Shown here piece after piece: positions 1 through 64,000 of a stretch of 64,000 nucleotides of DNA. Both the position numbers and the translations under genes were made by a program. The stretch comes from Hanamia sp. Its GTDB lineage: Bacteria > Bacteroidota > Bacteroidia > Chitinophagales > Chitinophagaceae. Under the pieces are notes generated by a model. It made no database searches. It saw only the letters and a list, made by a program, of their open reading frames with translations, and had not been told where the DNA came from. The number at the start of each line of letters is the position of its first letter. Within the stretch, counting starts at the first letter, position 1. The stretch covers positions 139,225 through 203,224 of the forward strand of contig CBDCJQ010000002.1 in the NCBI GenBank assembly GCA_965217965.1, written 5' to 3'.

Positions 1-1008
1 GACCTGATCAGGGTCTTTTGCAGGAGCGGCCATGGAGGCGCAGGCAGCCGCCATTTTATGCGTAATAAACTTACAGCCTTTGGCGGCCCGGATGGTGGTG
101 ATGGCGGCAGAGGTGCTCACATAATTATGCGGGGTAATAAAAACCTTTGGACATTATTGCACTTGCGGTATTTTAAAAATATACTTGCTGAAGACGGAAC
201 TAACGGAAGTAAGAATAATAGCACCGGCAAAGACGGCAAAGATATTTATATAGATGTTCCTTTAGGTACCATCGCAAGAGATGAAGACACAGGAAACCTG
301 GAGGCAGAAATTTTAGAAGACGGCCAGGAAATTATTTTAATGAAAGGCGGACGGGGTGGCCAGGGTAATTCACATTTTGCAACTTCTACAAACCAGGCAC
401 CGACACATGCGCAACCCGGTGAACCGGGCGAAGAGGGATGGAAGATAATGGAGCTGAAAGTATTGGCCGACGTAGGTTTGGTGGGTTTCCCAAATGCGGG
501 AAAATCAACATTGCTTTCGGTGATAACAGCAGCCACGCCAAAGATCGCTGATTACGCTTTTACCACTCTAACACCGCAGCTTGGTATGGTTGCTTATCGT
601 GATGATAAAAGTTTTTGTGTAGCAGATCTGCCTGGAATAATTGAAGGTGCCGCTGAAGGAAAGGGACTTGGTTACAGGTTCTTAAGGCACATTGAGCGAA
701 ACCCTGTTTTATTGTTCGTGATTCCTGCGGATAGTAATGATCACGCAGAAGAATTTAATATTTTGCAAAATGAATTGAAAGAATATAATCCTGAATTGCT
801 TGATAAAAAATTTATAATCGCGATAAGCAAAAGCGATATGCTCGATGATGAATTGAAAGAAGCAATTGAAAAAGAATTACCAAAAAATATCGCGCATCTT
901 TTTATTTCCTCAATTACAAATAAAGGGCTGGTGGAATTAAAGGATGTATTGTGGAAAGCGCTCAATGAAAACACACCTTCGCCGGCGGAAATAAGGCTAA
1001 ATCTTTGA
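1..1008 (+). CDS. obgE: GTPase ObgE/CgtA; 5' end lies outside the window
   Basis: Frame open from base 1 ([15 protein letters not shown]..), Gly-rich Obg domain ([11 protein letters not shown]), G1 [18 protein letters not shown]. Confidence 0.95.
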
Positions 1009-1061
1009 CATTAAAAGACAAGGTTTTTTTATGCCGGTGTTTAACGAAACGTAATTTTAAA

Positions 1062-1496
1062 ATGAAGAAATTAAAAATATTGACCTGCATTCTATCAATG
1101 CTTTTTTTGCAACAAAATCTTTTTGCTCAAATGATGCTAAGCGCAAAAATAAAAGGAAAGGAAACTGCGAAGGAACGTATTGGAGAAGAGCCTGTAAAGA
1201 TTGATATTGACAAAAGCAAGTATAAAAGCATTTGTAATTTTGAGGTGATCATAGCTGAGCAAGATCCATCCGCAGCATATAAAAGAACAATTGAAATAAC
1301 AGACGCAAGCGGCGGCAGGCTTTACGCTTCGGATGAATCGGGCACGCCCGGAGTTTATAAAATTGATCTTTCGTCCGTTTGCAAAAAAATATCATCTCAA
1401 ACAATCATTAAATTGATGTTGCTGAAAAATCCCGCCAACGATAAGATGATGCTGCCTTCAAGAATGATACAGCTTGCGGAAATTCATTTAAAATAA
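1062..1496 (+). CDS. Hypothetical secreted protein
   Basis: ATG at 1062 starts a signal-peptide-like MKKLKILTCILSMLFLQQNLFAQ; the track's TTG at 1005 overlaps obgE. Confidence 0.7.
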   Translation: MKKLKILTCILSMLFLQQNLFAQMMLSAKIKGKETAKERIGEEPVKIDIDKSKYKSICNFEVIIAEQDPSAAYKRTIEITDASGGRLYASDESGTPGVYKIDLSSVCKKISSQTIIKLMLLKNPANDKMMLPSRMIQLAEIHLK

Positions 1497-1499
1497 TCC

Positions 1500-2399
1500 A
1501 TGAGGCGAAAAATTTTATTTTTTATAAATCCTATTTCCGGCACCGGCAGTAAGCTCTCGCTGGAAAGAAAGATTATCAGAAAGTGTTATGAACACAATAT
1601 TGCTTTTGAAATGTTGTTGACCGCCGAAGATGGCGATTATGCATTTTTGAGAGAGAAAATTAAAAAAGAGAATATCACTGACATTGTGGTTTGTGGCGGC
1701 GATGGAAGCCTTAACCCGATTGTAGCGGCCTTATTAAACATACCCGTCAATTTCGGAATTATTCCGCTGGGCTCCGGCAACGGCCTTGCATTTGCTGCCA
1801 AAATTCCCAAATCAACCAATAAAGCTTTCGATATAATTTTTAATGGCAAGGCTTCTTGTGTGGATGCCTTTCTTATCAACGGGCGCCTGAGTTGTATGCT
1901 CTGCGGTATAGGTTTTGATGCACAGGTGGCGTATGATTTTTCCCTGCAAAAAAAACGCGGCTTAAGCAGTTATATAATACAATCGCTTAAAAATTTTGTA
2001 TCCGCCTCTGCCTATCCTTTCAAAATAGAAATAAATAATACCTCCATAAATACGGATGCTTTTTTTATTTGCGTAGCCAATAGTAACCAGTTTGGGAACA
2101 ATGTTACCATAGCCCCGAAAGCCAGCCTCAGCGATGGATTGGTAGATGTGATAATCGTAAAAAAAATGGGAAAGCTCAATGTAGTTTGGTCTGTTTTAAA
2201 ACAGGTGAGCACCGGTACATTAACCAATAAAGAAGAGAAAGATTTTTTAAATAAAAATGTTCTTTATTTTCAAGCGGCGACGCTTAAAATATATAACGAA
2301 GGCCTGGCTCCATTACACATTGATGGAGATCCTGCACAAACAGCCGGCAAATTTATTATCAATATTATTCCAAACGCATTCAGGCTTATTCAGCCTTAA
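1500..2399 (+). CDS. Diacylglycerol/lipid kinase family (YegS-like)
   Basis: NPISG, GGDGS, PLGSGNGLA and HIDGD motifs. Confidence 0.9.
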   Translation: MRRKILFFINPISGTGSKLSLERKIIRKCYEHNIAFEMLLTAEDGDYAFLREKIKKENITDIVVCGGDGSLNPIVAALLNIPVNFGIIPLGSGNGLAFAAKIPKSTNKAFDIIFNGKASCVDAFLINGRLSCMLCGIGFDAQVAYDFSLQKKRGLSSYIIQSLKNFVSASAYPFKIEINNTSINTDAFFICVANSNQFGNNVTIAPKASLSDGLVDVIIVKKMGKLNVVWSVLKQVSTGTLTNKEEKDFLNKNVLYFQAATLKIYNEGLAPLHIDGDPAQTAGKFIINIIPNAFRLIQP

Positions 2400-4618
2400 C
2401 GTTTCAAAAATTGCTTCACTTGCTCAAAAGCTTCTACGTTATTTTTTCGGGTCAATGAAGACATTACTTCTTTTTTTTCATTGGCTGTTAAATGAAAGTT
2501 TAGTGTTGCTCCATGTTCTTTTTTCTCCGGGATATACATAAATGAAACGCGGCTTAAGTTACTGTCCAAAATATTATTGGCGTAGGTAATTTCATCGTCC
2601 TGAAAATAATCCTGCAGCATAAACCAGTTGGTTTGCAACATGGTAAAGGGTCTGGTAAAAATTCCCGTAATATCTCCGCCTTCTGCAGGGTTATCCCATG
2701 AACTCTTCTTCCTGCTTCGCACCTGTATTACCAACACGCCTCTTGTATTTTCATTGATCCAATCTTTAAAGACGTTTATAAATCTAAGTGTAGTTTCCTG
2801 GCCGTAATTATCTCTAAGCCCCGCGTCCATTACATCGATCACTGGTTTTGAAGGCAGCCACACATTCGGTAGTACATAAGGGTAAGTGGCATTCATTCTC
2901 AAGGCTGTAACAAAGCGCAGGTTCATAGGGTCTTCATTTTTAAACAATGCTGCAAAGTCAACAGCATCAGGCCCCGACATGCAGGAAGTGCTGTCAACAA
3001 ATTCGGGTTGCATCATAAAGCTCAACGGCTGTGTACATATCATTAGCTTTTTAAGATCCTGGGTTATGACAGAGTTTAATATCATCAGCGGTATCTCGGC
3101 ATTGCTTTCCGCAGTCTTGTAAAAGCCGATATTTTTATTCAGCAATCCATGCGTATTTTCATTGAGCTTTTGTTCAAAAGCATAGCCCCGGTCTTTAACA
3201 TAACGGTAAGGCCCAACCGAAAACTTTTGCGCCGGTGAAAGTAAGTCACGCGATATCATAGAAGAAAATACCGGGTTCAATAAATCTTTTGAGATATCAT
3301 CCACATATTTTCTATCCTCAATATTTATATTTTGCCCCTGCAGTTTTAATCTTTGTAATTCCCTGAAATAAGCTGCGCCGAACATGCCGCCGGAAGCGCC
3401 GCTTATAAGAAAAGTATTTTTCATAATTGTGCCCTGCGTGAGGTTGTCGAGCTTTTGCAAAATGTTCATGGCAAAGCTTGCGCTCCTTACGCCGCCGCCG
3501 CTAAAATTAAAAACTACCATCAAAGGTTTTTCCTCATCCTGTCTAGATTTCCACCGGTTCAGGATATTGATCATATTTTTTTTATCCTCGTAAACATGTG
3601 CAGGTGATGCAAGCTGCATTAGCTTATCCAACGAATACATAGGCCGGGGGCTATTACTATAGTTTAAGCCATAGGCTTTATTGCGCGGGTCAATAATGTC
3701 ATACTTGTATAAAAGATTAAGAACTATAAAAAGGAATATCACAAACAACACGCTCCAGCTTCTGAGGAAATAGGTAAGCGCCCCGATCACCGCATTTAAT
3801 ATGGCGAAAAGTAAAAGAATGCTTGCCGCTGCCGGTATCTGAAAAATTTTATTATCAAGAAAAAAACCGATAAAGATCATAAAGATAAATGCAAGCAATA
3901 CGGTGATCATCGCTGCCAGGTGATGCCTCTTAAAGATTGTATCCAAAAAGTCCTTGCTATAGTGGCCAACCTTCCGGGCTTTTTTCAGCGTAAAATAAGT
4001 AGTAAGATAATAGCCAACCCGCAGGCCGAAATTGTCGTTAGCCAAAGCATTTTCGTGGCTTTTAAAATTTTTATTTTCATCAAAGTCGGCAAGGTCTGGT
4101 TTAAATTTTCTTACAATTCTTTTATCCGCGTTAAAGAAATAGATAAAAGATATTACGATCAATAAAATAAAGCCGCCGGCGAAGCCTGCAGCGATCACCA
4201 CAAATTGCCAAACAGAAAGCAGCTCATTGCTTCGCTCGAACGTATACGCTTCAAAAAAATACACAAGCAAAAAGCAGAAAGGAATGATTGCATTATTAAC
4301 GCAATATTTAAAAAAAGGCTTGGAAGTAGTAGCCAGAAAACGGCAACGGCTGCTGTGTAAAATGAAGGTGGTAATATTCCAGCTCATCATAAAGCCTGCA
4401 GTCGCCATGCCGGTAATAGCAGCACCGCCGGCGTTTACGTTTCCCAGATATTCGGGCGAAAGAAATAATGCATTGGCTCCAAAAATTTTGAGAAAGTGAC
4501 CCGTAAGCGTGAGAAAAAGAATGAACCAGAAAATCAGCAACACCTGGAACTTTCTAAAATGAAGCAACAGCAATTGTATGGGAAACGAGAAATATAAATT
4601 TCGAAAAAAAGTTGTCAT
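2396..4618 (-). CDS. Membrane-anchored patatin-like phospholipase
   Basis: N-terminal TM segments, then GGGVRS, GASGG nucleophile elbow and DAG motif. Confidence 0.8.
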   Translation of the reverse strand: MTTFFRNLYFSFPIQLLLLHFRKFQVLLIFWFILFLTLTGHFLKIFGANALFLSPEYLGNVNAGGAAITGMATAGFMMSWNITTFILHSSRCRFLATTSKPFFKYCVNNAIIPFCFLLVYFFEAYTFERSNELLSVWQFVVIAAGFAGGFILLIVISFIYFFNADKRIVRKFKPDLADFDENKNFKSHENALANDNFGLRVGYYLTTYFTLKKARKVGHYSKDFLDTIFKRHHLAAMITVLLAFIFMIFIGFFLDNKIFQIPAAASILLLFAILNAVIGALTYFLRSWSVLFVIFLFIVLNLLYKYDIIDPRNKAYGLNYSNSPRPMYSLDKLMQLASPAHVYEDKKNMINILNRWKSRQDEEKPLMVVFNFSGGGVRSASFAMNILQKLDNLTQGTIMKNTFLISGASGGMFGAAYFRELQRLKLQGQNINIEDRKYVDDISKDLLNPVFSSMISRDLLSPAQKFSVGPYRYVKDRGYAFEQKLNENTHGLLNKNIGFYKTAESNAEIPLMILNSVITQDLKKLMICTQPLSFMMQPEFVDSTSCMSGPDAVDFAALFKNEDPMNLRFVTALRMNATYPYVLPNVWLPSKPVIDVMDAGLRDNYGQETTLRFINVFKDWINENTRGVLVIQVRSRKKSSWDNPAEGGDITGIFTRPFTMLQTNWFMLQDYFQDDEITYANNILDSNLSRVSFMYIPEKKEHGATLNFHLTANEKKEVMSSLTRKNNVEAFEQVKQFLKR

Positions 4619-4641
4619 ATCCGTATTAATTGCCGTTTACT

Positions 4642-5709
4642 TTATGCCTGATGCACCTGCCTTGCCGACGACCTGATAATATATAACATAAAAACCATTG
4701 ACATAAGAAAGAGTATGGCCACCATCTGATGGGCAACGCCAAGCCACACAAGGTTATTGCCATAAGGTGAAAGTATCACGGTGGTGATGCCTAATATTAC
4801 CTGCAGGTAAATCAGTATCAAAGGAATCAATCTTGTTTTTTTAAATAATCCTTTTCCATTAGATCTTATTGCTTTGTAGCCCCACACAGATACGGTTATT
4901 AAAAGCAGGTAAGCAACGCAGCGATGTATAAACTGCACGGTAATTTTATTATCAATAAAATTTTTCCAAAAGGGAGATAAACTGAACATGCTATCGGGCA
5001 GCCACTGGCCATTAATATCCGGCCAGGTTGGCGCGGCGGTAGCTGCATGCAGCCCCGCCATAAACGCCCCATATAAAAGTTGAAGAAGGAGAATAAAAAC
5101 AACGACAAAACTCAATTTTCTCAGCTTGCTATTTACCGTCATTACACTTTTTGGAAGGGCAACACTAAGCGCAAACCATAGTGTGTAGGATAGTAATAAT
5201 AATGCTGCCATAAAATGCGTAGCCAGTTGAATATGGCCAACAAACAATCGCTCAGGCACAAGGCCGCTTTTTACCATGATCCACCCAATGGCGCCTTGCA
5301 TTGCCCCCAAAAGAAATAATATAATGAACGGAATGATCATGTTTTGCCTGAATTGCTTTTTTATCAAAAAATAAAAAAAACCAATTAAAAAAACCAGGCC
5401 CATAAGCCTTGCCCACACACGATGAAACCATTCCCAAAAGAAAATAGATTTAAAATCGCTCAAAGAGAAATCAGCATGAATAAAACGAAATTGGTCAGTG
5501 TTTTTATATTTATTAAACTCTTCGGTCCATTTATTCAGGTTTAATGGAGGCAGCATGCCTGTAATAGGGTTCCATTCGGTAATGCTTAAGCCAGATTCAG
5601 TAAGCCGGGTAATACCGCCAAGTAATATTTGAATCATCAACATTATTACTCCTGCGAAAAGCCAACGGGAAACATTCTTAGAATTACTTTTAATTATAAC
5701 AGGCTGCAT
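4642..5709 (-). CDS. ctaA: COX15/CtaA heme A synthase
   Basis: GGITRLTESGLSITEW, FFWEWFHR, conserved His in TM helices. Confidence 0.9.
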   Translation of the reverse strand: MQPVIIKSNSKNVSRWLFAGVIMLMIQILLGGITRLTESGLSITEWNPITGMLPPLNLNKWTEEFNKYKNTDQFRFIHADFSLSDFKSIFFWEWFHRVWARLMGLVFLIGFFYFLIKKQFRQNMIIPFIILFLLGAMQGAIGWIMVKSGLVPERLFVGHIQLATHFMAALLLLSYTLWFALSVALPKSVMTVNSKLRKLSFVVVFILLLQLLYGAFMAGLHAATAAPTWPDINGQWLPDSMFSLSPFWKNFIDNKITVQFIHRCVAYLLLITVSVWGYKAIRSNGKGLFKKTRLIPLILIYLQVILGITTVILSPYGNNLVWLGVAHQMVAILFLMSMVFMLYIIRSSARQVHQA

Positions 5710-5879
5710 ACGTCACTTCTTTTTCTACACAATTTTCTTGGTTAATTTTTCTAATCGATAGCTGTAAAGTTAACCTTGTAAGGCATAAGATTTTTGCAAG
5801 AATATTTTTAAAACACCAGTGTTGAAAATTAATTATCGTTTTAAATGTCATCTATTTTATTTTTGACGAAATCATTTTT

Positions 5880-6482
5880 TTGCTGTTACCTTTTTTTCAT
5901 AATAGATTTTGCGAAGCAGGGCTTGATGAGGCAGGGCGTGGATGCTTTGCCGGACCTGTATTTGCAGCCGCAGTTATTTTACCTAAAGATTTTTATCATC
6001 CATCCCTCAACGATTCAAAGCAGCTCACAAGAGATGAGCGCGAAGAGCTAAGGCCGGTTATAGAAAGGGAAGCAATAGCCTGCGCCGTTGCAAGCGTAAG
6101 TAATAATGAAATAGATCGCATAAACATTCTGCAGGCATCTTATAAAGCCATGCATCTTGCTTTAAATAAGCTTACATCGCAACCGGAAATTTTATTGATA
6201 GATGGCAACCGGTTTAAGCCCTATAAGAAAATGCCGCATCACTGTATTGTAAAAGGCGATGGAATATATACCTCAATTGCGGCAGCAAGTGTGCTCGCAA
6301 AAACTTACCGCGACGACTATATGATGCATTTGCATACAAAGCACACCGTGTATGCCTGGCACAGCAACAAGGGCTATGGCACACGCGAACACCGCGCCGC
6401 TATTGAACAGCATGGCTTATGCAAATACCATCGCAGAAGCTTTAATATACTGGCCGCACGGCTGAACTGTATAGATATTTGA
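5880..6482 (+). CDS. rnhB: Ribonuclease HII
   Basis: GLDEAGRG, DSK, DGN, SIAAASVLAKTYRD, NKGYGT. Confidence 0.95.
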   Translation: MLLPFFHNRFCEAGLDEAGRGCFAGPVFAAAVILPKDFYHPSLNDSKQLTRDEREELRPVIEREAIACAVASVSNNEIDRINILQASYKAMHLALNKLTSQPEILLIDGNRFKPYKKMPHHCIVKGDGIYTSIAAASVLAKTYRDDYMMHLHTKHTVYAWHSNKGYGTREHRAAIEQHGLCKYHRRSFNILAARLNCIDI

Positions 6483-6606
6483 TACTTTAGGATAAGCAAT
6501 TTCCAGAGAAAAAAATTTTCCTTTTATTTGGACGAATGAATTAAACCAAAGGTTTACCACGCCGTCAATACACCACGAAACAATTCTTAACTATTAAAAT
6601 ACTTTT

Positions 6607-6927
6607 ATGAAAACAAAATTTTTAGTGCTGCTTATTATTTTATTTTGCCTCGGCTTCGGCAGCTTAAACGCACAAACTGTAAAAACTCCCCGCCATGAGC
6701 GGCAGCGCATTAAGCAAGGCGTAAAAAGCGGCGAGATTACCCGGAGAGAAACAAAAACCCTCGCAATGCAACAAAAAGATATTCGCCACGATAAAAAAGA
6801 GGCACGGGCAGATGGTAGGGTGACACCCGCAGAGAGAAGGCATATAAGAAGAGATGAAAGAAAAGCAAGCCGAAGCATATACCGTAAAAAGCACAATGCC
6901 CGCGACCGCAAGAATTTAATCATATAG
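6607..6927 (+). CDS. Secreted basic protein with internal repeats (ERQRIKQGVKSGEITRRE type)
   Basis: Signal peptide followed by Arg/Lys-rich helical repeats. Confidence 0.75.
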   Translation: MKTKFLVLLIILFCLGFGSLNAQTVKTPRHERQRIKQGVKSGEITRRETKTLAMQQKDIRHDKKEARADGRVTPAERRHIRRDERKASRSIYRKKHNARDRKNLII

Positions 6928-7060
6928 AACAGATCAAAAAATTTGCATTGATTCTCCGCGAGTGGAATGTGGAAGCAGGAGAGATAGCACCTATGCTAAG
7001 CCTGAAAAGAAAAGTGATTATGGAAAAACATAAAGATGCAGTAAAAAGATCTAAGGCTAA
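6912..7060 (+). pseudogene. C-terminal relic of a long-chain acyl-CoA synthetase (AMP-binding family)
   Basis: Reads EFNHIEQIKKFALILREWNVEAGEIAPMLSLKRKVIMEKHKDAV, resembling the FNHVEQIKKF..GELTPTLSLKRKVI C-terminus; no start and no rest of gene. Confidence 0.65.
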
Positions 7061-7128
7061 TAGTTCCGGATTTCAAGGTATAAGTTTGGAAGTTTTTATC
7101 AACACGGGTCAATTCACTGCAGCGCAAG

Positions 7129-7476
7129 TCAATCCTCGAAAATTTGTTGCTCTTCTCTCTCATCAACAGGAATCTTTTTAATAAAATCATCATAGCCATC
7201 ATCTGCATGATCGCTATACACGCCATAAGCATCGAGGCTGTAGCCTATCAATCCATCGTTAGCTTCCAACAAATAAATTATAGACGAGTCAGAAGGGTCG
7301 GATTCTCCTTCGAAACGATAAGTGCGGATAATCTTGAGATCTTCGGGATTGTAATATTTATTATTTCCCGGGGTGAAGCCCTCAGACGTCATGCGGAATT
7401 CCTTATCATGTTTTTTTATCCTGAGCTTTTCTAAAACGGAGGTTACCGTTGTCATTTCTTCTTTTTCTTCGGACAT
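7129..7476 (-). CDS. Conserved Bacteroidota stress-cluster protein (YRFEGESDPSD motif)
   Basis: YRFEGESDPSDSSIIYLLEANDG..DAYG motif; ATG at 7476 preferred over 7509. Confidence 0.75.
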   Translation of the reverse strand: MSEEKEEMTTVTSVLEKLRIKKHDKEFRMTSEGFTPGNNKYYNPEDLKIIRTYRFEGESDPSDSSIIYLLEANDGLIGYSLDAYGVYSDHADDGYDDFIKKIPVDEREEQQIFED

Positions 7477-7560
7477 AAAATATATTTTTAGTAAATAAGT
7501 TCGGGACAAATTCCATACCTTTCTTATTCAACCCCAAAAGATGATCAGCTTTTGTAAAAA

Positions 7561-8985
7561 TTACAGTGACTGGTAAATTTTTATTTTATTATAAAGTGTT
7601 TTGCGATCTATTTTCAAAATTTCAGCCGCTCTTGTTTTATTAAAATTTACTTCTTTCAATACATTCATAATGGCATCGTACTCAGCTTTGGCAGCTGCGT
7701 CTTTAAGGTCTATGTCTTTTGCAAAAGCGCCATCGCTCTTAGTTGCAAATGCAGAAGATGAATTTTGAAAATTCGTATACCCATGAAAATCTGCATTTGT
7801 AATTTCCCACGGCAATACTTTTGAATTGATTTTCCCCGAGGGGGTAAGAAGCACTGCCCTTCTTACTACGTTTCTGAATTCTCTCAGGTTACCCGGCCAG
7901 TTGTAACTGATAAACATATCAAGTACATTATTTTCGTAGCCTTCTATATTCTTTCCAAGTTCAAGGTTTGTTTTATCAAGGAAGAAATCTGCAAATAAAG
8001 GAATATCATCCTTTCTTTCACGTAGCGGTGGAAGGTTAATAGAAAATTCATTGAAACGATGGTAGAGATCTTCACGAAATTTTCCTCTTTTATAAGCTTC
8101 CTGCAGGTTTTCATTTGAAGCTACTATTATTCTTACATCCACATCCATTTCTTTGGTTCCCCCAACTCTTTTAAATTTCCTTTCCTGTATTACGCGTAAG
8201 AGGGCGGCTTGCACCTCGGGTGAGAGGTTGACTACTTCGTCAAGAAACAAAGTTCCTCCATTGGCCAACTCGAAATGCCCTTCCTTATCAGTAATAGCGC
8301 CGGTAAAAGCTCCTTTTACATGGCCGAATAATTCACTTCCCGAAAGCTCCTTTGAAAGTGTACCACAGTCCATCGCTACAAAAGGCCGGCCCCGCCTGTT
8401 GCTTGTTTCATGTATTGTTTTAGCAATTACCTCCTTGCCGGTGCCGCTTTCTCCATACAGAATAATGCTGTAGTTAGTACCGGCCACAATCTCGATCTGC
8501 TTATATACCCTGGCGGTTTCTCCATCCTGCCCCACAAGAAATTCCTTGTTTGCAGAAATGGTGTAAGTCCTTTTATTTTTTTGGGCGGGAGCAGGTACGG
8601 AAGGCATTATTGCTTCAGGAGAAGGCACCGCCGTGGCTTTTTCTATCACGTTGATCACTTCATCCGGAATAAGCGGTTTTGTTATATAATCAAAAGCCCC
8701 CAATTTAATAACATCCACTGCAGTTTTTATGTCGGAATATCCTGTAATAATAATTACTATCGTTTGCGGATTAGCTTCTTTTATTTTAAGCAACACATCT
8801 TTACCATCTTTATCGCCGAGCCTGAAATCACATAAAACTATGTCGAAATATTGCTCAGTAAATTTGGCAAGTCCTTTAGCGCCATTATGCGCGACCTCCG
8901 TTTCGAACCCTTTTTTGTTAAGAAACCTGCTAAGTAAGGAGCACATATCAAGGTCATCATCAATGATCAGTATTTTTTTCTTCAT
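7561..8985 (-). CDS. Sigma-54-dependent response regulator (NtrC/AtoC family)
   Basis: Receiver domain, GESGTGKE, GAFTGA, FREDLYHR, C-terminal Fis-type HTH. Confidence 0.95.
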   Translation of the reverse strand: MKKKILIIDDDLDMCSLLSRFLNKKGFETEVAHNGAKGLAKFTEQYFDIVLCDFRLGDKDGKDVLLKIKEANPQTIVIIITGYSDIKTAVDVIKLGAFDYITKPLIPDEVINVIEKATAVPSPEAIMPSVPAPAQKNKRTYTISANKEFLVGQDGETARVYKQIEIVAGTNYSIILYGESGTGKEVIAKTIHETSNRRGRPFVAMDCGTLSKELSGSELFGHVKGAFTGAITDKEGHFELANGGTLFLDEVVNLSPEVQAALLRVIQERKFKRVGGTKEMDVDVRIIVASNENLQEAYKRGKFREDLYHRFNEFSINLPPLRERKDDIPLFADFFLDKTNLELGKNIEGYENNVLDMFISYNWPGNLREFRNVVRRAVLLTPSGKINSKVLPWEITNADFHGYTNFQNSSSAFATKSDGAFAKDIDLKDAAAKAEYDAIMNVLKEVNFNKTRAAEILKIDRKTLYNKIKIYQSL

Positions 8986-9014
8986 ATTGTGTTAGGCTGT
9001 TAAAGTATGCAAAG

Positions 9015-9950
9015 TTAATTTAATTCTTTGTTCTTAAGCTCTGGTTCGGCAACATGTTTCTCTTCGATTTTTATCCATTCTGCAAATTCGTTTGGCTGAA
9101 TATTACCACCAAAAAACTTCGCATGCACTTTGGTAAATTCTGCCCCGAGATACAAAATAATGGAACTGTAATACACCCATACCATAATAATGATAATAGA
9201 GGCGGCTGCGCCATATAAAGTTGTCAGGTTGCTTTTTCCAAGATAAAAGCCGATGCCCAATTTACCCAGAGTGAAAAATATAGCTGTAATAAGGCCTCCG
9301 AATAACACATCTTTCCATTTGATTTTAGCATCGGGCAAAACTTTAAACATGAGAGAAAATAAAAAGGCAGCAATGATAAATGATAATAGCGCCTCTGTAA
9401 TCTCTATAAAATACACGCTGAAATGATGAATATACCTGCCCAGGAATTTACCAAAGGCTGATACGAGCGCATTTAAAATGAGCGACACTATCATTATAAA
9501 TCCTATACATAAAATAATAGAAAAAGAAAGAAGCCTTGTTAATATCAATTTCCACCAGGTCTTTTTTGTTTTTATCCTTAAGCCCCAAATTTTATTGAAT
9601 GAATCCTGCACCTCTCCAAATATAGTAGTAGCCCCGATCAACAGAATTATTATACTTACAATGCTCGCAAAAAAATTGTTACCCACCAGGTGAATATGTT
9701 TGATGATTTCCTGGATTTGGTTCGCAGCCACATTGCCAACTAAACCTTGCAATTGTTCATACACCTGGCCTTGTACTGCTTCTCTGCCATAAAAAACACC
9801 TGCAAGTGTGGAGATAATTACCAATAATGGTGCTATTGAGAACACGGTGTAGTAAGCAAGGGAAGCGCTATATTTCAATATGTTATCTGAAGAAAATTCT
9901 TTAAATACAATTTTCACATAGGAGAAAACTGAAGTATATCTTTTCTTCAT
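9015..9950 (-). CDS. YihY/virulence factor BrkB family membrane protein
   Basis: SASLAYYTVFSIAPLL and YGAAASIIIIMVWVYYSS motifs. Confidence 0.9.
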   Translation of the reverse strand: MKKRYTSVFSYVKIVFKEFSSDNILKYSASLAYYTVFSIAPLLVIISTLAGVFYGREAVQGQVYEQLQGLVGNVAANQIQEIIKHIHLVGNNFFASIVSIIILLIGATTIFGEVQDSFNKIWGLRIKTKKTWWKLILTRLLSFSIILCIGFIMIVSLILNALVSAFGKFLGRYIHHFSVYFIEITEALLSFIIAAFLFSLMFKVLPDAKIKWKDVLFGGLITAIFFTLGKLGIGFYLGKSNLTTLYGAAASIIIIMVWVYYSSIILYLGAEFTKVHAKFFGGNIQPNEFAEWIKIEEKHVAEPELKNKELN

Positions 9951-10209
9951 CCTCTCTTTTTTTAAAATTATAAAATATAATTAAATAGTTTGCCTGTCAT
10001 AAACGCAAGATTAGTATGTTTTTAAACAACTAAAAAATTGTTATGCATTTGTAACATCCTGTTGATAATTTTATTTCTACCTCCTGGGCATAAATTGTTT
10101 ATTGAATTCCTCAACAAACCCGAATAAAACAATGGTCGGATAATTGAAGTGTAAGGTTTACTACTTTTTACTATTTTGTGAGAATTAGGGCATAATTAAT
10201 GAACTTAGG

Positions 10210-10596
10210 ATGAAAAGTGAAAATACACTCGCAAAAGTGATGATAGTGGAAGACGAGAAAGATCTGTGTTTAATGCTTAGCTACATTTTAAAGAAGCAGA
10301 ACTTCATTCCATCCTGTGTCTATTCGTTGGAAGAAGCAACTCATACCATCCAAAGATTTAAGCCTGAAATACTTTTTCTTGATAATAATTTGCCCGACGG
10401 CTCAGGTGCGGATTTTATTGGTCATGTGAAAAAGTTATATCCATTGACTAAAATAATAATGATGACGGCGCACGACTCACCAAAAGAAGTAACGAAGGCT
10501 TTTGTAAAGGGCGCCGACTACTTCATCAGTAAGCCTTTTAATACTTCCACAATAAAAAGTATGCTTGATAATATAGCATTTGCTATAGCGAGTTAG
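10210..10596 (+). CDS. Single-domain response regulator (receiver only)
   Basis: IVEDE, LDNNLPDGSG, MTA, SKPF. Confidence 0.9.
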   Translation: MKSENTLAKVMIVEDEKDLCLMLSYILKKQNFIPSCVYSLEEATHTIQRFKPEILFLDNNLPDGSGADFIGHVKKLYPLTKIIMMTAHDSPKEVTKAFVKGADYFISKPFNTSTIKSMLDNIAFAIAS

Positions 10597-10759
10597 TCTC
10601 ATTTCGTAGAGCAAATTCCCCGTGACATTGTTAGCGCTACTTAAATACATGAAGTATTTGCAGCCACGATGCGAACTTTTATAATAAATTCGGATTTGGC
10701 AAAGTTTTGAGTATCATTGTACATGTATTAATTTTTTTTTAACTTAAAAATCAAACATC

Positions 10760-10909
10760 ATGGGAAATCTTTTGTATGTAATCGCAGTAATTCTTGTAAT
10801 CATCTGGGCTATTAGCTTCCTGGGAGGTTATTATACCGGCGGCATTATTCATATACTTCTGGTTATTGCTATAATAGCGATATTATTGAAAGTAATAAAT
10901 CGGGCTTAA
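10760..10909 (+). CDS. lmo0937-family small membrane protein (49 aa; missing from ORF track)
   Basis: MGNLLYVIAVILVIIWAISFLGGYYTGGIIHILLVIAIIAILLKVINRA*. Confidence 0.8.
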   Translation: MGNLLYVIAVILVIIWAISFLGGYYTGGIIHILLVIAIIAILLKVINRA

Positions 10910-10939
10910 CTAATTATTGATTTCATAAATAACTTTTTC

Positions 10940-11135
10940 ATGGAAAGAAAGAATTAAAATTGAAAAGTGGTCGAATGAGAGAAAAGGTAAAATAAAAAAG
11001 GTCTATGTCGATCTTAAATTTAAATTTACTTTAGTGATGATGATTTAATATGAAGAAGGTAAAGACGATGAACTAATAGGAGGGATACAGCAAAAAATGA
11101 GGTAACATTAAAGAAGATATTATAGGCTGGATATA
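10940..11135 (+). pseudogene. Degraded CsbD-family stress gene
   Basis: Pieces in different frames: KGKIKKVYVDL / YEEGKDDELIGGIQQK / KEDIIGWI, broken by stops and frameshifts. Confidence 0.6.
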
Positions 11136-11179
11136 AAATTTATCATTATTATTCTATTTCCATTTTAAAAAAGCTAAAC

Positions 11180-11210
11180 CCTGTTGCCTCTCTTGCAGCA
11201 GGTTTTTTTT
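11180..11210 (+). terminator. Intrinsic terminator
   Basis: CCTGTTGC-N7-GCAGCAGG stem followed by T8. Confidence 0.7.
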
Positions 11211-11446
11211 GCCCCTTGTTATGGTAATAAGCAACCAATTTTCTTTATATGTAAAATTGGGATTTCAGTTTCTAATTATTTTTTATCTGCTTATTTATCA
11301 ATGTTGCGCAAAATATTTTAATATCTTTCGCCTTCACAATTTTATTAACGGTGTTACTTCTTCCGCGGGTACAGTTTTTTGAGAAACGTAAATTATCAAG
11401 AATATTATCTATTGCAATTACTATTTCACTTGCCTTAAGCCACTAC

Positions 11447-14400
11447 TTAAAACCAGCTTCCTGCCCACCTTTCATTCGTATCCTTATTAATTTTTCTCCT
11501 TCTTCTTGCTGCTTGCTTACGATGAATAAATGCTGTAACCGCCATCAACGGCATGAACAAAAAGGTAAATGGCGGAATACCCATCATGGAGATCCATTTG
11601 CCACCGTACTGCCTGCGCATCGGGCGTTTCAGCCTTTCAGCAATCAGGTACATGCTCGGTACCATTATAAGCGTCATGAAAAAAGCAAAGGCAAGCCCGA
11701 ATATGATCGTCCATGAAAGCGGCTTCCAGAACTGAGCACTGTCGCCACCAAAAAATATGTGGGGATTAAGTTTTGAGAATAAAGTAACAAAATTAATGTT
11801 GAAACCGATCGCTAAGGGAACTAACGCAAGTATAGCAGCAAGCGCCGTTAGCATTACAGGAATGATCCTTGTTTTACCGGCTTGTATCACGGCTTCTCTC
11901 GTCTTCATTCCGCGGCTGCGCAATTCATCGGCAAATTCTATTACCAAAATACCATTCTTCACTACAATACCGGCGAGCCCAACTACGCCGAGGCCAGTCA
12001 TTACTACAGACACTTCCATACCGGTGATCGCAAAACCAAGTAATACACCAATCACACTAAAGATGATCTCCGTTAAGATGATTACCGACTTACTTACTGA
12101 ATTGAACTGCAACACTAATATGATGAGAATGCCCATAAGCGCATAAATAAGCGCCTGCAGGAGGAATGCCCCTGTCTCGGCCTGTTGTGCTCCCTCACCC
12201 GTTTGACTGATGGTAACACCCGGCTCGAAATTATTAAAATTATCAATGGCTGCTTTGATCTTTTCATTTACCGCAGTAGGCGTATAATCCGTAAGCACAT
12301 TCGAAAATAATGTTATTACGCGCTTTACATTTTTCCTTTTTATACTTCCATAAGTACTTGTATAATCCACATCAACCAAACTGCTGATAGGAATTTGTTT
12401 TACGGCGCCCCCAGCTGCCTGGTCACGAAATACCACCTTCATATTCAATAATTCAGACAAACTCTGGCGTTGCACTTCATTGTTGCGCAGCTGTATCTTA
12501 TATTCATCTTCGCCGTCTTTTATTTTAGACACTTCTCTACCAAACAAAGCCGTACGCAACTGCTGCCCTATCTGCGCTGTTGATACGCCCGCTATTTGCG
12601 CACGCTCCCTGTTGATCTTTAAACTAATTTCCGGATTGGTAAGGTCAACATCCATTTTCAATTCTTCCACGCCTGGTATCTTCATGCTGTCCAAATATCT
12701 TTTCAAAGCCTTTGCCGTTGAAGTAAGCTTATCGAAGTCTTCACTTTGTATCTCGATATTTATCGGCGGGTCAGTCGGTGGCCCGTTTTGCTCCTGCGCA
12801 ACGGATATCTGTGCACCGGGAACTCCTCTCATGGCATTTCTTATAGAATCAAGATACGGTTCAGTTGAGTGCCCCTCTCTTTTTTCGTATTCAACAAAAG
12901 ATACCTGCACCCTTCCAAGGTTTGGTTGTGTGCTGCGATCACCACTGGAGGGATCAGATGCACCAACGGCCACGTTTGAAATGACACTTTCCACTATCGG
13001 GTTCGGCCTACCATCTGAGCCGTCAAGCACTTTCATCACCCTGTTTTCCAAGTTCTTTGTAATTGAATCAGTATAATCAACACTCGTACCTACAGGCATT
13101 TTTAAATACACATAAATAAAATTCGGATCTCCTTTTGGAAAGAAAACAACCGGCACCTGCCTTACCATAAAAAGTAAAACAGAAAAAATCAGTAAGCCAA
13201 AAGTTCCCAATAAAAGCCAAACAGGTTTCCACCCGGTAAGCGCCCAATTCAACAGCTTTTCGTACCGGGCCATGATAGCAGGCAGCACCTTGTTTTGAAA
13301 AGTATGGATCAACCCATCGAATATGTACGTGTTCATTACCACCAGCAATGAAAAGAGGATAAGAATGTTACCTAAGAAAGGAACGCCGGCGAGATCAAAT
13401 AAAATGCCCGCGCCAAGTGGTATCCAAAAAGCAGGACGCTTGAAGACATCAGACTTTCTTTTTACATGGGCATCCTCCGGATGATTCATAAAGTCAACAG
13501 CAAATACCGGGTTCATAATGAAGGCCACGATCAACGATGCAGTCAAGGTAAATATGAGCATCGTAGGCAGGTAGATCATAAATTTACCAATGATACCAGG
13601 CCAGAAAAGTAATGGGACAAAAGGCGCAAGCGTGGTAAGTGTACCCGAAAGCACCGGCACAAAAATCTCTCCCGCGGCCATTCTTGCTGATTCCATCGCC
13701 GATAGCTTGCCTTTGTTTTCTGTAAATATTCGGTGAGTATTTTCAATAACCACAATAGCATCGTCCACTATAATTCCCAGCCCAAACAACAGGGCGAAGA
13801 GCACCATGAAATTCAACGTAACATCTGCACCGGTAATCCACGCCGCTGCCGGCAAAAACATAAACGCCACAAACATGCTCAGCGGTACGGATAAGGCTAC
13901 AAAGAATGCATTGGTAACGCCCATGAAGAACATAAGGATGAGCAGCACTAAAATAAAGCCTATAACAATTGAGTTTACAAGATCATTGAAAGAAGTTCGT
14001 GTAGCACGGCTTTGATCACCTGTAATTACTACTTTTAAATTTGGAGGAAAGAGGTTTCCCCGCATTTCCTCAACCGTTTTCTTCACATCATCAGAGGTCT
14101 CTATTAGGTTTTCGCCTGAACGCTTGATGATATTTAGTGTCACCACATTTTTCCCATTTAGCCGGGCGTAGCTTTCACTGTTTTTAACGGTGTCTTTTAT
14201 GGTTGCGATATCTTTTAAATAGATGGGCTGGCCGCCGGTATTGCGCACAATTATTTGTTCTATATCAAACATATTTTTGAACTGGCCTTTCACCTGCAAG
14301 GTTCTTTTCATATTCCCCATATCGATAAGGCCACCTGATATATCAGCGTTTTCTCTTTGAACCGCGCCTGCTATATCATCAAAGGTTACATTGGCGCTTT

Positions 14401-15022
14401 GCATTTTATAGTTGTCCACGTTTATCTGGAACTCCCTTTCCGGCGCACCCACTATATCCACTCTTGTCAACTGCGGCAATTCTTCCAACTTATCCTGCGC
14501 ATCATCTGCAAATTTTTTGAGGCTTACCATATTGAAATCGCCGCTAAGATTCACATACATAATGGGCTGCTCACTAAAACTTACTTCCTGCACTTTCGGG
14601 TCTTCAGTAAGGTCTGTAGGTAAATCTATTTTTGCTTTATCAACAGCGTCTTTTGTTTTTTGCAGCGCTACTTCTTTTGCTACATCAGTTTCAAACTCTA
14701 CGGTAATGGCAGAAAAGTCCTGCAGAGAAGTACTGGTGATCTTATTGATTTTTGCCCCGGTAATTCCCTTTAATTGCTTCTCAATCGGCCGTGTTACAAG
14801 GTTTTCAACGTCGCGGGGAGAGTTACCCACGTACAACGTTTGTACGAAAATAGTAGGGATCACTATATCAGGAAATTGCTCTTTAGGCAGCGTAGCAAAC
14901 TTATTGATACCTACCAGCGATACAAAAATTATCAGCAGATAGATAGAAGCTTTATTACTGATTGCCCAGCTTGTAGGTTTAAATTCTTTTATTTTTGGTT
15001 GAAATTTTTCCCGTAAACTCAT
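11447..15022 (-). CDS. RND efflux pump permease (AcrB/AcrD/AcrF family)
   Basis: LPKEQFPDI, GIIVDDAIVVIEN, GIVVKNGIL, RIIPVMLT; two TM bundles. Confidence 0.95.
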   Translation of the reverse strand: MSLREKFQPKIKEFKPTSWAISNKASIYLLIIFVSLVGINKFATLPKEQFPDIVIPTIFVQTLYVGNSPRDVENLVTRPIEKQLKGITGAKINKITSTSLQDFSAITVEFETDVAKEVALQKTKDAVDKAKIDLPTDLTEDPKVQEVSFSEQPIMYVNLSGDFNMVSLKKFADDAQDKLEELPQLTRVDIVGAPEREFQINVDNYKMQSANVTFDDIAGAVQRENADISGGLIDMGNMKRTLQVKGQFKNMFDIEQIIVRNTGGQPIYLKDIATIKDTVKNSESYARLNGKNVVTLNIIKRSGENLIETSDDVKKTVEEMRGNLFPPNLKVVITGDQSRATRTSFNDLVNSIVIGFILVLLILMFFMGVTNAFFVALSVPLSMFVAFMFLPAAAWITGADVTLNFMVLFALLFGLGIIVDDAIVVIENTHRIFTENKGKLSAMESARMAAGEIFVPVLSGTLTTLAPFVPLLFWPGIIGKFMIYLPTMLIFTLTASLIVAFIMNPVFAVDFMNHPEDAHVKRKSDVFKRPAFWIPLGAGILFDLAGVPFLGNILILFSLLVVMNTYIFDGLIHTFQNKVLPAIMARYEKLLNWALTGWKPVWLLLGTFGLLIFSVLLFMVRQVPVVFFPKGDPNFIYVYLKMPVGTSVDYTDSITKNLENRVMKVLDGSDGRPNPIVESVISNVAVGASDPSSGDRSTQPNLGRVQVSFVEYEKREGHSTEPYLDSIRNAMRGVPGAQISVAQEQNGPPTDPPINIEIQSEDFDKLTSTAKALKRYLDSMKIPGVEELKMDVDLTNPEISLKINRERAQIAGVSTAQIGQQLRTALFGREVSKIKDGEDEYKIQLRNNEVQRQSLSELLNMKVVFRDQAAGGAVKQIPISSLVDVDYTSTYGSIKRKNVKRVITLFSNVLTDYTPTAVNEKIKAAIDNFNNFEPGVTISQTGEGAQQAETGAFLLQALIYALMGILIILVLQFNSVSKSVIILTEIIFSVIGVLLGFAITGMEVSVVMTGLGVVGLAGIVVKNGILVIEFADELRSRGMKTREAVIQAGKTRIIPVMLTALAAILALVPLAIGFNINFVTLFSKLNPHIFFGGDSAQFWKPLSWTIIFGLAFAFFMTLIMVPSMYLIAERLKRPMRRQYGGKWISMMGIPPFTFLFMPLMAVTAFIHRKQAARRRRKINKDTNERWAGSWF

Positions 15023-15063
15023 AATAGTTACATTGATATTTTATCGAAATTAACTTCGAATAG

Positions 15064-16278
15064 TTATGCGTTTGTTGTGGTTATTAATTGCCCGTCATAC
15101 ACTGATTGGTAGCCTTCTGTTATTAATTGATCGCCTTCCTTCAAGCCCTGTTTTATTTCTATTTTATCGCCATATAATTGGCCAATAACTACTTTACGTT
15201 TTCTTGCCACAAGCTTATCACCTTCTTTCGCAGCAACCAGCACATATTTCCCTTCTTCATCATTTTGTAAAGTGTTTACATTTATTACCACGGTATTTGG
15301 CTGTGAGTAGTCAAGAATTTTTACCATTGCAATTTGGTTGGGCCGCAAAGCCACACCTGACGGCACTTTAGCTTCAGCAGTAAATCCCCTTGAATTAGTA
15401 CCTATAGATTGGCTGATAAATGAAATGGTAGAGCTAAAAGATTTATTTACATCGGGTATTTGAATTTCCACCGCGGTACCTTTTGAAATTTTGCCTGCAT
15501 AATTTTCAGGGACTACGACAGTAATTTTCAGATCGCTTTTATTTACAATTTTTATATAGCCACCTTGTGAAGGGTTGCCATTAAAAGTTTCGCCCACATG
15601 TGCAGTTACCTCGTCCACTACTCCATTTACATCACTATAAACGTTACTTTGATTTGCTACAGCCTGGGCTGAATTCACATTTGCATTAATAGCTTTCAAT
15701 TGATTTTCCAATGATTCAACTTGTGTTTTTGCCTGCAGTAATTGTACCTCTGTTCCTATGTGCTGATCCCAAAGATTTTTTTGCCTTGCATACACTGACT
15801 TAGCTAAATCAAGCTGCGCTTTCAGGCTGCCCGTTTGCTCGCGGATTGCGTTCACATTTTCCGTGGCAACCGAATTATCAAGCCTTAATATCAGTTGGCC
15901 TTTGTGCACCTGGTCGCCTTGTTTTACATAAATAGCTTTTATCTGGCCACCCTGGTTGCTGGGTGTTATGTAAGAAATATTTTTAGCATCCACTGTACCC
16001 TGTAAGTCTAAGTAATGCTTAAAGTCTTCTGTTTTCAACGTTGAAAGTGCCACAAGTTTCGGATCTTCCTGCACAGTTGCGCCGGTGTCGAGTTTCGCGA
16101 TTTCTTTTTCAAGATTCGTGATCTGCACGTCAAGTTTATCCTTGTCAACTTTAAGTTTTTGCAGCTCGGCTTTTTTGTCGTTCAATGCACCATCTTTTTC
16201 TTTCTTGCCGGTATTGCCGCATGAAGCAGCCATTACCAGGAAAAGTATCATCAGGCCAAGTCTTGTTATTTTTTGCAT
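15064..16278 (-). CDS. RND periplasmic adaptor (membrane fusion protein), lipoprotein
   Basis: Lipobox MAASC, coiled coil, biotinyl-lipoyl-like GGQIKAIYVKQGDQV. Confidence 0.92.
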   Translation of the reverse strand: MQKITRLGLMILFLVMAASCGNTGKKEKDGALNDKKAELQKLKVDKDKLDVQITNLEKEIAKLDTGATVQEDPKLVALSTLKTEDFKHYLDLQGTVDAKNISYITPSNQGGQIKAIYVKQGDQVHKGQLILRLDNSVATENVNAIREQTGSLKAQLDLAKSVYARQKNLWDQHIGTEVQLLQAKTQVESLENQLKAINANVNSAQAVANQSNVYSDVNGVVDEVTAHVGETFNGNPSQGGYIKIVNKSDLKITVVVPENYAGKISKGTAVEIQIPDVNKSFSSTISFISQSIGTNSRGFTAEAKVPSGVALRPNQIAMVKILDYSQPNTVVINVNTLQNDEEGKYVLVAAKEGDKLVARKRKVVIGQLYGDKIEIKQGLKEGDQLITEGYQSVYDGQLITTTNA

Positions 16279-16308
16279 TGTATTTAGATTAAATGATTGA
16301 GATTTTTT

Positions 16309-17739
16309 TTAAAGTTTACCGGCGGCTGTTAAGAAATCAATTTTAGCAATTATCGCATCATACAGAGAACTGTAATAATTATTTTGAGCCGTTACCAGGT
16401 CTGTTTGTGCCTGATTGATTTCCTGGTTACTGCCCAGGCCCTGGTCGTATTTTAATTTGGTTGTGTTATAAACCTGCTGAGCAAGCTCAATATTTTGCTT
16501 TTGGTTATCGAGTGTATATAAAGCAGTTTTTAAATTGATTCTGGATTGAGTGACATCATTATCAATAGAAGCCTGTAAGCTATCACGATTATTATATGTT
16601 TTTGAAAGGCTAAGCCTTGCAGAAGCAATTCTTGCATTTCTTGCACCACCATCAAAAATGGGCACGTTTAACCTAAGTGCTATGAATGAAGAAGTAAAAT
16701 ACGGGCCTTTAAAGAAATCAAACTGCTGCCTTTGTGCGCTTTTGCTATAATTGGCAGCCAGCGCAAGGGTAGGTATTTTACTAAGCTGGTATCTTTTTAT
16801 ATTATACTTCCCCAGGTCTATAAAATTATCAACAAGCTGGTATTCCTTTCTATCTTCATAGTTATAATCTTCATCAAGAATATTTGATTTTATTTCTTCA
16901 TCTGATAAAGTATCTGTAAGAACTAAAATGTCTTTTTGAGGCATCTTCATTAGAAACTTGAGCCCAGCTGTTCCGGCATCAACCTGGCTTTGCGCTTTTA
17001 GCTTTTGCGTTTGAAGGTTACTTAGCTGCACCTGTACTTTATCAACGTCGAGTTTTTCTGCGAAGCCATTTTGAAAAATTATTTTGGTATCATGAAGCAA
17101 TTTTTGATAGTTCACAATATTTGTATCAATAGATGAAATTTGTCTTTTTGCTACTGCAAGCTGGTAATATATTTTATAAACGTTCGTTTTAATCCGCTCT
17201 TTAGTAACATCAGCTATTAACTCAGCATTTTGAATCAAAGACTTTCTTGCCAGCAAGCCTACAAAAACCTGCCCGTCAAATAGAATCTGGTTCAAATCAA
17301 CACCTCCGGATACAGAATATTTAGACCCGAAGGCTGCGTTTATTACGCCAAAATCTGAAGGAGAAACTATAGGGTTTCCGCTTCCGTCTTTTACATTATT
17401 TGCAGCAAGCACACCATAAGTACCCGCAGCAATAAAGTTAGGAAAGGTCTGCACTGCCACATTAGGATTATAGTTAGCGCTTCCACTGCCTGTAATTTGC
17501 GGGAAAGCGGAAGCAGTTACTTCCCTGTTTTGTTGTCGCTGAAGTTTGATATCTATTAAAGCATTTTTCACCTGCGTAGCATTTTGCAATGCATAATCAA
17601 CGGCTTGCTTTGCGGTGAAAGCATTTATATGTGTAGCCGTATCCGTTTGTGCAACCGCAATAAAATTTATACCGCTTAGTAGGCAACTAAAAATAACAGC
17701 AGTAATTTTTTTTGTTTTCATTGTACTTTTTTTATTCAT
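16309..17739 (-). CDS. TolC family outer membrane efflux protein
   Basis: Signal peptide, two OEP repeats, operon position; start may be the downstream MKTKK Met. Confidence 0.92.
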   Translation of the reverse strand: MNKKSTMKTKKITAVIFSCLLSGINFIAVAQTDTATHINAFTAKQAVDYALQNATQVKNALIDIKLQRQQNREVTASAFPQITGSGSANYNPNVAVQTFPNFIAAGTYGVLAANNVKDGSGNPIVSPSDFGVINAAFGSKYSVSGGVDLNQILFDGQVFVGLLARKSLIQNAELIADVTKERIKTNVYKIYYQLAVAKRQISSIDTNIVNYQKLLHDTKIIFQNGFAEKLDVDKVQVQLSNLQTQKLKAQSQVDAGTAGLKFLMKMPQKDILVLTDTLSDEEIKSNILDEDYNYEDRKEYQLVDNFIDLGKYNIKRYQLSKIPTLALAANYSKSAQRQQFDFFKGPYFTSSFIALRLNVPIFDGGARNARIASARLSLSKTYNNRDSLQASIDNDVTQSRINLKTALYTLDNQKQNIELAQQVYNTTKLKYDQGLGSNQEINQAQTDLVTAQNNYYSSLYDAIIAKIDFLTAAGKL

Positions 17740-18357
17740 CTAAATATTACCGGCTCTTTCTTTTTGGTATTTGGCAACAAGCTTATATCCTTTTAGGCTC
17801 ACCAGGCCAAACAAATAATATTCTATTAATTGTTGCTCAAGAAACACGAGACTGTATTTGCTTTTAGGAAAAAGATTTTCATTGAAAGGCATCATCATTG
17901 TTTCCAGCCGCACGGTAGCCACTACATCGGTGTTTATTTCGGGCCGGTAAAGCTCTTCCCGTTTTCCTCTTTCAATATTTTCTTTTACCAGGTGAAAAAG
18001 AAAATTGTACTTGTGTTTTTTAAATTTTTCGTAAGTAGCGGGGTGATTTCTTTCCATATCAAACAAAATAGAGGGGTTCATATTTTCGAACATGGACTCC
18101 AACATTTCCATAGCGAGGTAAACTTCTTCTATGGCATTTTGAGCGGTTGCTTTATCTTTTTTGCAACAATCTTTATTATAGTTGAGCAGATCAACTATCA
18201 CGGCATCTACCAACTCATTCTTATCAGAAAAAGACTGATATATAGTTTTTTTTGAAACACCCAACTGCGAAGCGATTTCATCCATTGTTACTGATTTTAT
18301 ACCATAGCGGCGGTACAATTCATCAGCTTTTTGTTTTATTCTTTCCTTAATCTCCAT
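17740..18357 (-). CDS. TetR/AcrR family regulator
   Basis: VTMDEIASQLGVSKKTIYQSF HTH. Confidence 0.95.
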   Translation of the reverse strand: MEIKERIKQKADELYRRYGIKSVTMDEIASQLGVSKKTIYQSFSDKNELVDAVIVDLLNYNKDCCKKDKATAQNAIEEVYLAMEMLESMFENMNPSILFDMERNHPATYEKFKKHKYNFLFHLVKENIERGKREELYRPEINTDVVATVRLETMMMPFNENLFPKSKYSLVFLEQQLIEYYLFGLVSLKGYKLVAKYQKERAGNI

Positions 18358-18372
18358 GAGGGCGCAAAACTA

Positions 18373-18402
18373 TGGAAACTTTTAATGTTACCAAAGTTTC
18401 CA
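18373..18402. promoter_or_regulatory. Candidate TetR operator palindrome
   Basis: TGGAAACTTT-N10-AAAGTTTCCA, perfect 10-bp inverted repeat beginning 16 bp upstream of the tetR start. Confidence 0.55.
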
Positions 18403-18666
18403 ATATTAAATTTTTATTAAGAGCGGGATTTTGGGGATGAATGGTAGTGGGGTGACCGTATAAATACGATTGCATAAAGAGTCAAATCCGTTAGTTATAC
18501 TAAATTTAATTTCTCCAATTACAAATCACTGAGGAATAAATTTCGTAGGAGGCTTAGCAACTGTTCTTAAAAGGAGTGAGAGATGTGTAAAAGATTTCTT
18601 TGTGCCATCGGCTTCAGACAGGATTTTAAGAATATTTATTATACCTTACAAACTTTCAAAAAAGCA

Positions 18667-19114
18667 ATGAAATGCCAGGCAGATATAGAACTTTTAGCAG
18701 GTGAAAAAATGAAGGATGCGGAATGTCTTTTTGCAAATAAAGTATGAGGGGGCATATTACCTGGCAGGGTATGCCGTAGAATTATTATTAAAGGCAAAAG
18801 TTTGCAAAAACTTAGGAATTGAGGATTTTTTTAATTTTAATAATCCCAAAAGAACAAAGTTATCGGTTAAAAATCCAGACAATTTATACAAGTCATATAA
18901 AGTTCACGACCTATCACAATTAGTTATTTTATCAGGAGTATATATGGATTTTCAAAATGATATGATTACAGATAATGAGTTAAAAGAGCATTGGTCAATT
19001 GTAAGTAAATGGGATGAAAACTCAAGGTATTTAACAGGAATAACCGACGAGGATGCAAAAAATTTTATAATTTCGATCAAGGAAATAATGAAATGGATAC
19101 AAAAGCACTTATAA
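18667..19114 (+). pseudogene. HEPN-domain gene with a frameshift near codon 26
   Basis: ATG 18667 MKCQADIELLAGEKMKDAECLFANK then TGA at 18745; continues in next frame YEGAYYLAGYAVELLLKAK..KVHDLSQL..WDENSRY. Confidence 0.7.
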
Positions 19115-19431
19115 AAAAATTAAATGAAATTTTCTGTAATTTGAACAGGGCAGAAAAGAAGTATTCAGAAGTTTGGCTTACCGACGCTGATTTTGGCGGC
19201 CTGTATTATTCAGGCCAATATGTATTAAATATCAAGGCAGAACACCAAATATATTCTTGCAGCAATGAGATAAAAAATATTATTTCTTTATTAGACAAGG
19301 AGGCGAAAGAAGAATTGAAAAATATTTGGAGAGTTGATGTTTATAATGCAGATGAGGAAATACATTGCCAGAGTGATGAAGGATTAATATACAACCAAAC
19401 TATCGCCTGTGAAAATGTAAATTCAAATTAA
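19093..19431 (+). CDS. Hypothetical protein overlapping the HEPN gene; possible partner
   Basis: 112-aa ORF overlapping the HEPN 3' end by 22 nt; acidic; no motif recognised. Confidence 0.65.
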   Translation: MDTKALIKKLNEIFCNLNRAEKKYSEVWLTDADFGGLYYSGQYVLNIKAEHQIYSCSNEIKNIISLLDKEAKEELKNIWRVDVYNADEEIHCQSDEGLIYNQTIACENVNSN

Positions 19432-19732
19432 TAATTTTTTACCTGTAAAAAATTTAATTACATATACTTTTATTTATTGATCCGAACATTTTACCTGCAC
19501 CTTCTTTAAAGCCAAACCATCACGACGATACGAAAATTCACTCTTCTTTTTATAATTTTAATCCCTTCATTTGATCCTTTCAATGGTTAAGGCAATACTG
19601 AAAGTTTAATTAGATCAAATAAAAAAATCGAACATGTTGCTAACATAATCATTCTCGTTTTATTTTACTCTTTAGTAGTTATTGTTGCGACATAAAAGTT
19701 ACATCACTTAACTTTATTCTTAATTTATCCTC

Positions 19733-20341
19733 ATGCAACCATCTGTTCGTTACCAGAAATTAATTCAATATTTTTTACAAGGTTTATTAATTCTTGGGCC
19801 TGTTTCTATTACTATTTATTTTATCTATATCATTTTTGATAAGATAGACAGCATCCTCCGGCCGGCAATTAATATTCCCGGTCTTGGCTTTATTATTATT
19901 ATCGCCTTCATTATCGTAACCGGTTATTTAAGCTCTTTCTTCGTAATGGGCCGCCTTCTTTCTATCTTAGATAAATTTCTTGAACGCACACCCGGCGTTA
20001 AGCTTTTCTATTCTTTTATAAGAGATTTTTTTGAAGCGTTCGCAGGAAATAAAAAAAAGTTTACCAATAATGTGCTGGCTTGTGTAGATGATACCAATGT
20101 ATGGCGGGTAGGGTTTATCACACAGGAAGATATGAGCAGCTTTGGTATGGAAAATTATGTAGCCGTTTACCTGCCTATGGCGTATTCCGTAGCAGGCAAT
20201 GTGTATATTGTGCCGAAAGAAAGAATAAAACCAATCGTCAATATAAGTGCTGCACAGTCTATGAAATTTGCAGTGAGCGGCGGTGTTACAGATACTGCTA
20301 CAGATTTACAGGAGGAGTTGTTACAAGATTCAATCAATTAA
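19733..20341 (+). CDS. DUF502 family membrane protein
   Basis: FLQGLL..P, RTPGVKLFYS, VGFIT, VAVYLP..G. Confidence 0.88.
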   Translation: MQPSVRYQKLIQYFLQGLLILGPVSITIYFIYIIFDKIDSILRPAINIPGLGFIIIIAFIIVTGYLSSFFVMGRLLSILDKFLERTPGVKLFYSFIRDFFEAFAGNKKKFTNNVLACVDDTNVWRVGFITQEDMSSFGMENYVAVYLPMAYSVAGNVYIVPKERIKPIVNISAAQSMKFAVSGGVTDTATDLQEELLQDSIN

Positions 20342-20355
20342 TAAATAATTCTTTC

Positions 20356-21330
20356 TTGAGAAAATTGCTGCTTTTTATTTCTCTCATTTGCATAACGTCT
20401 CAAAGTTATTGCTGGGGCTTTTTTGGTCATAAAAAAATAAATTATTTTGCTGTTTTCTTATTACCTCCGCAAATGTTGGTTTTGTATAAACCTAATATTG
20501 AATTCATAAGTGAGCATGCAGTAGATCCTGATAAAAGAAGGTATGCAGTGGCTACCGAAGCACCAAGGCATTATATTGATATTGATTACTACGGAAAATA
20601 TCCTTACACTGAATTGCCGCATAGATGGAAAGATGCTGTGGCAAAATATAGTGAGGATACATTGCAAGCTAATGGAATTGTACCCTGGCATGTACAAAAT
20701 ATGTTAGCGAGGCTAACAAATGCTTTTAAAGAAAGAAACTTTTCCTCTATTATGAAGAACAGTGCTGAAATAGGCCATTACATTGCAGATGCACATGTAC
20801 CCTTGCATGCAAGCAGCAATCATAACGGGCAGTTTACCAACCAACGGGGCATACATGGCTTTTGGGAAAGCCGCGTGCCTGAATTGCTGGCTGATAAACA
20901 GTTTGATTTTTTTATAGGCAAAGCACAGTATATTAAAAACCCCGGAGCATTTATTTGGGATCGCGTATTAGAAAGCGGTAATGAAGCTGACTCCGTTTTA
21001 AGTTTTGAAAAGAAACTTTCGCAGCAGTTTCCCGGAGATAAAAAGTATGCATTTGAAAAAAGAAACAACGTTGTTATCCGTCAATATTCTTCTGCCTATA
21101 CCATTGCTTTTAATAACATGCTGGGTGGCATGGTTGAGCGGAGAATGCGACAGTCTATTTTTGCTGTTGCTTCCTTTTGGTACACAGCATGGGTAAACGC
21201 AGGCCAGCCAGACCTTTCCTCTTTAGTAAAGCAATCTTTTACAGAAAACGATCGTAAGGAATTTGAGGCGCTGAATGAAAAATGGCAGGCCGGAAAAATT
21301 AAAGGCAGAGATCATGAGGAAGGGCAGTGA
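20356..21330 (+). CDS. S1/P1 nuclease / zinc-dependent phospholipase C family, secreted
   Basis: TTG start, signal peptide, mature WGFFGH, HYID, GHYIADAHVPLH, H..WES zinc ligands. Confidence 0.82.
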   Translation: MRKLLLFISLICITSQSYCWGFFGHKKINYFAVFLLPPQMLVLYKPNIEFISEHAVDPDKRRYAVATEAPRHYIDIDYYGKYPYTELPHRWKDAVAKYSEDTLQANGIVPWHVQNMLARLTNAFKERNFSSIMKNSAEIGHYIADAHVPLHASSNHNGQFTNQRGIHGFWESRVPELLADKQFDFFIGKAQYIKNPGAFIWDRVLESGNEADSVLSFEKKLSQQFPGDKKYAFEKRNNVVIRQYSSAYTIAFNNMLGGMVERRMRQSIFAVASFWYTAWVNAGQPDLSSLVKQSFTENDRKEFEALNEKWQAGKIKGRDHEEGQ

Positions 21331-21554
21331 GATGGTTGATTAGTTAATTAGTTGATTGGTTGATTGGTTGATTGGTTGATTAGTTAATTGGTTGATTGGT
21401 TGATTGGTTGATTGGTTGATTGGTTGATTGGTTGATTAGTTAATTGGTTGATTGGTTAATTAGTAGATAGTTGGTTAGTAGATTAGTTGGTTAGTTAATT
21501 AGTTGATTAGTTGATTGGTTAATTAGTAGATTAGTTGGTTAGTAGATTAGTTGA
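21331..21554. repeat. Intergenic 8-bp tandem array (TGGTTGAT / TAGTTAAT variants), about 27-28 units
   Basis: Directly visible; + strand lacks C across the array. Confidence 0.95.
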
Positions 21555-21576
21555 ATTTAATAGTTAATACTTAATA

Positions 21577-22227
21577 ATGATACCAGCACTTATATATTGC
21601 TACGATGCTTACTGCGGCTGGTGCTATGGCTTCAGCGAAGTGATGAAAAAAATTCATTCAGAATACAAAAGCAGGCTTGAATTTGAAGTGTTGTCCGGTG
21701 GCATGGTCTTACCCGAAGAACCCGTGTCGATAGGCGCTACGGCAAAATATATAGAAGGCGCCTACAAGCGTGTAGAAGAAATAACGGGCGCAAAATTTGG
21801 GGAAGATTATCTCTGGCACATACGTCATCCTGAACAGAGCGACTGGTTCCCAAATTCAGAAAAACCTGCAATTGCCTTGTGCATTTTTAAAGACTATTAT
21901 CCCGATCAACAGGTAAGTTTTGCCGCAGATTTACAATATGCATTGCATTTCGAAGGCCGCGATCTTACAGATGATGAAGCCTACCGGTTACTTCTTGATA
22001 AGTATAATATTCCGGCAGAAGAATTCTTTGAAAAACTTATTGATGAAGAATATAAAGAGCAGGCGCGCTATGAATTCGCTTTGTGCAAACAATTAAAAGT
22101 TGAAGGTTTTCCGGCAGTATTTATTCAAACTGGTGAATTAAAATTTAATATGGTGGCAAGGGGCTACACTGATTACGAAACGTTGGCAGAAAGAATTGAG
22201 ACGCTGCTGATGCAGGAAGCTTTATAA
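21577..22227 (+). CDS. DsbA family (thioredoxin-fold) protein
   Basis: YDAYCGWCYGF CxxC and GFPA cis-Pro loop. Confidence 0.88.
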   Translation: MIPALIYCYDAYCGWCYGFSEVMKKIHSEYKSRLEFEVLSGGMVLPEEPVSIGATAKYIEGAYKRVEEITGAKFGEDYLWHIRHPEQSDWFPNSEKPAIALCIFKDYYPDQQVSFAADLQYALHFEGRDLTDDEAYRLLLDKYNIPAEEFFEKLIDEEYKEQARYEFALCKQLKVEGFPAVFIQTGELKFNMVARGYTDYETLAERIETLLMQEAL

Positions 22228-22259
22228 GTTTTTGAACTCAGCATAGCATGACACTCCAT

Positions 22260-22619
22260 TTACTTAGCCGGTTTCTTCCTTTTCTTTTTCGAAGGCTTTG
22301 CCACCTTATTGTATTCAAGCGGTAATTTCATCCAGGTTTCTAATTCCTTTTTTGTGTTCAATACTGATTCATCAACATACACAAAACCTGTCATCGTTCT
22401 GCCGCCGAATTTCATTGGCCTGCATCCTTCTTTTTCCAAAGACTCCTCAAATTTTTCGGGAGCTATACGAAGCATTAAATGATTTTGCTGAACACACACG
22501 CACATCTTATCATTCACCATAAAACATAAGCCACCAAACATTTTCTTTTCCTCAATATTTTTTTCCGCCGCAGCAATTATTTCTCTTACCCTGTCAGCAA
22601 GTTTTTCATTATAAACCAT
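22260..22619 (-). CDS. TfoX N-terminal domain protein
   Basis: EEKKMFGGLCFMVNDKMC motif. Confidence 0.82.
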   Translation of the reverse strand: MVYNEKLADRVREIIAAAEKNIEEKKMFGGLCFMVNDKMCVCVQQNHLMLRIAPEKFEESLEKEGCRPMKFGGRTMTGFVYVDESVLNTKKELETWMKLPLEYNKVAKPSKKKRKKPAK

Positions 22620-22976
22620 GAGATGATTTTTTTTGGTTCTTCAGTTTATTTAATGGAAAAATTTAAAGTCAATTTTTATTAAAAGATGCCCTTCGTAAAA
22701 AGAGTGGATTACACTTTCAAACAGTCAACCTTAGTAGCACGTCACGAATTAAAATCTCAGCTAAGACCCTGTCTGTCAGGCAGGCTCATATTTCTATTTA
22801 TTTGTTTGGTAATAAGATAGATACATTCTAAACTATCGAAATACTAAGGTTCAATCACTTATTATACCCATTGTGGATATCCGAATTCCGGTAACTTACC
22901 GTAGAACCTTTTTTTAAAATAATTTTTCTTAAAGTTCTAAAAAGTATTTTGAAATTTTATATCGCTTGTATAAAAA

Positions 22977-23006
22977 AAAGAGGCCTGCCGAAAGACAAAC
23001 CTCTTT
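22977..23006 (-). terminator. Probable terminator of the ECF operon
   Basis: AAAGAGG..CCTCTTT stem with an A-tract on + (U-tract on -), just after the 23029 stop. Confidence 0.5.
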
Positions 23007-23028
23007 CTTAACCTAAATCATCCAAACC

Positions 23029-23424
23029 TTAACTATTTCCTGTACCCTGACCATTCATTTGGCGCTGCGGCCGCATAGACGGTTCAACTTCGTCTTTAAA
23101 TTTTTTGTACTGGTCCTCAGTGAAAATTGCTTTTAATTTTTCATCACGGTCGTTCGCCATTTTTCCCATAGCGCTGCGATCGGGCCTGACACCGCTTGCC
23201 CGTGCGTCCTGCCGCATTTTATCCTGCTGTGTGTAGAAGTCCGTAAGCACGGCGGTTGTTTTATCCTGCTCGTCTTTATCGAGCTTTAACGGATCAGAAA
23301 TTTTTTGCATTGCCGCCTGCACTCTTTCTTCAACAGTCTTTCTTTGAAAGCCCTGTTGCTGTGCTTTTGTACTGATGGTAGCTGCCAACATAAGCGCAAC
23401 TACGAAGGTGATTTTTGTTTTCAT
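23029..23424 (-). CDS. Secreted helical protein (Spy/CpxP-like)
   Basis: Signal peptide, ERVQ..LKLDKDEQDK..LTEDQYKKF pattern. Confidence 0.7.
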   Translation of the reverse strand: MKTKITFVVALMLAATISTKAQQQGFQRKTVEERVQAAMQKISDPLKLDKDEQDKTTAVLTDFYTQQDKMRQDARASGVRPDRSAMGKMANDRDEKLKAIFTEDQYKKFKDEVEPSMRPQRQMNGQGTGNS

Positions 23425-23485
23425 TGTGTGAGTGTTTATTTTTTGTTAAAAGATTTTTAAAAAGATACGGTTTTTAAGAAACATG

Positions 23486-23980
23486 TTATTGGTGGCTGTG
23501 GCCACTTTTCCCGGGCCTCTCGGTCAATCTTATAATTAAATGTTTTACTGCCGTATCAAACTTTGGCAACTGCTCCGGGCGGCAAACTTTGCGAAGGCTT
23601 TCAAAATAATGAAACATTTGCATATCAAGTTGCTTCTGCTTTTCACCTATTGAATCTCCGGCAACATCCACCAACGAATCCGAGATAGGGGAAGCATACA
23701 CTAAATCATAAAATTGAAATTTAGTGTCCCGCAAGTCTTTAAAGAGTGGACGCAATTTATCGAAATGGGCTTTTCGCAAAACCTGGTATTCATCAAATTG
23801 CTCTTTGGTAAACCCCACATCATTTTGCAAGGCAGTTGAGAACCTCCCCTGTTCCTGGTTTTCTATTTTACTTTGTTGTGGCTTATCAAGCAACACAAAA
23901 AAGATCAGCATCGCAATATTGGTGATAAGCAAAAAAATGATAATAGAGATAAGTGATTTATTTTTTCTATTGGTATTCAT
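23486..23980 (-). CDS. Periplasmic heavy-metal-sensor / Spy-CpxP-like protein
   Basis: N-terminal TM, VGFTKEQFDEY, C-terminal LRKVCRPEQLPKF. Confidence 0.75.
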   Translation of the reverse strand: MNTNRKNKSLISIIIFLLITNIAMLIFFVLLDKPQQSKIENQEQGRFSTALQNDVGFTKEQFDEYQVLRKAHFDKLRPLFKDLRDTKFQFYDLVYASPISDSLVDVAGDSIGEKQKQLDMQMFHYFESLRKVCRPEQLPKFDTAVKHLIIRLTERPGKSGHSHQ

Positions 23981-23988
23981 CGTACACT

Positions 23989-24312
23989 TTATTTATCAAG
24001 CTCGTACAGGCTTGTCGTCACCTGGCTATATTCGTCAACTGCAGCAATATCGCTTCCCTGTTTTGTATAGCTTTCAGATGGCGCAACTGTTCTGAATATC
24101 ACAGCAAGATTGAGAATAATTACCAGGCATACACAGGCAAAAGCTACGGCAGGCCTGGCAAAAAATGAAGATAGCTGGTACCACGCATTTTTTTCCATTG
24201 ACATCCGCGCTTCCAGCCTGGTAAAAAAGAAAGGTGCAGGGGAAGCCTTTGAGATGCCGTCAATGCTTTGCATTGCCTCATTAACTTTTTTATTTATGCT
24301 TTTTTCATCCAT
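23989..24312 (-). CDS. Putative anti-sigma factor (single TM)
   Basis: SIDGISKASPAPFFFTRLEAR plus one TM, directly downstream of ECF sigma. Confidence 0.7.
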   Translation of the reverse strand: MDEKSINKKVNEAMQSIDGISKASPAPFFFTRLEARMSMEKNAWYQLSSFFARPAVAFACVCLVIILNLAVIFRTVAPSESYTKQGSDIAAVDEYSQVTTSLYELDK

Positions 24313-24403
24313 TTTAATAAGTATTTAGACGTTCATTTAAAATAAAACCTGCGAATACAATTATCAAATATTATTTACTATTCCTTTTATAATTAGTTGC
24401 CAT

Positions 24404-24976
24404 TTACTCCCGTAAAAGGTAATAATTTCTCAAAAGTTTTCTTAATTTATCTTTCGCCCTTTGTAGCAAAGCATCTACAGCAGCTTCGCTCAGGCCCATC
24501 ACTTCACCTATTTCTTTATAGCTTAAATTTTCAATTTTATTTAATACAAAAGCTGTCTTTTGATTAGGAAGCAATTGTTCAACAGCCTCAAAAAGTACCG
24601 CGCCGTTTTCTTTATTTTCCAACTGTATGCCGGGATGATAAAAATCTGGCGGGTCTATATCTTTCTCATCATTTTTTCCATGTAAGCTTTGAATAAACGC
24701 AAATCGTTTCTTTCTTTTCTTTTTTCTGATATGGTCTGTTGCTTTGGAAATAGTAATACGATACAGCCACGTCGAAAATTTTGATTCTCCTTTGAAGGAG
24801 CCAATTGAATCATATACTTTCATAAATACTTCCTGTGAAACATCCTCCGCATCTTCCGCATTCTGAAGAATGCCCAGCGCAGTATTATATACCATATCCT
24901 GCCACGTATCAACGAGCGTTTTAAAAGCAATCCTGTCCCTGTTTTTTACCAGTTCTATTAACTCCTGCTCATTCAA
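24404..24976 (-). CDS. ECF RNA polymerase sigma factor
   Basis: DAEDVSQEVF, KFSTWLYRI, LSYKEIGEVMG. Confidence 0.95.
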   Translation of the reverse strand: MNEQELIELVKNRDRIAFKTLVDTWQDMVYNTALGILQNAEDAEDVSQEVFMKVYDSIGSFKGESKFSTWLYRITISKATDHIRKKKRKKRFAFIQSLHGKNDEKDIDPPDFYHPGIQLENKENGAVLFEAVEQLLPNQKTAFVLNKIENLSYKEIGEVMGLSEAAVDALLQRAKDKLRKLLRNYYLLRE

Positions 24977-24997
24977 AATAAAATTTTTTATGCTAAA

Positions 24998-27856
24998 TTA
25001 AAACCCATTGAAATCTCCGCGTCTTTCCATTGGGTTTGGCCTTTGAGAACTGGCTTTACTGTTTCCAAAGTTCTTTAATTTGTAGGAAAACGTTAGCATA
25101 AAATATTGTTGAAGCACCTGGTTTCTTACGTCTTCCACATAAGACTCAGTGACATTGCGTGCAATACTTTTATTTTGTTTTAAAAGATCAAACACTGATA
25201 GCTTTAATTCACCTGCCTGGTTCTTTAAAAACTTTTGGCCGATGGCAATATTCCACAACCAATAATTTTGATTGAAGCCGTCAGTTAAGCCATGGTAATA
25301 TTGATTGGAAAGATCATTTTGAAAAAACTGTCCTTTTTTAGTGAGAAAGTTAGCAACGATGCCGGCCGATTGTGTAAAATAATTATTGTTGAGCGTAGGT
25401 TGTAATGTGTTCTTTACATTGTTGATATTACCAGAATAAGAAAGCGTAAAATCAATGTACTCGCTAATGTTACTGGCAAGCACAGCGCCCAGGTTGTAAT
25501 TATAACTGTTAGAAATGTTTGACATATTATTGATCAAACCAGGCAACTTCGCATAGCCTAAGCCTGCATTAAAATTAAGATTGGACTTTATGAATTTTAG
25601 CGGCAACCCGAAAGTAAAAAATGATCTTGCGCTTACATATCCATCAAGATTTACGGGCTTGGAAATTTGTGAACCCTTATAGAGTGTAACCGTGCGGGTA
25701 AGCATAGAGTCTTTTGAAGCTGTGTACACTGCATTGGCTACATAGTCTTGTGTAGTTTGAAAAAATATATTAGCAAAAAAGCTCGTACCCTTCACACTGT
25801 TGGTGTAGTTATATCTCGTAATAAAATTGTTGGTGTATTGTTGTTGCAAGTCAGGATTACCGGTGGTATAATAAAATTGATTGGAGTTATTAATTACATT
25901 TTGCAGCTGGTTCACAGAAGGTGGGTTTACAGACGCCCTGTAAATAACCCTCAAATTGCTTTTGGAAGAAAGTTTCACTCTTGCAAAAGCGTTTCCTAAA
26001 ATGTTGCTGAACGATTTATCAATTTGAGTAACCTTCGGAAACACCTGGTCGCTTTTTAGTTCACTGTATTGATAAGCTAACCCGGCAGAGATCATATTAT
26101 CGCGATCGCCGAGGCGATAGGTAAGACCGGTGTTCTGTGTATTATACGTGTTATCAAATTTGTTGCTGAGACTTGTATCTAAGATAGAATATTTAGCATT
26201 AGAATTATCAAAATTAAAAGTCTCCTGGTCTGCATGGTTGTCTTGAAAAGAAGGATTATAATTTAATTGTAACATCGCTTTCTTTCCTACCGGTTCCGTA
26301 TAGACGAGATTGAAGCTGTACCTGTTAGTGTTTGTTTGCTGGTTGGAGAGTTGTTGAATAGTATCTATCAGCGGCAAATTTATTTTGTCATAAAAAGTGT
26401 TGTAAGCATTCAAATAATTTTTTCCATCGCGGGTAGAAAGCGTTTGATTAAAACTGACAGATATGCTTCGGCCTCTTTTTGGAAAAGCATGCCTGAACAG
26501 AACTCCATTATTAAAATTATGGCCACTGGTATTGGTATTTATATCGTACTCTGTTTTGCTTAATATGTTTTGCGGATCAACAGACTGAACACCGGTAACA
26601 TCGCTGTTCGCTTTATTATTTTGAAAACTAAGACTCGATGTAAAGAGTAAGGAGTTCGCAGAATCAATTTTATAATTTAACCTGAAGTTTAAACGATTGT
26701 TATAGTTGATCGAGTTAGAAATAGTATTCTCATCATATAGCTGCGTGGAATCCGCGGTGATAAAATTTTGCCGGTTGATGGTTTCATTATTTGATGTATT
26801 GCTGTTATTAAAAAAATAGCTTCCTGTTACATCCACTTTTTTACCCCATGCATCGCTATAGTTAATACCAAAGGCATTGGTTTTACTTATCCCATTTTGC
26901 TGCCCAACCAAAAAATTGCCGGTGTTCCCACCACCTCTGTAGCCGCCACCACCGCCGCCGCCTCTCCTGCCACCGCCACCACGGTTGTTACTGCTGGTAA
27001 CACCCAATAAATCCTGAGAGGAAAAGTTTTGCTGGTTTACATTATTGAACAGGCCGACAAGAGAAATGCGCCGTGCATTATTAAAGAAACTAACGTTGCC
27101 GCCGGCACTGTAGCGCTCATCCGTTCCATACCCGGCGAATACGCGGCCGAAGTTACCGTTCCGCATGTCCTTCTTTGTTACAATATTTATGGACTTTGTA
27201 GTATTGCCATCATCAAAACCAGTTAACTGTGCCTGGTCGCTCAGCTTATCAAATACCTGTATTTTATCCACCACTTCAGAAGGAAGATTGCGCAACGTAG
27301 CCGTGGCATCATCCCCAAAAAAATCCCTGCCATCAACCGTAACTTTTGTTACCGTTTCGCCCTGGGCTGTCACTGCACCTTTTTGATCAACCGTTACGCC
27401 GGGCATCTTTTTTATCAGGTCTTCCACATTTGCATCGGGGTTCACTTTATATTGATTCGCCGAATATTCCAGCGTATCTTCCCGTTGCCTTACCGGAGGC
27501 GCTGCACCATCCACCACCACGGTCGTCAGTGTTTTAGCTCCTTTTGAAATTCCTATCACACCCAGGTTATTATTTCCTGCTGAAACAGATATTATTTTAG
27601 CCAGCGTTTCATAGCCAACTGAAGTTGCTGTTAAGGTATAGTTTCCTGCGGGCACCTGCGTGAAAGAAAAACGGCCATCGTTGCCGGTAACAGCCGGGAA
27701 TGAACCTTTAGTAGAATCCGCCCTGCTTAGTAAAACAGTTCCATTGGAGATCGGGGTTTTTTCTGCTGCATCCTGCAATACACCAGTTACAGTTTGGGCA
27801 TGTATTATTGAGGAGAAAATAACGATTAAGATAAAACTCAGTATAATTCTGCGCAT
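24998..27856 (-). CDS. Outer membrane beta-barrel / TonB-dependent receptor-like protein with carboxypeptidase-regulatory N-domain
   Basis: Signal peptide, DTLEYSA..EDLIKKMPGV plug-like region, Gly-rich linker, C-terminal QYFMLTFSYKL strand. Confidence 0.88.
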   Translation of the reverse strand: MRRIILSFILIVIFSSIIHAQTVTGVLQDAAEKTPISNGTVLLSRADSTKGSFPAVTGNDGRFSFTQVPAGNYTLTATSVGYETLAKIISVSAGNNNLGVIGISKGAKTLTTVVVDGAAPPVRQREDTLEYSANQYKVNPDANVEDLIKKMPGVTVDQKGAVTAQGETVTKVTVDGRDFFGDDATATLRNLPSEVVDKIQVFDKLSDQAQLTGFDDGNTTKSINIVTKKDMRNGNFGRVFAGYGTDERYSAGGNVSFFNNARRISLVGLFNNVNQQNFSSQDLLGVTSSNNRGGGGRRGGGGGGGYRGGGNTGNFLVGQQNGISKTNAFGINYSDAWGKKVDVTGSYFFNNSNTSNNETINRQNFITADSTQLYDENTISNSINYNNRLNFRLNYKIDSANSLLFTSSLSFQNNKANSDVTGVQSVDPQNILSKTEYDINTNTSGHNFNNGVLFRHAFPKRGRSISVSFNQTLSTRDGKNYLNAYNTFYDKINLPLIDTIQQLSNQQTNTNRYSFNLVYTEPVGKKAMLQLNYNPSFQDNHADQETFNFDNSNAKYSILDTSLSNKFDNTYNTQNTGLTYRLGDRDNMISAGLAYQYSELKSDQVFPKVTQIDKSFSNILGNAFARVKLSSKSNLRVIYRASVNPPSVNQLQNVINNSNQFYYTTGNPDLQQQYTNNFITRYNYTNSVKGTSFFANIFFQTTQDYVANAVYTASKDSMLTRTVTLYKGSQISKPVNLDGYVSARSFFTFGLPLKFIKSNLNFNAGLGYAKLPGLINNMSNISNSYNYNLGAVLASNISEYIDFTLSYSGNINNVKNTLQPTLNNNYFTQSAGIVANFLTKKGQFFQNDLSNQYYHGLTDGFNQNYWLWNIAIGQKFLKNQAGELKLSVFDLLKQNKSIARNVTESYVEDVRNQVLQQYFMLTFSYKLKNFGNSKASSQRPNPMERRGDFNGF

Positions 27857-28080
27857 AGCATTCTTTTAATCAAATGATATGACGATATAAATATTTAAAA
27901 CCATTGCGCCGGCAAATTAAATATTACGAAAACCCCGGCTTGCCAAAAAATTATTTAGCGGAAGAAATTAAAAGCAAAACTTTTTGGAGCAGGTTTTTAC
28001 TAAACAAAGGCCGGTTTTTTATTTCATTAACAATACTCAAATCCATTTCATTTATCTTGCAGTTCCAAAATAAAAAAAGT

Positions 28081-28599
28081 ATGGAATATAATAAGATTGT
28101 ATCTGTAACCGGGCTTAGGGGTTTGTTTGAAATCCTTTCTTCCAAATCTGATGGAGCTGTAGTTCGCTCGCTTGATGATAAAAGCACAAAATTTGTAAGC
28201 AGCCGTCAGCACAATTTTTCGCATCTTGAAAGTATTGAAGTTTTTACTACAAAAGATAATACAAACCTTGCCGAATTATTTGAGGCAATGAAGAAAAGCA
28301 TAGAGAAAATTCCGGAAGCAACGGCAGATAATAAAACTTTAAAAGCGTATTTCGAAAAAGTATATCCTGATATGGATTTTGAAAGAGTATATGTAAGCGA
28401 TATGAAGAAAATGGTAAAATGGTTTGAGATATTACAAGACAATAATATCGAGATTACCGTGAAAGCAGATGAAGAAACGGAAGATGGAGGAGAAACTGCT
28501 AAGCCAGTAAAACCAACTCACAAAGAAACTGCTCACGTTAAAGATATGAAACCTCAAAAGGCCGCTCCCCGCAAGATCGAAAGCCGCGGCGTGAAATAG
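28081..28599 (+). CDS. DUF5606-domain protein
   Basis: MEYNKIVSVTGLRGLF, LESIEVFT, RVYVSDMKK; ATG 28081 preferred over 27904. Confidence 0.8.
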   Translation: MEYNKIVSVTGLRGLFEILSSKSDGAVVRSLDDKSTKFVSSRQHNFSHLESIEVFTTKDNTNLAELFEAMKKSIEKIPEATADNKTLKAYFEKVYPDMDFERVYVSDMKKMVKWFEILQDNNIEITVKADEETEDGGETAKPVKPTHKETAHVKDMKPQKAAPRKIESRGVK

Positions 28600-28647
28600 A
28601 TTGAAAAACAGTTGAGATATAAAGTAAGAGATAAAAATAAACATCGA

Positions 28648-28737
28648 ACCTGATCCTTATACCCGATCACTTATCACTCATACCTGATCACTAATACCTA
28701 ATACCTGATCACTAATACCTCACACCTCATCCCCGAC
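28648..28737. repeat. Degenerate 7-bp tandem array (ACCTGAT/CACTAAT/ACCTCAT), about 13 units
   Basis: Directly visible; ends 3 bp before the pepF ATG. Confidence 0.85.
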
Positions 28738-28740
28738 TCA

Positions 28741-30471
28741 ATGCAAGCATCCGCAGATATAAAAAAACTCGAAAGAAAATATATTCCCCAAAATTTAATT
28801 GTAGAAAACTGGGAATCACTGGAACCTTATTTTAAAGAATTGCTGGAACGAGAAATTTCTTCAAAAGAAGAGTTGGTGAAATGGCTGGCAGATATGAATG
28901 AGCTTGATGGCATAATAAATGAAGACTTTAGCTGGCGGCAAATAAAAATGACCTGCGATACCACCGATAAAAAGCTGGAAGATTCATTCAATTATTTCTG
29001 CATGGAGATACATCCAAAAATACAGCCTTATGCAGATGCGCTAAATAAAAAATTGATTGGTTCGCCTTTTACTGCAGCGCTTCACCGTGATAAATATTTT
29101 ACCTACCTGCGTTCTGTAAAAAAAAGTATTAATCTTTTTCGCGAGGAAAATATTCCTATACAGGCGGAGCTTGCCGTACTTGCCCAGCACTATGGTGTGA
29201 TTACCGGGAAAATGATGGTAAAAGTGAACGGTAAAGAATATACGCTGCAGCAGGCTGCCAAGTTTCTTGAAAGCCACGATAGAAATTTACGGGAAGAAGT
29301 TTACCGTAAAATAAATGAAAGAAGATTGCAGGATAAAGAAGCGTTGAATAGATTATTTACAGAGCTGGTAGTAAAAAGAAACCAGGTAGCACTAAACGCC
29401 GGCTTTGAAAACTACCGGGATTATAAATTTAAAGAGCTTGGCCGGTTTGATTATACAAAGGAAGATTGTTATCGTTTTCACGATTCGGTGAAGAAGCATA
29501 TATTGCCTTTGATAAATAAAATTTACGCGAGGAAGAAACAAAAGTTACAATTGGATGATTTAAGGCCATGGGATTTAGAAGCGGAGCCGGAGGGAACAAA
29601 AGCGCTCACTCCTTTTGAAAATGGCGCAGAGCTTTTAAACAAATCAATAGAATGTTTTACAAGGGTTCGCCCCTTCTTTGGAGATTGCCTGCGGCAAATG
29701 AATACCATGAAACATCTTGACCTGGAAAGCAGGCAGGGAAAGGCTCCCGGCGGATACAACTGCCCGCTTGCAGAGAGTGGTGCTCCTTTTATTTTTATGA
29801 ATGCGGCAGGGCAAATGCAGGATGTAACTACCATGGTTCATGAGGGTGGCCACGCTGTTCAGTCTTTTCTTACGCATAATCTTGAGCTAAATGCATTTAA
29901 AGATTATCCCATGGAAATTGCAGAAGTTGCCAGCATGGCCATGGAGCTATTTAGCATGGATCATTGGGAAGTTTTTTTTGATAATAAAGACGATCTGAAG
30001 AGAGCAAAAGAACACCAGTTGGAAAGAACCATTACCATCTTTCCCTGGATCGCCATCATTGATAAATTTCAACATTGGCTTTACGAGAATCCACACCACA
30101 CCACGGAAGAGAGAACCAATCAATGGATGGAAATTTTAAATGATTTTTCTGATGAGGTGATAGACTATGCCGGGCTTGAAAAATACCGGGAGATTGGATG
30201 GCAAAAGCAATTGCATCTTTTTGAGGTTCCTTTCTATTACATTGAATATGGCATTGCCCAATTAGGTGCGATAGGTATGTGGATGCAGTTTAAAAATAAC
30301 AAAGAGCAGGCATTAGAAAATTATATGAAAGCGCTTGCACTCGGCGGCACCAAAACCTTACCGCAACTCTATGAAGCCGCCGGATTGCTATTCGATTTTT
30401 CTGAGCAAAATATTAAAACACTCATGGATTTTGTGAATGATGAGATGGAGAAGTTAGACACTGAGACTTGA
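28741..30471 (+). CDS. pepF: M3 family oligoendopeptidase F
   Basis: HEGGH zinc motif, EIAEVAS, HLFEVPFYYIEY. Confidence 0.92.
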   Translation: MQASADIKKLERKYIPQNLIVENWESLEPYFKELLEREISSKEELVKWLADMNELDGIINEDFSWRQIKMTCDTTDKKLEDSFNYFCMEIHPKIQPYADALNKKLIGSPFTAALHRDKYFTYLRSVKKSINLFREENIPIQAELAVLAQHYGVITGKMMVKVNGKEYTLQQAAKFLESHDRNLREEVYRKINERRLQDKEALNRLFTELVVKRNQVALNAGFENYRDYKFKELGRFDYTKEDCYRFHDSVKKHILPLINKIYARKKQKLQLDDLRPWDLEAEPEGTKALTPFENGAELLNKSIECFTRVRPFFGDCLRQMNTMKHLDLESRQGKAPGGYNCPLAESGAPFIFMNAAGQMQDVTTMVHEGGHAVQSFLTHNLELNAFKDYPMEIAEVASMAMELFSMDHWEVFFDNKDDLKRAKEHQLERTITIFPWIAIIDKFQHWLYENPHHTTEERTNQWMEILNDFSDEVIDYAGLEKYREIGWQKQLHLFEVPFYYIEYGIAQLGAIGMWMQFKNNKEQALENYMKALALGGTKTLPQLYEAAGLLFDFSEQNIKTLMDFVNDEMEKLDTET

Positions 30472-30624
30472 AAAGAGCCTTCAATTTTAGATGGTTGTAG
30501 CAATTGCCTTTTAGCTTAAATAGTTTTAGAAAAAACTTTCCAAAAAGTAATTTCTATTTCAGCAATTCCTACTTGCGATTTAAGAATATCCGAAAATCTT
30601 TTACAAAAAGTATCAGTAATTTGC

Positions 30625-31056
30625 GTGATGCAAAATGGAAACCGTTTACAACTTCTATACAGCGATTTGGTTATTGCCATTTTATCTTTTGAAAAATCAC
30701 TGGATATTGACTTGCATAAATTCACCGAATTCGAAGGCGATGTGCTTAAGAATGGTCAAATACAAAAATTTGAATATTCTATCGAACTGTTATGGAAAAC
30801 CCTTAAAAAGTATTTTGAAACAAAGAGAGAAAAATTTTTTTTATATCCGAAAGATGTGATCAAGGGTTGCTTTGCAGAAGAGATAATAGACGAAACCAAT
30901 TATCTCATTTTAATTGACGCTATAGAAAGCAGAAATCTCTTAAGCCATGTCTATAAAATGGAAATGTTTGAAATAATTTATCCGCAACTTAATTCTTATG
31001 CAAACGCCATTAGATATATTGTCACTGCCCTTGAACCGTACGCCGTTCAAAACTGA
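30625..31056 (+). CDS. HEPN toxin (HI0074-type nucleotidyltransferase substrate-binding family)
   Basis: IQKFEYSIELLWK, PKDV, RNLLSH (Rx4H). Confidence 0.88.
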   Translation: MMQNGNRLQLLYSDLVIAILSFEKSLDIDLHKFTEFEGDVLKNGQIQKFEYSIELLWKTLKKYFETKREKFFLYPKDVIKGCFAEEIIDETNYLILIDAIESRNLLSHVYKMEMFEIIYPQLNSYANAIRYIVTALEPYAVQN

Positions 31057-31339
31057 TTTTGAGTCAGTGGCAAAAAAAATTATATTGCGGGAATTGCAAA
31101 ATTTCAATTGCAAAATTTTTTTATTTGGCAGCAGGGCAACTAAAGAAAATCACAGGTTTTCTGATATGGATATAGGGATTATTCCGGGTAGAGATTTTGA
31201 TCGCCGGGTATTGTATAATTTGAAAGATAAGTTAGCTGATTCGATCGTGCCTTTTAACGTTGATATAGTAAACTTTAACCAGGTAACTCATGATTTTAAA
31301 AAGGAAGCTTTCAAGTATATTATATGGTGGAAAGAATAA
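30998..31339 (+). CDS. Minimal nucleotidyltransferase (MNT) antitoxin
   Basis: LFGSRA..SDMDIG (GS-x10-DxD), VDIV; overlaps HEPN gene. Confidence 0.88.
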   Translation: MQTPLDILSLPLNRTPFKTDFESVAKKIILRELQNFNCKIFLFGSRATKENHRFSDMDIGIIPGRDFDRRVLYNLKDKLADSIVPFNVDIVNFNQVTHDFKKEAFKYIIWWKE

Positions 31340-31461
31340 AAGCTAATTCGACACCTGTCATTTCTCCAACATAGTTTCTGTCTTTTATAAATACAACACT
31401 TTTTCCTTCCTATAACCTGTTCAGGAAATAATTTAGTTTCTTTGTTCAAACCTTTCAAAAT

Positions 31462-33792
31462 ATGTGGAAAAGCCTTGCGAAGTTTGTATTGGATAATAAA
31501 ATATTCCTGCTGATTGTTTTATTTTTAGCCACAGCCGCAATGGCTTTTTTCGCAAGCAAAATAAAACTCAGCTACGAATTTTCGAAAGCTATTCCTGTTG
31601 ATAATCCGAAGTACCGGGATTATATGTCCTTTAAAGAAAAATTTGGTGACGATGGAAATCTACTGGTGATCGGCATACAAACAGATAACTTTTTCACCCT
31701 TCAGAATTTTGCTGCTTACCGCGAATTAAATAACAGCCTGAAAAATGTTCCATACATTGAAAACGTTCTCAGTGTGTCAAATGCTATTGATCTTCTAAAA
31801 GATACTTCTACACAGAAGCTAAACGCTGTTCCCCTTTTCCCTCCTCATCTTAATTCGCAACAACAGCTTGATAGCAGCAAGCAACTTTTTTACACGCTTC
31901 CTTTTTACAATGGCATTTTGTATAACCCGGCAACAAAAGCTTATCTCTCTGCCGTAAGCATCAACAAAGAAATATTGAACACATCGGGCCGGACCAAAGT
32001 GATCAATAATATTATCAGGCTTACAAATGATTATACCGCAAAAACACATATTGAGACTCACATAAGCGGCTTGCCCCTTATCCGCACGCAGATAGCAGAC
32101 AGGCTTGCCAGGGAAATGAAATGGTTCATTATCGGTTCGCTGATATTGTCTGCCTTTATTCTGCTGCTGATGTTCCGCTCCGTTAAAACAACTTTGCTAT
32201 CGCTCCTCGTGGTAATCATTGGCGTGATCTGGAGCATCGGCATTACCTATCTCTTTGGTTATAAAATCACTTTGCTCACGGCGCTTATTCCGCCGCTTGT
32301 AGTGGTGATCGGCATTCCGAATTGCATTTATTTTTTAAATAAATATCATTCTACTTATAAAAAAACAGGAGATAAAAATCAATCGCTTATTGACATGGTA
32401 AGTAAAATGGGCGTTGTTACGCTCTTCTGTAATCTTACCGCTGCCATTGGTTTTGCGGTGTTTGCCTTAACCCAAAGTGCTATTTTAAAAGAATTTGGCG
32501 AGGTGGCCGGCCTTAGCATTATGCTGATTTTTGTGATCTCTTTTATACTTCTTCCTTCGGCGCTGAGCATGATGGATGTGCCAGGTAAAAGCCAGCTCAA
32601 ATACCTGGATTCAAAATTTTTTACCAACCTGCTATTGCGAATTGAGACCTGGGTGCTTCATCACAAACCTATCGTTTACGCCACCACGTTAGCCATTGTT
32701 ATTTTTTCCATAGCCGGTATTTTTAAGTTAAAAACGGAAGGTTTTATCGTGGATGATCTTCCCAAAACCGATAAGATTTATACAGACCTGAAGTTTTTCG
32801 AGAAAAATTTTAATGGTGTGATGCCGTTGGATATAGTGGTGGACACAAAAAAAAGATATGGGCTTGCAGGCGCCCGCGCCTTGCCCGTGCTGGAAAAAAT
32901 GGATTCATTATCGGCTTATATAACGGCACAAAAAGAAATGTCCCGCCCGCTCTCCATAGCCGAAGGGATCAAGTTTGTGAAGCAGGGCTTTTATGAAGGC
33001 GATTCATCTAACTATGCGTTGCCCAATTCTTTTGATGCCGCTTTTGTGGGTGAATATCTCAAGCCTTCAAAAGACAGTGGTGAAAAAAGCGGGCTCTCCA
33101 GGTTGCTGACAAGCTTTATAGATACCGCCCGGCAGAGCACCCGCATGAGCATCAACATGGCCGATGTGGGCACGAAGAGATTGCCCATAATATTGAAAGG
33201 AATAGGAACAAGGGCAGATGAAATTTTCGATACGGCAAAATATAATATCGTGTTTACCGGCGCTACCATTACTTTTTTAGAAGGAAGTAATTTTATCATT
33301 AATGGTTTACAGCAAAGCATACTTTGGGCATTTTTATTTATTTCATTATGCATGCTTTATCTCTTCCGCTCCTTTCGCATACTCATTTGTTCGCTTATTC
33401 CCAATATAATTCCGCTGGTGGTAACAGCAGGTATTATGGGTTGGGCAGGCGTAAGATTGAAGCCGTCCACCGTTCTTATATTTAGTGTGGCTCTTGGGAT
33501 AGCCATAGACGTTACCATCAGATTTTTAGTCAACTACAAACAGGAATTACCCGCTAATAATTTCGATATTCAAACAACAGTTTCAGAAACTATCAGGCAT
33601 ACCGGCCTTAGCATTCTATACACGTCATTAGTATTGATAGCTGGATTTATTATTTTTTGTTTTAGTGGTTTTGGCGGCACACAATCCCTCGGCTGGCTTA
33701 CTTCCGTCACTTTATTAACTGCAACCTTTACCAACCTGATATTGCTTCCTGTATTGTTGCTCGCTACAGGAAAGAAAAATCGAACGGTATAA
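31462..33792 (+). CDS. MMPL/RND superfamily transporter
   Basis: Two TM bundles, TLFCNLTAAIGF, GIAIDVTIRF, FSGFGGTQSLG. Confidence 0.9.
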   Translation: MWKSLAKFVLDNKIFLLIVLFLATAAMAFFASKIKLSYEFSKAIPVDNPKYRDYMSFKEKFGDDGNLLVIGIQTDNFFTLQNFAAYRELNNSLKNVPYIENVLSVSNAIDLLKDTSTQKLNAVPLFPPHLNSQQQLDSSKQLFYTLPFYNGILYNPATKAYLSAVSINKEILNTSGRTKVINNIIRLTNDYTAKTHIETHISGLPLIRTQIADRLAREMKWFIIGSLILSAFILLLMFRSVKTTLLSLLVVIIGVIWSIGITYLFGYKITLLTALIPPLVVVIGIPNCIYFLNKYHSTYKKTGDKNQSLIDMVSKMGVVTLFCNLTAAIGFAVFALTQSAILKEFGEVAGLSIMLIFVISFILLPSALSMMDVPGKSQLKYLDSKFFTNLLLRIETWVLHHKPIVYATTLAIVIFSIAGIFKLKTEGFIVDDLPKTDKIYTDLKFFEKNFNGVMPLDIVVDTKKRYGLAGARALPVLEKMDSLSAYITAQKEMSRPLSIAEGIKFVKQGFYEGDSSNYALPNSFDAAFVGEYLKPSKDSGEKSGLSRLLTSFIDTARQSTRMSINMADVGTKRLPIILKGIGTRADEIFDTAKYNIVFTGATITFLEGSNFIINGLQQSILWAFLFISLCMLYLFRSFRILICSLIPNIIPLVVTAGIMGWAGVRLKPSTVLIFSVALGIAIDVTIRFLVNYKQELPANNFDIQTTVSETIRHTGLSILYTSLVLIAGFIIFCFSGFGGTQSLGWLTSVTLLTATFTNLILLPVLLLATGKKNRTV

Positions 33793-33971
33793 ATATTTCA
33801 ATTCTGTTTAAAGCATTCATAAAAAAAGCCTATATAAATAATTCGTTGTGGAATTTATTCCTCATCACTTTACTATTAGAAGCTAAAAAGCCTTACAATG
33901 CTTACTGGTAGCGGCTTTACAAATAGGCATAAACTTTTCATAATAATTATTTCAACATACAAAATAATACT

Positions 33972-34748
33972 ATGCGGCCAATATGGACGGGTGCAATCGG
34001 TTTCGGGCTGGTGAACATCCCGGTAAAAATGTATAGTGCTACTCAATCAAGCAATCTCAATCTTGATATGCTGGATAAAAAGGATCATTCAAATATTAAG
34101 TACCAGCGCATCAATGAAAAGTCGGGAAAAGAAGTGGCGTGGGGAAGTATTGTAAAAGGCTACAAATTAGATGGTGAGTATGTAATATTAGATGACAAAG
34201 ACTTTGAAGCGGCAAGCGCTAAAAAAACCAAGACGATTGAAATTTCTGACTTTGTAAAAGAAGAAGAAATAAGCAGTCTTTATTATGAAACGCCCTATTA
34301 TCTTGAGCCGGATAAATCCGGCACGAGGCCTTATGAATTATTAAGACAGGCTTTATTAAAAACTAAAAAAGTAGGCGTAGCAAGCTTCGTAATGCGCAGC
34401 AAAGAAAGCCTTGCGATATTAAGACCCGATAACGATGTGATCGTTTTGAACCGTATAAGGTTTGAGGAAGAGATAAGAGCTACCGACGAGCTCACCCTTC
34501 CTAAAAATACAGATGTGAAACTCGCCGAATTAAAAATGGCCGTTTCACTTATTGATCAGCTCACAGCAAAATTTGATATTTCAAAATATAAAGACACTTA
34601 TAACGAGGAGCTATTAAAATTAATTAAAGCAAAGGCAGGTGGTAAGAAAATGAAAGTGCCTGAAATGAAAGTTGTTCACAGCAAAACAAAAGACTTGATG
34701 GAACAATTAAAAGCAAGCCTCGACATTAAACGTAAAAAAGCATCCTGA
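33972..34748 (+). CDS. ku: NHEJ Ku protein
   Basis: [37 protein letters not shown]. Confidence 0.97.
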
Positions 34749-35353
34749 TGGCCCTATCCCAATATAATAAAAAAAGAAATTTTCAAGAAACATCTGAACC
34801 TGCCGGCAAATTGAAAAAGTCGGAGGCAAAACTTTCGTTTGTAGTACAGCGGCATAAAGCCTCCCGCCTTCATTACGATTTCAGATTGGAAATGGATGGT
34901 GCATTGAAAAGCTGGGCAGTACCAAAAGGCCCTTCATTGAATCCAAAAGATAAGCGATTAGCAATGATGGTGGAGGATCATCCTTACGATTACAAAGATT
35001 TTGCAGGCATTATTCCTGAAGGAAATTATGGGGCTGGCATCGTGGAGATATGGGATAGTGGCACCTATACCGACATTGATAATTCAGACAAGAAAACGGC
35101 TGAAAAAAATTTAAAAGCCGGGTTGAAATCAGGTGATTTTAAATTTCAACTATTTGGCAAAAAGCTAAAAGGCGAATTTGTTTTGGTAAAATTAAAAAGC
35201 AAAGAAGACAATAGCTGGCTGCTGATAAAGCATAATGATAAATATGCTGTTGCCGAAGAATATAACAGTGAGGATGATACACCGAAATCATCGCCGATCA
35301 ATAAGTTTCTCGCCGAAAAGAAAAAGGCTTCGCCGAAAAAAAAAAGTACGTAG
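34748..35353 (+). CDS. ligD: LigD 3'-phosphoesterase domain (possibly joined to the next ORF by recoding)
   Basis: FVVQRHKASRLHYDFRLE, LKSWAVPKG, VEDHP, WLLIK; TGATG overlap with ku. Confidence 0.92.
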   Translation: MALSQYNKKRNFQETSEPAGKLKKSEAKLSFVVQRHKASRLHYDFRLEMDGALKSWAVPKGPSLNPKDKRLAMMVEDHPYDYKDFAGIIPEGNYGAGIVEIWDSGTYTDIDNSDKKTAEKNLKAGLKSGDFKFQLFGKKLKGEFVLVKLKSKEDNSWLLIKHNDKYAVAEEYNSEDDTPKSSPINKFLAEKKKASPKKKST

Positions 35354-35400
35354 CAACCTCCATAAAGAAAGGCAGCAAGCTTAATAGTTTTATTAAGCCG

Positions 35401-37281
35401 ATGTTGGCAAAGGAAACTGAAAAACCTTTCGATAGTAAGGATTGGCTCTTCGAAATAAAGTGGGATGGATACAGAGCGATCGCGGAAATAAATAATCAGC
35501 GTGTCTCTCTTTATTCCAGAAATGGGATCACTTTTGAATACACATATCCAATAGTGGTAGAGCAGCTAAAACTGATAAAAGAAAAAGCGGTTCTGGATGG
35601 TGAAGTGATCGTGCTGGATAATGAGGGCCGCCCCAGTTTCCAGCTGCTGCAACACTATTCTGAAAATACACACAGATCTATACAATATTATATTTTCGAT
35701 TTGATTGAACTAAACGGCCACGATACTACAGGGCTCACACTCCTCGACCGGAAAGAATTACTGCAACAAATAATCCCGGAAAATGAAGTGATCAAATACT
35801 CCGATCACATATTAGAAAATGGCAAATCATTTTTCCAGGTTTCCACCGAAAAGAATCTTGAGGGAATAATGGCAAAAAAAATTGATTCGAAATATTACAT
35901 TGGAAAACGCACAACGGAGTGGCTTAAAATAAAAAATCATAAAACACAGGAAGCCATCATAGCAGGATATACAGAACCGGGCGGTGCACGAAAATACTTC
36001 GGGGCTTTGATTCTTGGCACTATGATAAATGACGAGCTCACCTATATCGGCCATACAGGAACAGGTTTTGATCAAAAATTATTAAAAGAAATGTATGAAA
36101 TGCTGCAGCCACTTGTGCAGGAAGATTCTCCTTTCGAAGAAAAGATTAAGACAAACATGCCGGTAATATGGGTCAGGCCTGAATTAATTTGTGAAGTAAA
36201 ATATGCTGAGGTGACCTCTGATGGTAAATTGCGGCACCCGGTTTTCATGCATTTAAGAGAAGATAAAAATTTAAACGAAGTGACTATGGCAAGCACGAAA
36301 CCTGTAAAAAAAGCAGCTCAAAAAAAAGCTGCTCCGGAGAAGACTAAAGCAGAAAAAAAGAAGAAACAAAAGAAGGACAAAACCTTCATTTTTGGAAGCT
36401 ATAAAATACAAGTTAGCCATCCGGATAAAATATATTTTCCGGAGGATGAGGTAACAAAAGGCGATGTAATCGAGTACTACATTTCTATGGCTGATTATAT
36501 TCTTCCTTACCTGAAAGGCAGGCCTGAATCACTCCTCCGAAATCCAAATGGTATTCATGAGAAAGGTTTTTTTCACAAAGATGCAGGAGAGAATGCGCCC
36601 GGTTTCGTGACGCGGCAATTGGTATTCTCAGAGTCCAATAAAAAAAACATCGATTATATTATTTGTGATAATAAAGCGACACTTACTTATTTAAATAATC
36701 TCGGCTGCATAGAAATAAATCCCTGGCATTCTACAGTAAAAGATCTTGACAAGCCGGACTATCTTATTATTGATATCGACCCTTCTGATAAAAACACTTT
36801 CGAGCAGGTAATAGAAGCGGCGAATGTAATTAAACAAATACTCGACAAAGCAGGAGCGCCGGGTTTTTGTAAAACCTCGGGTGCCTCGGGTATGCACATA
36901 TATGTGCCTACTGGTAAAAAATATACTTATGAACAGGTAAAAGATTTTACCTACCTCATTTGCATTATTGCAAATAATCAAATGAAAAATTTCACTACAC
37001 TGGAGCGAAGCTTAACAAAGAGAAGCAATAAGCATATATACCTTGACTATTTGCAAAACCGGAAAGGACAAACCATCTCCTCGGTTTATAGCTTAAGGCC
37101 AAAAGCCGGCGCCACCGTATCCACGCCACTACTGTGGAGCGAAGTAAAAAGCGGGCTATCTCCCAAACAATTTACCATACATAATATTAAGGAAAGAGTA
37201 AAAAAAGCCGGAGACATTTTCAAAGGCGTGCTTGGAAAAGGAATTGACTTAAAAAAATGCCTGGAAAATTTAGAAAATTAA
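35401..37281 (+). CDS. ligD: LigD ATP-dependent ligase plus primase-polymerase domains
   Basis: EIKWDGYR (KxDG), EGIMAKK, LRHPVF, DIDP, KTSGASGMHIYVP, DYLQN; frame open from 35305 with FIKP upstream of the first ATG. Confidence 0.93.
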   Translation: MLAKETEKPFDSKDWLFEIKWDGYRAIAEINNQRVSLYSRNGITFEYTYPIVVEQLKLIKEKAVLDGEVIVLDNEGRPSFQLLQHYSENTHRSIQYYIFDLIELNGHDTTGLTLLDRKELLQQIIPENEVIKYSDHILENGKSFFQVSTEKNLEGIMAKKIDSKYYIGKRTTEWLKIKNHKTQEAIIAGYTEPGGARKYFGALILGTMINDELTYIGHTGTGFDQKLLKEMYEMLQPLVQEDSPFEEKIKTNMPVIWVRPELICEVKYAEVTSDGKLRHPVFMHLREDKNLNEVTMASTKPVKKAAQKKAAPEKTKAEKKKKQKKDKTFIFGSYKIQVSHPDKIYFPEDEVTKGDVIEYYISMADYILPYLKGRPESLLRNPNGIHEKGFFHKDAGENAPGFVTRQLVFSESNKKNIDYIICDNKATLTYLNNLGCIEINPWHSTVKDLDKPDYLIIDIDPSDKNTFEQVIEAANVIKQILDKAGAPGFCKTSGASGMHIYVPTGKKYTYEQVKDFTYLICIIANNQMKNFTTLERSLTKRSNKHIYLDYLQNRKGQTISSVYSLRPKAGATVSTPLLWSEVKSGLSPKQFTIHNIKERVKKAGDIFKGVLGKGIDLKKCLENLEN

Positions 37282-37694
37282 AGGGAGAGAATTCTTTGAA
37301 AGATATTTTTCTTTTTTACCCGGGGCATGTTGCCATTCTCGTCACCTTTTTTTGAAATGAATTGAGTAACCCCATACTGTAAGGCTGTTCCTATGGCTTT
37401 TTTCACGAGCCCTGCAGACTTGCCCACCACCATTTTACGCGAAAAATAACCCGCACCTAAGCCTAAGGCAACTTTGAATAAATTGTGTTTCAATTCAGTA
37501 GACTCCTGCACCTCATGAATGGTAGTTTTAAGCAGATTTGTGGGTTTGAGGCTTACAAGAATCGTATGTACCTGCTCTTGTATATCGGCTTCTTGAAGCT
37601 CTGCCCTTCTTCTTAGCCGCTTAATGGCGGTATCCAAATCGGTAGTGTTAGCGACTTTTTCAAGTTTTTTATCTGCTATATCTTCAATATTCAT
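37278..37694 (-). CDS. Hypothetical stress-cluster protein
   Basis: 138-aa ORF third in the YtxH-holin-like operon; GLGAGYFSRK. Confidence 0.7.
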   Translation of the reverse strand: MNIEDIADKKLEKVANTTDLDTAIKRLRRRAELQEADIQEQVHTILVSLKPTNLLKTTIHEVQESTELKHNLFKVALGLGAGYFSRKMVVGKSAGLVKKAIGTALQYGVTQFISKKGDENGNMPRVKKKNIFQRILSL

Positions 37695-37716
37695 TCTATA
37701 GATTTTACTATCGAAA

Positions 37717-38100
37717 TTAGTCCATCATTTCTTTAATGAGACGGTTGCTCACAGGTTCTTTAAGAATATTTCCGCGGTTTACATACAGAACAAGTCCGAC
37801 AATAAGATATAATCCCGCAACAATGAAAAAGCCGTAATAGGTGGCTCCCAAAAGTTGACCAATCCATACGGCAAGGCCAATAGAGATACATAATATTGTT
37901 GTGAATAAAATCATTAATAATATTATCATTGATATCACAGTGGACATAAAACCTGAGACTTTATTGATAGCTATAAGCTTTACTAAATCAACTCTTGTCT
38001 CTGCATAGTCCTTTAATTTAGTAAAAAGTTCTTCCAGCCCTGTAGGACCATCTTCCACGGTTGTATTAACATTAATCATCGGACTTGTTTGTTTTTGCAA
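37717..38100 (-). CDS. Phage-holin-like (YqjE-type) membrane protein
   Basis: KDYAETRVDLVKL plus two TM segments. Confidence 0.75.
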   Translation of the reverse strand: MQKQTSPMINVNTTVEDGPTGLEELFTKLKDYAETRVDLVKLIAINKVSGFMSTVISMIILLMILFTTILCISIGLAVWIGQLLGATYYGFFIVAGLYLIVGLVLYVNRGNILKEPVSNRLIKEMMD

Positions 38101-38122
38101 ATGAAATAAATGAAAATAATCT

Positions 38123-38437
38123 TTAGCTATTCATTGTATTTCGTACATCGCCCTGCATAGCATTGGCTTTATCCTTTGCCTGGTTTACTAAATCGTTTCC
38201 CATGTCTTTACCTTCGGCAACAAGACCTGATAATTTCTGCTTTGCAGCATCATATTTTTCAGATATTACATCGGAATATTCACTGTATTTGTCCTTAACA
38301 GAATCGGCTAGGTCGGAACCTTTTTCAGCAATTTTTCTCCGTGTTTCTGTGCCTTTATCGGGGGCAAATAATATTCCTAATACGGCGCCTGCTGCGGCAC
38401 CCGCTAATACGCTTGCTAATACTTTTCCTGAGCCCAT
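38123..38437 (-). CDS. YtxH-domain protein
   Basis: GAAAGAVLGILFAPDKGTETRRKI. Confidence 0.92.
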   Translation of the reverse strand: MGSGKVLASVLAGAAAGAVLGILFAPDKGTETRRKIAEKGSDLADSVKDKYSEYSDVISEKYDAAKQKLSGLVAEGKDMGNDLVNQAKDKANAMQGDVRNTMNS

Positions 38438-38823
38438 GATTTTTAAGTTTTAAAGTTGTTTTAATTATTAATAGTTCAGCTATTTACCTACAATATTCTG
38501 CCAATAACCTATACACTGCAAAAAAAAACGCAAAACCCACTATAGTCAATGGTTTTATCATACTGCCTGCTGTCACCAAATAGCAAAATTTAGTATTTTC
38601 TGAGTAATATTTTTCCCACTATGAGGAGTTTATTTTAAACATTTAAGCGTAGTGATTTTTTATTTCGGCCAAACCCAATTAGTAACCGATCACTTAATAT
38701 AATTTTATTCTGGCATAATCTTAAGTAGCTAAATGGCTAACGGCCAATAATTTTTGGTGAAAATTTTATTCAAAAATATGGTTGAACAAATTTTTGATAA
38801 ACTATTGTGTGCAAAATCATTTT

Positions 38824-39309
38824 ATGCAAAAAAATAAAAAAGGCTTGTCCGGCTTCTTCAACCGGTTTTCAACAGCCGTTACAAAAGCTACAGGCGCTCC
38901 TGCTGCGTTCATATTAGCCACACTTTGCATAATTATCTGGGCGCTGCTTGGGCCTGTATTTGGATTTTCTGACACTTGGCAACTGGTAATAAATACCGGA
39001 ACAACAATTATTACATTTTTGATGGTTTTTATCATTCAACATTCTCAAAATAAAGACACCATTGCGCTTCAGTTAAAACTAAACGAGTTAATCGCTGCCA
39101 ACAGTAAAGCCAGTAATCGCCTCATAAGTATTGAAGACCTTACAGAAAATGAGCTTGAAATAATCAAAAAGTTTTACTCCCATCTTGCGGAAATGTCAAA
39201 AGACGAGAAAACAATTTTCAAAACACATTCACTAGATGAAGCGCAGGACAATGCCCAGGAAAAAAAGAAAAGATCTCAAAATAAACATAAAACAGATAAA
39301 TATGAATAA
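38824..39309 (+). CDS. Low-affinity iron permease (Fet4-like) family
   Basis: FSDTWQLVINTGTTIITFLMVFIIQHSQNKD, LKLNELI; ATG 38824 preferred. Confidence 0.9.
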   Translation: MQKNKKGLSGFFNRFSTAVTKATGAPAAFILATLCIIIWALLGPVFGFSDTWQLVINTGTTIITFLMVFIIQHSQNKDTIALQLKLNELIAANSKASNRLISIEDLTENELEIIKKFYSHLAEMSKDEKTIFKTHSLDEAQDNAQEKKKRSQNKHKTDKYE

Positions 39310-39475
39310 GTATAACTCAGGGAAAATACTTCTCTTGTTAACCGTTATTGTAATTTTCTTTAGCAGTTGTTCAGCTATTGCAGGCGTATTTAAGGCTGGT
39401 GTTTGGTTTGGTGTGATAGCTATCGTAGTTATAGTTGCCATCATTTTTTGGCTAATCAATAAAGCAAAGAAATAG
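39302..39475 (+). CDS. Small membrane lipoprotein
   Basis: SSCSAIAGVFKAGVWFG motif, ATG at 39302. Confidence 0.75.
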   Translation: MNKYNSGKILLLLTVIVIFFSSCSAIAGVFKAGVWFGVIAIVVIVAIIFWLINKAKK

Positions 39476-39639
39476 CTTAGATAAGTAAAATCTTTTTACG
39501 CAGTATGTGTTTACAAGATTCAAAAAAGACCTTTGCACTTTTTATTTGAGGCTACCTTTACTTCCCTTTTAAAGTAATTAGGCAGATGATGATATATGCT
39601 TAACTATAATACTTTTGAATAAAAGCCTTAAAAAAACAA

Positions 39640-41052
39640 ATGATCAGAAATTTCGTCGATAAGATTGCAGATCGCATCCGCATGGGATATTTGGCGGCAT
39701 TTTTATTGTTGTTGCTTTCATATATACTTACGTTCACATCCACCCAAAAATTAATAGACCAGGCGGGTTGGGTAACGCATACAAATGAGGTAATACATGA
39801 TTTGGATAATGTAATGGCAGCTATTACAAAAAGCGAATCAGCCTTCCGTGGGTATGTAATTACTAATAACAAAAATCTGCTGAATGATTATTATCAGAGC
39901 CGCGTTTATGCAGATTCCACTTTTGAAAGAGTGAAAAAAATTACTACAGAAAACCCATCGCAACAGGAGAAGCTGAAAAGCCTGCGGACAATGATGGACG
40001 AAAAAATTTTTTGGATCGATAAAGATATTTCACTTTTTGATTCTACACATAAAATTTCAAACAATTTCTTTGAATCGAGTAAAGAGGAAATCATGCAAAT
40101 GGTAAAGCTTGAAGCCCAGGTGCTTGAAATGGAACGACAGGAGAAAGCTTTGTTAAGTGTAAGAACTGCCAACGTAGCCAGGTATTCCAGCACAATAAAA
40201 ATAATTAATATTATCTCAATCATACTGGCAATACTTCTTACTATTTATTCTATCGTCACCTTCAATAAAGAAAATAAAGCAAAATTAAAGGCGGATCAGC
40301 AGGCAGAAGATTTCCGTAAACAGCTTGAGCAGCGCTTTGAAGAGCTCACTAAGCTTAACATTGAACTCATTGAATTACGGAATATAGAAAAATTTGCCGT
40401 TACAGGAAGAATTTCCCGGACTATAGCGCATGAAGTACGCAATCCGCTTACAAATATAAACCTCGCCGTGGAGCACTTGAAATCGGAGGTGGGAGAAAAT
40501 GAAGAAACAAATATGTTGTTTGATATGATCATGCGCAATACAGATCGCATCAATCAATTGATAAGTAATCTACTGAATTCCACCAGAACTTCTGAATTAA
40601 AATTTGTAAAAGCCTCAATAAATGATGTGCTGGACACAAGCCTTGAATTTGCTATTGATAGAATTGAATTAAAAAAAATAAAAGTGGTAAAGAACTATGA
40701 CACGGAAATTTGTCCCGTGTTGGTAAATAATGAAAAAATTTATATCGCTTTCTTAAACATTATTGTAAATGCCATTGAGGCTATGGAAGAGCATGGCACG
40801 CTGATACTTTCAACGGAGACTTTAGATAATCGCTGCGTAGCAAAAATTAGTGACACAGGTATTGGCATAAAAAAGGCAGATGTAGATAAATTATTTGAGC
40901 CTTATTTTACTACTAAAGAAAAGGGCCATGGACTTGGCCTCACAAATACACAAAATATAATACTAAGCCACAATGCAAAGATTGCGGCGGAAAGTTCTCC
41001 CGGAAAGGGCACCACTTTCATTCTAACTTTTGATTTTGCTACGCAAAATTGA
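39640..41052 (+). CDS. CHASE3 sensor histidine kinase
   Basis: WVTHTNEV..ESAFRGYVIT, H-box AHEVRNPL, N/G1/F/G2 boxes. Confidence 0.95.
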   Translation: MIRNFVDKIADRIRMGYLAAFLLLLLSYILTFTSTQKLIDQAGWVTHTNEVIHDLDNVMAAITKSESAFRGYVITNNKNLLNDYYQSRVYADSTFERVKKITTENPSQQEKLKSLRTMMDEKIFWIDKDISLFDSTHKISNNFFESSKEEIMQMVKLEAQVLEMERQEKALLSVRTANVARYSSTIKIINIISIILAILLTIYSIVTFNKENKAKLKADQQAEDFRKQLEQRFEELTKLNIELIELRNIEKFAVTGRISRTIAHEVRNPLTNINLAVEHLKSEVGENEETNMLFDMIMRNTDRINQLISNLLNSTRTSELKFVKASINDVLDTSLEFAIDRIELKKIKVVKNYDTEICPVLVNNEKIYIAFLNIIVNAIEAMEEHGTLILSTETLDNRCVAKISDTGIGIKKADVDKLFEPYFTTKEKGHGLGLTNTQNIILSHNAKIAAESSPGKGTTFILTFDFATQN

Positions 41053-41059
41053 GTTGCAA

Positions 41060-41262
41060 TATTTGGATTTAATAACGAATAAAGATCTAACAATTGCACA
41101 TCCCAATCCATGTAAAATCCGCCTGTATGATAAATTAATAAATATCTTGCTTTTATATGCTCCCTTGCCGTGATTTGCGCAAGTTGAAACGCTTGTAAAG
41201 CAAAAGGATATTCTGCCGCTATAAATTCGCTTAACAGATGTTCGGTATTACGGTGTCTCTTT
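41060..41262 (-). pseudogene. Relic of a GT32 (DxD sugar-binding) glycosyltransferase
   Basis: Startless frame EFIAAEYPF..ARYLLIYHTGGFYMDWDV resembles RY-x-LY-x2-GG-x-Y-x-DxD. Confidence 0.55.
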
Positions 41263-41528
41263 TTTCAATTGATAAGTTATTCCCCATCATCAATTCACAT
41301 TTTTCAAATTCTCTTTTCTTTCAAAAAAATGTAATAAGCCTCCCCATACTCTTCGTTATAAACCGCAATTTTGCCTGCACCAATTTTTTATAGAACGAAT
41401 TTAGAGCGCCTTCAAAATGCAAACAAAAAAGTATTTATTATGTTGTTGAAAGTAAAAGGGAAAGCTCTTTTAATGAAAGAATAAATTTATACAATATGAT
41501 AATTGCTTTATTTTAACGTGAAAAAAAC

Positions 41529-42539
41529 ATGAATCAAAAAATAAAATTAGGAATACTTGATCAGTCAATTGTGCGGCAGGGAAGTACAGCAAGTGATGCT
41601 ATAAAAGAAACTATTGCAACGGTAAAGCTTGCGGAAGAATTAGGCTACAGCCGCTTTTGGATATCCGAGCATCACAACGCCGCTTCCATTGCCGGCTCTA
41701 CGCCGGAGGTATTAATGGTGAAGCTGGCTGACGTTACCCATAAGATACGCATTGGCTCTGGCGGGATAATGCTGCCCAATCACAGCGCCTTTAAAGTCGC
41801 AGAAAATTTTAGAATGCTGGAAACACTTTTTCCGGGCCGCATTGATCTGGGAATGGGCCGGGCGCCTGGCAGCGATCGCATTACAGCGGCAATATTAAAT
41901 CCGTCAAATGATTTTAGCGAAGATAGCTACCTGACGCAATTGGCACACCTGCAACATTTTTTTAATGATACTGCCGGCACAAGCTATGGCGGCCTGCTTG
42001 CCGTGCCACAAGCAGAGAGCATACCGGAGCAGTGGATATTAAGCAGCAGCGGCGGAAGCGCCAATATAGCGGCACAGTTTGGAATGGGGCTGGCTATCGC
42101 CCGGTTCATCAATGGCAATGCTATGCCTGGCATAGTAGAAACATACCGTAAAAACTTCAAGTCTTCACAGCAATTTCTTCAGCCAAGAGCCATACTTTCC
42201 ATATCAGTGCTTTGCGGTGAAACCGAAGAAGAAGCCAGGAAGATGCGAAAGTTAATGGACTATCGCTTGCTTCAATTTGAGAGAGGAAATTTTGATAAGC
42301 CCGGCAGTTTTGAATCTATTAAAGACTACGTTTTTTCTGACTCGGAGCTTGCACGAATTTCTCATAACAGTGGCCGGGTGGTTTCCGGTACAAAAGATGA
42401 CGCGAAGGAACAACTAACTAAGTTGGCAAATGATTTTGGCGTTGATGAAATAATAGTAGCTACAATGACAGATAGCGAAGCAAGCCGGCGCAGGTCTTTC
42501 GAATTGCTTGCTGAGGCATTTAAGCTTGAAAAAATATAG
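41529..42539 (+). CDS. LLM class flavin-dependent oxidoreductase
   Basis: RFWISEHH, IRIGSGGIMLPNH, PGRIDLGMGRAPG. Confidence 0.93.
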   Translation: MNQKIKLGILDQSIVRQGSTASDAIKETIATVKLAEELGYSRFWISEHHNAASIAGSTPEVLMVKLADVTHKIRIGSGGIMLPNHSAFKVAENFRMLETLFPGRIDLGMGRAPGSDRITAAILNPSNDFSEDSYLTQLAHLQHFFNDTAGTSYGGLLAVPQAESIPEQWILSSSGGSANIAAQFGMGLAIARFINGNAMPGIVETYRKNFKSSQQFLQPRAILSISVLCGETEEEARKMRKLMDYRLLQFERGNFDKPGSFESIKDYVFSDSELARISHNSGRVVSGTKDDAKEQLTKLANDFGVDEIIVATMTDSEASRRRSFELLAEAFKLEKI

Positions 42540-42669
42540 AAAGTTTACAAATATACAAAGCAAATTATTCCTTCTAATGGCGTTTTCGTCCCGATAGCTA
42601 TCGTCGAAAGCTTATCGGGACATGATGCTCCAATGATATTGCTGCTTAAACACTTTGGGTACAGGGCAA

Positions 42670-42946
42670 TATTTTTCTGCAAAAGCATTCCTTTCTTACA
42701 TTGCCTTTTCGGATAAACTCAATTTCAATACCTGATTCAACGGCTATTTTTTCTGCATTCTGTTTTAAGGCCTCCCTATAAGACCGGCAATTTTGCATAG
42801 TCAAATATGCGGTATTTTTGATACATGTACGCTATTAAATGGCCCGAGTTACTTAATACCGGCAAGGTGCCTGTAATAACTATACGGTCGTAACAGCTAA
42901 TTATACCGTTTATTTTTTCCGAATACCTTTGTGTGCGTAGTTTCAT
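42670..42946 (-). pseudogene. 5' relic of a transposase-like gene
   Basis: MKLRTQRYSEKINGIISCYDRIVITGTLP..RIFDYAK, frameshift, YREALKQNAEKIAVESGIEIEFIRK; family recalled, not verified. Confidence 0.6.
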
Positions 42947-43124
42947 AAGAAAAGCAAATTACTAACTTTCCTTTTTGGCTCCGGCTTGTCCGGCTTATGA
43001 ATTTCAATTCATAGTAGAAAATAAAAATTCTTTTCTTACTTTTGCTGCCCTTTCACAAACAGCGGGGATGGTGCCCGGCTGATGAACTGAAAAATAATTT
43101 TTATAAAAGGAAAAAAATAATACA

Positions 43125-43292
43125 ATGCCAGGTAAAAAACGCACATATCAGCCGCACAAGCGCAGACGCAAAAGCGTTCATGGATTCAGACAGCGCATGG
43201 CTACAGCAAATGGCCGTAAGGTATTAGCAAGCCGCAGGAGAAAAGGGCGCCATAAGCTTTCAGTTTCTGATGAGCACGGAAGTAAAAAATAA
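43125..43292 (+). CDS. rpmH: 50S ribosomal protein L34 (missing from ORF track)
   Basis: [41 protein letters not shown]. Confidence 0.97.
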
Positions 43293-43314
43293 ACTTTCAA
43301 TCATATAATTATAT

Positions 43315-43345
43315 AATAGCCTCGTTTACGGGGCTATTTTTTTTA
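43315..43345 (+). terminator. Intrinsic terminator after rpmH
   Basis: AATAGCCTCG-TTTA-CGGGGCTATT followed by a T-run. Confidence 0.75.
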
Positions 43346-43390
43346 ATTTTATAAGATAGGTGCTTACAAAACCAAAATAAAAGCCACGAA

Positions 43391-43411
43391 CCTGCCTGTC
43401 GGGCAGACAGG
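43391..43411. repeat. Short palindromic element (family A)
   Basis: CCTGCCTGTCGGGCAGACAGG; relatives at 22768, 60505, 61000. Confidence 0.75.
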
Positions 43412-43530
43412 TTGCATGGATTAACACGAATTTTTTAAATGTTTTTTTAGATCGCAATTCCTTTTTTTGATAAATACAAGTAAAAAGCCGAAGCCTGTAA
43501 TTTTAAATTCAACCCATCATTTCCTTTTTC

Positions 43531-43929
43531 ATGATTCAGCAAAGACTTACACTCCGGCCATTTGAAAAGCTCAAAAGCAGGAAGCTGATTGACCGGGTTT
43601 TTAAAGAAGGAAAATCTTTTAATGAGTTTCCCTTTAGGATGATATATCTTTTTGCTGAAGGCAATGCCTCTTATTTACAGGCAGGCTTCGCCGTTAGTAG
43701 TAAAACTTTTAAGCGGGCTGTTGATAGAAATAGAATTAAGCGATTGATGCGGGAAGCTTATCGCCTTCAAAAAAACTCTCTGCAAAAAATACTAGAAGAA
43801 AAACAAATAAGTCTCGTGGTATTTATTGTTTTTACCGGGAAAGAGTTACCGGTATTTGTCTATACAAAAGAAAGGATACAAAGCTTGCTTCGGCGGTTAG
43901 AGCAAATGATCAATGCAGAGAAATTATGA
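43531..43929 (+). CDS. rnpA: Ribonuclease P protein component
   Basis: EKLKSRK, FAVSSKTFKRAVDRNRIKR (RNR motif), downstream of rpmH. Confidence 0.95.
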   Translation: MIQQRLTLRPFEKLKSRKLIDRVFKEGKSFNEFPFRMIYLFAEGNASYLQAGFAVSSKTFKRAVDRNRIKRLMREAYRLQKNSLQKILEEKQISLVVFIVFTGKELPVFVYTKERIQSLLRRLEQMINAEKL

Positions 43930-44032
43930 GGAACTTTTGGAAAGCTTAGCAGATACCTTAGAATTTTAGATACTTCAAAAAAAGTTTTCCAAAAGTTTAG
44001 AAAACCGAACGAAAGTCCAAAGACAATTTCTC

Positions 44033-44851
44033 TCATAAAAAAAGATCAGTGTAAAGCTTACCACCGGGCACTACAGCATATTTTTCTAAATCTGTAATTC
44101 CTTCCGCAGCCAATACTTCCTCATCTATAAAGCAATTGCCGGTGCATTCGTTGGCAGGTTTTCTTAATATATAGTATGCGGCATCAGCAATTATTTCCGG
44201 CGTCCGGCTCATACTTATTAGCGTTTCCCCGCCAAGTAAATTTTTCACAGCAGCAGTAGCGATCGTAGTTTTCGGCCACAAGGTATTTGCGGCGATTTTA
44301 TATTTCTTTAACTCACCGGCCAACCCCAGGGCAATCATGGTCATATCATATTTGCTCATCGTGTAAGCAAGATGGTTAGTAAACCATTTTTTATCAAGAT
44401 TGATTGGTGGCGAGAGATTTAATATATGCGCATTGTCACCATTTTTTAAATGCGGGATGCAAGCCTTGCTTACAAAAAAAGTTCCTTTTACATTTATATC
44501 GTGCATTAGGGCAAAAGCTTTATTTTCTGTCTGTTCCGTTTTGGAAAGAGAGATGGCAGAAGCATTGTTTATAAGAATATCAATGCCGCTAAATTCAGCC
44601 ACGCATTTATCCACGGCATTTTGTATTTGCTCCGGGAAACGAATATCGCATTGCACCGGCAGTGCCTTGCCGCCCGCCTCTTCTATTTCTTTAGCAGCGC
44701 TGAAAATGGTACCGCCCAGCTTTGGATTTTCTTCAATTGACTTTGCGGCGATAAGAATATTGGCGCCATCTGCGGCCAGCCTGAGCGCTATAGCTTTTCC
44801 GATACCCCTTGAAGCGCCGGTAATAAAGACGGTTTTATTTTTAAAATTCAT
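44033..44851 (-). CDS. Short-chain dehydrogenase (HSDL2-like)
   Basis: TGASRGIG, NNAS, YTMSK, LWPKTTIAT. Confidence 0.92.
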   Translation of the reverse strand: MNFKNKTVFITGASRGIGKAIALRLAADGANILIAAKSIEENPKLGGTIFSAAKEIEEAGGKALPVQCDIRFPEQIQNAVDKCVAEFSGIDILINNASAISLSKTEQTENKAFALMHDINVKGTFFVSKACIPHLKNGDNAHILNLSPPINLDKKWFTNHLAYTMSKYDMTMIALGLAGELKKYKIAANTLWPKTTIATAAVKNLLGGETLISMSRTPEIIADAAYYILRKPANECTGNCFIDEEVLAAEGITDLEKYAVVPGGKLYTDLFL

Positions 44852-44964
44852 AATAGATTTTTATAAACAGAATTTGCGGCAACGGTTAATATTACAAAAC
44901 AATGATCAAATTGTTCATAGCATTGGGTGCATTTAAAAGCGCAGCCAAGCTGGCATTTATATAA

Positions 44965-47900
44965 TTATCTTGCTGCTACTATATCTTTCACACTGCCTGT
45001 GCGCTTCAGTGCGCCCCAGCCCTGTATTTCACCTTTTATAGCTTTATTGAAAGACTTGATAAGGATATAATACATAAGCTGCCGGTAAATTAATCGCTGC
45101 GGTATCATCCATAAAAGCTTCATGTAATTTTCTTTCTCATACGCAAAGGCAAGCGCTGCGCCGGCAATATCTATAAAGCTAAAAATAATATAGTAGAAAA
45201 TGATGTGTGATATGCTCGCCATGATGATGCCGAAGGAAGCTGCGATTAAACTAACTACAAGTATCAGGTCTGCTAAAGGCGCCAGTATGGGCAAAATCAT
45301 TTGATAGATCAAAATATTCGGCATCGCTACCATGCCAAAATTTTTATACCGCGGATTGAAAACAGTATCACGATGTTTCCAAAAGCATTGCATTACTCCA
45401 AAACTCCACCTGAATCTTTGCTTTAAAAACTGCCTGAAAGTTTCCGGCGCTTCGGTATAAGAAATGGCATTTGTACAATTTCTTATCTCATATCCATTAC
45501 GATGTATCCGCATGGTAAGGTCACAGTCTTCGGCTAGTGTATCCATAGTGAATCCGCCAGACACAAGTATGGCATCTTTCTTAAAGGCGCCGATAGCCCC
45601 CGGTATAACTGTAATGCAATTCAGCAGGTCAAATGCCCGCCTGTCAAAGTTTTGAGAAGTGATGTACTCAATACTTTGCCAGCGGGTAATCATATTTACC
45701 TGGTTGCCTACTTTTACATTGCCGGCTACGGCGGCTACATTTTCTTTATCAAACTTTTTCATTAATTCAGTTACGGCATCAGTTTTAAGTTGCGTGTCTG
45801 CATCAATACAAACTACAAAGCCGGCGCTGCATTTTTGAATACCAAAATTTAAAGCAGAGGCTTTGCCACCATTTGTTTTGGTATATACCTGTACCCTGGG
45901 ATTAGATGAAAAGTGCGAAAAAGTTTTTTTATAAGTATCATCTTTACTGCCATCGTCAACAAAAATAATTTCCAGCTGAGGGTAATCCTGCGCCAGCAAG
46001 CTGTTTATTGTGCGTTCAGCATTTACCTCTTCGTTGTAGGCGGGTATAATTATGCTTACTAACGGCCAGGTAGCTTTGCTGCCGCTTAACAATGCCGGCA
46101 GCGCTTGCAAGGCGGCGGCTTTGCCTTCCTTATTTTTTTGAATACTTGCAAGCGCTGCCATTAGTATGATGCGCCCTACTGATAAAAGAATTCCTATCAG
46201 GAAAAGTGAAAACAGGATCTGTCCGCTCCAATAGCCGGCTTCAGCCAGGAAGAAATTAAACTTCCGCGTCCACCTGTCGCGGGAGGAGGCAACCCTCGGC
46301 ATTACTTCCTCTTTCGTTTTGCCCATCAGGTCTGCAACCGTGGTAAATACAAAGCCGCGTTTCTTAAAATAATCGATTATCTGCGGAAGGGCGTCAACAG
46401 TGGCTTGCCGGGTTTCTCCGCCGGCATCATGCAATAAAATAATACTTGCGTTGCCTTCTGCTTCCTGCCTTATTACCCGTTGCACAATACTATCAGCGCT
46501 TACACCCGGCGCCCAGTCATTAGGATCAATGCTTTCATTAATGGTTAAATAATTTTCGCTGCGGCTGCGTTCAATCGGCGCCAGTTCCTCAAAAGTTTGT
46601 GGCTGCGAATCGGCATTGTAAGGCGCCCTGAATAAGATAGTGGAGTGACCGGTAATACTTTCAATAAGCAGGCGGGTAAGTTTCATTTCAAGCGCCGCCC
46701 GCTGCATACTCATGTCAGCAATATTGTGGTGGGTAAAAGTATGGTTTCCGATTTCAAAACCGTCTTTATAAATTCTTTGCAGAATCGGAATATTTTGCTC
46801 TGCCTGTATTCCCACAACAAAAAAAGTAGCAGGCACTTTTTCCCTTTCTAAAATATCAAGAATTTTTGGGGTAAAAGCTGCGCTTGGCCCATCATCAAAG
46901 GTAAGAATCAGCTTATGCCCTTTTCCCTCGACAGTGTCTTCAGCAAATTTCTGTATCACATACCCCGATGGAAGCTGAGCATAATGCTGCTCCGCAATTA
47001 GCTGCTCTGAGCTATCAATCTCCAGGTTTATTTTTCCCGGCTGCGGTGAATATATAATATCCAGCACCTCGCCTTCTCCTTCAAAGCCGACATTGTTTTG
47101 TATGACGGAAATGTTTTTAAGTAAATCAAAATCAAAAGGTGTTTTCTGTAAAGAACTGTTATTTAACGGCCGGTTGTAGTACGTCCACATTCTTTGATCT
47201 TCGCTGCCCAGTCTCCACAAGGCAGTACCAGCCGTAGGAAATTCATCACTCAAGCGTAAAATATTAAAAGTAGTGGCTGCATCAGTGAACCATATTTCAT
47301 GTTGTGTTTTATCAATATTGCCGGAAGAATCCTTTTCTTCAGAAGTATAATCAAAATGGAGATTGTAAGAATCATTATCATAAATAATGTTTGCATTAAT
47401 GGATTTAGCTTTATTTATCGCATCGTTATAAGTGTCGGTTGCATCGTATTTCCCATTTGCCCAATCGTACCCAAAACTTCCAAGACCAAGAATTATTTTT
47501 GAGGGATCAATTCTTTCCGCCGTCCATGATACCGCATCTTCTATCCATTTCTGCGCACTTATTGGGCCGGGGCCGGTGGAATTATTGTACTGGTCATAAG
47601 CCATTAAAACTATATAATCATTGTAGGCTGATAACTTCGTATAATCGTAATCGTTATTCTTTGGCTCGACATCCATAGTTACCAACAAACCTTTTGCATG
47701 AAGCGCTTCATACAGCTTTTCCTGAAAAACAGTAAGCGGTCCATTCGTCTTTTCTATCAGCTCTTCAAAATCTATATTTATCCCATTTAATTTATAATAA
47801 GAAAGCGTGTCTGTTACCTGTTGAATTAAATGATTTTCGATAATAGAATCGCTTAATATCTTGTGCAGCAATTTTCCATCAAAGCCTGCAGCTTGTGATC

Positions 47901-48444
47901 TGAAATTGGAAAGCATCGGTATAATGCGTAGTTGTTTTTGTTTCATCAGCGCAAGCCCGGCGCTATCAATACTCGTTTGAAGACGATAGGTTAGCGTATC
48001 AATAAAAAACCATTCGGGAAATATAGTATTGAGCTTAGAAGCATATTTTTGCAGATCAGGGTAAGAGGTAGTACCTGTCCATGGCGTATAAAATGCTGCA
48101 CGTATCAAGGAAAGTGAATTAGCTTTGGAAGCCCCCTTCACTGTTGCGTTTTTTAGTGAATCTGTTTTTAGTTTTTTAAACAAAAAATCTTTAAATCCTT
48201 TGAAGCGTGTGTTTTGTGCGTTCTTTAAAACTAATGGATTAGATGGGTCCAACGTTGTTTTAAATTCTTTCGCCTTCGCCTCCATATTGGGTAAATTAGG
48301 CAGCGACCCACTGTACAAAGCAATACCCAACACCACAAAAAAAAAGACCCCAACTATTGCCAGGATGCGGGACGTCCACTGTACGCTTTTCCAACGGGTA
48401 GGCTTATTTGTTTGAAATATCTGGGAAGGTTTATCGTCCGTCAT
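44965..48444 (-). CDS. GH18 + polysaccharide deacetylase + GT2 fusion
   Basis: GINIDFE (GH18), LTFDDGP/GNHTFTH/LLHD (NodB), DDGSKD/DADT/AEDCD/QRFRW (processive GT2). Confidence 0.92.
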   Translation of the reverse strand: MTDDKPSQIFQTNKPTRWKSVQWTSRILAIVGVFFFVVLGIALYSGSLPNLPNMEAKAKEFKTTLDPSNPLVLKNAQNTRFKGFKDFLFKKLKTDSLKNATVKGASKANSLSLIRAAFYTPWTGTTSYPDLQKYASKLNTIFPEWFFIDTLTYRLQTSIDSAGLALMKQKQLRIIPMLSNFRSQAAGFDGKLLHKILSDSIIENHLIQQVTDTLSYYKLNGINIDFEELIEKTNGPLTVFQEKLYEALHAKGLLVTMDVEPKNNDYDYTKLSAYNDYIVLMAYDQYNNSTGPGPISAQKWIEDAVSWTAERIDPSKIILGLGSFGYDWANGKYDATDTYNDAINKAKSINANIIYDNDSYNLHFDYTSEEKDSSGNIDKTQHEIWFTDAATTFNILRLSDEFPTAGTALWRLGSEDQRMWTYYNRPLNNSSLQKTPFDFDLLKNISVIQNNVGFEGEGEVLDIIYSPQPGKINLEIDSSEQLIAEQHYAQLPSGYVIQKFAEDTVEGKGHKLILTFDDGPSAAFTPKILDILEREKVPATFFVVGIQAEQNIPILQRIYKDGFEIGNHTFTHHNIADMSMQRAALEMKLTRLLIESITGHSTILFRAPYNADSQPQTFEELAPIERSRSENYLTINESIDPNDWAPGVSADSIVQRVIRQEAEGNASIILLHDAGGETRQATVDALPQIIDYFKKRGFVFTTVADLMGKTKEEVMPRVASSRDRWTRKFNFFLAEAGYWSGQILFSLFLIGILLSVGRIILMAALASIQKNKEGKAAALQALPALLSGSKATWPLVSIIIPAYNEEVNAERTINSLLAQDYPQLEIIFVDDGSKDDTYKKTFSHFSSNPRVQVYTKTNGGKASALNFGIQKCSAGFVVCIDADTQLKTDAVTELMKKFDKENVAAVAGNVKVGNQVNMITRWQSIEYITSQNFDRRAFDLLNCITVIPGAIGAFKKDAILVSGGFTMDTLAEDCDLTMRIHRNGYEIRNCTNAISYTEAPETFRQFLKQRFRWSFGVMQCFWKHRDTVFNPRYKNFGMVAMPNILIYQMILPILAPLADLILVVSLIAASFGIIMASISHIIFYYIIFSFIDIAGAALAFAYEKENYMKLLWMIPQRLIYRQLMYYILIKSFNKAIKGEIQGWGALKRTGSVKDIVAAR

Positions 48445-48542
48445 TCTGAAGCATTCTCATTTTAATTCTGGCAAAGTTATACCCAGCAATCATTCAGTAC
48501 CTCTTCTTTAACTTTTCTATTTGTTCATTAGCCAAGGTGCAA

Positions 48543-48640
48543 AAGAAAGGCCCCTGTAGAAACAGGGGCCGTTTACCAAAACTAACTGCTTATGAGAAAA
48601 TTGACTTTTAAATCTAATTGATATAGATCTTTCAAATCAC
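48543..48640 (-). ncRNA. Candidate small RNA ending in a GGCCCCTGT/ACAGGGGCC terminator
   Basis: TAATTTTG (-7-like) at 48652-48645 on - strand, about 70 nt noncoding body, 9-bp hairpin 48549-48570, then U-rich tail. Confidence 0.35.
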
Positions 48641-48745
48641 ATGCCAAAATTATTACTTTTTGTGTTAAGGAAGTTTTAAGAAGCTCTTTCAATTTTGTTA
48701 TAACGCTGCTTCGATATATATATCTTTTAAGATAATTTTTTGCCG

Positions 48746-49807
48746 CTATTGATTGGTGAGTTTTTCGGAGTTTTCTGCAAACTGAAGTGCGTCAATAAAT
48801 TCCTGTAATTCCCCATTCAGTACATTATCGAGGTTATATACCGTAAGGCCGATACGGTGATCGGTTACTCTTCCCTGCGGAAAGTTATAGGTCCTTATTT
48901 TAGCAGAGCGGTCGCCCGTACTTACCAGGCTCTTGCGGTGCCGCGATATTTCTTCCTCCTGCCTGCGCACTTCTTCTTCATACAATTTTGTACGGATCAT
49001 TTGCATGGCTTTTTCCCGGTTGCCAAGCTGGCTCCTTTCCGTTTGGCATACTACCACAAGCCCGGTGGCAATATGGGTGAGCATCACTTTTGTTTCCACT
49101 TTATTTACATTCTGACCGCCTGCGCCACCGCTTCGTGCCGTCTCCATCTTCACATCACTATCCTTTACTTCTACATCCACCTCTTCTGCTTCGGGCATTA
49201 CTGCCACCGTGGCTGCACTTGTATGAACCCTGCCGCTGCCTTCGGTATCGGGCACGCGTTGTACGCGGTGCACGCCACTTTCAAATTTGAGTGTGCCATA
49301 CACATCCTCCCCGGTTACTTCTATCTGCACTTCTTTATAACCTCCCACGGTTCCTTCGCTTTCACTTAGCAAAGCGGTTTTCCATCCCTTCTGCTCACAA
49401 AATTTTAAATACATCCGCATCAGGTCACCTGCAAATAAAGAAGCTTCATCACCACCGGTGCCGGCTCTTATTTCTATGATAGCATTCTTCTCATCCTGCG
49501 GATCTTTTGGTATCAGCATATTGCGTATATGCTTTTCATACGTATCTTTTTTTTCAAGCAAAGCGGGTGATTCTTCCTTTGCCAATTCCCGCATTTCATC
49601 ATCATCACTATTAAGCATTTCTTTATTAAAATCAATATCATCAAGCGCTTTAGCATATAAGTTCCTTGCATCCATTATTTTTTCAAGGCTGCGGTATTCT
49701 TTGCTTAGCTGGCGATATTTGTTGTTGTCGTTTACTATTTCAGGGTTAGAAAGCGCTACACCCAATTCATCAAATCGTGCTTTTATTGCTTCAAGTTTGT
49801 CAAGCAT
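48746..49807 (-). CDS. prfA: Peptide chain release factor 1
   Basis: [34 protein letters not shown]. Confidence 0.97.
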
Positions 49808-49916
49808 ATTCTATTATTTTGCATCCATTTATTCATCCGCTTTTAGGTTCCGTTTTCAATGGATGAACACTGCATATCTTCGCAGGGTTGGCAAAATTAA
49901 CTTATTAACTTTTTAC

Positions 49917-51092
49917 ATGGCATATCGAAAATTTAAAGCAGATCGTTTGTTCGACGGAATGGATTTACGGCAAAATGCTGTGCTTATCACTGACACCGCC
50001 GGAAAAATTATTGCTGTGGTGAACGGAGAAGAAGCCGGCGAAGAGTTCGAAATTTTAGAAGGGATTTTATCGCCCGGTTTCGTTAACACACACTGCCATC
50101 TTGAGTTATCTCATTTAAAAAATAAAATTCCGGAGAAAACCGGCCTTATTGAATTTGTTTACAAAGTCGTTACTGAACGCCACTTTCCTGAGGAAACAAT
50201 TTTAGATGCAATGCGCATGGGTGCGGATGAAATGGCTGAGAGCGGGATAGTCGCTGTGGGCGATATTTGCAATAATGTAATGTCTGCTTTGGTAAAAGAT
50301 AAGCAGGAAATTCAGTATTACAATTTTATTGAAGCAAGTGGCTGGAACCCACAAATGGCGGCAGAGAGATTTGAACGAAGCAGGAGTATTTATGACAAAT
50401 TTTTTGAAAAAGAAAAAAACGTTTCAATAGTTCCTCATGCGCCCTATTCTGTTTCTGAGGATTTATGGGAAAAAATTACCCCATATTTTTCGAAGAGAGT
50501 AGTGACTATCCACAATAAAGAAACGATCAATGAAGATGAATTTTTTTTAAATGGCTCAGGCGGATTGGCTAAAATGTATGAGATGATGAAAATTGATAAT
50601 GCATTTTATACGCCGCCCGGCACAGGTAGTGTGCCTTCTTATTTTGATAAACTATCATCCGCATCCTCTGTAATATTGGTGCACAATACTTTTATAGAGC
50701 AAGAAGATATTGACTTCATAAATAAGGTAAAGCCCTCACCACAACTCGTATCATTCTGCTTATGCCTTAATGCAAATATGTATATTGAAAATGCATTGCC
50801 ACCTGTTGATCTTCTACTGCACAATAAAGTAAATATAATTTTAGGCACAGACAGCCTTGCCTCAAATCACCAGCTAAATATATTGGAAGAGATAAAAACA
50901 ATTTTGAAAAACTTTCCTTCAATAAAAACTGAAACTTTATTAACCTGGGCGACATTGAATGGCGCTCAAGCTTTGCAAATGAATGATACGCTCGGAAGTT
51001 TTGAACCGGGAAAAAAGCCGGGGATTGTACTTATTGAAAATGTAAAAGAAGGAGTCATCCACAACACTTCAACTTCGAGAAGATTGTTGTAA
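49917..51092 (+). CDS. Amidohydrolase family protein
   Basis: PGFVNTHCHLELS (HxH), PHAPY, LGTDSLAS, GSFEPGKKPG; ATG 49917. Confidence 0.9.
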   Translation: MAYRKFKADRLFDGMDLRQNAVLITDTAGKIIAVVNGEEAGEEFEILEGILSPGFVNTHCHLELSHLKNKIPEKTGLIEFVYKVVTERHFPEETILDAMRMGADEMAESGIVAVGDICNNVMSALVKDKQEIQYYNFIEASGWNPQMAAERFERSRSIYDKFFEKEKNVSIVPHAPYSVSEDLWEKITPYFSKRVVTIHNKETINEDEFFLNGSGGLAKMYEMMKIDNAFYTPPGTGSVPSYFDKLSSASSVILVHNTFIEQEDIDFINKVKPSPQLVSFCLCLNANMYIENALPPVDLLLHNKVNIILGTDSLASNHQLNILEEIKTILKNFPSIKTETLLTWATLNGAQALQMNDTLGSFEPGKKPGIVLIENVKEGVIHNTSTSRRLL

Positions 51093-51135
51093 AAATCAGG
51101 TAAATAATTATAGCATAAAATAAAACTTACTTCAT

Positions 51136-51867
51136 TCAGCTTAATATTTCCTGCAGCACGGGTAATGTTTTCATCTTTCCAAATTCCGGGATATGATAGG
51201 CATAGTATTTTTCCATAACAGATAAAATAACCCGGCGGATATTTTTATTCAATTTTATTTCTGCAAGCTCAGATGGAAGGCGGCCTTTAAGTACTTCAGA
51301 GATATGCTTGCTTACCTCTGCGTTCACTATATCATCCTGCGCCGCGTCTATGTTTGCAAAGTTTCCCTCCCGGATATTGAAAATATTATTATTGGTTGAA
51401 TAATTATTTAACAGGCCGAAGCCAAAAAAATGCGCAAGCTGCATAGCAAAGAAAACAGGAAAATTAGCGGCTATTTCATTTTTACAGATATCAAGCTCAA
51501 GAAAAGCATCTTCGCAAAAATTAAATAGGTCCGTATTGGCTTCGGGTTGCTTAAGGCATTTATATAAAAGCTCAACCATGTAAAGCGCCACCCCATTTTT
51601 GGGCACATCGCTCAGTACATTTTTATACAGGCAAAGCCATCTCATTTCTTTTATGCGCTGCAGGTTTTTGAGGTCATTATGATATACCTGCATTTCCAGC
51701 AGGGAAGAAGGTTGAAAAAACTGCGCTTTGGGATTTTTGCTTTGCGTTCGCACGCCATTCACTATGTAAGATTGTATCCCGAAAAGTTCTGTAAATATGC
51801 TGGCAACAACTGACGTCTCGCCATATTTTATCGTGCGCAGCACAATGCCTTTTGTAGAGTGAACCAT
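51136..51867 (-). CDS. recO: DNA repair protein RecO
   Basis: TKGIVLRTIKYGETS..FTELFG. Confidence 0.93.
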   Translation of the reverse strand: MVHSTKGIVLRTIKYGETSVVASIFTELFGIQSYIVNGVRTQSKNPKAQFFQPSSLLEMQVYHNDLKNLQRIKEMRWLCLYKNVLSDVPKNGVALYMVELLYKCLKQPEANTDLFNFCEDAFLELDICKNEIAANFPVFFAMQLAHFFGFGLLNNYSTNNNIFNIREGNFANIDAAQDDIVNAEVSKHISEVLKGRLPSELAEIKLNKNIRRVILSVMEKYYAYHIPEFGKMKTLPVLQEILS

Positions 51868-52020
51868 AATAAATGCGCAGTAAAAATAAGGGTTTACCCG
51901 GTGCTAAATTCGGGCCATTATTCAAATGCTTTTCTATAAAGTATTTGAGGCTTTTTTAAAAGATTGCCTGCAAACTCGGGGCTCCTTACCAAAATGTTAC
52001 TTACCTGAAAAAAATAACCC

Positions 52021-52180
52021 ATGGAAGACAAGAAAACAAGAGCAAAAAAATTAGAAGAAGAAGGCGGAAGCGGTATGCTGCAATCAGATCCCGAAACGCT
52101 TCACACACCTGACCCCGCAGGAGCACATGGAAGGGTGCTCTCTGATACATGGGCTCGCGGAAGATTTTGATGATAAATAA
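52021..52180 (+). pseudogene. Small stress-type gene with a probable 1-nt frameshift
   Basis: QSDPETLHTPDP then QEHMEG..DFDDK* in the next frame. Confidence 0.45.
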
Positions 52181-52226
52181 GCCAAAAAAAATTAAAGAAG
52201 AAGGGTAAAATTATTTCTTACCCTCT

Positions 52227-53003
52227 TTACCCCCTGCTGATTTCTATCCATACAGGTGCGTGATCGCTTGATTTTTCCCAGCCCCGGACATTACGATCTA
52301 CGCCGGCGGCGGTGAGGCGTTTTGAAAGATGAGCACTTAGCAAAAAGTGATCAATACGCAGGCCTGCATTGCGCCCGTAAGCATTGCGAAAGTAATCCCA
52401 AAAAGTATAAATGACTTCGTCAGGATATAATTTTCTTAACGCATCGGTCCACCCCTGCGCTACTAATGTTTTAAACGCTGAACGAACTTCCGGGCGGAAA
52501 AGGGCATCGTCCACCCAGCGCTCCGGTTTATAAACATCCAGTTCCGTTGGCATTACATTATAGTCGCCGGTTAACACAACAGGCACATCTACCGCAAGAA
52601 GATCAGCGGCATGTGCTGTCAAGCGTTCAAACCATTTCATTTTGTACTCCAACTTTGGCCCCGGCGCCGGGTTACCATTTGGCAGGTACAGGCAACCAAT
52701 AATAATCCCGTTCACCTTTGCCTCAATGTAGCGGCTATGCAAATCTTCCGGGTCGCCAGGCAGCACCCGCCGCACTTCTTCCGGCTTTCCTAACCGGGAA
52801 AGTATGGCGACACCGTTCCAGCTTTTTTGTCCATGCCATATCGCTTCATAGCCGGCGTCCTTTATAGCCTGCTCCGGAAATTTCTCCTGCGGTGCTTTTA
52901 ATTCCTGCAGGCAAGCCACATCGGGAGCTGTTTCACCGAGCCAGCGAAGTAATACAGGCAGCCGTCCATTTACGCCGTTCACATTATAAGTAGCTATTCT
53001 CAT
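52227..53003 (-). CDS. xth: Exodeoxyribonuclease III
   Basis: ATYNVNG, LQELK, YLPNG, GDYN, RIDH, SDHAP. Confidence 0.95.
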   Translation of the reverse strand: MRIATYNVNGVNGRLPVLLRWLGETAPDVACLQELKAPQEKFPEQAIKDAGYEAIWHGQKSWNGVAILSRLGKPEEVRRVLPGDPEDLHSRYIEAKVNGIIIGCLYLPNGNPAPGPKLEYKMKWFERLTAHAADLLAVDVPVVLTGDYNVMPTELDVYKPERWVDDALFRPEVRSAFKTLVAQGWTDALRKLYPDEVIYTFWDYFRNAYGRNAGLRIDHFLLSAHLSKRLTAAGVDRNVRGWEKSSDHAPVWIEISRG

Positions 53004-53047
53004 TTATTTGCAAATTTTATTTTTGTTGAAACACCGGTTTGATAAAC

Positions 53048-53467
53048 CTAACTCTCAATTAATTTTTTCAAACCGCTAAGTATGGGATTTTCTTCTCCCT
53101 GTGGTTCTTCCTGTACAGCACCCTCCCTGTTGTCTTCCTGAATAATCTTAACCATTACTCCGTCCTCTTCCTCACTCAATAGGTAATTCATTACAAAATA
53201 ATTTTCCGGTTTATCTTCAAGCCCGGGGTGGGGGAAAAAGAGACTGTACTTAATTAATTGCTGTGGAATTATTTCTAAAACTTTACCCCATTGTTCAAAT
53301 ATCTTTCCTTCCCATTCTGTTCTGAACCTTATATCGCTTCCAACTTTCCAGTCAGTAATAACGTCACTCCCATATTGCCATTGCTTTAAAAGTTCCGGTT
53401 TCGTAAGTGCATCCCAAACTTTTTGAAGAGGCGCTTTAATAATTATAGTGGAAATGTTTTTTGCCAT
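53048..53467 (-). CDS. SRPBCC/AHSA1 domain protein
   Basis: IKAPLQKVWDALT..W, TDWKVG. Confidence 0.85.
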   Translation of the reverse strand: MAKNISTIIIKAPLQKVWDALTKPELLKQWQYGSDVITDWKVGSDIRFRTEWEGKIFEQWGKVLEIIPQQLIKYSLFFPHPGLEDKPENYFVMNYLLSEEEDGVMVKIIQEDNREGAVQEEPQGEENPILSGLKKLIES

Positions 53468-53516
53468 CGTTTAAAAGTTCCGGTTCAAATTTAAAATAGA
53501 TAATCTGAAATCAAGA

Positions 53517-54104
53517 TTATAAAACTGCATCTTCATAATCTGCTAAAGTATCAATGTCTCTTAATACATTTCCTAAACCCATTTGTACGGGGTAAACGTG
53601 CTCCTCGCTGGACTGCACAATTTCTTTGCAGCCTTCCATATTTGTATGTGCTAATATTGCCGTTCTATAAAAAGATGAAAAAACTACGGGGTTGCCTCTT
53701 TGATTTTTGTATCCGGCAATACAAATGCACGCTTCGTCGAGTAGTTTTTTTTCTTCAAAAAAATTCCCTAACCTTTTGTATTCCTCCGATGTAATAAATG
53801 GCATATCGCCAAGGCAGATCATGTAGCCATTACCGTTAGCGGCGTGAACCCCCTTTTGTATGGAAGTAGTCATGCCTTTTGCAAAGTCATTGTTATGGAT
53901 AAATTTTACAGGAGAATGTTGCAGGAGATCGTGCACCAGCAACGCATCACGGCCTGTTACTACGATGAGTTCATCAATGCCGGAGGAGATAATATTGTCG
54001 ACCACTTTTTCAATAACGGTTTTGCCCGCAAAAGGAAGCAGCATTTTATTTTTGCTGCCCATACGTGTAGATAATCCTGCAGCCAATACGATTGCGCTTA
54101 CCAT
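53517..54104 (-). CDS. MocA/MobA-like nucleotidyltransferase
   Basis: IVLAAGLSTRMG..NKMLL, GDMP, GNPV, DIDT. Confidence 0.88.
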   Translation of the reverse strand: MVSAIVLAAGLSTRMGSKNKMLLPFAGKTVIEKVVDNIISSGIDELIVVTGRDALLVHDLLQHSPVKFIHNNDFAKGMTTSIQKGVHAANGNGYMICLGDMPFITSEEYKRLGNFFEEKKLLDEACICIAGYKNQRGNPVVFSSFYRTAILAHTNMEGCKEIVQSSEEHVYPVQMGLGNVLRDIDTLADYEDAVL

Positions 54105-54175
54105 TCAACAGATGTTTAGAAATAGTGGAGGGAACTAAATTATAAAATTTTCTTGGGAGAAGGACGAAGGGAGTG

Positions 54176-54294
54176 CCGGGTGCATTTCAAATTGTCGCCG
54201 GTTGGTGGAGACACCAACCGGGACGCTTCGCCGTGGGCGGTGTCTCCACCGCCCACAAGCATCAAGACTGTGCGACAATTTGGAATGCACCCGG
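54176..54294. repeat. REPIN/MITE-like nested palindrome
   Basis: 23-bp outer inverted repeat (54176-98 / 54272-94, one mismatch) enclosing two 10-bp hairpins with loops GAGA and TCTC. Confidence 0.8.
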
Positions 54295-54569
54295 GAGTGC
54301 CTGCAAGCGAAAAGCTATGTCTATTTGAAGAAGCGAATGGATTTTATATGATGGCTGAATTTCTCCTGACGTCGAAAAGAAACTTCTGGATCTTTGAGGT
54401 AATCGAAGGATGAAAGTTTATCATCCCAATTACCTTAGGCCGGGTGAAAAAAAACCTATAGTATATTGCTGAAAGTTGAGAGGATAATTAACGGCAATGT
54501 GGCCGTAATTACCGCCCTTACATGGGTAAAAAGTGGCCTTTGCCAGATAAAATATAAACCGCCTAAAAT

Positions 54570-55060
54570 TAAATCTTGAACAGCATGATCTGTTCATGTA
54601 ATTGTTTAAAATTTTTTCCTTTATTGGAAGGTATTGTGTTTAAATTAGGCAGCGTTGATTCCATAGATTTATAAGAGGAATACTTATCAGCAGTTATCTC
54701 AGCAGCATCACTTACATGCTCTTTAATTGCATACTTTAAAGTATCTGCCTGATAATCTTCTATTTGCTGCAGGTAAATCCTGCCTATTGTTTTTTCATCT
54801 ATTCTTTCCATCAGTATCATCGTCGCTTTTTTTCTTTGATAAACTGCGTCCCGGCTTGCCTTCTTCTTTGCCTCCCACCACAAACTGATCTACGTGAACC
54901 GCTGTGTCAATCTTTTTTTTTATCCGACTGCATACCTACCTGCGCCTTGCGTTTGAAGAGCCAGGCAGATTTCTGCTGAATACCTACTTCGTAGCCTAAT
55001 TCCACCGTTGACATGCCTTTCTTTTTAGCAGAAATACGGAACAGCAAATGGAATGCTGAG
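54570..55060 (-). mobile_element. IS1595-family transposase fragment (frameshifted, truncated at both ends)
   Basis: KKGMSTVELG..QKSAWLFKRK / VDQFVVGGKEEGKPGR / ITADKYSSY..KGKNFKQLHEQIM. Confidence 0.75.
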
Positions 55061-55069
55061 CTCCATCCT

Positions 55070-55856
55070 CCTCACAAAAATCCAAACGACACCACCAATC
55101 CCGCAATAATTAAAATATACTAAAACCCACAATCAAAGGCCTGCGCAGGGATTTGTCGCAGAGAATAATTCCGTAGATCATTTTTAATAAATTATTACTT
55201 GTTGCTGCATTCACTACAGCCATTACAATTACGGCATCTGCAATATTTAATTTGCTTTGAAACAGATTGAGGATAAAGGGATCAACTTCTGTAACGCCGA
55301 CAATAAATGATAACACATCTATGCCGCCGCTGCCGTAACGTTTCGTTACAAACTCTGTAATGACGGCAAAAAATATAAAGAGCGCCGCGAAGATCAAAGC
55401 AGTTTTAAGTTCAAGTGGGTTGGTATGTGGTGGTAATGTTTTTACATCGGGTTGTTGTTTTTTGCTGTGGTGAAATTTTAAAAAGTACAAAGCAACAAGC
55501 GAAGACAAAACCACGAAAGTAGCAAAGGCTGGCGCGAGTGCCATCGCTATATTTTTATTAAAGAACAGCGCCAGTAAAAACAATCGTACATACATCATTG
55601 TAGTGGCAAGAATAATAGCCGCAGCCACTTTATTATTTTCAGGCAACTCTTTACTTTTTTTGGCGAGTATAATAGTGGTGGCCGTGCTGCTGTACATGCC
55701 GCCCCATATGCCCGTGAGAATAATTCCTGAATCGGAGAATACAAATTTTTTAAGTAAATAACTGAAGTAAGAAATACCCGATACCGCTACTATCGCCAGC
55801 CAGAATTTGTAAGGGGAAAAGTTTAAGGCCGGCGATACGATTTTATTAGGTAGCAA
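55070..55856 (-). pseudogene. MgtC/SapB-DUF4010 membrane gene lacking its N-terminal domain, frameshifted near the 3' end
   Basis: Starts at LPNK..SPYKFWLAIVAVSGISY; GGMYSSTATT, VTEVDPFI; tail IIAGLVVSFG in another frame. Confidence 0.75.
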
Positions 55857-55920
55857 TGGAAGTATCCCAGGCTGATAAATGTCTCAGCCCGGCTTTGATA
55901 TTTAAACGGACGAATTTGAT

Positions 55921-55988
55921 AATTAGTCCACCTGACTGGACTAATTTACATAAATTAGGTTGTTTGACTGGACTAATTTACATAAATT
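55921..55988. promoter_or_regulatory. Direct and inverted repeat cluster upstream of the AAA ATPase
   Basis: 24-bp direct repeat TGACTGGACTAATTTACATAAATT at 55933 and 55965; AATTAGTCCA-N6-TGGACTAATT palindrome. Confidence 0.6.
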
Positions 55989-56008
55989 GCGATAAAGTGA
56001 CCATAGTT

Positions 56009-57148
56009 ATGGATATCCCAAGAATTACTGAAACACAAATTTTAAAGCAATCCGGCAAGCAAAAAGTAATCCTGCTTTATGGGACACGACGTACGGGCAA
56101 ATCTACCATTATAGAAAACATAGTAGCAAAGAATGAAAAAGACACGTTGATGTTGCAGGGAGAAGATATGCAGGTGGCCGCCCTTTTGCAAAAGAGAACG
56201 GTAGTTAACTATAAGCGTTTAACAAAGGGAAAGAAACTAATAATTATTGACGAGGCGCAGTCGGTGCCTGATATTGGTAAAATATTAAAGCTGATGATTG
56301 ATACGGTAAAAGATATCACCATCATTGCTACCGGCAGCAGCAGTTTTGATTTGCAGAATTCAACAGGAGAGCCTTTGGTAGGAAGAAATCTCGTTTATCA
56401 ATTATACCCGATTGCGCAAATGGAATTGTCTGCAATACAGGATCATCTTACTACAGTTTACGATTTGGAAGAGCGCTTAATTTATGGAAGCTATCCTGAA
56501 TTATGGCAGTTGGAAAACAATGATGAAAGAGAAAATTATTTAAAACAATTGGTTAATAATTATTTGCTCAAAGATCTTTTGATGATAGAAAACATCAAAG
56601 GCGCGGACGTTTTATATAAGCTGTTACAACTGCTGGCCTTCCAGGTTGGCAGCCAGGTGAGCACCGTGGAACTCGGTAACAGCCTGCAATTGAACCGGCA
56701 AACGGTAGATCGTTATCTTGATCTTTTATCGAAAGTTTTTATCATTTATCCCTTATCCGGCTATAGCAATAATTTGCGAAAAGAAGTGAGCAAAAGTAAG
56801 AAATGGTATTTCTTTGATAATGGAATCCGGAATGCGCTTATTGCAAATTTTAATCCTTTGAGCCAGCGTAATGATATTGGCCAGCTTTGGGAGCAATATT
56901 TTTTGAGCGAAAGAATAAAATATAATAGTTATACCAATTATTTTCCGCAATATTTTTTTTGGCGAACGTATGACGGGCAGGAAATTGATTTAATAGAAAT
57001 AAATAATAAACAAAAATTGCAGGCGCTTGAATGTAAATGGAGAGACAAGAAAGCAAAAATTCCCACCGCTTTTGCCAAAGCATATCCCAAAGCCTCCTTT
57101 GATCTTATAACCCAGGAAAATTATCTTGATTGGATTACGAAGAAATAG
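56009..57148 (+). CDS. AAA+ ATPase with DUF4143 (PD-D/ExK-like) C-terminus
   Basis: GTRRTGKST, IIDEAQ, ATGSSS, KWYFFDNG, EIDL..ECKW; ATG 56009. Confidence 0.9.
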   Translation: MDIPRITETQILKQSGKQKVILLYGTRRTGKSTIIENIVAKNEKDTLMLQGEDMQVAALLQKRTVVNYKRLTKGKKLIIIDEAQSVPDIGKILKLMIDTVKDITIIATGSSSFDLQNSTGEPLVGRNLVYQLYPIAQMELSAIQDHLTTVYDLEERLIYGSYPELWQLENNDERENYLKQLVNNYLLKDLLMIENIKGADVLYKLLQLLAFQVGSQVSTVELGNSLQLNRQTVDRYLDLLSKVFIIYPLSGYSNNLRKEVSKSKKWYFFDNGIRNALIANFNPLSQRNDIGQLWEQYFLSERIKYNSYTNYFPQYFFWRTYDGQEIDLIEINNKQKLQALECKWRDKKAKIPTAFAKAYPKASFDLITQENYLDWITKK

Positions 57149-57496
57149 TAAAACTTTTTTGCCCCGCCAATAAATACATTTTTAAAAAAAACATAGCCGG
57201 AAAAACAGCATTATTGAAGTTGATCACCTAATATTGCTAATAACTAAAAGTATTGCCATCTGTAATACCGGATGCAATTATTTCATCCAACGCAGGTCTT
57301 CCCGTTCTTTTGTAAGCCCAATTCATCCACACGTGAGAACCGCCGTCTGGTCTCCTGACCAACCGGCAGCAAATTAAAACGCACTGAGGCATAATTCCAT
57401 ATTAGTATGTCCCTGGGCCAAAATGATATAACCAAGAATAAATGCTCTCAGCCAGCGTAAGATAACAATCAACCATAATTTTTATACATTAGTGTA

Positions 57497-57660
57497 ATGA
57501 ATCCAGATTACAGCATTCATGCAGCAGAATATTTCACGGCTACAATTTATGAATGGCAAGCCGTTCTTGCAGATGACAATCATAAGGATATAATAATAGA
57601 TAGTTTACAATATTTGGTAAAAGATAAAAGAATTGAACTAAACGCTTTTGTTTGCAAACA
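57497..57660 (+). pseudogene. RAYT (Y1 HUH transposase) N-terminal fragment 1a
   Basis: YFTATIYEW..DIIIDSLQYL..LNAFV, truncated before the HUH motif. Confidence 0.75.
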
Positions 57661-57722
57661 TGGTTTTAAGACTGCCTGTTATTAAATCTTTATACTTATC
57701 CGTCTTTAAAAGATGCTTCCAT
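57660..57722 (-). pseudogene. RAYT fragment 1b, fused tail-to-tail to 1a
   Basis: WKHLLKTDKYKDLITGSLKTM, near-identical to 60586-60647. Confidence 0.7.
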
Positions 57723-57841
57723 ATTAATACCATAACGGTATTAATAGTAGTGATAGCGCACGGCGTGGCATCTTAATAATTACCATTAGATAAAAATTCC
57801 GTGTGGGTCTACAATTTATAGGCAAAGTTTTTTTTTGGACA

Positions 57842-58999
57842 TTATAGTAATTGAGCTACTGTTTTAAATTTTCTTAAAAAATTTGTAATCATCCAGCTAA
57901 ACAAAAAGGCTCCAGCAAATACAATTAAAAATTTGACAATTACCGGCAGCGAAATTTGTATCAGCAGGAATTGAAACCAGGTTATAAAGACATAGTGGAT
58001 AAGATAAATACTGTAGGCATTTGCAGAGACGCTGTTCCAGGTATGGCTTAAAACATTTCCTTTCTTTTTAAAAAAAGAAAGGAAAGCAAGACTGCTGCTG
58101 ATGCAGCTTGCAACAAAAAATAAATCAAAAATTAACCAGGCTGCTTTAGAGCTGGCAGTATAAGGATTGATAAATACAGGAGCATAAAAAGTAAGCCATT
58201 CAATGATTGCATAGCTTATTACACAAAGCAATGCCCAGAACCACCATTTCTTATTCAACAGTTTATTACCTGTAAAAATATAATCTTCCCAATCACCCGC
58301 ACCTGAACAAACACCAAGTAAAAAGAAAACAAAATATAAAAAAAAGCGATTTACCTGGAAATCAAACGGGCCAAAACCTGTCCAGGTATATTGCCCAATC
58401 CAAATGCTTACAGGAATAAATGATATACACAATATTGCAAAAAATATTATCCAAAACACAACCGGTCTCTCAGTTAGTTTATAAATTTTATTAGATACCG
58501 TTATATAGAATTTTGGCGGGATGAATGCAGCAATAATATTGAACAATAATAATTCCCAAATAAACCAGGGTGGGCCTACAGGCCATTGTTCATTGAATAA
58601 ATAATCTTTAAGGAAAGCTGATAGCTGAAAGTTATGATGGCTTATATAATAAGAGGGCACATAAGCAAGAGGAATTATTGAGGACACGGCGATGATAAAA
58701 GGGATACCCAGTCTTTTCAACCTTTCAAGGAGGAATACTTTATTACCCTTTCTTTGAAGGCTTTTAAAAACAAAGAGCCCGCTTATTAAAAACATTAAGG
58801 ACATAAAAAAAATGTCATTAAAATTTTCAAAAATGTCCATTACAATCCACCTTTGATTATCAACAACCGGGGCGGTCGAATTAATGTAAGCAGTTGTATC
58901 AAAATAAGCAAACGTAGTATAAGCCAGCGATGCATGGTGCGCTACCACCAGCACGGTTATAAAAGCACGTAAATAATCAATCCAAAAATTTCTTTTCAT
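57842..58999 (-). CDS. Acyltransferase family 3 membrane protein (OpgC-like)
   Basis: WIDYLRA, FMSLMFLISG, GPPWFIW, YSIYLIH. Confidence 0.88.
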   Translation of the reverse strand: MKRNFWIDYLRAFITVLVVAHHASLAYTTFAYFDTTAYINSTAPVVDNQRWIVMDIFENFNDIFFMSLMFLISGLFVFKSLQRKGNKVFLLERLKRLGIPFIIAVSSIIPLAYVPSYYISHHNFQLSAFLKDYLFNEQWPVGPPWFIWELLLFNIIAAFIPPKFYITVSNKIYKLTERPVVFWIIFFAILCISFIPVSIWIGQYTWTGFGPFDFQVNRFFLYFVFFLLGVCSGAGDWEDYIFTGNKLLNKKWWFWALLCVISYAIIEWLTFYAPVFINPYTASSKAAWLIFDLFFVASCISSSLAFLSFFKKKGNVLSHTWNSVSANAYSIYLIHYVFITWFQFLLIQISLPVIVKFLIVFAGAFLFSWMITNFLRKFKTVAQLL

Positions 59000-59282
59000 A
59001 AACCTCTAAGAAAATTATAAGAAAATTAAATTTATAAAACAATATCCAGGTACTTTTGGCTTTTGGGATGTTTGAGACACACATCGCAAAATTAGATTTA
59101 TTGAAGCCAGATACACTTATGCAAATTTATAATACAGTATTTACGGACAAGTATAAAAAATCTAAGGCTGCTGCCTATCCTGGTGTCACCCATGTTTAGA
59201 AGAATTACCTGTTTTAAAAGAATTGAATAAAGAATATAAGGAACAGGATTTTAAACTTATCTTATTTAGTATTCTATGCCCG

Positions 59283-59987
59283 TGTTGGTGTTCCTTCTTC
59301 CAAACCTTAAAGCATTTACACAGAGTAAAAAGAGGCCATCTCACAAGCCGGCGGTACAACTAAATGGTTCTTTTTATTGCATTACGGCGTATCTCTTCCA
59401 ATAAATCTACCTTTTCCCAACAGAAAATCAATTGCTTTAATAACGTTCCTTTCAATACTTGCTTCTGTTTTGAGATTCGCTATATACCGGATAATTTCAT
59501 GTTGCAACGACGGAGCGAGGTCATCAAAAATTACTTTTGCCTGCTTATTTGCACGGAGTGCCTTCATAAGCTTTGGGTGTATGGGAATTGTTCTGTCTGC
59601 CGGGTCATATTCAATAGTCACTGCGATCGTTTCACCAATTCTTTTTGGCGATTGTTTAAGCATTGATGTATTAATATAAAGACGCCAGTCGCCGCTATAT
59701 TTCACCAATGTTTGTTTGTAGGGTAAGTTATTTATTGTGCCACGCACAGGAATTTTTCCTTTGTCCTTTCCGGCTTTTCTAAAAAGCTTTTTTAAGATCG
59801 GTCCAGGCACAAATACAAATGGGTTTATCCCGATAATCTCTATAGCGGCTTTGAATTGATGCATGCTAAATGAAAATACAAAACATAATGTCAACTGATT
59901 ATTTTGGATGTATCATCTTTCCTTGCTTTTTATGACCATGTTGGTGTTCCTTCTTCCAAACTTAAAGCGCTTACAATGAGTAAAAAG
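59283..59987. repeat. About 50-bp direct repeats (59283-59332 and 59939-59987) flanking the DUF1905 gene
   Basis: TGTTGGTGTTCCTTCTTCCAAAC..TTAAAGC..TTACA..GAGTAAAAAG present twice. Confidence 0.85.
59382..59894 (-). CDS. DUF1905 + YdeI/OmdA-associated domain protein
   Basis: IIGINPFV, KIPVRGTIN, WRLYIN, FDDLAPSLQHEIIRYI. Confidence 0.82.
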   Translation of the reverse strand: MTLCFVFSFSMHQFKAAIEIIGINPFVFVPGPILKKLFRKAGKDKGKIPVRGTINNLPYKQTLVKYSGDWRLYINTSMLKQSPKRIGETIAVTIEYDPADRTIPIHPKLMKALRANKQAKVIFDDLAPSLQHEIIRYIANLKTEASIERNVIKAIDFLLGKGRFIGRDTP

Positions 59988-60094
59988 CGACCGCCGATGT
60001 TGCGTGTTCCCCGAAAAAGCGGGGCAGGCTGTGCGGATGGTTTTGTAGCTACGCAATCACCAACATCAGTTTAGTGCCAATACACTACTGTAAA

Positions 60095-60727
60095 TTATTT
60101 TATTCCCATCCAATGCGTTAGAAAACCAAATTCATCCTTTCCACTTTCGTAAAATTTTGCAGAAGAATATTTATAATCTTCAGGATAAGCGCATAAGCCT
60201 GCCGCTACAGGATTATAATGCCCGCCCGGCTGAAGCCATTCGGACGGGGATGTATTCCATCTTTTGTCCGAATGGACTCCTTCGGAGTATAAACACTTCT
60301 TTTGTAAATAAATCTATACTTAATGGGTTGCGTTCCTGATCCCTCTTTGCATCGGGAGATACTTCCTGTCTTTTGCTCCCACATGAAATCTTTCTAAAAC
60401 TTTAGGATGATTTTTTTCTAAATCTCTTTTAATTGTTTGTGATACAAACTTTAAAAAATTACGTTGAACAGCATCTCTTTCATATCCTTCCTGAATTTGC
60501 CATACCTGTCTTGCCGGCAGGCAGGTTAAATGTATATGGTTACTCATAATAACAAATGCATTTACTTCTACCCATTTTCTTGTAACCATGGTTTTAAGAC
60601 TTCCTGTTATTACATCTTTATATTTATCCGGCTTTAAAAGATGCTTCCCCGTCCGAACGGTTCAGCCGGGCGGGCATTCTAAGATGGTACCTGTAAAATA
60701 TTGAGGATGATATTCTGTAATAGTAAT
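60095..60727 (-). pseudogene. RAYT gene 2 interrupted by five palindromic insertions
   Basis: After removing inserts: YFTGTILEWKHLL..NAFVIMSNHIHLIWQ..ERNPLSI..KMEYIHYNP..YKYSSA (HUH and catalytic Tyr motifs); about 174 codons. Confidence 0.85.
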
Positions 60728-60974
60728 GAAATTTTATTGATGCTAAGATATTAAAGAAATGAAAGTTTAGCTCTTCTTTAGTTCATGTCTCTCCAAAAGT
60801 TGTCCCAAAGGGATGGATTTCATTGGTGGTTGCCAGGCTACTAAACCATCAGCACAGCCTGCCCCGTTTTTCGGGGAACACACAACAACGGCAGCGTGTG
60901 GTTCTCTGGTGGTGGCGTGATTGTTTTAGGAAGACCAACGCCTGCGAAAAAAAGATGCCTAAGCATTTGGTGGT

Positions 60975-61385
60975 GTTACACCTGCTAACACTTGCCATAC
61001 CTGCCTGCCGGTAGGCAAGTTAAATGTATGTGGTTATTCATCCCGATAGCTATTCAATTCTTTTATCGTTTGCTAAATATTGAAACTTTCAATTATCAAT
61101 ACTCCGGTAATTTTTTAGGTTCTGAAACTCAATATGGGTAAGGGATTCATAAAATCGACATTTATTTTTTTGCAACTCAGCCTAAAAGCTGAGTTTGAGA
61201 ATAATAATTTCTAAATCTATACACACTGGTTATCAAAATGATACAAAAAATAAATTTAAAATTTGCTCTAAAAATCCTACCGGAGTATTGAATTATTATA
61301 TTCTGTCATCGGTAAGAATAGGTTGCCATTCATAAATTGTAACTGTAAAATATTGTGCTGCATGAATAGTGTATTCTGGATTCAT
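60975..61385 (-). pseudogene. RAYT gene 3, N-terminal half, split by a MITE and two palindromes
   Basis: MNPEYTIHAAQYFTVTIYEW..NIII/ESFQYLANDKRIE..MNNHIHL..WQV. Confidence 0.75.
61097..61290. mobile_element. 194-bp MITE with 13-bp terminal inverted repeats and 6-bp target duplication
   Basis: CAATACTCCGGTA..TACCGGAGTATTG flanked by AATTAT at 61091-96 and 61291-96. Confidence 0.85.
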
Positions 61386-61602
61386 TACTAATGTATATAA
61401 AATATGACTGCTTGTTGTCTTATGCCGGCTGAGAGCATTTAATCTTTGTTATATCATTTGGGCATAAAAACATACTATTCTGGAATCATGGATCAATGCG
61501 TTTTTAATTTTTGCCGGTGGTCAGTCCGAAGGACTCCCTTGGAGGAGACCAGACGGCGGCTCTCACGTGTGGATAGGTTGGACTCGCGAAAGAACGCGAA
61601 CA

Positions 61603-62346
61603 GTCGAGTAGGCAAAGGCATTTCAGCCCAAGCCGCTCAAAGAACCGTACGTGAAAGTCTCCCTTCATACGGCTCGTATTATCCAATCATGCTTTTATTC
61701 CAATCTTCCAATGATAAAACAACAAAGGGGTTTCTGCTTGCATCAATTGATACTTCTTGTACAACCTGTTCTTGCCTCGTATCTTATATGTGTTCTTCAT
61801 CCACTTGCGGATTAGTTCATTCAGATAATAAAATACGCTATGTGCTTCATCTCTGTTGAACCTTGTGTAGTAATTGATCCAGCCACGTATTTTAGGATTT
61901 AGCTTCTCTGCAAACCATTCTAACGACTGTGTACTCCACTGCGTTCGCAACACTTCTTTGATAGCTGTTCTGATACTCGTTTTGGCTGCATTGCAGATAG
62001 CTGCACTAAACACTAATAAGCGTTTTGCTCTGCCAAACTTATCCTTCACTGTTCTCGGCTGAAAACTATAACTTAGAAAGGTGAAGCTTTCATTATCGTG
62101 CTTTTCACAGCGCTGATAGTTTTTGCAATACACAATCTTCGTCTTTTCAGGATGCAGTGTTAATTCAAATTCCTGCATTCTTGTTTTCAGTTCTTCCAGC
62201 ATCTGATCAGCTTCTTCTTTACTGCTGCAATGTATTACGATGTCATCAGCGTAACGCTCAAAAGGACATTGCCGTTGTGCTTCATCCATCCACTTGTCAA
62301 AAGCATGATGCAGGTATATGTTAGCTAACAACGGACTAATCACTCC
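61603..62346 (-). mobile_element. 3' half of a group II intron (probably bacterial class D): RT/maturase C-half plus domains V and VI
   Basis: DV GAGCCGTATGAAGGGAGACTTTCACGTACGGTTC at 61675-61642 (AGC triad); DVI ending CCTACTCGAC at 61603. Confidence 0.9.
61687..62346 (-). pseudogene. ltrA: Group II intron reverse transcriptase/maturase, C-terminal half
   Basis: GVISPLLANIYLH, FERYADD, LHPEKTKI, FTFLSY, IRGWINYY; no endonuclease domain; RT0-4 N-part absent. Confidence 0.9.
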
Positions 62347-63958
62347 TCGTACACAATTGGTAATTTTTTTTATTTTGCTCATTTTTGTTCTCCTTTAAGG
62401 GTATGGAGTGCCTGATATCTATACTATTGTCACCAACCACAACCTCCTTTACCAGCAATCTTAAAATCTTCTTTTTTTCTTTTATATCCAGTTGATGAAC
62501 ATTAATGCCTAGCTGGTTTTTAAAGCTTTCTGCATCCAGGTATTGAAGCCGTTGATCCAATGCCAGCTCATGATTTTTCAGATTCTCCAACTCTTTCTCT
62601 GTGGTATTAACCCGCCTTTGTAATTCCGGCATTCGGGTTCTTAATTGCCCTATAGTGATAAGACCCTCCTGGTAAGCATCTAATAATTTATCCATTGACT
62701 GTGATAATTTATTACGCTGCCTGAGCATGGCTTCTTTTTGTTTTAATACAGGACTAGCCTTTCTTGTTTCTTCCACTCTTTTTTCGACTTCTCTTTGGAT
62801 CAGCATTGGGTCTTCTAATAACTCTGCTATCTGCTGCCACACAACATTGTCCAGGTAGTCTTGCCTGAGGGGTTTGCAATTACACTTTCTTACTCCTTCA
62901 AAGCGATAAGGATCTGAACCAAAACATCTGTAATAATAAATCCTTTTTTTTGCTGATGTTTCTGTATACGTTCTGTATAAAGAATAGCCGCATTCACTGC
63001 ACACCATCATACCCTGCAGCAATGTTTCTACTTTTGTATTCCGCTGTGAATGGAGCTTATTGCTTTTTAACCTTTCCTGTGCGATATCAAAAACATCCTG
63101 GCTGATTATAGCCGGCACCGGGATTTCTATCCATTCTTCTCTTGGCTTTTCCCTGTTACACCCATTCTTTACTGCAAATCCGCCCTTTGCTCTTAATGGT
63201 TTAGTAATTCTTTGGCGTTCTGCATGCTCTGTTTTTCCATAACAAGCTTTACCACAATAAGCAGGATTTCGAAGCATTGCCCAGATAACAGAACGTTCCC
63301 ATTTACCTGTATTTTTTCTTGTCGGTATTTTTTCAGCAGTAAACTTTCTGGCAACGGTGCCTATGCTACAAAAATCTTCTGTATACATCCGGAACAGTTC
63401 CTTTACCACTTCAGCTTCCTTTTCATTGATTTGATAATAAGCTGCGGCATCCTCGGTCTTCCTGATATAGCTATAGCCATAAGGCGCACCACATAATACA
63501 TTCACCACCCCTGATTTGGCTTTATAACGTTTCCCTCTGCGGCACCGCTCCTTAATAATTGCCCGTTCGTACTCTGAGATCATGCCCTGAAACTGTAATA
63601 ACAACGCTTCTTCCGGAGTATCTGCTTTTGGTGAGTTAATAAATAATACTTCCGTACCACACGATGCAAATTCATCCATTAATACTACCTGATATGCATA
63701 ATTGCGGCTCAGGCGGTCAGGACTATAAATTAATATCGCCTGTATCTGACCTTCGGCACTCAGGTCTCTTACTCTTTCAAGTCCAGGCCTAACTAATATA
63801 GCACCACTATACCCTTCATCTTTAAGCACATACTCATCCGGAACAACATAACCTTGCTGTTCTGCAAAACTTAAGAGTTCGTCCACCTGACTGCCAATGG
63901 TTTTATTCTCCTTCTGCTGGTTCGAGGACACTCTGGTGTATATGGCTGCTGTTTTCAT
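62336..63958 (-). CDS. Large serine recombinase
   Basis: YTRVSS catalytic Ser, DEGYSG, DRLSR, GAPYGY, zinc ribbon CSECG..YYRC, coiled coil. Confidence 0.95.
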   Translation of the reverse strand: MKTAAIYTRVSSNQQKENKTIGSQVDELLSFAEQQGYVVPDEYVLKDEGYSGAILVRPGLERVRDLSAEGQIQAILIYSPDRLSRNYAYQVVLMDEFASCGTEVLFINSPKADTPEEALLLQFQGMISEYERAIIKERCRRGKRYKAKSGVVNVLCGAPYGYSYIRKTEDAAAYYQINEKEAEVVKELFRMYTEDFCSIGTVARKFTAEKIPTRKNTGKWERSVIWAMLRNPAYCGKACYGKTEHAERQRITKPLRAKGGFAVKNGCNREKPREEWIEIPVPAIISQDVFDIAQERLKSNKLHSQRNTKVETLLQGMMVCSECGYSLYRTYTETSAKKRIYYYRCFGSDPYRFEGVRKCNCKPLRQDYLDNVVWQQIAELLEDPMLIQREVEKRVEETRKASPVLKQKEAMLRQRNKLSQSMDKLLDAYQEGLITIGQLRTRMPELQRRVNTTEKELENLKNHELALDQRLQYLDAESFKNQLGINVHQLDIKEKKKILRLLVKEVVVGDNSIDIRHSIPLKENKNEQNKKNYQLCTRSD

Positions 63959-64000
63959 ATACTGAAGTTTGTTCTATTAATTTATATGATGATTGCTCAG

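What the first reader, a model, noticed from the sequence alone, without database searches (positions are those of the whole stretch)
35305..35410. LigD split at an A10 run: candidate -1 frameshift or transcriptional slippage giving both a free phosphoesterase and full-length LigD
The PE ORF reads ..TCG CCG AAA AAA AAA AGT ACG TAG, with A10 at 35336-35345. The -1 frame is open from 35305 and continues KYVATSIKKGSKLNSFIKPMLA into the ligase. It has no ATG/GTG/TTG before the Met of IKPMLA, which is normally internal to the ligase domain. A -1 shift on A_AAA_AAA, or one added A, yields a roughly 844-aa PE-LIG-POL protein, the usual LigD architecture. A second possible site, G_AAA_AAG, lies about 15 nt upstream within the overlap. 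Recoding would set the ratio of end-healing to ligating activity in NHEJ.
Basis: partly seen in the sequence, partly recalled or inferred. Interest (0 to 1): 0.75.

Follow-up and report, generated by a model that had tools for sequence, protein, structure and literature searches.

The report
Conserved slippery A-run splitting LigD
A run of ten A's divides this bacterium's DNA-break-repair gene (LigD) into two reading frames; about 90 related species keep the same run and frame change, so it is most likely a built-in slippage site that makes both a short end-cleaning enzyme and the full-length repair ligase, not an error or a dead gene.

Summary
In a ku-ligD operon of a Ginsengibacter (Chitinophagaceae) genome, the PE ORF (34748-35353) ends just after A10 (35336-35345). 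LIG-POL continues in the -1 frame with no ATG/GTG/TTG before Met 35401.

- Of 171 non-redundant orthologous junctions, 98 have LIG-POL in the -1 frame, and 93 of those carry A9/A10 at the junction.
- Carriers include about 70 Ginsengibacter species and cultured Chryseobacterium and Epilithonimonas isolates.
- In the 70 junctions with no possible start codon, the LIG frame between the run and the Met has 0 stops in 1,613 codons. The other two frames have about 9% stops.
- In those 70, the nine codons before the Met have pN/pS 0.33, the same as inside the domain.
- A9 runs are avoided for KKK elsewhere in these genes (2 of 38). At the junction, 69% of in-frame fused orthologues still have a run of 9 or more; stand-alone PE genes never do (0 of 19).
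- No RNA structure is enriched downstream of the run.

Best reading: programmed slippage, RNA polymerase more likely than ribosome, giving PE and PE-LIG-POL. The main rival is DNA-level phase variation.

I found no published report. This scan noted the same motif earlier on other genomes.

The parts
33972..34748 (+). ku gene (258 aa). It is the only Ku in the genome. Its TGA overlaps the PE ATG (TGATG), so ku is translationally coupled to ligD.
   Evidence: ORF list; Pfam Ku E 2.6e-50; single Ku in the genome; best promoter-like site lies upstream at 33916-33944.
34748..35353 (+). Zero-frame ORF for the LigD 3'-phosphoesterase (PE) module, 201 aa, ending ...SPKKKST-TAG. Predicted product of unslipped decoding (about 23 kDa).
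   Evidence: Pfam LigD_N E 1.5e-42; it is the only PE in the genome.
35336..35345 (+). A10 run, the proposed slippage site. It holds A_AAA_AAA in phase at 35338-35344. One extra A in the mRNA, or a -1 ribosomal shift, joins PE to LIG-POL.
   Evidence: A9/A10 is conserved at this spot in 93 of 98 split(-1) junctions. KKK is encoded as A9 in only 2 of 38 cases elsewhere in these genes.
35305..35353 (+). 49-nt overlap in which both the PE frame and the -1 (LIG) frame are open. It also holds the non-canonical G_AAA_AAG at 35320-35326.
   Evidence: In close relatives the overlap is only 13-19 nt and starts at the run.
35346..35400 (+). Linker read in the -1 frame (..YVATSIKKGSKLNSFIKP). It has no start codon but is translated, judged by conservation.
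   Evidence: In orthologues: 0 stops in 1,613 LIG-frame codons against 135/1574 and 142/1550 in the other frames; pN/pS 0.33; Pro(-1) uses all four CCN codons.
35401..37281 (+). LIG-POL part: ATP-dependent ligase adenylation and OB domains plus the primase-polymerase domain. It is 626 aa counted from the PMLA Met, and the fused protein is 844 aa.
   Evidence: Pfam DNA_ligase_A_M 1.3e-34, DNA_ligase_A_C 1e-28, LigD_Prim-Pol 3.1e-83. PDB 1VS0 E 1.1e-47.

Best explanation
The ku-ligD operon encodes LigD in two frames joined at a conserved A10 run.

Decoding the genomic sequence as written gives a free 201-aa 3'-phosphoesterase (PE). A fraction of expression events shift frame inside the run and give the full 844-aa PE-LIG-POL LigD.

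The shift most likely occurs when RNA polymerase adds one A on the homopolymer (programmed transcriptional slippage). A -1 ribosomal slip on A_AAA_AAA, read by the sole tRNA-Lys(UUU), is possible as well or instead.

The run is the selected element. Lineages whose DNA run-length has changed carry the same run inside an in-frame fused gene, where slippage would instead release free PE. Either genomic state therefore yields both products, as in the dnaX tau/gamma system.

Shown here:
- the anatomy of the locus;
- conservation of the run and of the frame relation;
- absence of a start codon;
- protein-level selection on the start-less linker;
- avoidance of such runs elsewhere in these genes.

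Inferred, not shown:
- that slippage happens, and at what efficiency;
- which polymerase or ribosome step does it;
- that the ratio of the two products matters for end joining.
For: 1. Conservation. Of 171 non-redundant junctions, 98 have LIG-POL in the -1 frame. 95 of these have a run of A8 or longer in the overlap (48 A10, 44 A9, 3 A8). They show 28 different run-to-Met distances (26-130 nt), yet the frame is always kept. About 70 of roughly 100 Ginsengibacter species loci show this arrangement. So do cultured isolates with independent assemblies: Chryseobacterium formosense DSM 17452, C. defluvii DSM 14219, C. rhizoplanae DSM 29371 and Epilithonimonas pallida DSM 18015.

2. No independent start. 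70 of 95 junctions have no ATG/GTG/TTG upstream of the Met, and 85 of 95 have no ATG.

3. The start-less linker is coding.
- Stops between run and Met: 0/1613 in the LIG frame, against 135/1574 and 142/1550 in the other frames.
- Codons -9..-1: pN/pS 0.33, against 1.14 and 1.64 in the other frames, and 0.36 just after the Met.
- Pro(-1) codons: CCA 20, CCC 17, CCT 17, CCG 14.
- Conserved peptide [KR]K[LI]xx[FY]IKP-MLA.

4. The run is selected.
- AAA makes up 80% of Lys codons, yet KKK is written as A9 in only 2 of 38 cases in the gene bodies.
- A run of 9 or more is present at 95% of split(-1) junctions and 69% of fused junctions.
- It is present at 0 of 19 stand-alone PE genes and 0 of 3 in-frame two-gene splits.
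- Splits without an upstream ATG have a run of 9 or more in 88 of 92 cases; splits with their own ATG in 13 of 23.

5. A natural A11 allele (L087) encodes ...KKKKYISTSI..., which is the predicted fusion. The tree needs at least 12 fused/split changes.

6. Mechanism.
- No stable structure lies downstream of the run: mean MFE -4.6 kcal/mol and z -0.2, against -7.3 and -0.16 for controls.
- Run lengths of 9-10 match the 9-10 bp RNA:DNA hybrid, and runs of 9 A/T slip efficiently in vivo (PMC5009743). PMC3711429 gives homopolymers of 8 or more as the typical site.
- The genome has a single tRNA-Lys(UUU).

7. There is no promoter-like or terminator-like site at the junction.

8. The assembly is not riddled with homopolymer breaks. 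Multi-copy IS630-family transposase genes in the same genome are split at A8/A9 in the -1 frame.
Against:
- Comparative signals cannot separate RNA-level slippage from heritable DNA run-length switching. Both translate the linker as part of a fusion.
- Species are phylogenetically related, so counts and P values overstate independence. Most -1 cases fall in two large clades, Ginsengibacter and Chryseobacterium.
- A second, start-bearing LIG-POL paralogue (688 aa, contig C1) exists, so the cell is not strictly dependent on the fusion for a ligase-polymerase.
- Stand-alone PE genes and stand-alone LIG-POL genes both occur naturally, so a two-protein system can work.
- About 10 loci with runs of 9-14 have LIG in the +1 frame. 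These need a different slip, a deletion or +2.
- No fused protein more than 74% identical to this one across the junction was found among 5.8 billion predicted proteins, which include assemblies of public sequencing runs.
Confidence: 0.72

Rival explanations
1. DNA-level phase variation (contingency locus). The A-run gains or loses a base during replication, so a subpopulation carries an in-frame A11 ligD (ON) while the majority is A10 (OFF). The fusion is made only in ON cells, with no slippage by RNA polymerase or ribosome.
For: - Run length does vary between species, from A8 to A14. An A11 fused allele (L087, L072) and A12/A14 alleles (L155, L170) are sisters of A10 alleles.
- The gene tree needs at least 12 fused/split changes.
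- Poly-A/T is also slippery for DNA polymerase (PMC3711429).
- This model equally explains the open, selected linker and the missing start codon.
Against: - ON and OFF states are not both common. Within the genus there are about 73 split loci against 3 fused, and within subclades the run length is fixed. For example, at least 12 species share A10+GTACGTAG.
- Only a rare ON fraction would express LIG-POL, yet the linker and domain show the same strong purifying selection, pN/pS about 0.33.
- A run of this length is expected to slip in transcription in every cell anyway (PMC5009743), so the two mechanisms are not exclusive.
- Within-population polymorphism could not be tested.
Confidence: 0.15
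2. Two ordinary genes. PE terminates at TAG, and LIG-POL is translated on its own from Met 35401, or from a near-cognate codon just upstream, by re-initiation or coupling. The A-run is only a Lys-rich linker written in an AT-rich codon dialect.
For: - The Pfam ligase model and the 1VS0 structure begin at PMLA.
- Bacteroidota do not need a Shine-Dalgarno sequence.
- True two-gene splits exist in the genus (L005, L094) and elsewhere (L297, L301, L308). Stand-alone LIG-POL (L002) and stand-alone PE genes also exist.
- AAA makes up 80% of Lys codons.
Against: - Codons upstream of the Met are under protein-level selection in the 70 loci that have no ATG/GTG/TTG there. The LIG frame has 0 stops in 1,613 codons from the run to the Met, over linkers of 26-130 nt whose insertions and deletions all kept the frame.
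- True two-gene splits start 13 or more codons before PMLA with an ATG and lack the run.
- A9 is avoided for KKK elsewhere in the genes, 2 of 38 against about 50% expected.
- Stand-alone PE genes with similar Lys-rich tails never have a run of 9 or more (0 of 19).
Confidence: 0.08
3. Artefact or decay. Either a homopolymer miscall in a 3-contig (probably long-read) assembly, or a recent inactivating frameshift leaving ligD as a pseudogene.
For: A10 runs are classic sites of sequencing and mutational indels. The reads could not be inspected.
Against: - The identical A10+GTACGTAG junction and KKKST* tail occur in at least 12 other species, and the arrangement occurs in about 90 junctions from independent projects, including short-read isolate assemblies.
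- Only 1 of the 71 runs of 10 or more in this genome breaks a gene.
- LIG-POL is intact (626 aa or more) and conserved at 65-85% amino-acid identity across the genus.
Confidence: 0.04

Closest known systems
Thermus thermophilus dnaX (tau/gamma by transcriptional slippage on an A9 run) and the two-ORF, A10 dnaX genes of Chlorobi
   Same: - A homopolymer of 9-10 A sits inside a DNA-metabolism gene.
- One gene gives a short and a long product that share the N-terminus.
- No downstream stimulatory structure is needed.
- Both genomic layouts exist among species: long product in frame with the short one made by slippage (Thermus; the fused LigD genes with a run), or short product in frame with the long one made by slippage (Chlorobi dnaX; this locus). 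See PMC5009743 and PMC3711429.
   Different: - The gene family is different: the NHEJ ligase LigD, not the clamp-loader subunit.
- The short product here is a complete, autonomous enzyme (PE), not a truncated form of the same protein.
- Nothing has been shown experimentally for LigD.
- The product ratio is unknown.
E. coli dnaX and IS3/IS630-type -1 programmed ribosomal frameshifting on A_AAA_AAG
   Same: - An in-phase A-rich heptamer (A_AAA_AAA here; A_AAA_AAG in the three A8 loci L018, L090 and L091).
- The downstream ORF is in the -1 frame.
- A single tRNA-Lys(UUU), as in E. coli.
- IS630-family elements in the same genome are split the same way.
   Different: - No downstream hairpin or pseudoknot signal.
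- A heptamer would be enough for frameshifting, yet the run is kept at 9 or more.
- A_AAA_AAG almost never replaces the pure run.
- Shine-Dalgarno-type stimulators are not expected in Bacteroidota.
Pseudomonas-type three-domain LigD (PE-LIG-POL) with adjacent Ku
   Same: Same domain order and content (LigD_N, DNA_ligase_A_M/_C, LigD_Prim-Pol). ku lies immediately upstream and is coupled. Fused orthologues of 830-900 aa are the norm in most Bacteroidota.
   Different: Here the polypeptide is not encoded in one frame. The PE module has its own stop codon, and the rest has no start codon.
Poly(A)-tract frameshifted genes rescued by polymerase infidelity in Buchnera and Blochmannia
   Same: Genes broken at about A10 are still expressed through transcriptional slippage (mentioned in PMC5009743).
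   Different: Those cases are scattered, lineage-specific lesions in decaying endosymbiont genomes. Here a single site is conserved across about 90 free-living species, while such runs are avoided elsewhere in the gene. That points to use rather than tolerance.

Membership tests
Programmed transcriptional slippage (realignment) site | Homopolymer of about 8-9 or more A/T exactly at the frame junction | tested here: met
   A10 at 35336-35345 lies inside the 49-nt two-frame overlap. 95 of 98 split(-1) orthologous junctions have A8-A10 there.
Programmed transcriptional slippage (realignment) site | The run is conserved among orthologues although synonymous alternatives exist | tested here: met
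   A run of 9 or more is at 95% of split and 69% of fused junctions. KKK is written as A9 in only 2 of 38 cases elsewhere in the same genes, against about 50% expected from codon usage. The run is absent from all 19 PE-only genes.
Programmed transcriptional slippage (realignment) site | The downstream ORF lacks its own initiation codon and is under coding selection from the slip site onward | tested here: met
   70 of 95 junctions have no ATG/GTG/TTG. The LIG frame has 0 stops in 1,613 codons and pN/pS 0.33.
Programmed transcriptional slippage (realignment) site | The mRNA population is heterogeneous in run length while the DNA is homogeneous | not testable with these tools
The metagenome pattern scan returned one relevant contig, with A10.
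Programmed transcriptional slippage (realignment) site | Both protein products are detected | not testable with these tools
   Needs a Western blot or mass spectrometry.
-1 programmed ribosomal frameshifting (dnaX/IS type) | X_XXY_YYZ heptamer in the zero-frame phase | tested here: met
   (AA)A AAA AAA at 35338-35344 in the PE frame. The run starts at codon position 1 in 75 of 95 junctions.
-1 programmed ribosomal frameshifting (dnaX/IS type) | Stimulatory RNA structure a few nucleotides downstream | tested here: not met
   The 50 nt after the run have mean MFE -4.6 kcal/mol and z -0.2, weaker than control windows inside LIG. The linker varies widely in length and sequence.
-1 programmed ribosomal frameshifting (dnaX/IS type) | Shift-prone tRNA-Lys set: a sole tRNA-Lys UUU | tested here: met
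   ARAGORN finds one tRNA-Lys (ttt) among 42 tRNAs in the genome.
LigD (bacterial NHEJ ligase, PE-LIG-POL type) | PE, ATP-dependent ligase (adenylation plus OB) and primase-polymerase domains, with ku adjacent | tested here: met
   Pfam hits. ku is at 33972-34748 and overlaps the PE start.
LigD (bacterial NHEJ ligase, PE-LIG-POL type) | All three modules are encoded as one open reading frame | tested here: not met
   TAG at 35351-35353 ends PE, and LIG-POL lies in the -1 frame. One ORF results only with one extra A.
Phase-variable contingency gene | Run length is polymorphic, and both ON and OFF states are common among close relatives | tested here: inconclusive
   Between species, A8-A14 occur and there are at least 12 state changes. 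Within the genus, however, there are about 73 split loci against 3 fused, and run length is fixed within subclades. Within-population variation could not be tested.

The most novel reading that the evidence does not exclude
LigD may be a recoded gene family in the way dnaX is. On this reading, a slippery A9-A10 run in the PE-ligase linker is maintained by selection across Bacteroidota. Earlier unchecked notes of this scan suggest the same independently in Alphaproteobacteria. The run would act at two levels: transcript-level slippage in every cell and occasional heritable run-length change. Cells would then always make both free 3'-phosphoesterase and full LigD, at a lineage-specific ratio that tunes end-healing against sealing in non-homologous end joining.
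Probability: 0.35. Interest if true: 0.8.

Novelty: new member of a known kind. Interest (0 to 1): 0.7.

Why it matters
Annotation. Bacterial NHEJ is described as Ku plus a single multi-domain LigD. If this reading is right, a large set of soil and freshwater Bacteroidota encode LigD so that the full enzyme exists only through slippage at a conserved A-run, with free phosphoesterase as the default product. The many ligD entries that look 'frameshifted' or 'split' would then be functional recoded genes, which would alter surveys of who has NHEJ.

Recoding. It would add a chromosomal DNA-repair gene to the short list of non-mobile genes that use programmed slippage.

NHEJ biology. It offers a simple handle for asking what the PE module does on its own and whether the stoichiometry of end-healing to ligation matters. 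Interrupting the run, or putting it in frame, would test this.

Evolution. The site shows a slippery run being kept while the genomic frame state flips repeatedly.

Tried and rejected

2. Metagenome scan for run-length variants of the A10+GTACGTAGC junction. It gave 85 hits, of which only one was a LigD junction (A10, split). This is uninformative.

3. Search of 5.8 billion predicted proteins for a near-identical fused protein, which could have come from RNA-derived assemblies or an A11 allele. The best hit was 74% identical, from the A11 sister species. No evidence either way.

4. Downstream RNA structure as a frameshift stimulator. No enrichment was found.

5. The upstream G_AAA_AAG as the shift site. 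Rejected because the -1 frame is closed there in the closest relatives and in all A9 loci.

6. Assembly-wide homopolymer error. Rejected because only this one of 71 runs of 10 or more breaks a gene. The A8/A9 'breaks' are mostly ordinary gene boundaries or multi-copy IS elements.

7. Internal promoter or terminator between PE and LIG. None was found with the sigma-70-type scan, which is not tuned to Bacteroidota promoters.

8. Literature. No mention of LigD recoding in:
- full-text searches;
- Antonov et al. 2013, text and held supplements;
- the held part (first 300,000 of 449,034 characters) of the Atkins et al. 2016 review;
- the Sharda et al. 2020 NHEJ survey.
Sharma et al. 2011 (MBE) is not in the library and was not read.
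Full report
**Observation**

The window carries a ku-ligD operon on the + strand.
- ku lies at 33972-34748. Its TGA overlaps the next ATG.
- A 201-aa ORF at 34748-35353 is the LigD 3'-phosphoesterase module (Pfam LigD_N, E 1.5e-42).
- A 626-aa ORF at 35401-37281 carries the ligase adenylation, ligase OB and primase-polymerase domains.
- The PE ORF reads ...TCG CCG AAA AAA AAA AGT ACG TAG, with A10 at 35336-35345.
- The -1 frame is open from 35305. It reads ...EKKKYVATSIKKGSKLNSFIKPMLAK and has no ATG, GTG or TTG before the ATG at 35401.
- One added A gives an 844-aa PE-LIG-POL ORF.

The description is therefore accurate, with two corrections.
- The PMLA Met sits at the N-terminal edge of the ligase domain, not deep inside it. 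It aligns to Pfam profile position 2, and PDB 1VS0 aligns from A-PMLA.
- The upstream G_AAA_AAG (35320-35326) is in phase but non-canonical. As shown below, it cannot be the shared shift site.

**Not an artefact**

The genome is 6.25 Mb in 3 contigs. It has 71 A/T runs of 10 or more. Only this one lies where a long ORF stops and another frame continues. The decisive argument is therefore comparative.

**Comparative survey**

Record titles of close relatives name the genus as Ginsengibacter, in the Chitinophagaceae.
- Of 127 species genomes of the genus, 104 have the PE orthologue. In nearly all of them its open frame is only about 200-235 aa.
- I extracted about 100 junctions from the genus and the 80 best PE relatives from a collection of species-representative genomes.
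- After removing duplicates there are 171 junctions: 98 with LIG-POL in the -1 frame, 35 fused in frame, 19 PE-only, 16 in the +1 frame and 3 in frame 0 with a stop.
- Of the 98 in the -1 frame, 95 have an A-run of 8 or more in the overlap: 48 A10, 44 A9 and 3 A8.
- In the A9 loci the -1 frame opens with a TAA formed by the first bases of the run. The overlap is then only 13-19 nt, so any shift must happen inside the run.

The same arrangement occurs outside the genus in cultured isolates sequenced by unrelated projects (for an even draw of the phylum):
- Chryseobacterium formosense, C. aquaticum, C. defluvii, C. rhizoplanae, C. herbae, C. gossypii and C. artocarpi;
- Epilithonimonas pallida and Flavobacterium humi;
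- Niabella, Parafilimonas and Ilyomonas MAGs.

Two genomes flagged unpublished (G023, G060) contribute two of these junctions. No conclusion depends on them.

**Is LIG-POL simply started at the PMLA Met?**

No.
- In 70 of the 95 run-bearing junctions there is no ATG/GTG/TTG in the LIG frame between its upstream stop and the Met. In 85 of 95 there is no ATG.
- In those 70 loci the LIG frame between run and Met has 0 stops in 1,613 codons. The other two frames have 135/1574 and 142/1550.
- The run-to-Met distance takes 28 different values between 26 and 130 nt, so many independent insertions and deletions all preserved the frame.
- The nine codons before the Met have pN/pS 0.33 in the LIG frame, against 1.14 and 1.64 in the other frames and 0.36 for the nine codons after the Met.
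- Site entropy shows three-base periodicity upstream of the Met, beyond the PE stop codon.
- Pro(-1) is invariant while using CCA, CCC, CCT and CCG about equally.
- The encoded motif [KR]K[LI]xx[FY]IKP-MLA is the same as in fused orthologues.

The start-less linker is therefore translated, continuous with the run.

**Is the run just Lys-rich AT-rich coding?**

No.
- AAA makes up about 80% of Lys codons in these genes, so KKK should be written as A9 about half the time. In the gene bodies it is so written in only 2 of 38 cases.
- At the junction a run of 9 or more is present in 95% of -1 splits and 69% of in-frame fusions.
- It is present in 0 of 19 stand-alone PE genes, which have similar Lys-rich tails written with interrupting G's, and in 0 of 3 frame-0 splits.
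- Splits that have acquired their own ATG typically place it 13 codons before PMLA (for example L005, L094, L018). They have a run of 9 or more in 13 of 23 cases, against 88 of 92 for splits with no ATG. Fisher P is about 1e-5, not corrected for phylogeny.

**Frame state toggles at the run**

- A sister species (L087, G091) has A11 followed by GTACATAAGC... This is the in-frame allele of the window's A10+GTACGTAGC, and it encodes ...KKKKYISTSIKNGKKLGEFIQPMLA, exactly the fusion predicted here.
- L072 is another A11 fusion. L155 (A12) and L170 (A14) are +1-frame sisters of A10 alleles.
- A tree of 137 PE+LIG sequences needs at least 12 fused/split(-1) changes and 25 changes over all states (FastTree, support moderate).
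- In fused genes that carry the run, one added or lost A leads to a stop within 0-13 codons in almost every case examined, which would release a PE-only protein.

**Mechanism**

All -1 junctions need one extra nucleotide, or a -1 ribosomal step.

Points favouring RNA-polymerase slippage:
- The run is kept at 9-10. This is the length of the bacterial RNA:DNA hybrid, and runs of 9 A/T slip efficiently in vivo (PMC5009743). PMC3711429 gives homopolymers of 8 or more as the typical site.
- A heptamer, or A_AAA_AAG, would be enough for ribosomal frameshifting, yet it almost never replaces the pure run.
- No stable structure is enriched downstream: mean MFE -4.6 kcal/mol and z -0.2, against -7.3 and -0.16 in control windows.

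Points keeping ribosomal -1 frameshifting open:
- A_AAA_AAA is in phase.
- The three A8 loci carry an in-phase A_AAA_AAG.
- The genome has a single tRNA-Lys(UUU). In E. coli that condition makes Lys codons shift-prone (PMC5009743).

Both mechanisms give the same junction peptide.

Other context:
- The same genome holds multi-copy IS630-family transposase genes (HTH plus DDE_3) split at A8/A9 in the -1 frame. This hints that A-run slippage is used in this organism.
- There is no promoter-like or terminator-like site at the junction.
- ku occurs once in the genome, in this operon.

**Rivals**

- DNA-level phase variation explains the coding linker equally well and is supported by run-length variation between species. 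However, the split state dominates (about 73 to 3 in the genus) and run length is fixed within subclades. An ON minority would hardly sustain the observed selection. The two mechanisms may coexist. I give it 0.15.
- Independent initiation is contradicted by the selection on start-less codons (0.08).
- Artefact or pseudogene is contradicted by cross-species conservation and the intact, conserved LIG-POL (0.04).
- Caveats: nothing was measured directly, species are not independent samples, and a second LIG-POL paralogue with its own start exists on contig C1.

**Comparison with what is known**

- The closest analogue is dnaX. Thermus makes gamma by slippage on A9 within an in-frame tau gene, and Chlorobi have a two-ORF dnaX with A10 in which tau needs the slip. 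LigD shows both layouts.
- I found no report of LigD recoding in full-text searches, in Antonov 2013 including its held supplements, in the held part (first 300,000 of 449,034 characters) of the Atkins 2016 review, or in the 2020 NHEJ survey, which counts all Bacteroidetes NHEJ as 'conventional'. Sharma 2011 could not be read.
- This scan's earlier AI notes describe the same motif on other genomes: e1-3835670, e1-3907333, e1-5235233, and e1-4347190 in Alphaproteobacteria. I did not test those notes.

**Verdict**

This is a new member of a known kind, programmed slippage at a homopolymer, in a gene family where it has not been described. Interest 0.70. Confidence that slippage at the run makes the fusion is 0.72, and I consider transcriptional slippage somewhat more likely than ribosomal frameshifting.

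Noticed in passing
Own genome outside the window: G000 contig C2 reverse strand around 63666 (3 or more copies elsewhere), and C2:968515 and C2:1712261: Two types of multi-copy IS630-family elements (HTH_32/HTH_29 orfA plus DDE_3 orfB) have orfB in the -1 frame, joined at an A8 or A9 run. This is the same kind of junction as in ligD and looks like frameshift- or slippage-dependent transposase expression.
   Followed up: partly
L002 (G000:C1:314948-316906): A second LIG-POL paralogue of 688 aa, 46% identical. It has no PE module and has its own ATG 33 codons before PMLA. A divergently oriented 326-aa ORF lies next to it whose N-terminal CNDRCGHC motif (seen by eye, no domain search run) resembles a radical-SAM cluster motif. 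No second Ku or PE exists in the genome.
   Followed up: partly
L150, L156, L179, L194, L129, L134, L077 and others (fused orthologues): 24 of 35 in-frame fused LigD genes carry an A9-A11 run at the same linker position. A one-base slip there reaches a stop within 0-13 codons, which would release a PE-only protein. This is the mirror image of the split layout.
   Followed up: partly
L155 (Paenimyroides ummariense, A12); L170 (Chryseobacterium MAG, A14); L083 (A11): The junction run has expanded in these loci and LIG lies in the +1 frame. This shows run-length change at the DNA level. Whether these alleles are functional is unknown.
   Followed up: no
L136, L140, L147; P0008, P0017, P0021: Contigs or proteins labelled Akkermansia, Methylobacter, Syntrophothermus, Thermodesulfobacteriota, Burkholderiales or Methylococcales carry Bacteroidota-type LigD at 60-70% identity. 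This is probably MAG mis-binning, or less likely gene transfer.
   Followed up: no
L023, L050, L051, L054, L058, L062, L066, L067, L070, L082, L097, L099 (same genus): In about 12 Ginsengibacter species the PE orthologue is a stand-alone gene with no LIG-POL downstream and no long A-run. In L070 and L082 the next gene starts MAA(L/Q)(A/T)(K/E)KD... Free PE is therefore a natural gene form in this genus.
   Followed up: no
window 38520-38528, 48337-48345, 10732-10740, 54913-54921, 57828-57836: Other A9/T9 runs in the window. I did not check whether they lie in coding sequence or at frame junctions.
   Followed up: no

Follow-up and report, generated by a model that had tools for sequence, protein, structure and literature searches.

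A dead RAYT-type transposase gene bearing five short inserts is, as we consider somewhat probable, a sink for a genome-wide burst of hairpin elements, and not the author of its own destruction. The gene (60095..60733, minus strand) lies in the window analysed here, a stretch of 64,000 nucleotides corresponding to G000:C2:139225-203224, in a genome (G000) of 6.25 Mb with 39% G+C, assembled in 3 contigs. Three families of hairpins found within it, called here A, B and D, are dispersed over this genome and expanded in it, A and B in it alone among the congeners compared, and are as dense in several other classes of transposase genes as in the RAYT loci. In working genes, the surviving copies are filtered for reading frame. 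The recurrent use of the same insertion sites in other RAYT copies nevertheless keeps a targeting component alive, and this has to be weighed against the simple sink.

Read in three frames, the pseudogene translates as ITEYHPQYFTGTILE...NAFVIMSNHIHL...WQIQEGYERD...ERNPLSIDLFTKEVFI...QKMEYI...HYNPVAAGL...FGFLTHWM, in which the HUH motif (SNHIHL) and the catalytic-Tyr motif (EYI/HYNP) are interrupted by inserts 2 and 5, respectively. No canonical start codon is found in the pseudogene or in its intact orthologues. A Pfam search with the broken pieces gave no match, and the family was thus assigned through paralogues and orthologues. Intact RAYT paralogues are present elsewhere in the genome, where intact RAYTs lie at C1:2554420-2554944 and C2:2823477-2824001, and intact orthologues of 173 aa are known within the same genus, from G002 and from G004, which has two copies with 93% identity to the read-through; the copies at G004:C2:283063-283569 (L002) and G002:C45:87049-87555 (L003) were used as references. 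An intact orthologue matches the NCBIfam profile NF047646 (REP_Tyr_transpos) with E = 4.1e-22 and 78.6 bits, which is below the cut-off of 80, and a RAYT paralogue reaches 71.9 bits on this profile (cut-off 80) and 16.7 bits on Pfam Y1_Tnp (cut-off 23). The best PDB match of the intact orthologue is E. coli TnpA-REP (4er8_A), with which the HUH region aligns, and the HUH motif and the single catalytic Tyr occur in conserved order (SNHIHL, EYIHYNP) in the intact orthologues. Judged from its sequence, the gene is a RAYT-like Y1 HUH transposase, and not a strict equivalog. About 12 RAYT loci, many of them dead, are found in G000, and multiple copies and fragments are present in most of 81 genomes of the genus, which is not the pattern of few copies inherited vertically. 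None of the conclusions drawn here depends on the unpublished genomes G035 and G045. The classical RAYT-REP pairs of G000 involve the families F3 and F20. A cognate dispersed REP or REPIN flanking the pseudogene was not found; its flanks are terminal inverted repeats (TIRs) of ~60 bp, which are not dispersed, the genome having only 3 copies of them.

These repeats, the leader and the gene together form a block of ~1 kb (59935..60950, minus strand) that is conserved with a sibling in G055. This closest sibling (L031, at G055:C7) can be aligned over 851 nt with 47 substitutions, which corresponds to 5.5% divergence, and the similarity stops at ~60950 and ~59935. The DNA outside the block is unrelated in the two genomes, which places the two copies in different genomic contexts, and we conclude from this that the gene belongs to a mobile unit. 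With its RAYT-like gene lying between terminal inverted repeats of ~60 bp, this unit fits the TIRYT/TIRtron of Di Nocera. Each of the two repeats carries a hairpin insert of its own. In the upstream TIR (60824..60893), the insert is of 20 nt (CCCCGAAAAACGGGG..., 60855-60874); the TIRs of L071 and L051 lack it, and L050 has a variant of it. The downstream TIR (59993..60065) carries a mirror-image hairpin insert at 60010-60030, which is absent in L071, L051, L053 and L059 and is represented by a variant in L082. The TIR hairpin, CCCCG-A5-CGGGG, was also considered as a dispersed family, and this was rejected: it is confined to this type of TIR, with three copies genome-wide.

Five inserts are observed within the gene itself. 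When the minus-strand gene is aligned as DNA (MAFFT) to the intact orthologues L002 and L003, all five are missing from both orthologues, and no target-site duplication is seen at any of them. Insert 1 (60648..60674, minus strand) is a family A hairpin of 27 nt, located inside the W codon TGG (GAAT^GG); all of its 27 nucleotides are found at the same site in L051, which comes from another MAG, and 26 of the 27 in a RAYT fragment at G055:C11. Insert 2 (60505..60525) is a degenerate family B palindrome of 21 nt, which lies at TTTAA^TATGG, directly after the HUH motif (HIHL^IW). Insert 4 (~60266..60286, minus strand) is a 21-nt double mini-hairpin of family D, at TTTAT^ACAAAAG (FI^QK), and a loop variant of it occupies the same site in L038 of G092. 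The apparent compensatory changes between these two copies were rejected as evidence for independent origin, since in a model of two mini-hairpins only the loops differ. Insert 5 (60221..60248, plus strand) is a frameshifting family A hairpin of 28 nt, opposite in orientation to insert 1, which splits YI^HYNP beside the catalytic Tyr; among the RAYT copies compared, it is seen in this one only. The DNA folding energies are -7.0 kcal/mol for insert 1, -7.5 for insert 5 and -5.0 for insert 4, and the family B consensus folds with -8.9 kcal/mol, compared with -3.0 for the degenerate copy of insert 2.

Insert 3 (60336..60357, minus strand) is of a different kind. Its 22 nt (TCCCGATGCAAAGAGGGATCAG, containing TCCCGATGCAAAGAGGGA) replace the 8-nt AGTTTTGG of the orthologues at KY^QFW, with a net frameshift of +14, and it folds weakly (-1.7 kcal/mol). 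It belongs to no dispersed family in G000, where one copy and one 15/17 look-alike are found. The idea that it could be a TCCCGATAGCTATCGGGA (F12) element that has diverged was rejected as unproven, the matches amounting to 12/18 only. The same insert is common to L071 (G055), L082 (G073) and L006 (G010), dead copies that are without the other inserts, and a variant with a different junction is present in L036 (G081).

The original prediction had announced five palindromic insertions from four families. All five are indeed found at the predicted positions and are absent from the intact orthologues, but insert 3 turns out to be a replacement of 8 nt by 22 nt instead of a simple insertion. Likewise, families can be recognised for inserts 1 and 5 (A), 2 (B) and 4 (D), but not for insert 3. 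The alignment with the orthologues also bears out that insert 1 is in frame but contains a TGA, and that neither insert 2 nor insert 4 shifts the frame or contains a stop; the idea that these two add peptides is irrelevant, however, in a gene that is frameshifted.

Since a strict scan for GC-rich hairpins found just two of the five inserts, the elements of G000 were counted by family, which gave ~24 dispersed families of mini-palindromes and ~460 elements. Family A has ~21 copies, family B ~90 (consensus CCTGCCTGCCGGCAGGCAGG) and family D ~16. All three consist of short GC-rich stem-loops and are dispersed, the proportion of copy pairs with similar flanks being 0.01-0.07. The site consensus of family A is RAWG^GA, with a G at position -1 in 11 of 14 sites, and family B displays genome-wide a loose preference for A-rich^T-rich flanks, for example AA^TATG. 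Family A ends with CC-CGTC-CGAA, whose CGTC may correspond to one of the two tags, GTAG and CGTC, by which Di Nocera 2013 defines one end of a REP; families B and D have neither GTAG nor CGTC. No intact RAYT gene of G000 is flanked by family A, B or D. Counts with a strict pattern gave 37 copies of family B in G000, against one in G055, three in G004 and none in G002 or G010; the corresponding numbers for family A are 13 in G000, against none in G055, two in G004, none in G002 and one in G010. Families A and B have thus expanded in G000 only, as compared with these four congeners.

A large part of these elements resides within genes. Of family B (F0), 33/60 copies lie in open frames of at least 200 aa, as do 10/21 of family A and 7/16 of family D, and these families are thus not predominantly extragenic, as REPs are expected to be; by contrast, families F2, F3, F4, F8 and F13 are almost all extragenic. 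In all, 49 of 129 A/B/D copies are read through within open frames of this length. A sharp filter appears when the length of family B is considered: in the interiors of open frames are found 15 of the 17 copies of 21 nt, and none of the 20 copies of 20 nt. The 21-nt form is nearly always read as (N/D)LPAGQAG. The best documented host is Ffh, where the comparison with B. subtilis Ffh (PDB 7o5b_g) shows a gap of 7 aa precisely at LPAGQAG. The other in-frame hosts, which we name by the appearance of their sequences, are presumably PurF, PurL, PurM, LeuRS, PDH-E1beta and an Hsp70.

The strong local excess that the original prediction had claimed for the RAYT gene is real when other non-ORF DNA is taken as the reference. 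The A/B/D density in this DNA is 0.048/kb, which gives 0.03 elements expected in 633 bp against four observed (Poisson P = 3.5e-8). The excess is not specific to RAYT genes, however. The A/B/D density is 1.26/kb in the RAYT loci, 1.41/kb in the IS66 copies, 1.18/kb in the IS5-like genes and 1.14/kb in the YhgA-like (Pfam Transposase_31) genes; these control classes are transposase genes, of which IS66 and YhgA are named from Pfam profiles and "IS5-like" is read from sequence, the tested piece having no Pfam match, and their counts include duplicated copies. Unique events, estimated by hand from the flanks, are ~5 in 2.6 kb for IS66, 2 in 1.7 kb for the IS5-like genes and 2 in 1 kb for the YhgA-like genes. 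When all 650-bp windows are ranked, the first place among clusters of mixed families is shared by the RAYT locus and an IS66 transposase gene. In this IS66 gene, four elements are present in 558 bp, one of them a family A copy that falls exactly between positions 133 and 134 of the Pfam DDE_Tnp_IS66 profile, and longer frames are restored once the flanks are joined. No intact IS66 copy is found in G000. An equally high density in other dead genes is what the original prediction itself had named as speaking against it, so that its claim of RAYT-specificity is not supported as it stands. Its alternative suggestion, that palindrome families target RAYT genes, fares better in one respect, since insertion sites recur across paralogues and species, but it meets the same difficulty, the density being the same in the other transposase classes.

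The recurrence of sites is most striking at HIHL^IW. This position is occupied by family B in three RAYT paralogues of G000 that share 40-50% protein identity, at the sites TTTAA^TATGG or GTAT^TATGG, the inserts being different in sequence and length. One of them is a 20-nt palindrome (60999..61019) at the homologous site of a neighbouring divergent RAYT remnant, which extends over ~61000-61400 of the window; the position is also occupied at C2:1735795. Outside G000, it is occupied in L014 and L190 of G018, and a 16-nt variant is seen in G018 and in a metagenome contig. The metagenome scan for the HIHL^family-B junction gave one true RAYT among the 80 loci listed, the rest being chance matches. 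At YIHYN^P, family B is found in G089 as well as in a second G000 paralogue (C2:1742133). Taken over all copies, HIHL^IW, KY^QFW, W^K, FI^QK and YIHYN^P are each occupied in other paralogues or species.

The history of the inserts does not simply follow that of the gene. The sibling at G055:C7 carries insert 3 only, and has gained no insert relative to the G000 copy, which has seven more (inserts 1, 2, 4 and 5, both TIR hairpins and an insert in the leader, described below) together with two small indels. This asymmetry follows from the specificity of the family A/B burst for the G000 lineage. A FastTree tree calculated from 580 columns pairs our copy, which has all the inserts, with G055:C7 (insert 3), with L051 (insert 1) as the next branch and the G004 copies outside. 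The other copies with insert 3 fall in distant clades, amid insert-free genes, and a four-point test also supports pairing the G000 copy with L002, the insert-free copy of G004. The presence and absence of inserts is thus in conflict with the tree of the RAYT genes, a pattern that recurrent site-specific insertion, recombination between variants of the unit or precise excision could have produced. Insert 3 is probably the older, inactivating lesion, because at least three other species have dead copies that share it, and its presence in these dead copies implies that the gene was probably already frameshifted when the hairpin burst arrived.

The following scenario would account for most of these observations. 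The RAYT unit would have been inactivated first, by the 22-for-8-nt replacement at KY^QFW. Families A, B and D, as GC-rich hairpins of 20-28 nt, would have expanded later in the G000 lineage, inserting precisely and without target duplication at loosely defined short motifs, through a chemistry that may be of the single-stranded DNA, HUH type. They would land everywhere and selection would then filter the copies, so that working genes would keep only in-frame, stop-free ones at tolerated positions, such as the 21-nt form of family B (LPAGQAG), and dispensable DNA, such as the dead RAYT, IS66, IS5-like and YhgA-like genes, would keep copies of any length and frame. If the neutral density is ~1.2/kb, the 49 intragenic survivors imply a tolerance of ~0.8%, which is plausible for filters acting on length, frame and position, and ~0.8 copies are expected in a gene of 633 bp. 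Four A/B/D elements in 633 bp are still ~5 times the mean of the transposase classes (P ~0.009, before the choice among ~20 such loci). Furthermore, the elements are ~25 times denser in dead transposase genes than in other non-ORF DNA, and neutrality would require that only ~5% of the non-ORF DNA tolerates hairpins. Possibly few intergenic positions do so, since a family B hairpin with T-rich sequence behind it looks like a terminator. The recurrent sites, found even in genomes where the families are rare and in conflict with the gene tree, are not predicted by a pure sink.

This last point leads to the opposite view, in which insertion is directed into RAYT units, either because the Y1 HUH enzyme pastes hairpins in cis into its own gene and TIRs or because the hairpins home to the conserved motifs coding for the HUH and Tyr residues, the gene being knocked out recurrently. 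Such a directed process appears rather unlikely to us, although several observations argue for it: family B at the identical homologous nucleotide position in three divergent paralogues, and again in G018 and a metagenome contig; the occupation of FI^QK by family D in G092, and of YIHYN^P by family B in G089 and at C2:1742133; and the TIR-specific hairpin, which is found at mirrored places in the two repeats and of which other genomes have loop variants. The inserts are homoplastic on the gene tree, a four-point test pairs our copy with L002, the whole unit is affected (compared with the sibling, the gene and its flanks have ~7 hits/kb each), and a RAYT fragment bears insert 1 in G055, a genome almost devoid of family A. 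Equal densities in IS66, IS5-like and YhgA-like genes, which encode DDE or PD-(D/E)XK enzymes unrelated to HUH, are difficult to reconcile with it. So are the lack of any intact RAYT flanked by A, B or D, the opposite orientations of inserts 1 and 5, which leave no single-strand bias visible, and the merely loose A-rich/T-rich preference of family B genome-wide. Self-inactivation in cis, as proposed in the original prediction, is not supported as it stands: the three families flank no intact RAYT, and the gene was probably already dead through insert 3; a gene frameshifted before most inserts arrived could not have acted on itself. An independent and recurrent homing of hairpins, in several species and paralogues, to HUH/Tyr-coding DNA and to the TIRs of RAYT/TIRYT units, where they would behave as parasites of the transposase or as a brake on it and where precise gain and loss would explain the conflict with the tree, we regard as unlikely.

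Part of the same evidence can be read as inheritance, each insert having arisen once in a different lineage, with trans-mobilised dead copies and recombination or gene conversion assembling them and precise excision adding losses. Insert 1 is identical in L051 (27/27) and nearly so in the G055 fragment (26/27), and insert 3 is identical at 20-21 of its 22 nt, with the same 6-nt deletion, in copies that are ~80% identical elsewhere, which is not expected of independent events. The five local hits of the original prediction were accordingly not all independent, one of them being found letter for letter in L051 and another in the dead copies of other species. A four-gamete pattern is also formed by L051 (insert 1 only), L071 (insert 3 only), our copy (both) and L002 (neither), and the unit lies in different genomic contexts in G000 and G055. 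A mosaic of this kind is nonetheless improbable as the general explanation, because none of the close relatives sampled has insert 2, 4 or 5 or either of the TIR hairpins, the same-site inserts of the divergent paralogues differ in sequence and length and are thus not copies of one event, and no raised similarity of the flanks, as a sign of a recent conversion tract, surrounds insert 3. The relatives are mostly MAGs and G000 itself is in 3 contigs, so that hairpins introduced or misplaced in repeats by assembly or consensus errors were also considered. We find this very hard to believe, since the inserts belong exactly to families of which dozens of copies lie at unique sites, the copies in intact genes preserve the reading frame, and inserts identical in sequence and position turn up in assemblies made independently in other studies.

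RAYT genes are usually present in one to two copies per genome, and multi-copy, IS-like RAYT groups have also been described (PMC5581495). The unit studied here resembles the RAYT/TnpA-REP systems in encoding a small Y1 HUH protein, with its HUH and Tyr motifs, in a gene bracketed by inverted repeats, and other RAYTs of G000 have REP families of their own, F3 and F20, on their flanks. It differs from them in its number of loci (at least 12 in G000, many dead), in its IS-like nature, with differing contexts across genomes, and in the hairpins lying within the gene, which come from families that do not flank it. Intragenic REPs, RPEs, REPs nested in palindromes and TIR-flanked RAYT-like genes have already been published (Di Nocera 2013, PMC3733652), and in Xanthomonas recB such elements have been reported to recur close to one site of the homologous genes (PMC3733652). 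REPs inside RAYT genes are not described in the RAYT/REP literature cited here (PMC3733652, PMC5581495).

The hairpins of G000 are comparable to intragenic REPs and RPEs in being GC-rich elements of 20-28 nt, some of them nested in palindromes, and in residing in frame in housekeeping genes; the copy in Ffh is in frame in an intact conserved gene and absent from the B. subtilis homologue, as is characteristic of such elements. The Rickettsia palindromic elements (RPE), attributed to Ogata in 2000, are said to be short palindromes lying in frame in working genes. The elements described here belong to another phylum and to other families, show a sharp split between 20 nt and 21 nt in dead versus coding DNA, and are strongly enriched in transposase hosts. 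The SDR of heterocystous cyanobacteria, reportedly described by Elhai and colleagues in 2008 as imperfect palindromes of ~21-27 nt that insert precisely, become nested and occur within genes, are similar in being very small, precisely inserting palindromes within genes, but they are found in cyanobacteria and not in Bacteroidota. No enzyme mobilising the SDR is known, and transposase genes are not known to be their preferred hosts. Another possible analogy is provided by the IS200/IS605 elements (IS608, ISDra2), whose single-strand "peel and paste" transposition relies on hairpins and generates no target duplication. The G000 hairpins may be likened to them by the lack of target duplication and by their position next to a short motif (RAWG^GA for family A), and precise excision of this type would explain the conflicts of presence and absence. 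They differ from these elements by a size of just 20-28 nt, by having no distinct left and right ends, and by the occurrence of both orientations in one gene. No cognate TnpA for the A/B/D hairpins was identified.

If the sink reading is true, the gene is an ordinary dead transposase gene, yet one that keeps a record of how elements of 20-28 nt, among the smallest mobile ones known, recently multiplied in a burst specific to this genome. These elements add peptides of 7-9 residues to proteins including Ffh and, by the appearance of their sequences, purine-synthesis enzymes, and the 20-nt/21-nt split makes family B a natural experiment in the filtering of insertions by selection. Should the recurrent-site reading hold instead, it would amount to a target-specific invasion of HUH transposase genes by hairpins, and would give a handle on the long-open question of what mobilises REP- and SDR-like mini-elements.

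A few features of the unit come in addition to the five inserts of the original prediction. Besides the TIR hairpins mentioned above, they include an insert of 20 nt in the 5' leader (60804..60823, minus strand), which is essentially single-copy and was seen relative to the closest sibling. It was rejected as a hairpin, since it folds no better than shuffled sequences (z = 0.06). The two others are located near the end of the gene: an insertion of 5 nt (60087-60091), and an extra G (+1) at position 60107 (minus strand), close to the stop, which changes the last codons from WME* to WMGIK*.

Family B, one of the dispersed GC-rich hairpin families of the Hanamia genome, occurs genome-wide in a 20-nt and a 21-nt form, whose locations differ. 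The interiors of open frames contain 15 of the 17 copies of the 21-nt form, as against none of the 20 copies of the 20-nt form; this split is a clean signature of reading-frame selection. Outside the window, several in-frame 21-nt hairpins are read as (N/D)LPAGQAG (C1:2199273, C1:1802484, C1:2328636, C2:1316621, C2:2605180, C2:2488853 and 2489337). Their hosts are Ffh and ORFs that look like PurF, PurL, PurM, PDH-E1beta and Hsp70/HscA, the last of which carries two copies. For Ffh, the only host compared with a solved structure, the peptide of this type corresponds to a 7-residue gap. A family D peptide, SEWTPLE, is present in a LeuRS-like open frame lying outside the window at about 108–112 kb of C2. 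An internal segment of this ORF looks like a DUF559/Vsr-type endonuclease domain, with palindromes of the CCCTCTCC...GGAGAGGG type on both sides and a single frame throughout.

Inserts are also found in RAYT copies of other species. L015 (G010:C4) and L038 (G092:C13), from two other species, have in common an in-frame DPIAIG insert (TCCCGATAGCTATCGGGA type) at the C-terminal ...GxDEFGFL motif, a further shared or recurrent insert site.

Two more RAYT remnants, of a lineage differing from that of the main gene and in inverted orientation, lie in the window at 57297–57740 and 61000–61600; the latter carries, at about 61000, a separate family B insert in the HIHL^IW position, directly after the HUH motif. 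Between them are an acyltransferase gene (57842–58999) and a DUF1905/OmdA gene (59382–59894). A fragment of a group II intron reverse transcriptase/maturase (RVT_1 and GIIM) and an adjoining 540-aa ORF, which looks like a large serine recombinase, occupy 61687–63958, so that the RAYT cluster lies on the margin of a region rich in mobile elements. For the outer portion of the main unit's inverted repeat there is a second partial copy (59276–59340 and 59908–59990), which translates as LVFLLPNLKA...SKKRP; its position between the DUF1905 and acyltransferase genes suggests that solo terminal inverted repeats exist.

No ATG, GTG or TTG was found between the upstream stop and NFFIITEYH in the window copy (60716–60736) or in its intact 173-aa orthologues L002 (G004:C2) and L003 (G002:C45). 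ATT/ATA may serve as the start codon of this RAYT gene, or translation may begin elsewhere.

Two classical REPtrons are present in the same genome (C2:2823340–2824410 and C2:221685–222438). One is an intact RAYT with F3 hairpins (GGTTCGTGAGACACGAACC; about 44 copies genome-wide) on both sides, the other a RAYT-like gene with flanking F20 hairpins. The densest palindrome clusters of the genome are regular arrays in which F4, F8 and F13 hairpins alternate, with 8–11 hairpins per 650 bp (C2:2486247–2487111, C1:1062331–1063043 and C1:2065845–2066260), which may be BIME-like arrays or coding repeats. Another repeat, the 30-mer CTTTTAATTGTACCATAGAGGAATTGAAAT, occurs about 120 times genome-wide and presumably represents a large CRISPR array.

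Follow-up and report, generated by a model that had tools for sequence, protein, structure and literature searches.

In phage-type large serine integrases such as Bxb1, phiC31, TP901-1, A118 and SprA, a three-domain enzyme carries out conservative insertion without target duplication, and attP consists of inverted-repeat arms around a central dinucleotide. In the clostridial elements Tn4451/Tn4453 and Tn5397, large serine recombinases (TnpX and TndX, respectively) act as transposases, with a presumed circle and several insertions per genome. TnpX and TndX belong to the "multi-targeting" clade, for which DUF4368 has been described as a common marker (Durrant et al. 2022, PMC10083194). Other elements, i.e., skin (SpoIVCA) in sigK, SPbeta (SprA) in spsM and the fdxN element (XisF), are located inside a coding sequence and their precise excision would restore the gene; these elements are single-copy, developmentally controlled and found in host genes. 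Mobile elements within mobile elements are represented by twintrons and other nested introns, IStrons and insertion sequences in introns, and minimal insertion sequences that use a serine recombinase and generate no target duplication are represented by the IS607 family.

The element described here, found in a 64,000-nucleotide stretch of Hanamia sp. DNA (the window), shares these features with the above systems, but differs from each of them. Compared to phage-type integrases, its cargo is only 2.2 kb and includes no phage or conjugation genes, it is present in many copies per genome, its attB is a degenerate protein-coding motif in many genes rather than one locus, and the first base of its core appears to be mismatch-tolerant. 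Unlike Tn4451/Tn4453 and Tn5397, it carries no resistance or conjugation cargo, and its target is a long conserved coding motif rather than a short GA-centred site. In contrast to the multi-targeting clade, its recombinase lacks DUF4368, which was absent from the Pfam matches at E <= 0.01. While skin, SPbeta and the fdxN element interrupt host genes, this multi-copy element splits a gene of another mobile element, and the invader is a DNA element whose site-specific recombinase reads a coding motif of the intron, as opposed to the RNA-guided retrohoming or non-specific IS insertion seen among nested elements. We consider it about 90% probable that this is an IS-like integrative element that is driven by its large serine recombinase and is site-specific for the stretch of group II intron reverse transcriptase (RT) genes that codes for the RT4 motif. 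No published description of an RT-targeting recombinase element was found in literature searches, and RTs are not mentioned as targets in the main text of PMC10083194 or in the supplements examined.

The whole element spans 62339..64535 on the minus strand (2197 bp including one core copy). The in-window part is 62341..64000, with the last 535 bp extending past the end of the window, where positions are extrapolated as the contig coordinate minus 139224; this places the left end at 64535 and the attL core at 64537-64536. Comparison of the 7 junction pairs placed the attR core dinucleotide, AT, at 62339..62340, where it forms bases 1-2 of an Ile codon. The right end, TTGTGTACGAGGAGTG (62341..62356, minus strand), represents the P-arm and forms an imperfect terminal inverted repeat with the left end, AGCTTTACGTACACAC; the right end is identical in all seven genomic copies and is kept in 65 related loci. 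A previous sequence-only reading had started the RT remnant at GGAGTG and had proposed an insertion at QG^G. While the RT remnant and the insertion within a conserved RT motif are both present, GGAGTG belongs to the element as its conserved end, the last 6 nt of which mimic the G-V codons of the target, and RT-derived DNA begins at the core AT (62340-62339). The crossover is therefore located two codons downstream, at the I/L codon of QGGV(I/L)SP, and not inside QG^G.

The element carries three co-oriented genes, ORF1, ORF2 and the large serine recombinase gene. ORF1 (64434..64090, minus strand, beyond the window and extrapolated) encodes a 114-aa protein with HTH plus RHH-like features; a fold search yielded no significant match, and the resemblance that it showed was only local, to the RHH proteins CopG, Arc and AmrZ and to the HTH proteins KorA and ArdK. 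ORF2 (64115..63903, minus strand, with its 3' part at 63903..64000 in the window) encodes 70 aa and overlaps the recombinase start; its structure model is helical, with low confidence past one long helix. Both frames are uninterrupted in each of the 60-70 near-full-length tblastn matches among related loci and show variability at the third codon position. Judging by their sequences, all three genes are intact and evolve under purifying selection. A frame that reads in from the N-terminal half of the RT and continues through 186 codons of the element, stopping 20 nt before the recombinase ATG, was considered as a possible fusion gene and rejected, since an early stop is present in half of the relatives and the third-position periodicity points to ORF1 and ORF2 instead.

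The recombinase gene (63958..62336, minus strand) encodes a 540-aa protein here, in which the Resolvase (PF00239; 104 bits, profile 1-144 of 145), Recombinase (PF07508; 1-102 of 102) and Zn_ribbon_recom (PF13408; 1-57 of 58) domains are all full length, consistent with the initial impression of an intact enzyme. Residues 6-12 read IYTRVSS, a Y-x-R-V-S type motif whose serine we take to be the catalytic nucleophile by alignment with the large serine recombinase family. Residues 38-509 align to SPbeta SprA and residues 284-515 to the C-terminal domain of the A118 integrase, and 43,555 family relatives were found at E <= 0.001. Matches to NCBIfam equivalogs were all under the respective cut-offs (CcrB, 134 vs 900; XisF, 109 vs 375; CcrC, 91 vs 900), and although XisF was the second-best match, a score this far below the cut-off indicates that the recombinase is not a XisF member. 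The IS607 model NF033518 scored 36.9 bits against a cut-off of 110; IS607 TnpA is a small enzyme that has its HTH at the N-terminus and shows little target specificity, whereas here the catalytic domain is N-terminal and is followed by large C-terminal domains. The recombinase frame ends in ..YQLCTRSD*, with the final D codon overlapping the core and the TAG located in RT-derived DNA. That the stop is taken from the RT had been proposed from the window alone, and 120 homologue clusters indeed diverge in their C-terminal tails immediately past ..YQLCTRS. Other copies encode a protein of 545 or 550 aa, and its predicted length in the circular form is 562 aa.

Ribozyme domains, a domain V and an RT/maturase ORF identify the host element as a mobile group II intron. 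Its 3' end (..CTCGAC) lies at about 61603, and domains V and VI were found at 61603..61677 on the minus strand (RF00029, 64.4 bits vs a gathering threshold of 40, model 1-77). The C-terminal half of the RT/maturase (61687..62340, minus strand; Pfam RVT_1 and GIIM) starts with ISPLLANIYL and includes YADD and the maturase X domain, so that both YADD and domains V/VI are present as originally noted; the remnant ORF itself has 231 aa (62382..61687, minus strand) and covers RVT_1 profile positions 124-204 plus GIIM. An upstream intron half, the existence of which had been proposed as a check, was found beyond the window, also on the minus strand and with extrapolated coordinates. It comprises the N-terminal half of the RT, ending in KGTPQGGV (65116..64538), a D1-D4 ribozyme match (65725..65607; RF01999, 104 bits) and the intron 5' start, GTGTG, at 65778. 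Joining the two flanks rebuilds a full-length RT/maturase (TIGR04416, 422 bits, profile 2-352 of 353).

Further analysis of the genome identified seven copies of the element (A to G), all of which split group II intron RT genes at the same codons, with ..G(T/V)PQG(G/S)x in the 5' flank and (I/L)SPLL(A/S)N.. in the 3' flank of each copy. The split RT genes represent three intron families that share no nucleotide homology. Six copies are 100% identical except for core position 2196, and copy G differs by 2 SNPs and lacks 109 bp of the recombinase gene. Copy F has an IS within its RT half, and both F and G are decaying. In silico excision gave open frames across the junction in copies A to E, and the joined flanks of A (family 1) and C (family 2) each matched TIGR04416 as one stretch, with 422 and 414 bits, respectively (cut-off, 300). 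In the 6.2 Mb genome, tblastn and a six-frame motif scan detected neither an RT gene nor an RT4 motif that is uninterrupted, and no empty sites, i.e., uninterrupted copies of the three intron families, were found in this genome. Introns within one family differ by 3-9% up to the junction and the element copies in them are identical, suggesting recent and independent insertion, for which at least 4 independent integrations are needed.

The crossover maps to the I/L codon of QGG(V/P)(I/L)SPLL, at codon positions 1 and 2 (N-T, mostly AT), with a nearly invariant T as the second core base. An N-T centre also fits the inverted insertions and the attP of relative L046, which is a perfect palindrome. 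A TA core, one base to the right, was rejected since the symmetry of inverted L016 and of the palindromic L046 attP is centred on N-T, and the TA model would need a shifted centre for inverted copies. Integration is conservative; joining the flanks of all seven copies with one core copy gave continuous RT frames, with no target-site duplication and no base loss. The attB consensus is conserved exactly at codon positions 1 and 2. Two observations on these sites count against the preferred reading. First, serine integrases normally require matching cores, but the attL and attR core dinucleotides are mismatched at the first base in copies C and G (CT vs AT) and in related locus L019; the recombinase seems, from these junctions, to tolerate a core mismatch at the first base. 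Second, a palindromic AT core would predict both orientations equally, but the observed ratio of direct to inverted insertions was 7:0 here and about 9:1 elsewhere.

Among 72 classifiable related loci from other genomes and metagenomes, 53 were inserted at the RT motif in the same orientation and 6 in inverted orientation. Mixed flanks were found for seven loci (4 direct/inverted mixes and 3 with one RT flank and one other flank), and the remaining six were insertions outside an RT gene. Distant relatives (41-53% identity) in Alphaproteobacteria and Actinomycetota are also located in RT genes, for example on annotated plasmids from Bradyrhizobium elkanii and from Streptomyces; a gene annotated as CopG-family RHH is part of the Bradyrhizobium element. 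Two expectations of the sequence-only reading, namely that the element targets a conserved RT motif and that homologous recombinases routinely abut RT4, are thus borne out by this genome and by its relatives. A Pseudomonas pDK1 homologue with 38% identity is not within an RT gene, indicating that the RT-targeting clade excludes some relatives. In current annotation, this arrangement appears as a "recombinase family protein" beside two "reverse transcriptase domain" fragments.

The structure of the element, its junctions, its copy number, its target specificity and its conservation are the observations on which the following proposed mechanism builds. The element would excise as a circle, in which the joined ends would form the attP TGTGTACGAGGAGTG-AT-AGCTTTACGTACACA, and the predicted restored site after excision reads ..GGTGGTGTT-AT-TAGTCCGTTG... 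The recombinase, if active as its domains suggest, would join this attP with an attB of about 50 bp by conservative site-specific recombination. This attB would be the DNA encoding the RT4 motif G(T/V)PQG(G/S)x(I/L)SPLL(A/S)N of group II intron RTs, with a predicted crossover on the N-T of the I/L codon, by which bases would be neither gained nor lost. Since codon positions 1 and 2 of the motif are invariant, giving about 24 fixed bases, very different introns could be recognised. Domain IV of group II introns tolerates insertions. The RT/maturase gene, which is encoded in this looped-out domain, is split by the element, and intron mobility is thereby disabled. Reversal would depend on a directionality factor, for which ORF1 or ORF2 are candidates. 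Weighing against current activity, no circle junction, tandem copies, circular contigs or empty site were found in the assembly or in the other contigs examined.

It could be argued that the recombinase gene is unrelated to the intron and lies beside it by accident, at a deletion junction or next to an intron that was 5'-truncated by incomplete reverse transcription. Such truncated group II introns are common and the window alone contains only a 3' half. However, the 5' half is found upstream at a distance of exactly one element length, with its end at the matching codon, the joined flanks give a full RT, and the same junctions recur in seven copies and three intron families, as well as in other phyla. 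Seven copies here and 59 loci elsewhere at the same motif position do not represent chance, and the probability of this explanation is negligible. Alternatively, one ancient insertion could have been copied by retrohoming of a composite intron or by gene conversion, so that the copies multiplied mainly as passengers and the recombinase is no longer, or never was, the agent of spread. Copies A and B show no difference along a 3.6-kb stretch that begins at the 5' end of the intron, includes the element and runs up to 62165, whereas the remaining 562 nt of the intron contain 11 differing sites. The two copies lie in differing exon contexts that are only about 75% similar. Some copies may therefore stem from gene conversion or co-mobilisation. 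Moreover, the family 2 flanks are mosaics, with all four combinations of 5' and 3' haplotypes. Neither process would, however, place an identical element in three non-homologous intron families, and in family 2 the haplotypes are about 9% divergent over the 380 nt beside attL but carry identical elements. Together with the intact genes under apparent purifying selection and the inverted insertions at the same centre elsewhere, these data make passive spread as the general explanation very unlikely.

The element could also be kept because it benefits the host, either as a retroelement silencer or as a reversible switch, similar to skin, SPbeta and the fdxN element, that would leave the RT/maturase gene under particular conditions and so restore it. 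In support of this, all seven RT genes are silenced, in silico excision reopens the frames described above, with A and C scoring as full-length RT/maturases, and the two conserved small genes of DNA-binding type could control directionality. On the other hand, multiple identical copies, 6/72 off-target insertions, insertion in both orientations and cross-phylum spread are typical of selfish elements, no regulatory connection with a host programme was visible, and copies F and G are decaying. A host benefit is improbable. A further, rather unlikely reading is that the element is more than a parasite and acts as a two-way controller of retroelement activity, for which precise excision with ORF1 or ORF2 as the directionality factor would re-arm the RT genes, and retrohoming of the composite intron with an RT supplied in trans could take the element to new sites and hosts. 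If true, a DNA element would have a second, RNA-based route of spread and the mobility of group II introns would be under a genome-wide on/off switch.

Under the preferred reading of a recombinase-driven, RT4-specific element, the same-codon insertions in all seven intron RT genes make one selfish element a specific parasite of another, which it inactivates. The apparent tolerance of core mismatches, in a natural recombinase that accepts a degenerate attB of this kind, is relevant to integrase engineering, and some "degenerate" intron ORFs in annotations could be due to such elements. More broadly, this represents hyperparasitism between two classes of selfish DNA, in which the element finds a "safe harbour" through a protein motif in which a change would cost the retroelement its polymerase. 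Taking into consideration that 7/7 RT genes are knocked out and that no intact copy is found, the element may be a brake on intron proliferation.

The recombinase gene of the window (63958..62336, minus strand) encodes a protein of 540 aa that was found to be intact, as its Resolvase, Recombinase and Zn_ribbon_recom domains were all complete in a profile search. Also on the minus strand are an open reading frame of 231 aa (62382..61687), the C-terminal remnant of a group II intron reverse transcriptase (RT), which matches only positions 124-204 of the RVT_1 profile in addition to the group II maturase domain, and intron domains V and VI (61677..61603; RF00029, 64 bits). The sequence-only reading had described these three features accurately, and its proposal that the recombinase takes its stop from RT sequence holds, since the reading frame terminates as ..YQLCTRSD* with a TAG located within RT-derived DNA. 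It had also proposed looking beyond the window for the other RT half, which was found directly upstream of the element (65116..64538, minus strand, extrapolated window position) and ends in ..KGTPQGGV. On the same strand and scale, the D1-D4 ribozyme lies at 65725..65607 (RF01999, 104 bits) and the intron 5' end (GTGTG) at 65778; without its insert, this intron would measure about 1.98 kb.

Seven occurrences of the recombinase region (copies A to G, A being the window copy) were found on searching the genome that contains the window (6.25 Mb in 3 contigs, among them C1 and C2, the window being C2:139225-203224). With its ends set from the junctions, the element measures 2197 bp when the crossover dinucleotide is counted once; copy A covers 62339..64535 on the minus strand, 535 bp of it past the window end. 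Six copies are identical at all positions except the crossover base, and copy G carries two substitutions and a 109-bp deletion within the recombinase gene. In 7/7 copies the 5' flank ends in ..G(T/V)PQG(G/S)(V/P) and the 3' flank resumes with (I/L)SPLL(A/S)N.., and flank pairs joined with one core copy yield an open frame whose translation is KGTPQGGVISPLLANIYL, EGTPQGSPLSPLLSNIVL or EGVPQGGVISPLLSNIYL. The host introns represent three families (A and B; C, D, E and G; F). The joined RTs of copies A (family 1, 422 bits) and C (family 2, 414 bits) each match the NCBIfam group II RT/maturase equivalog (cut-off 300 bits) as a single stretch across the whole profile. A tblastn search of the genome with the joined RTs found no uninterrupted RT gene, just 14 halves and small fragments, and a six-frame scan of the genome found no intact RT4 motif, G(T/V)PQG(G/S)x(I/L)SPLL(A/S)N. 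At the DNA level, none of the three intron families has an uninterrupted copy in the genome, and all element copies in it lie within RT genes. In copy F (C1:2798700-2800070), the 3' RT half is also broken, 120 bp past attR, by a 1.28-kb insertion sequence with at least 8 genomic copies.

The junctions read target..N-T / AGCTTTACGTACACAC.. at attL and ..TTGTGTACGAGGAGTG / N-T..target at attR, so that the joined element ends (attP) would read TGTGTACGAGGAGTG-AT-AGCTTTACGTACACA, with imperfect inverted arms and a perfect centre, CGTACACA. Comparison of these sites places the probable crossover centre at N-T, positions 1 and 2 of the I/L codon. The junction had thus been correctly assigned to the conserved RT motif but placed two codons too early, because the final six bases of the element, GGAGTG, mimic G-V codons. 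A TA core was also considered and was rejected, as both the inverted insertion at the related locus L016 and the perfectly palindromic attP of locus L046 (TGTGTACGTGGAGTA-AT-TACTCCACGTACACA) centre on N-T. Across loci, the second core base is nearly always T and the first follows the order A > C > T > G. The consensus of the empty target (attB) is conserved exactly at codon positions 1 and 2 of G-T-P-Q-G-G and S-P-L-L-x-N. With its stop codon supplied by the target, the protein has 540, 545 or 550 aa depending on the copy, and would have 562 aa if read across the circle junction. In two respects the sites depart from textbook serine integrases. Copies C and G, as well as related locus L019, have different first core bases at attL and attR, and direct insertions dominate where equal use of both orientations would be expected of a palindromic AT core.

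Since the three host intron families share no nucleotide homology, the identical elements within them can only have been placed by site-specific integration. Within family 2, the 380 nt beside attL differ by ~9% between the haplotypes of C/E and D/G, and the elements are identical. At least four independent integrations are needed, and the insertions are recent and for the most part independent. Copies A and B show no differences across 3611 nt, comprising the intron 5' end, the element and 174 nt beyond, with 11 differing sites in the final 562 nt of the intron and exon contexts only about 75% similar; this pattern could be explained by gene conversion or by movement of a composite intron. 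The family 2 copies (C, C2:45.9-48.2 kb; D, C2:2.54 Mb; E, C1:2.88 Mb; G, C1:11-13 kb) include each of the four possible 5'/3' haplotype combinations, with C+E and D+G paired at the 5' side, C+G and D+E paired at the 3' side, and the attR core tracking the 3' haplotype. This suggests that distant loci have crossed over within their identical 2.2-kb elements, and genome rearrangements are therefore possible.

A word-indexed search yielded more than 6000 relatives of the recombinase. In the best 120 clusters (75-94% identity, 531-580 aa), conservation extends through ..YQLCTRS and is lost thereafter, as expected for a frame-shifted reading of the SPLLAN codons. Among 80 loci examined from other genomes (Chitinophaga, Paraflavitalea, Lacibacter, Flavihumibacter, Algoriphagus, Lentimicrobium and Bacteroidota MAGs) and metagenomes, 72 were classifiable. 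The expectation that homologs abut the RT motif was borne out by 53 direct and 6 inverted insertions in it; a further 4 had one flank direct and the other inverted, 3 had one RT flank and one other, and 6 lay elsewhere. Mixed flanks were seen at L033, where both flanks are RT N-halves, at L034 and at other metagenome loci; such a product would arise if copies in opposite orientations recombined. RT genes are also occupied by more distant relatives, namely P0121 (52% identity), P0147 (41%), a Streptomyces plasmid relative (47%) and a Bradyrhizobium elkanii plasmid relative (53%), the last inverted and nested in IS66. The site of the Pseudomonas pDK1 relative (38%) is not an RT gene.

Upstream of the recombinase, on the same strand, are two small reading frames, ORF1 (114 aa) and ORF2 (70 aa), which are considered real genes because their third codon positions are the most variable. 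Among related loci, ORF1 was open in all 60 near-full-length tblastn matches (54-95% identity) and ORF2 in all 70 (44-85%). ORF1 has weak, sub-threshold matches to HTH_11 and RHH_1, and its structure model (pLDDT 75) consists of an N-terminal three-helix part and a C-terminal two-helix part; a fold search with this model gave no significant match, with local, non-significant resemblance to CopG, Arc, KorA and ArdK. ORF2 has a conserved helix at its N-terminus, and the Bradyrhizobium relative has an annotated CopG-family gene at the corresponding place. We infer that ORF1 and ORF2 may act as regulators or recombination directionality factors.

Outside the window, the genome also contains three group II intron-like copies without an ORF, each ~691 bp long (C1:2805752-2806443, C2:2993982-2994672 and C2:3006299-3006988), which are ~69% identical to intron A over the 5' 384 nt and ~82% in DV/DVI; as all RT genes are split, no RT is available to them in trans. 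At C2:1540132-1543389, also outside the window, an intron-like shell, in which 3.26 kb separate the 5' ribozyme part from DV/DVI, is filled by a decayed IS66-like transposase and contains no RT. The homing site of introns A and B is a dispersed repeat (window 57279-57477 and 61440-61602; C2:1382518-1382645, C2:1384709-1384812 and C2:609311-609393) that gave no match in Rfam and has no unusual fold; the exon junction is spanned by several unoccupied look-alikes (73-76% identity). About 4.8 kb past the window end (C2:208056-210468) lies a 2.4-kb repeat, of which the genome has at least 9 near-identical copies.

The enzyme fits the domain definition of large serine recombinases and the junctions fit the definition of conservative recombination. 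Unlike the TndX-like clade, it does not carry the marker DUF4368, and it scores far under the cut-offs for CcrB, XisF and IS607. No circle junction or empty site was found in the assemblies. Overall, the observation made in the sequence-only reading is confirmed and its interpretation is supported. It can be hypothesized that excision would restore the maturase, that the element might ride along with the intron, and that it might affect host fitness. No description of a recombinase element targeting intron RT genes was found in the portions of the literature covered by the search, which included main text and supplements of a large survey of these recombinases. The element is a well-documented example of an apparently undescribed type, a recombinase element that specialises in the RT genes of group II introns, and the notable point in this genome is that it occupies every RT gene.
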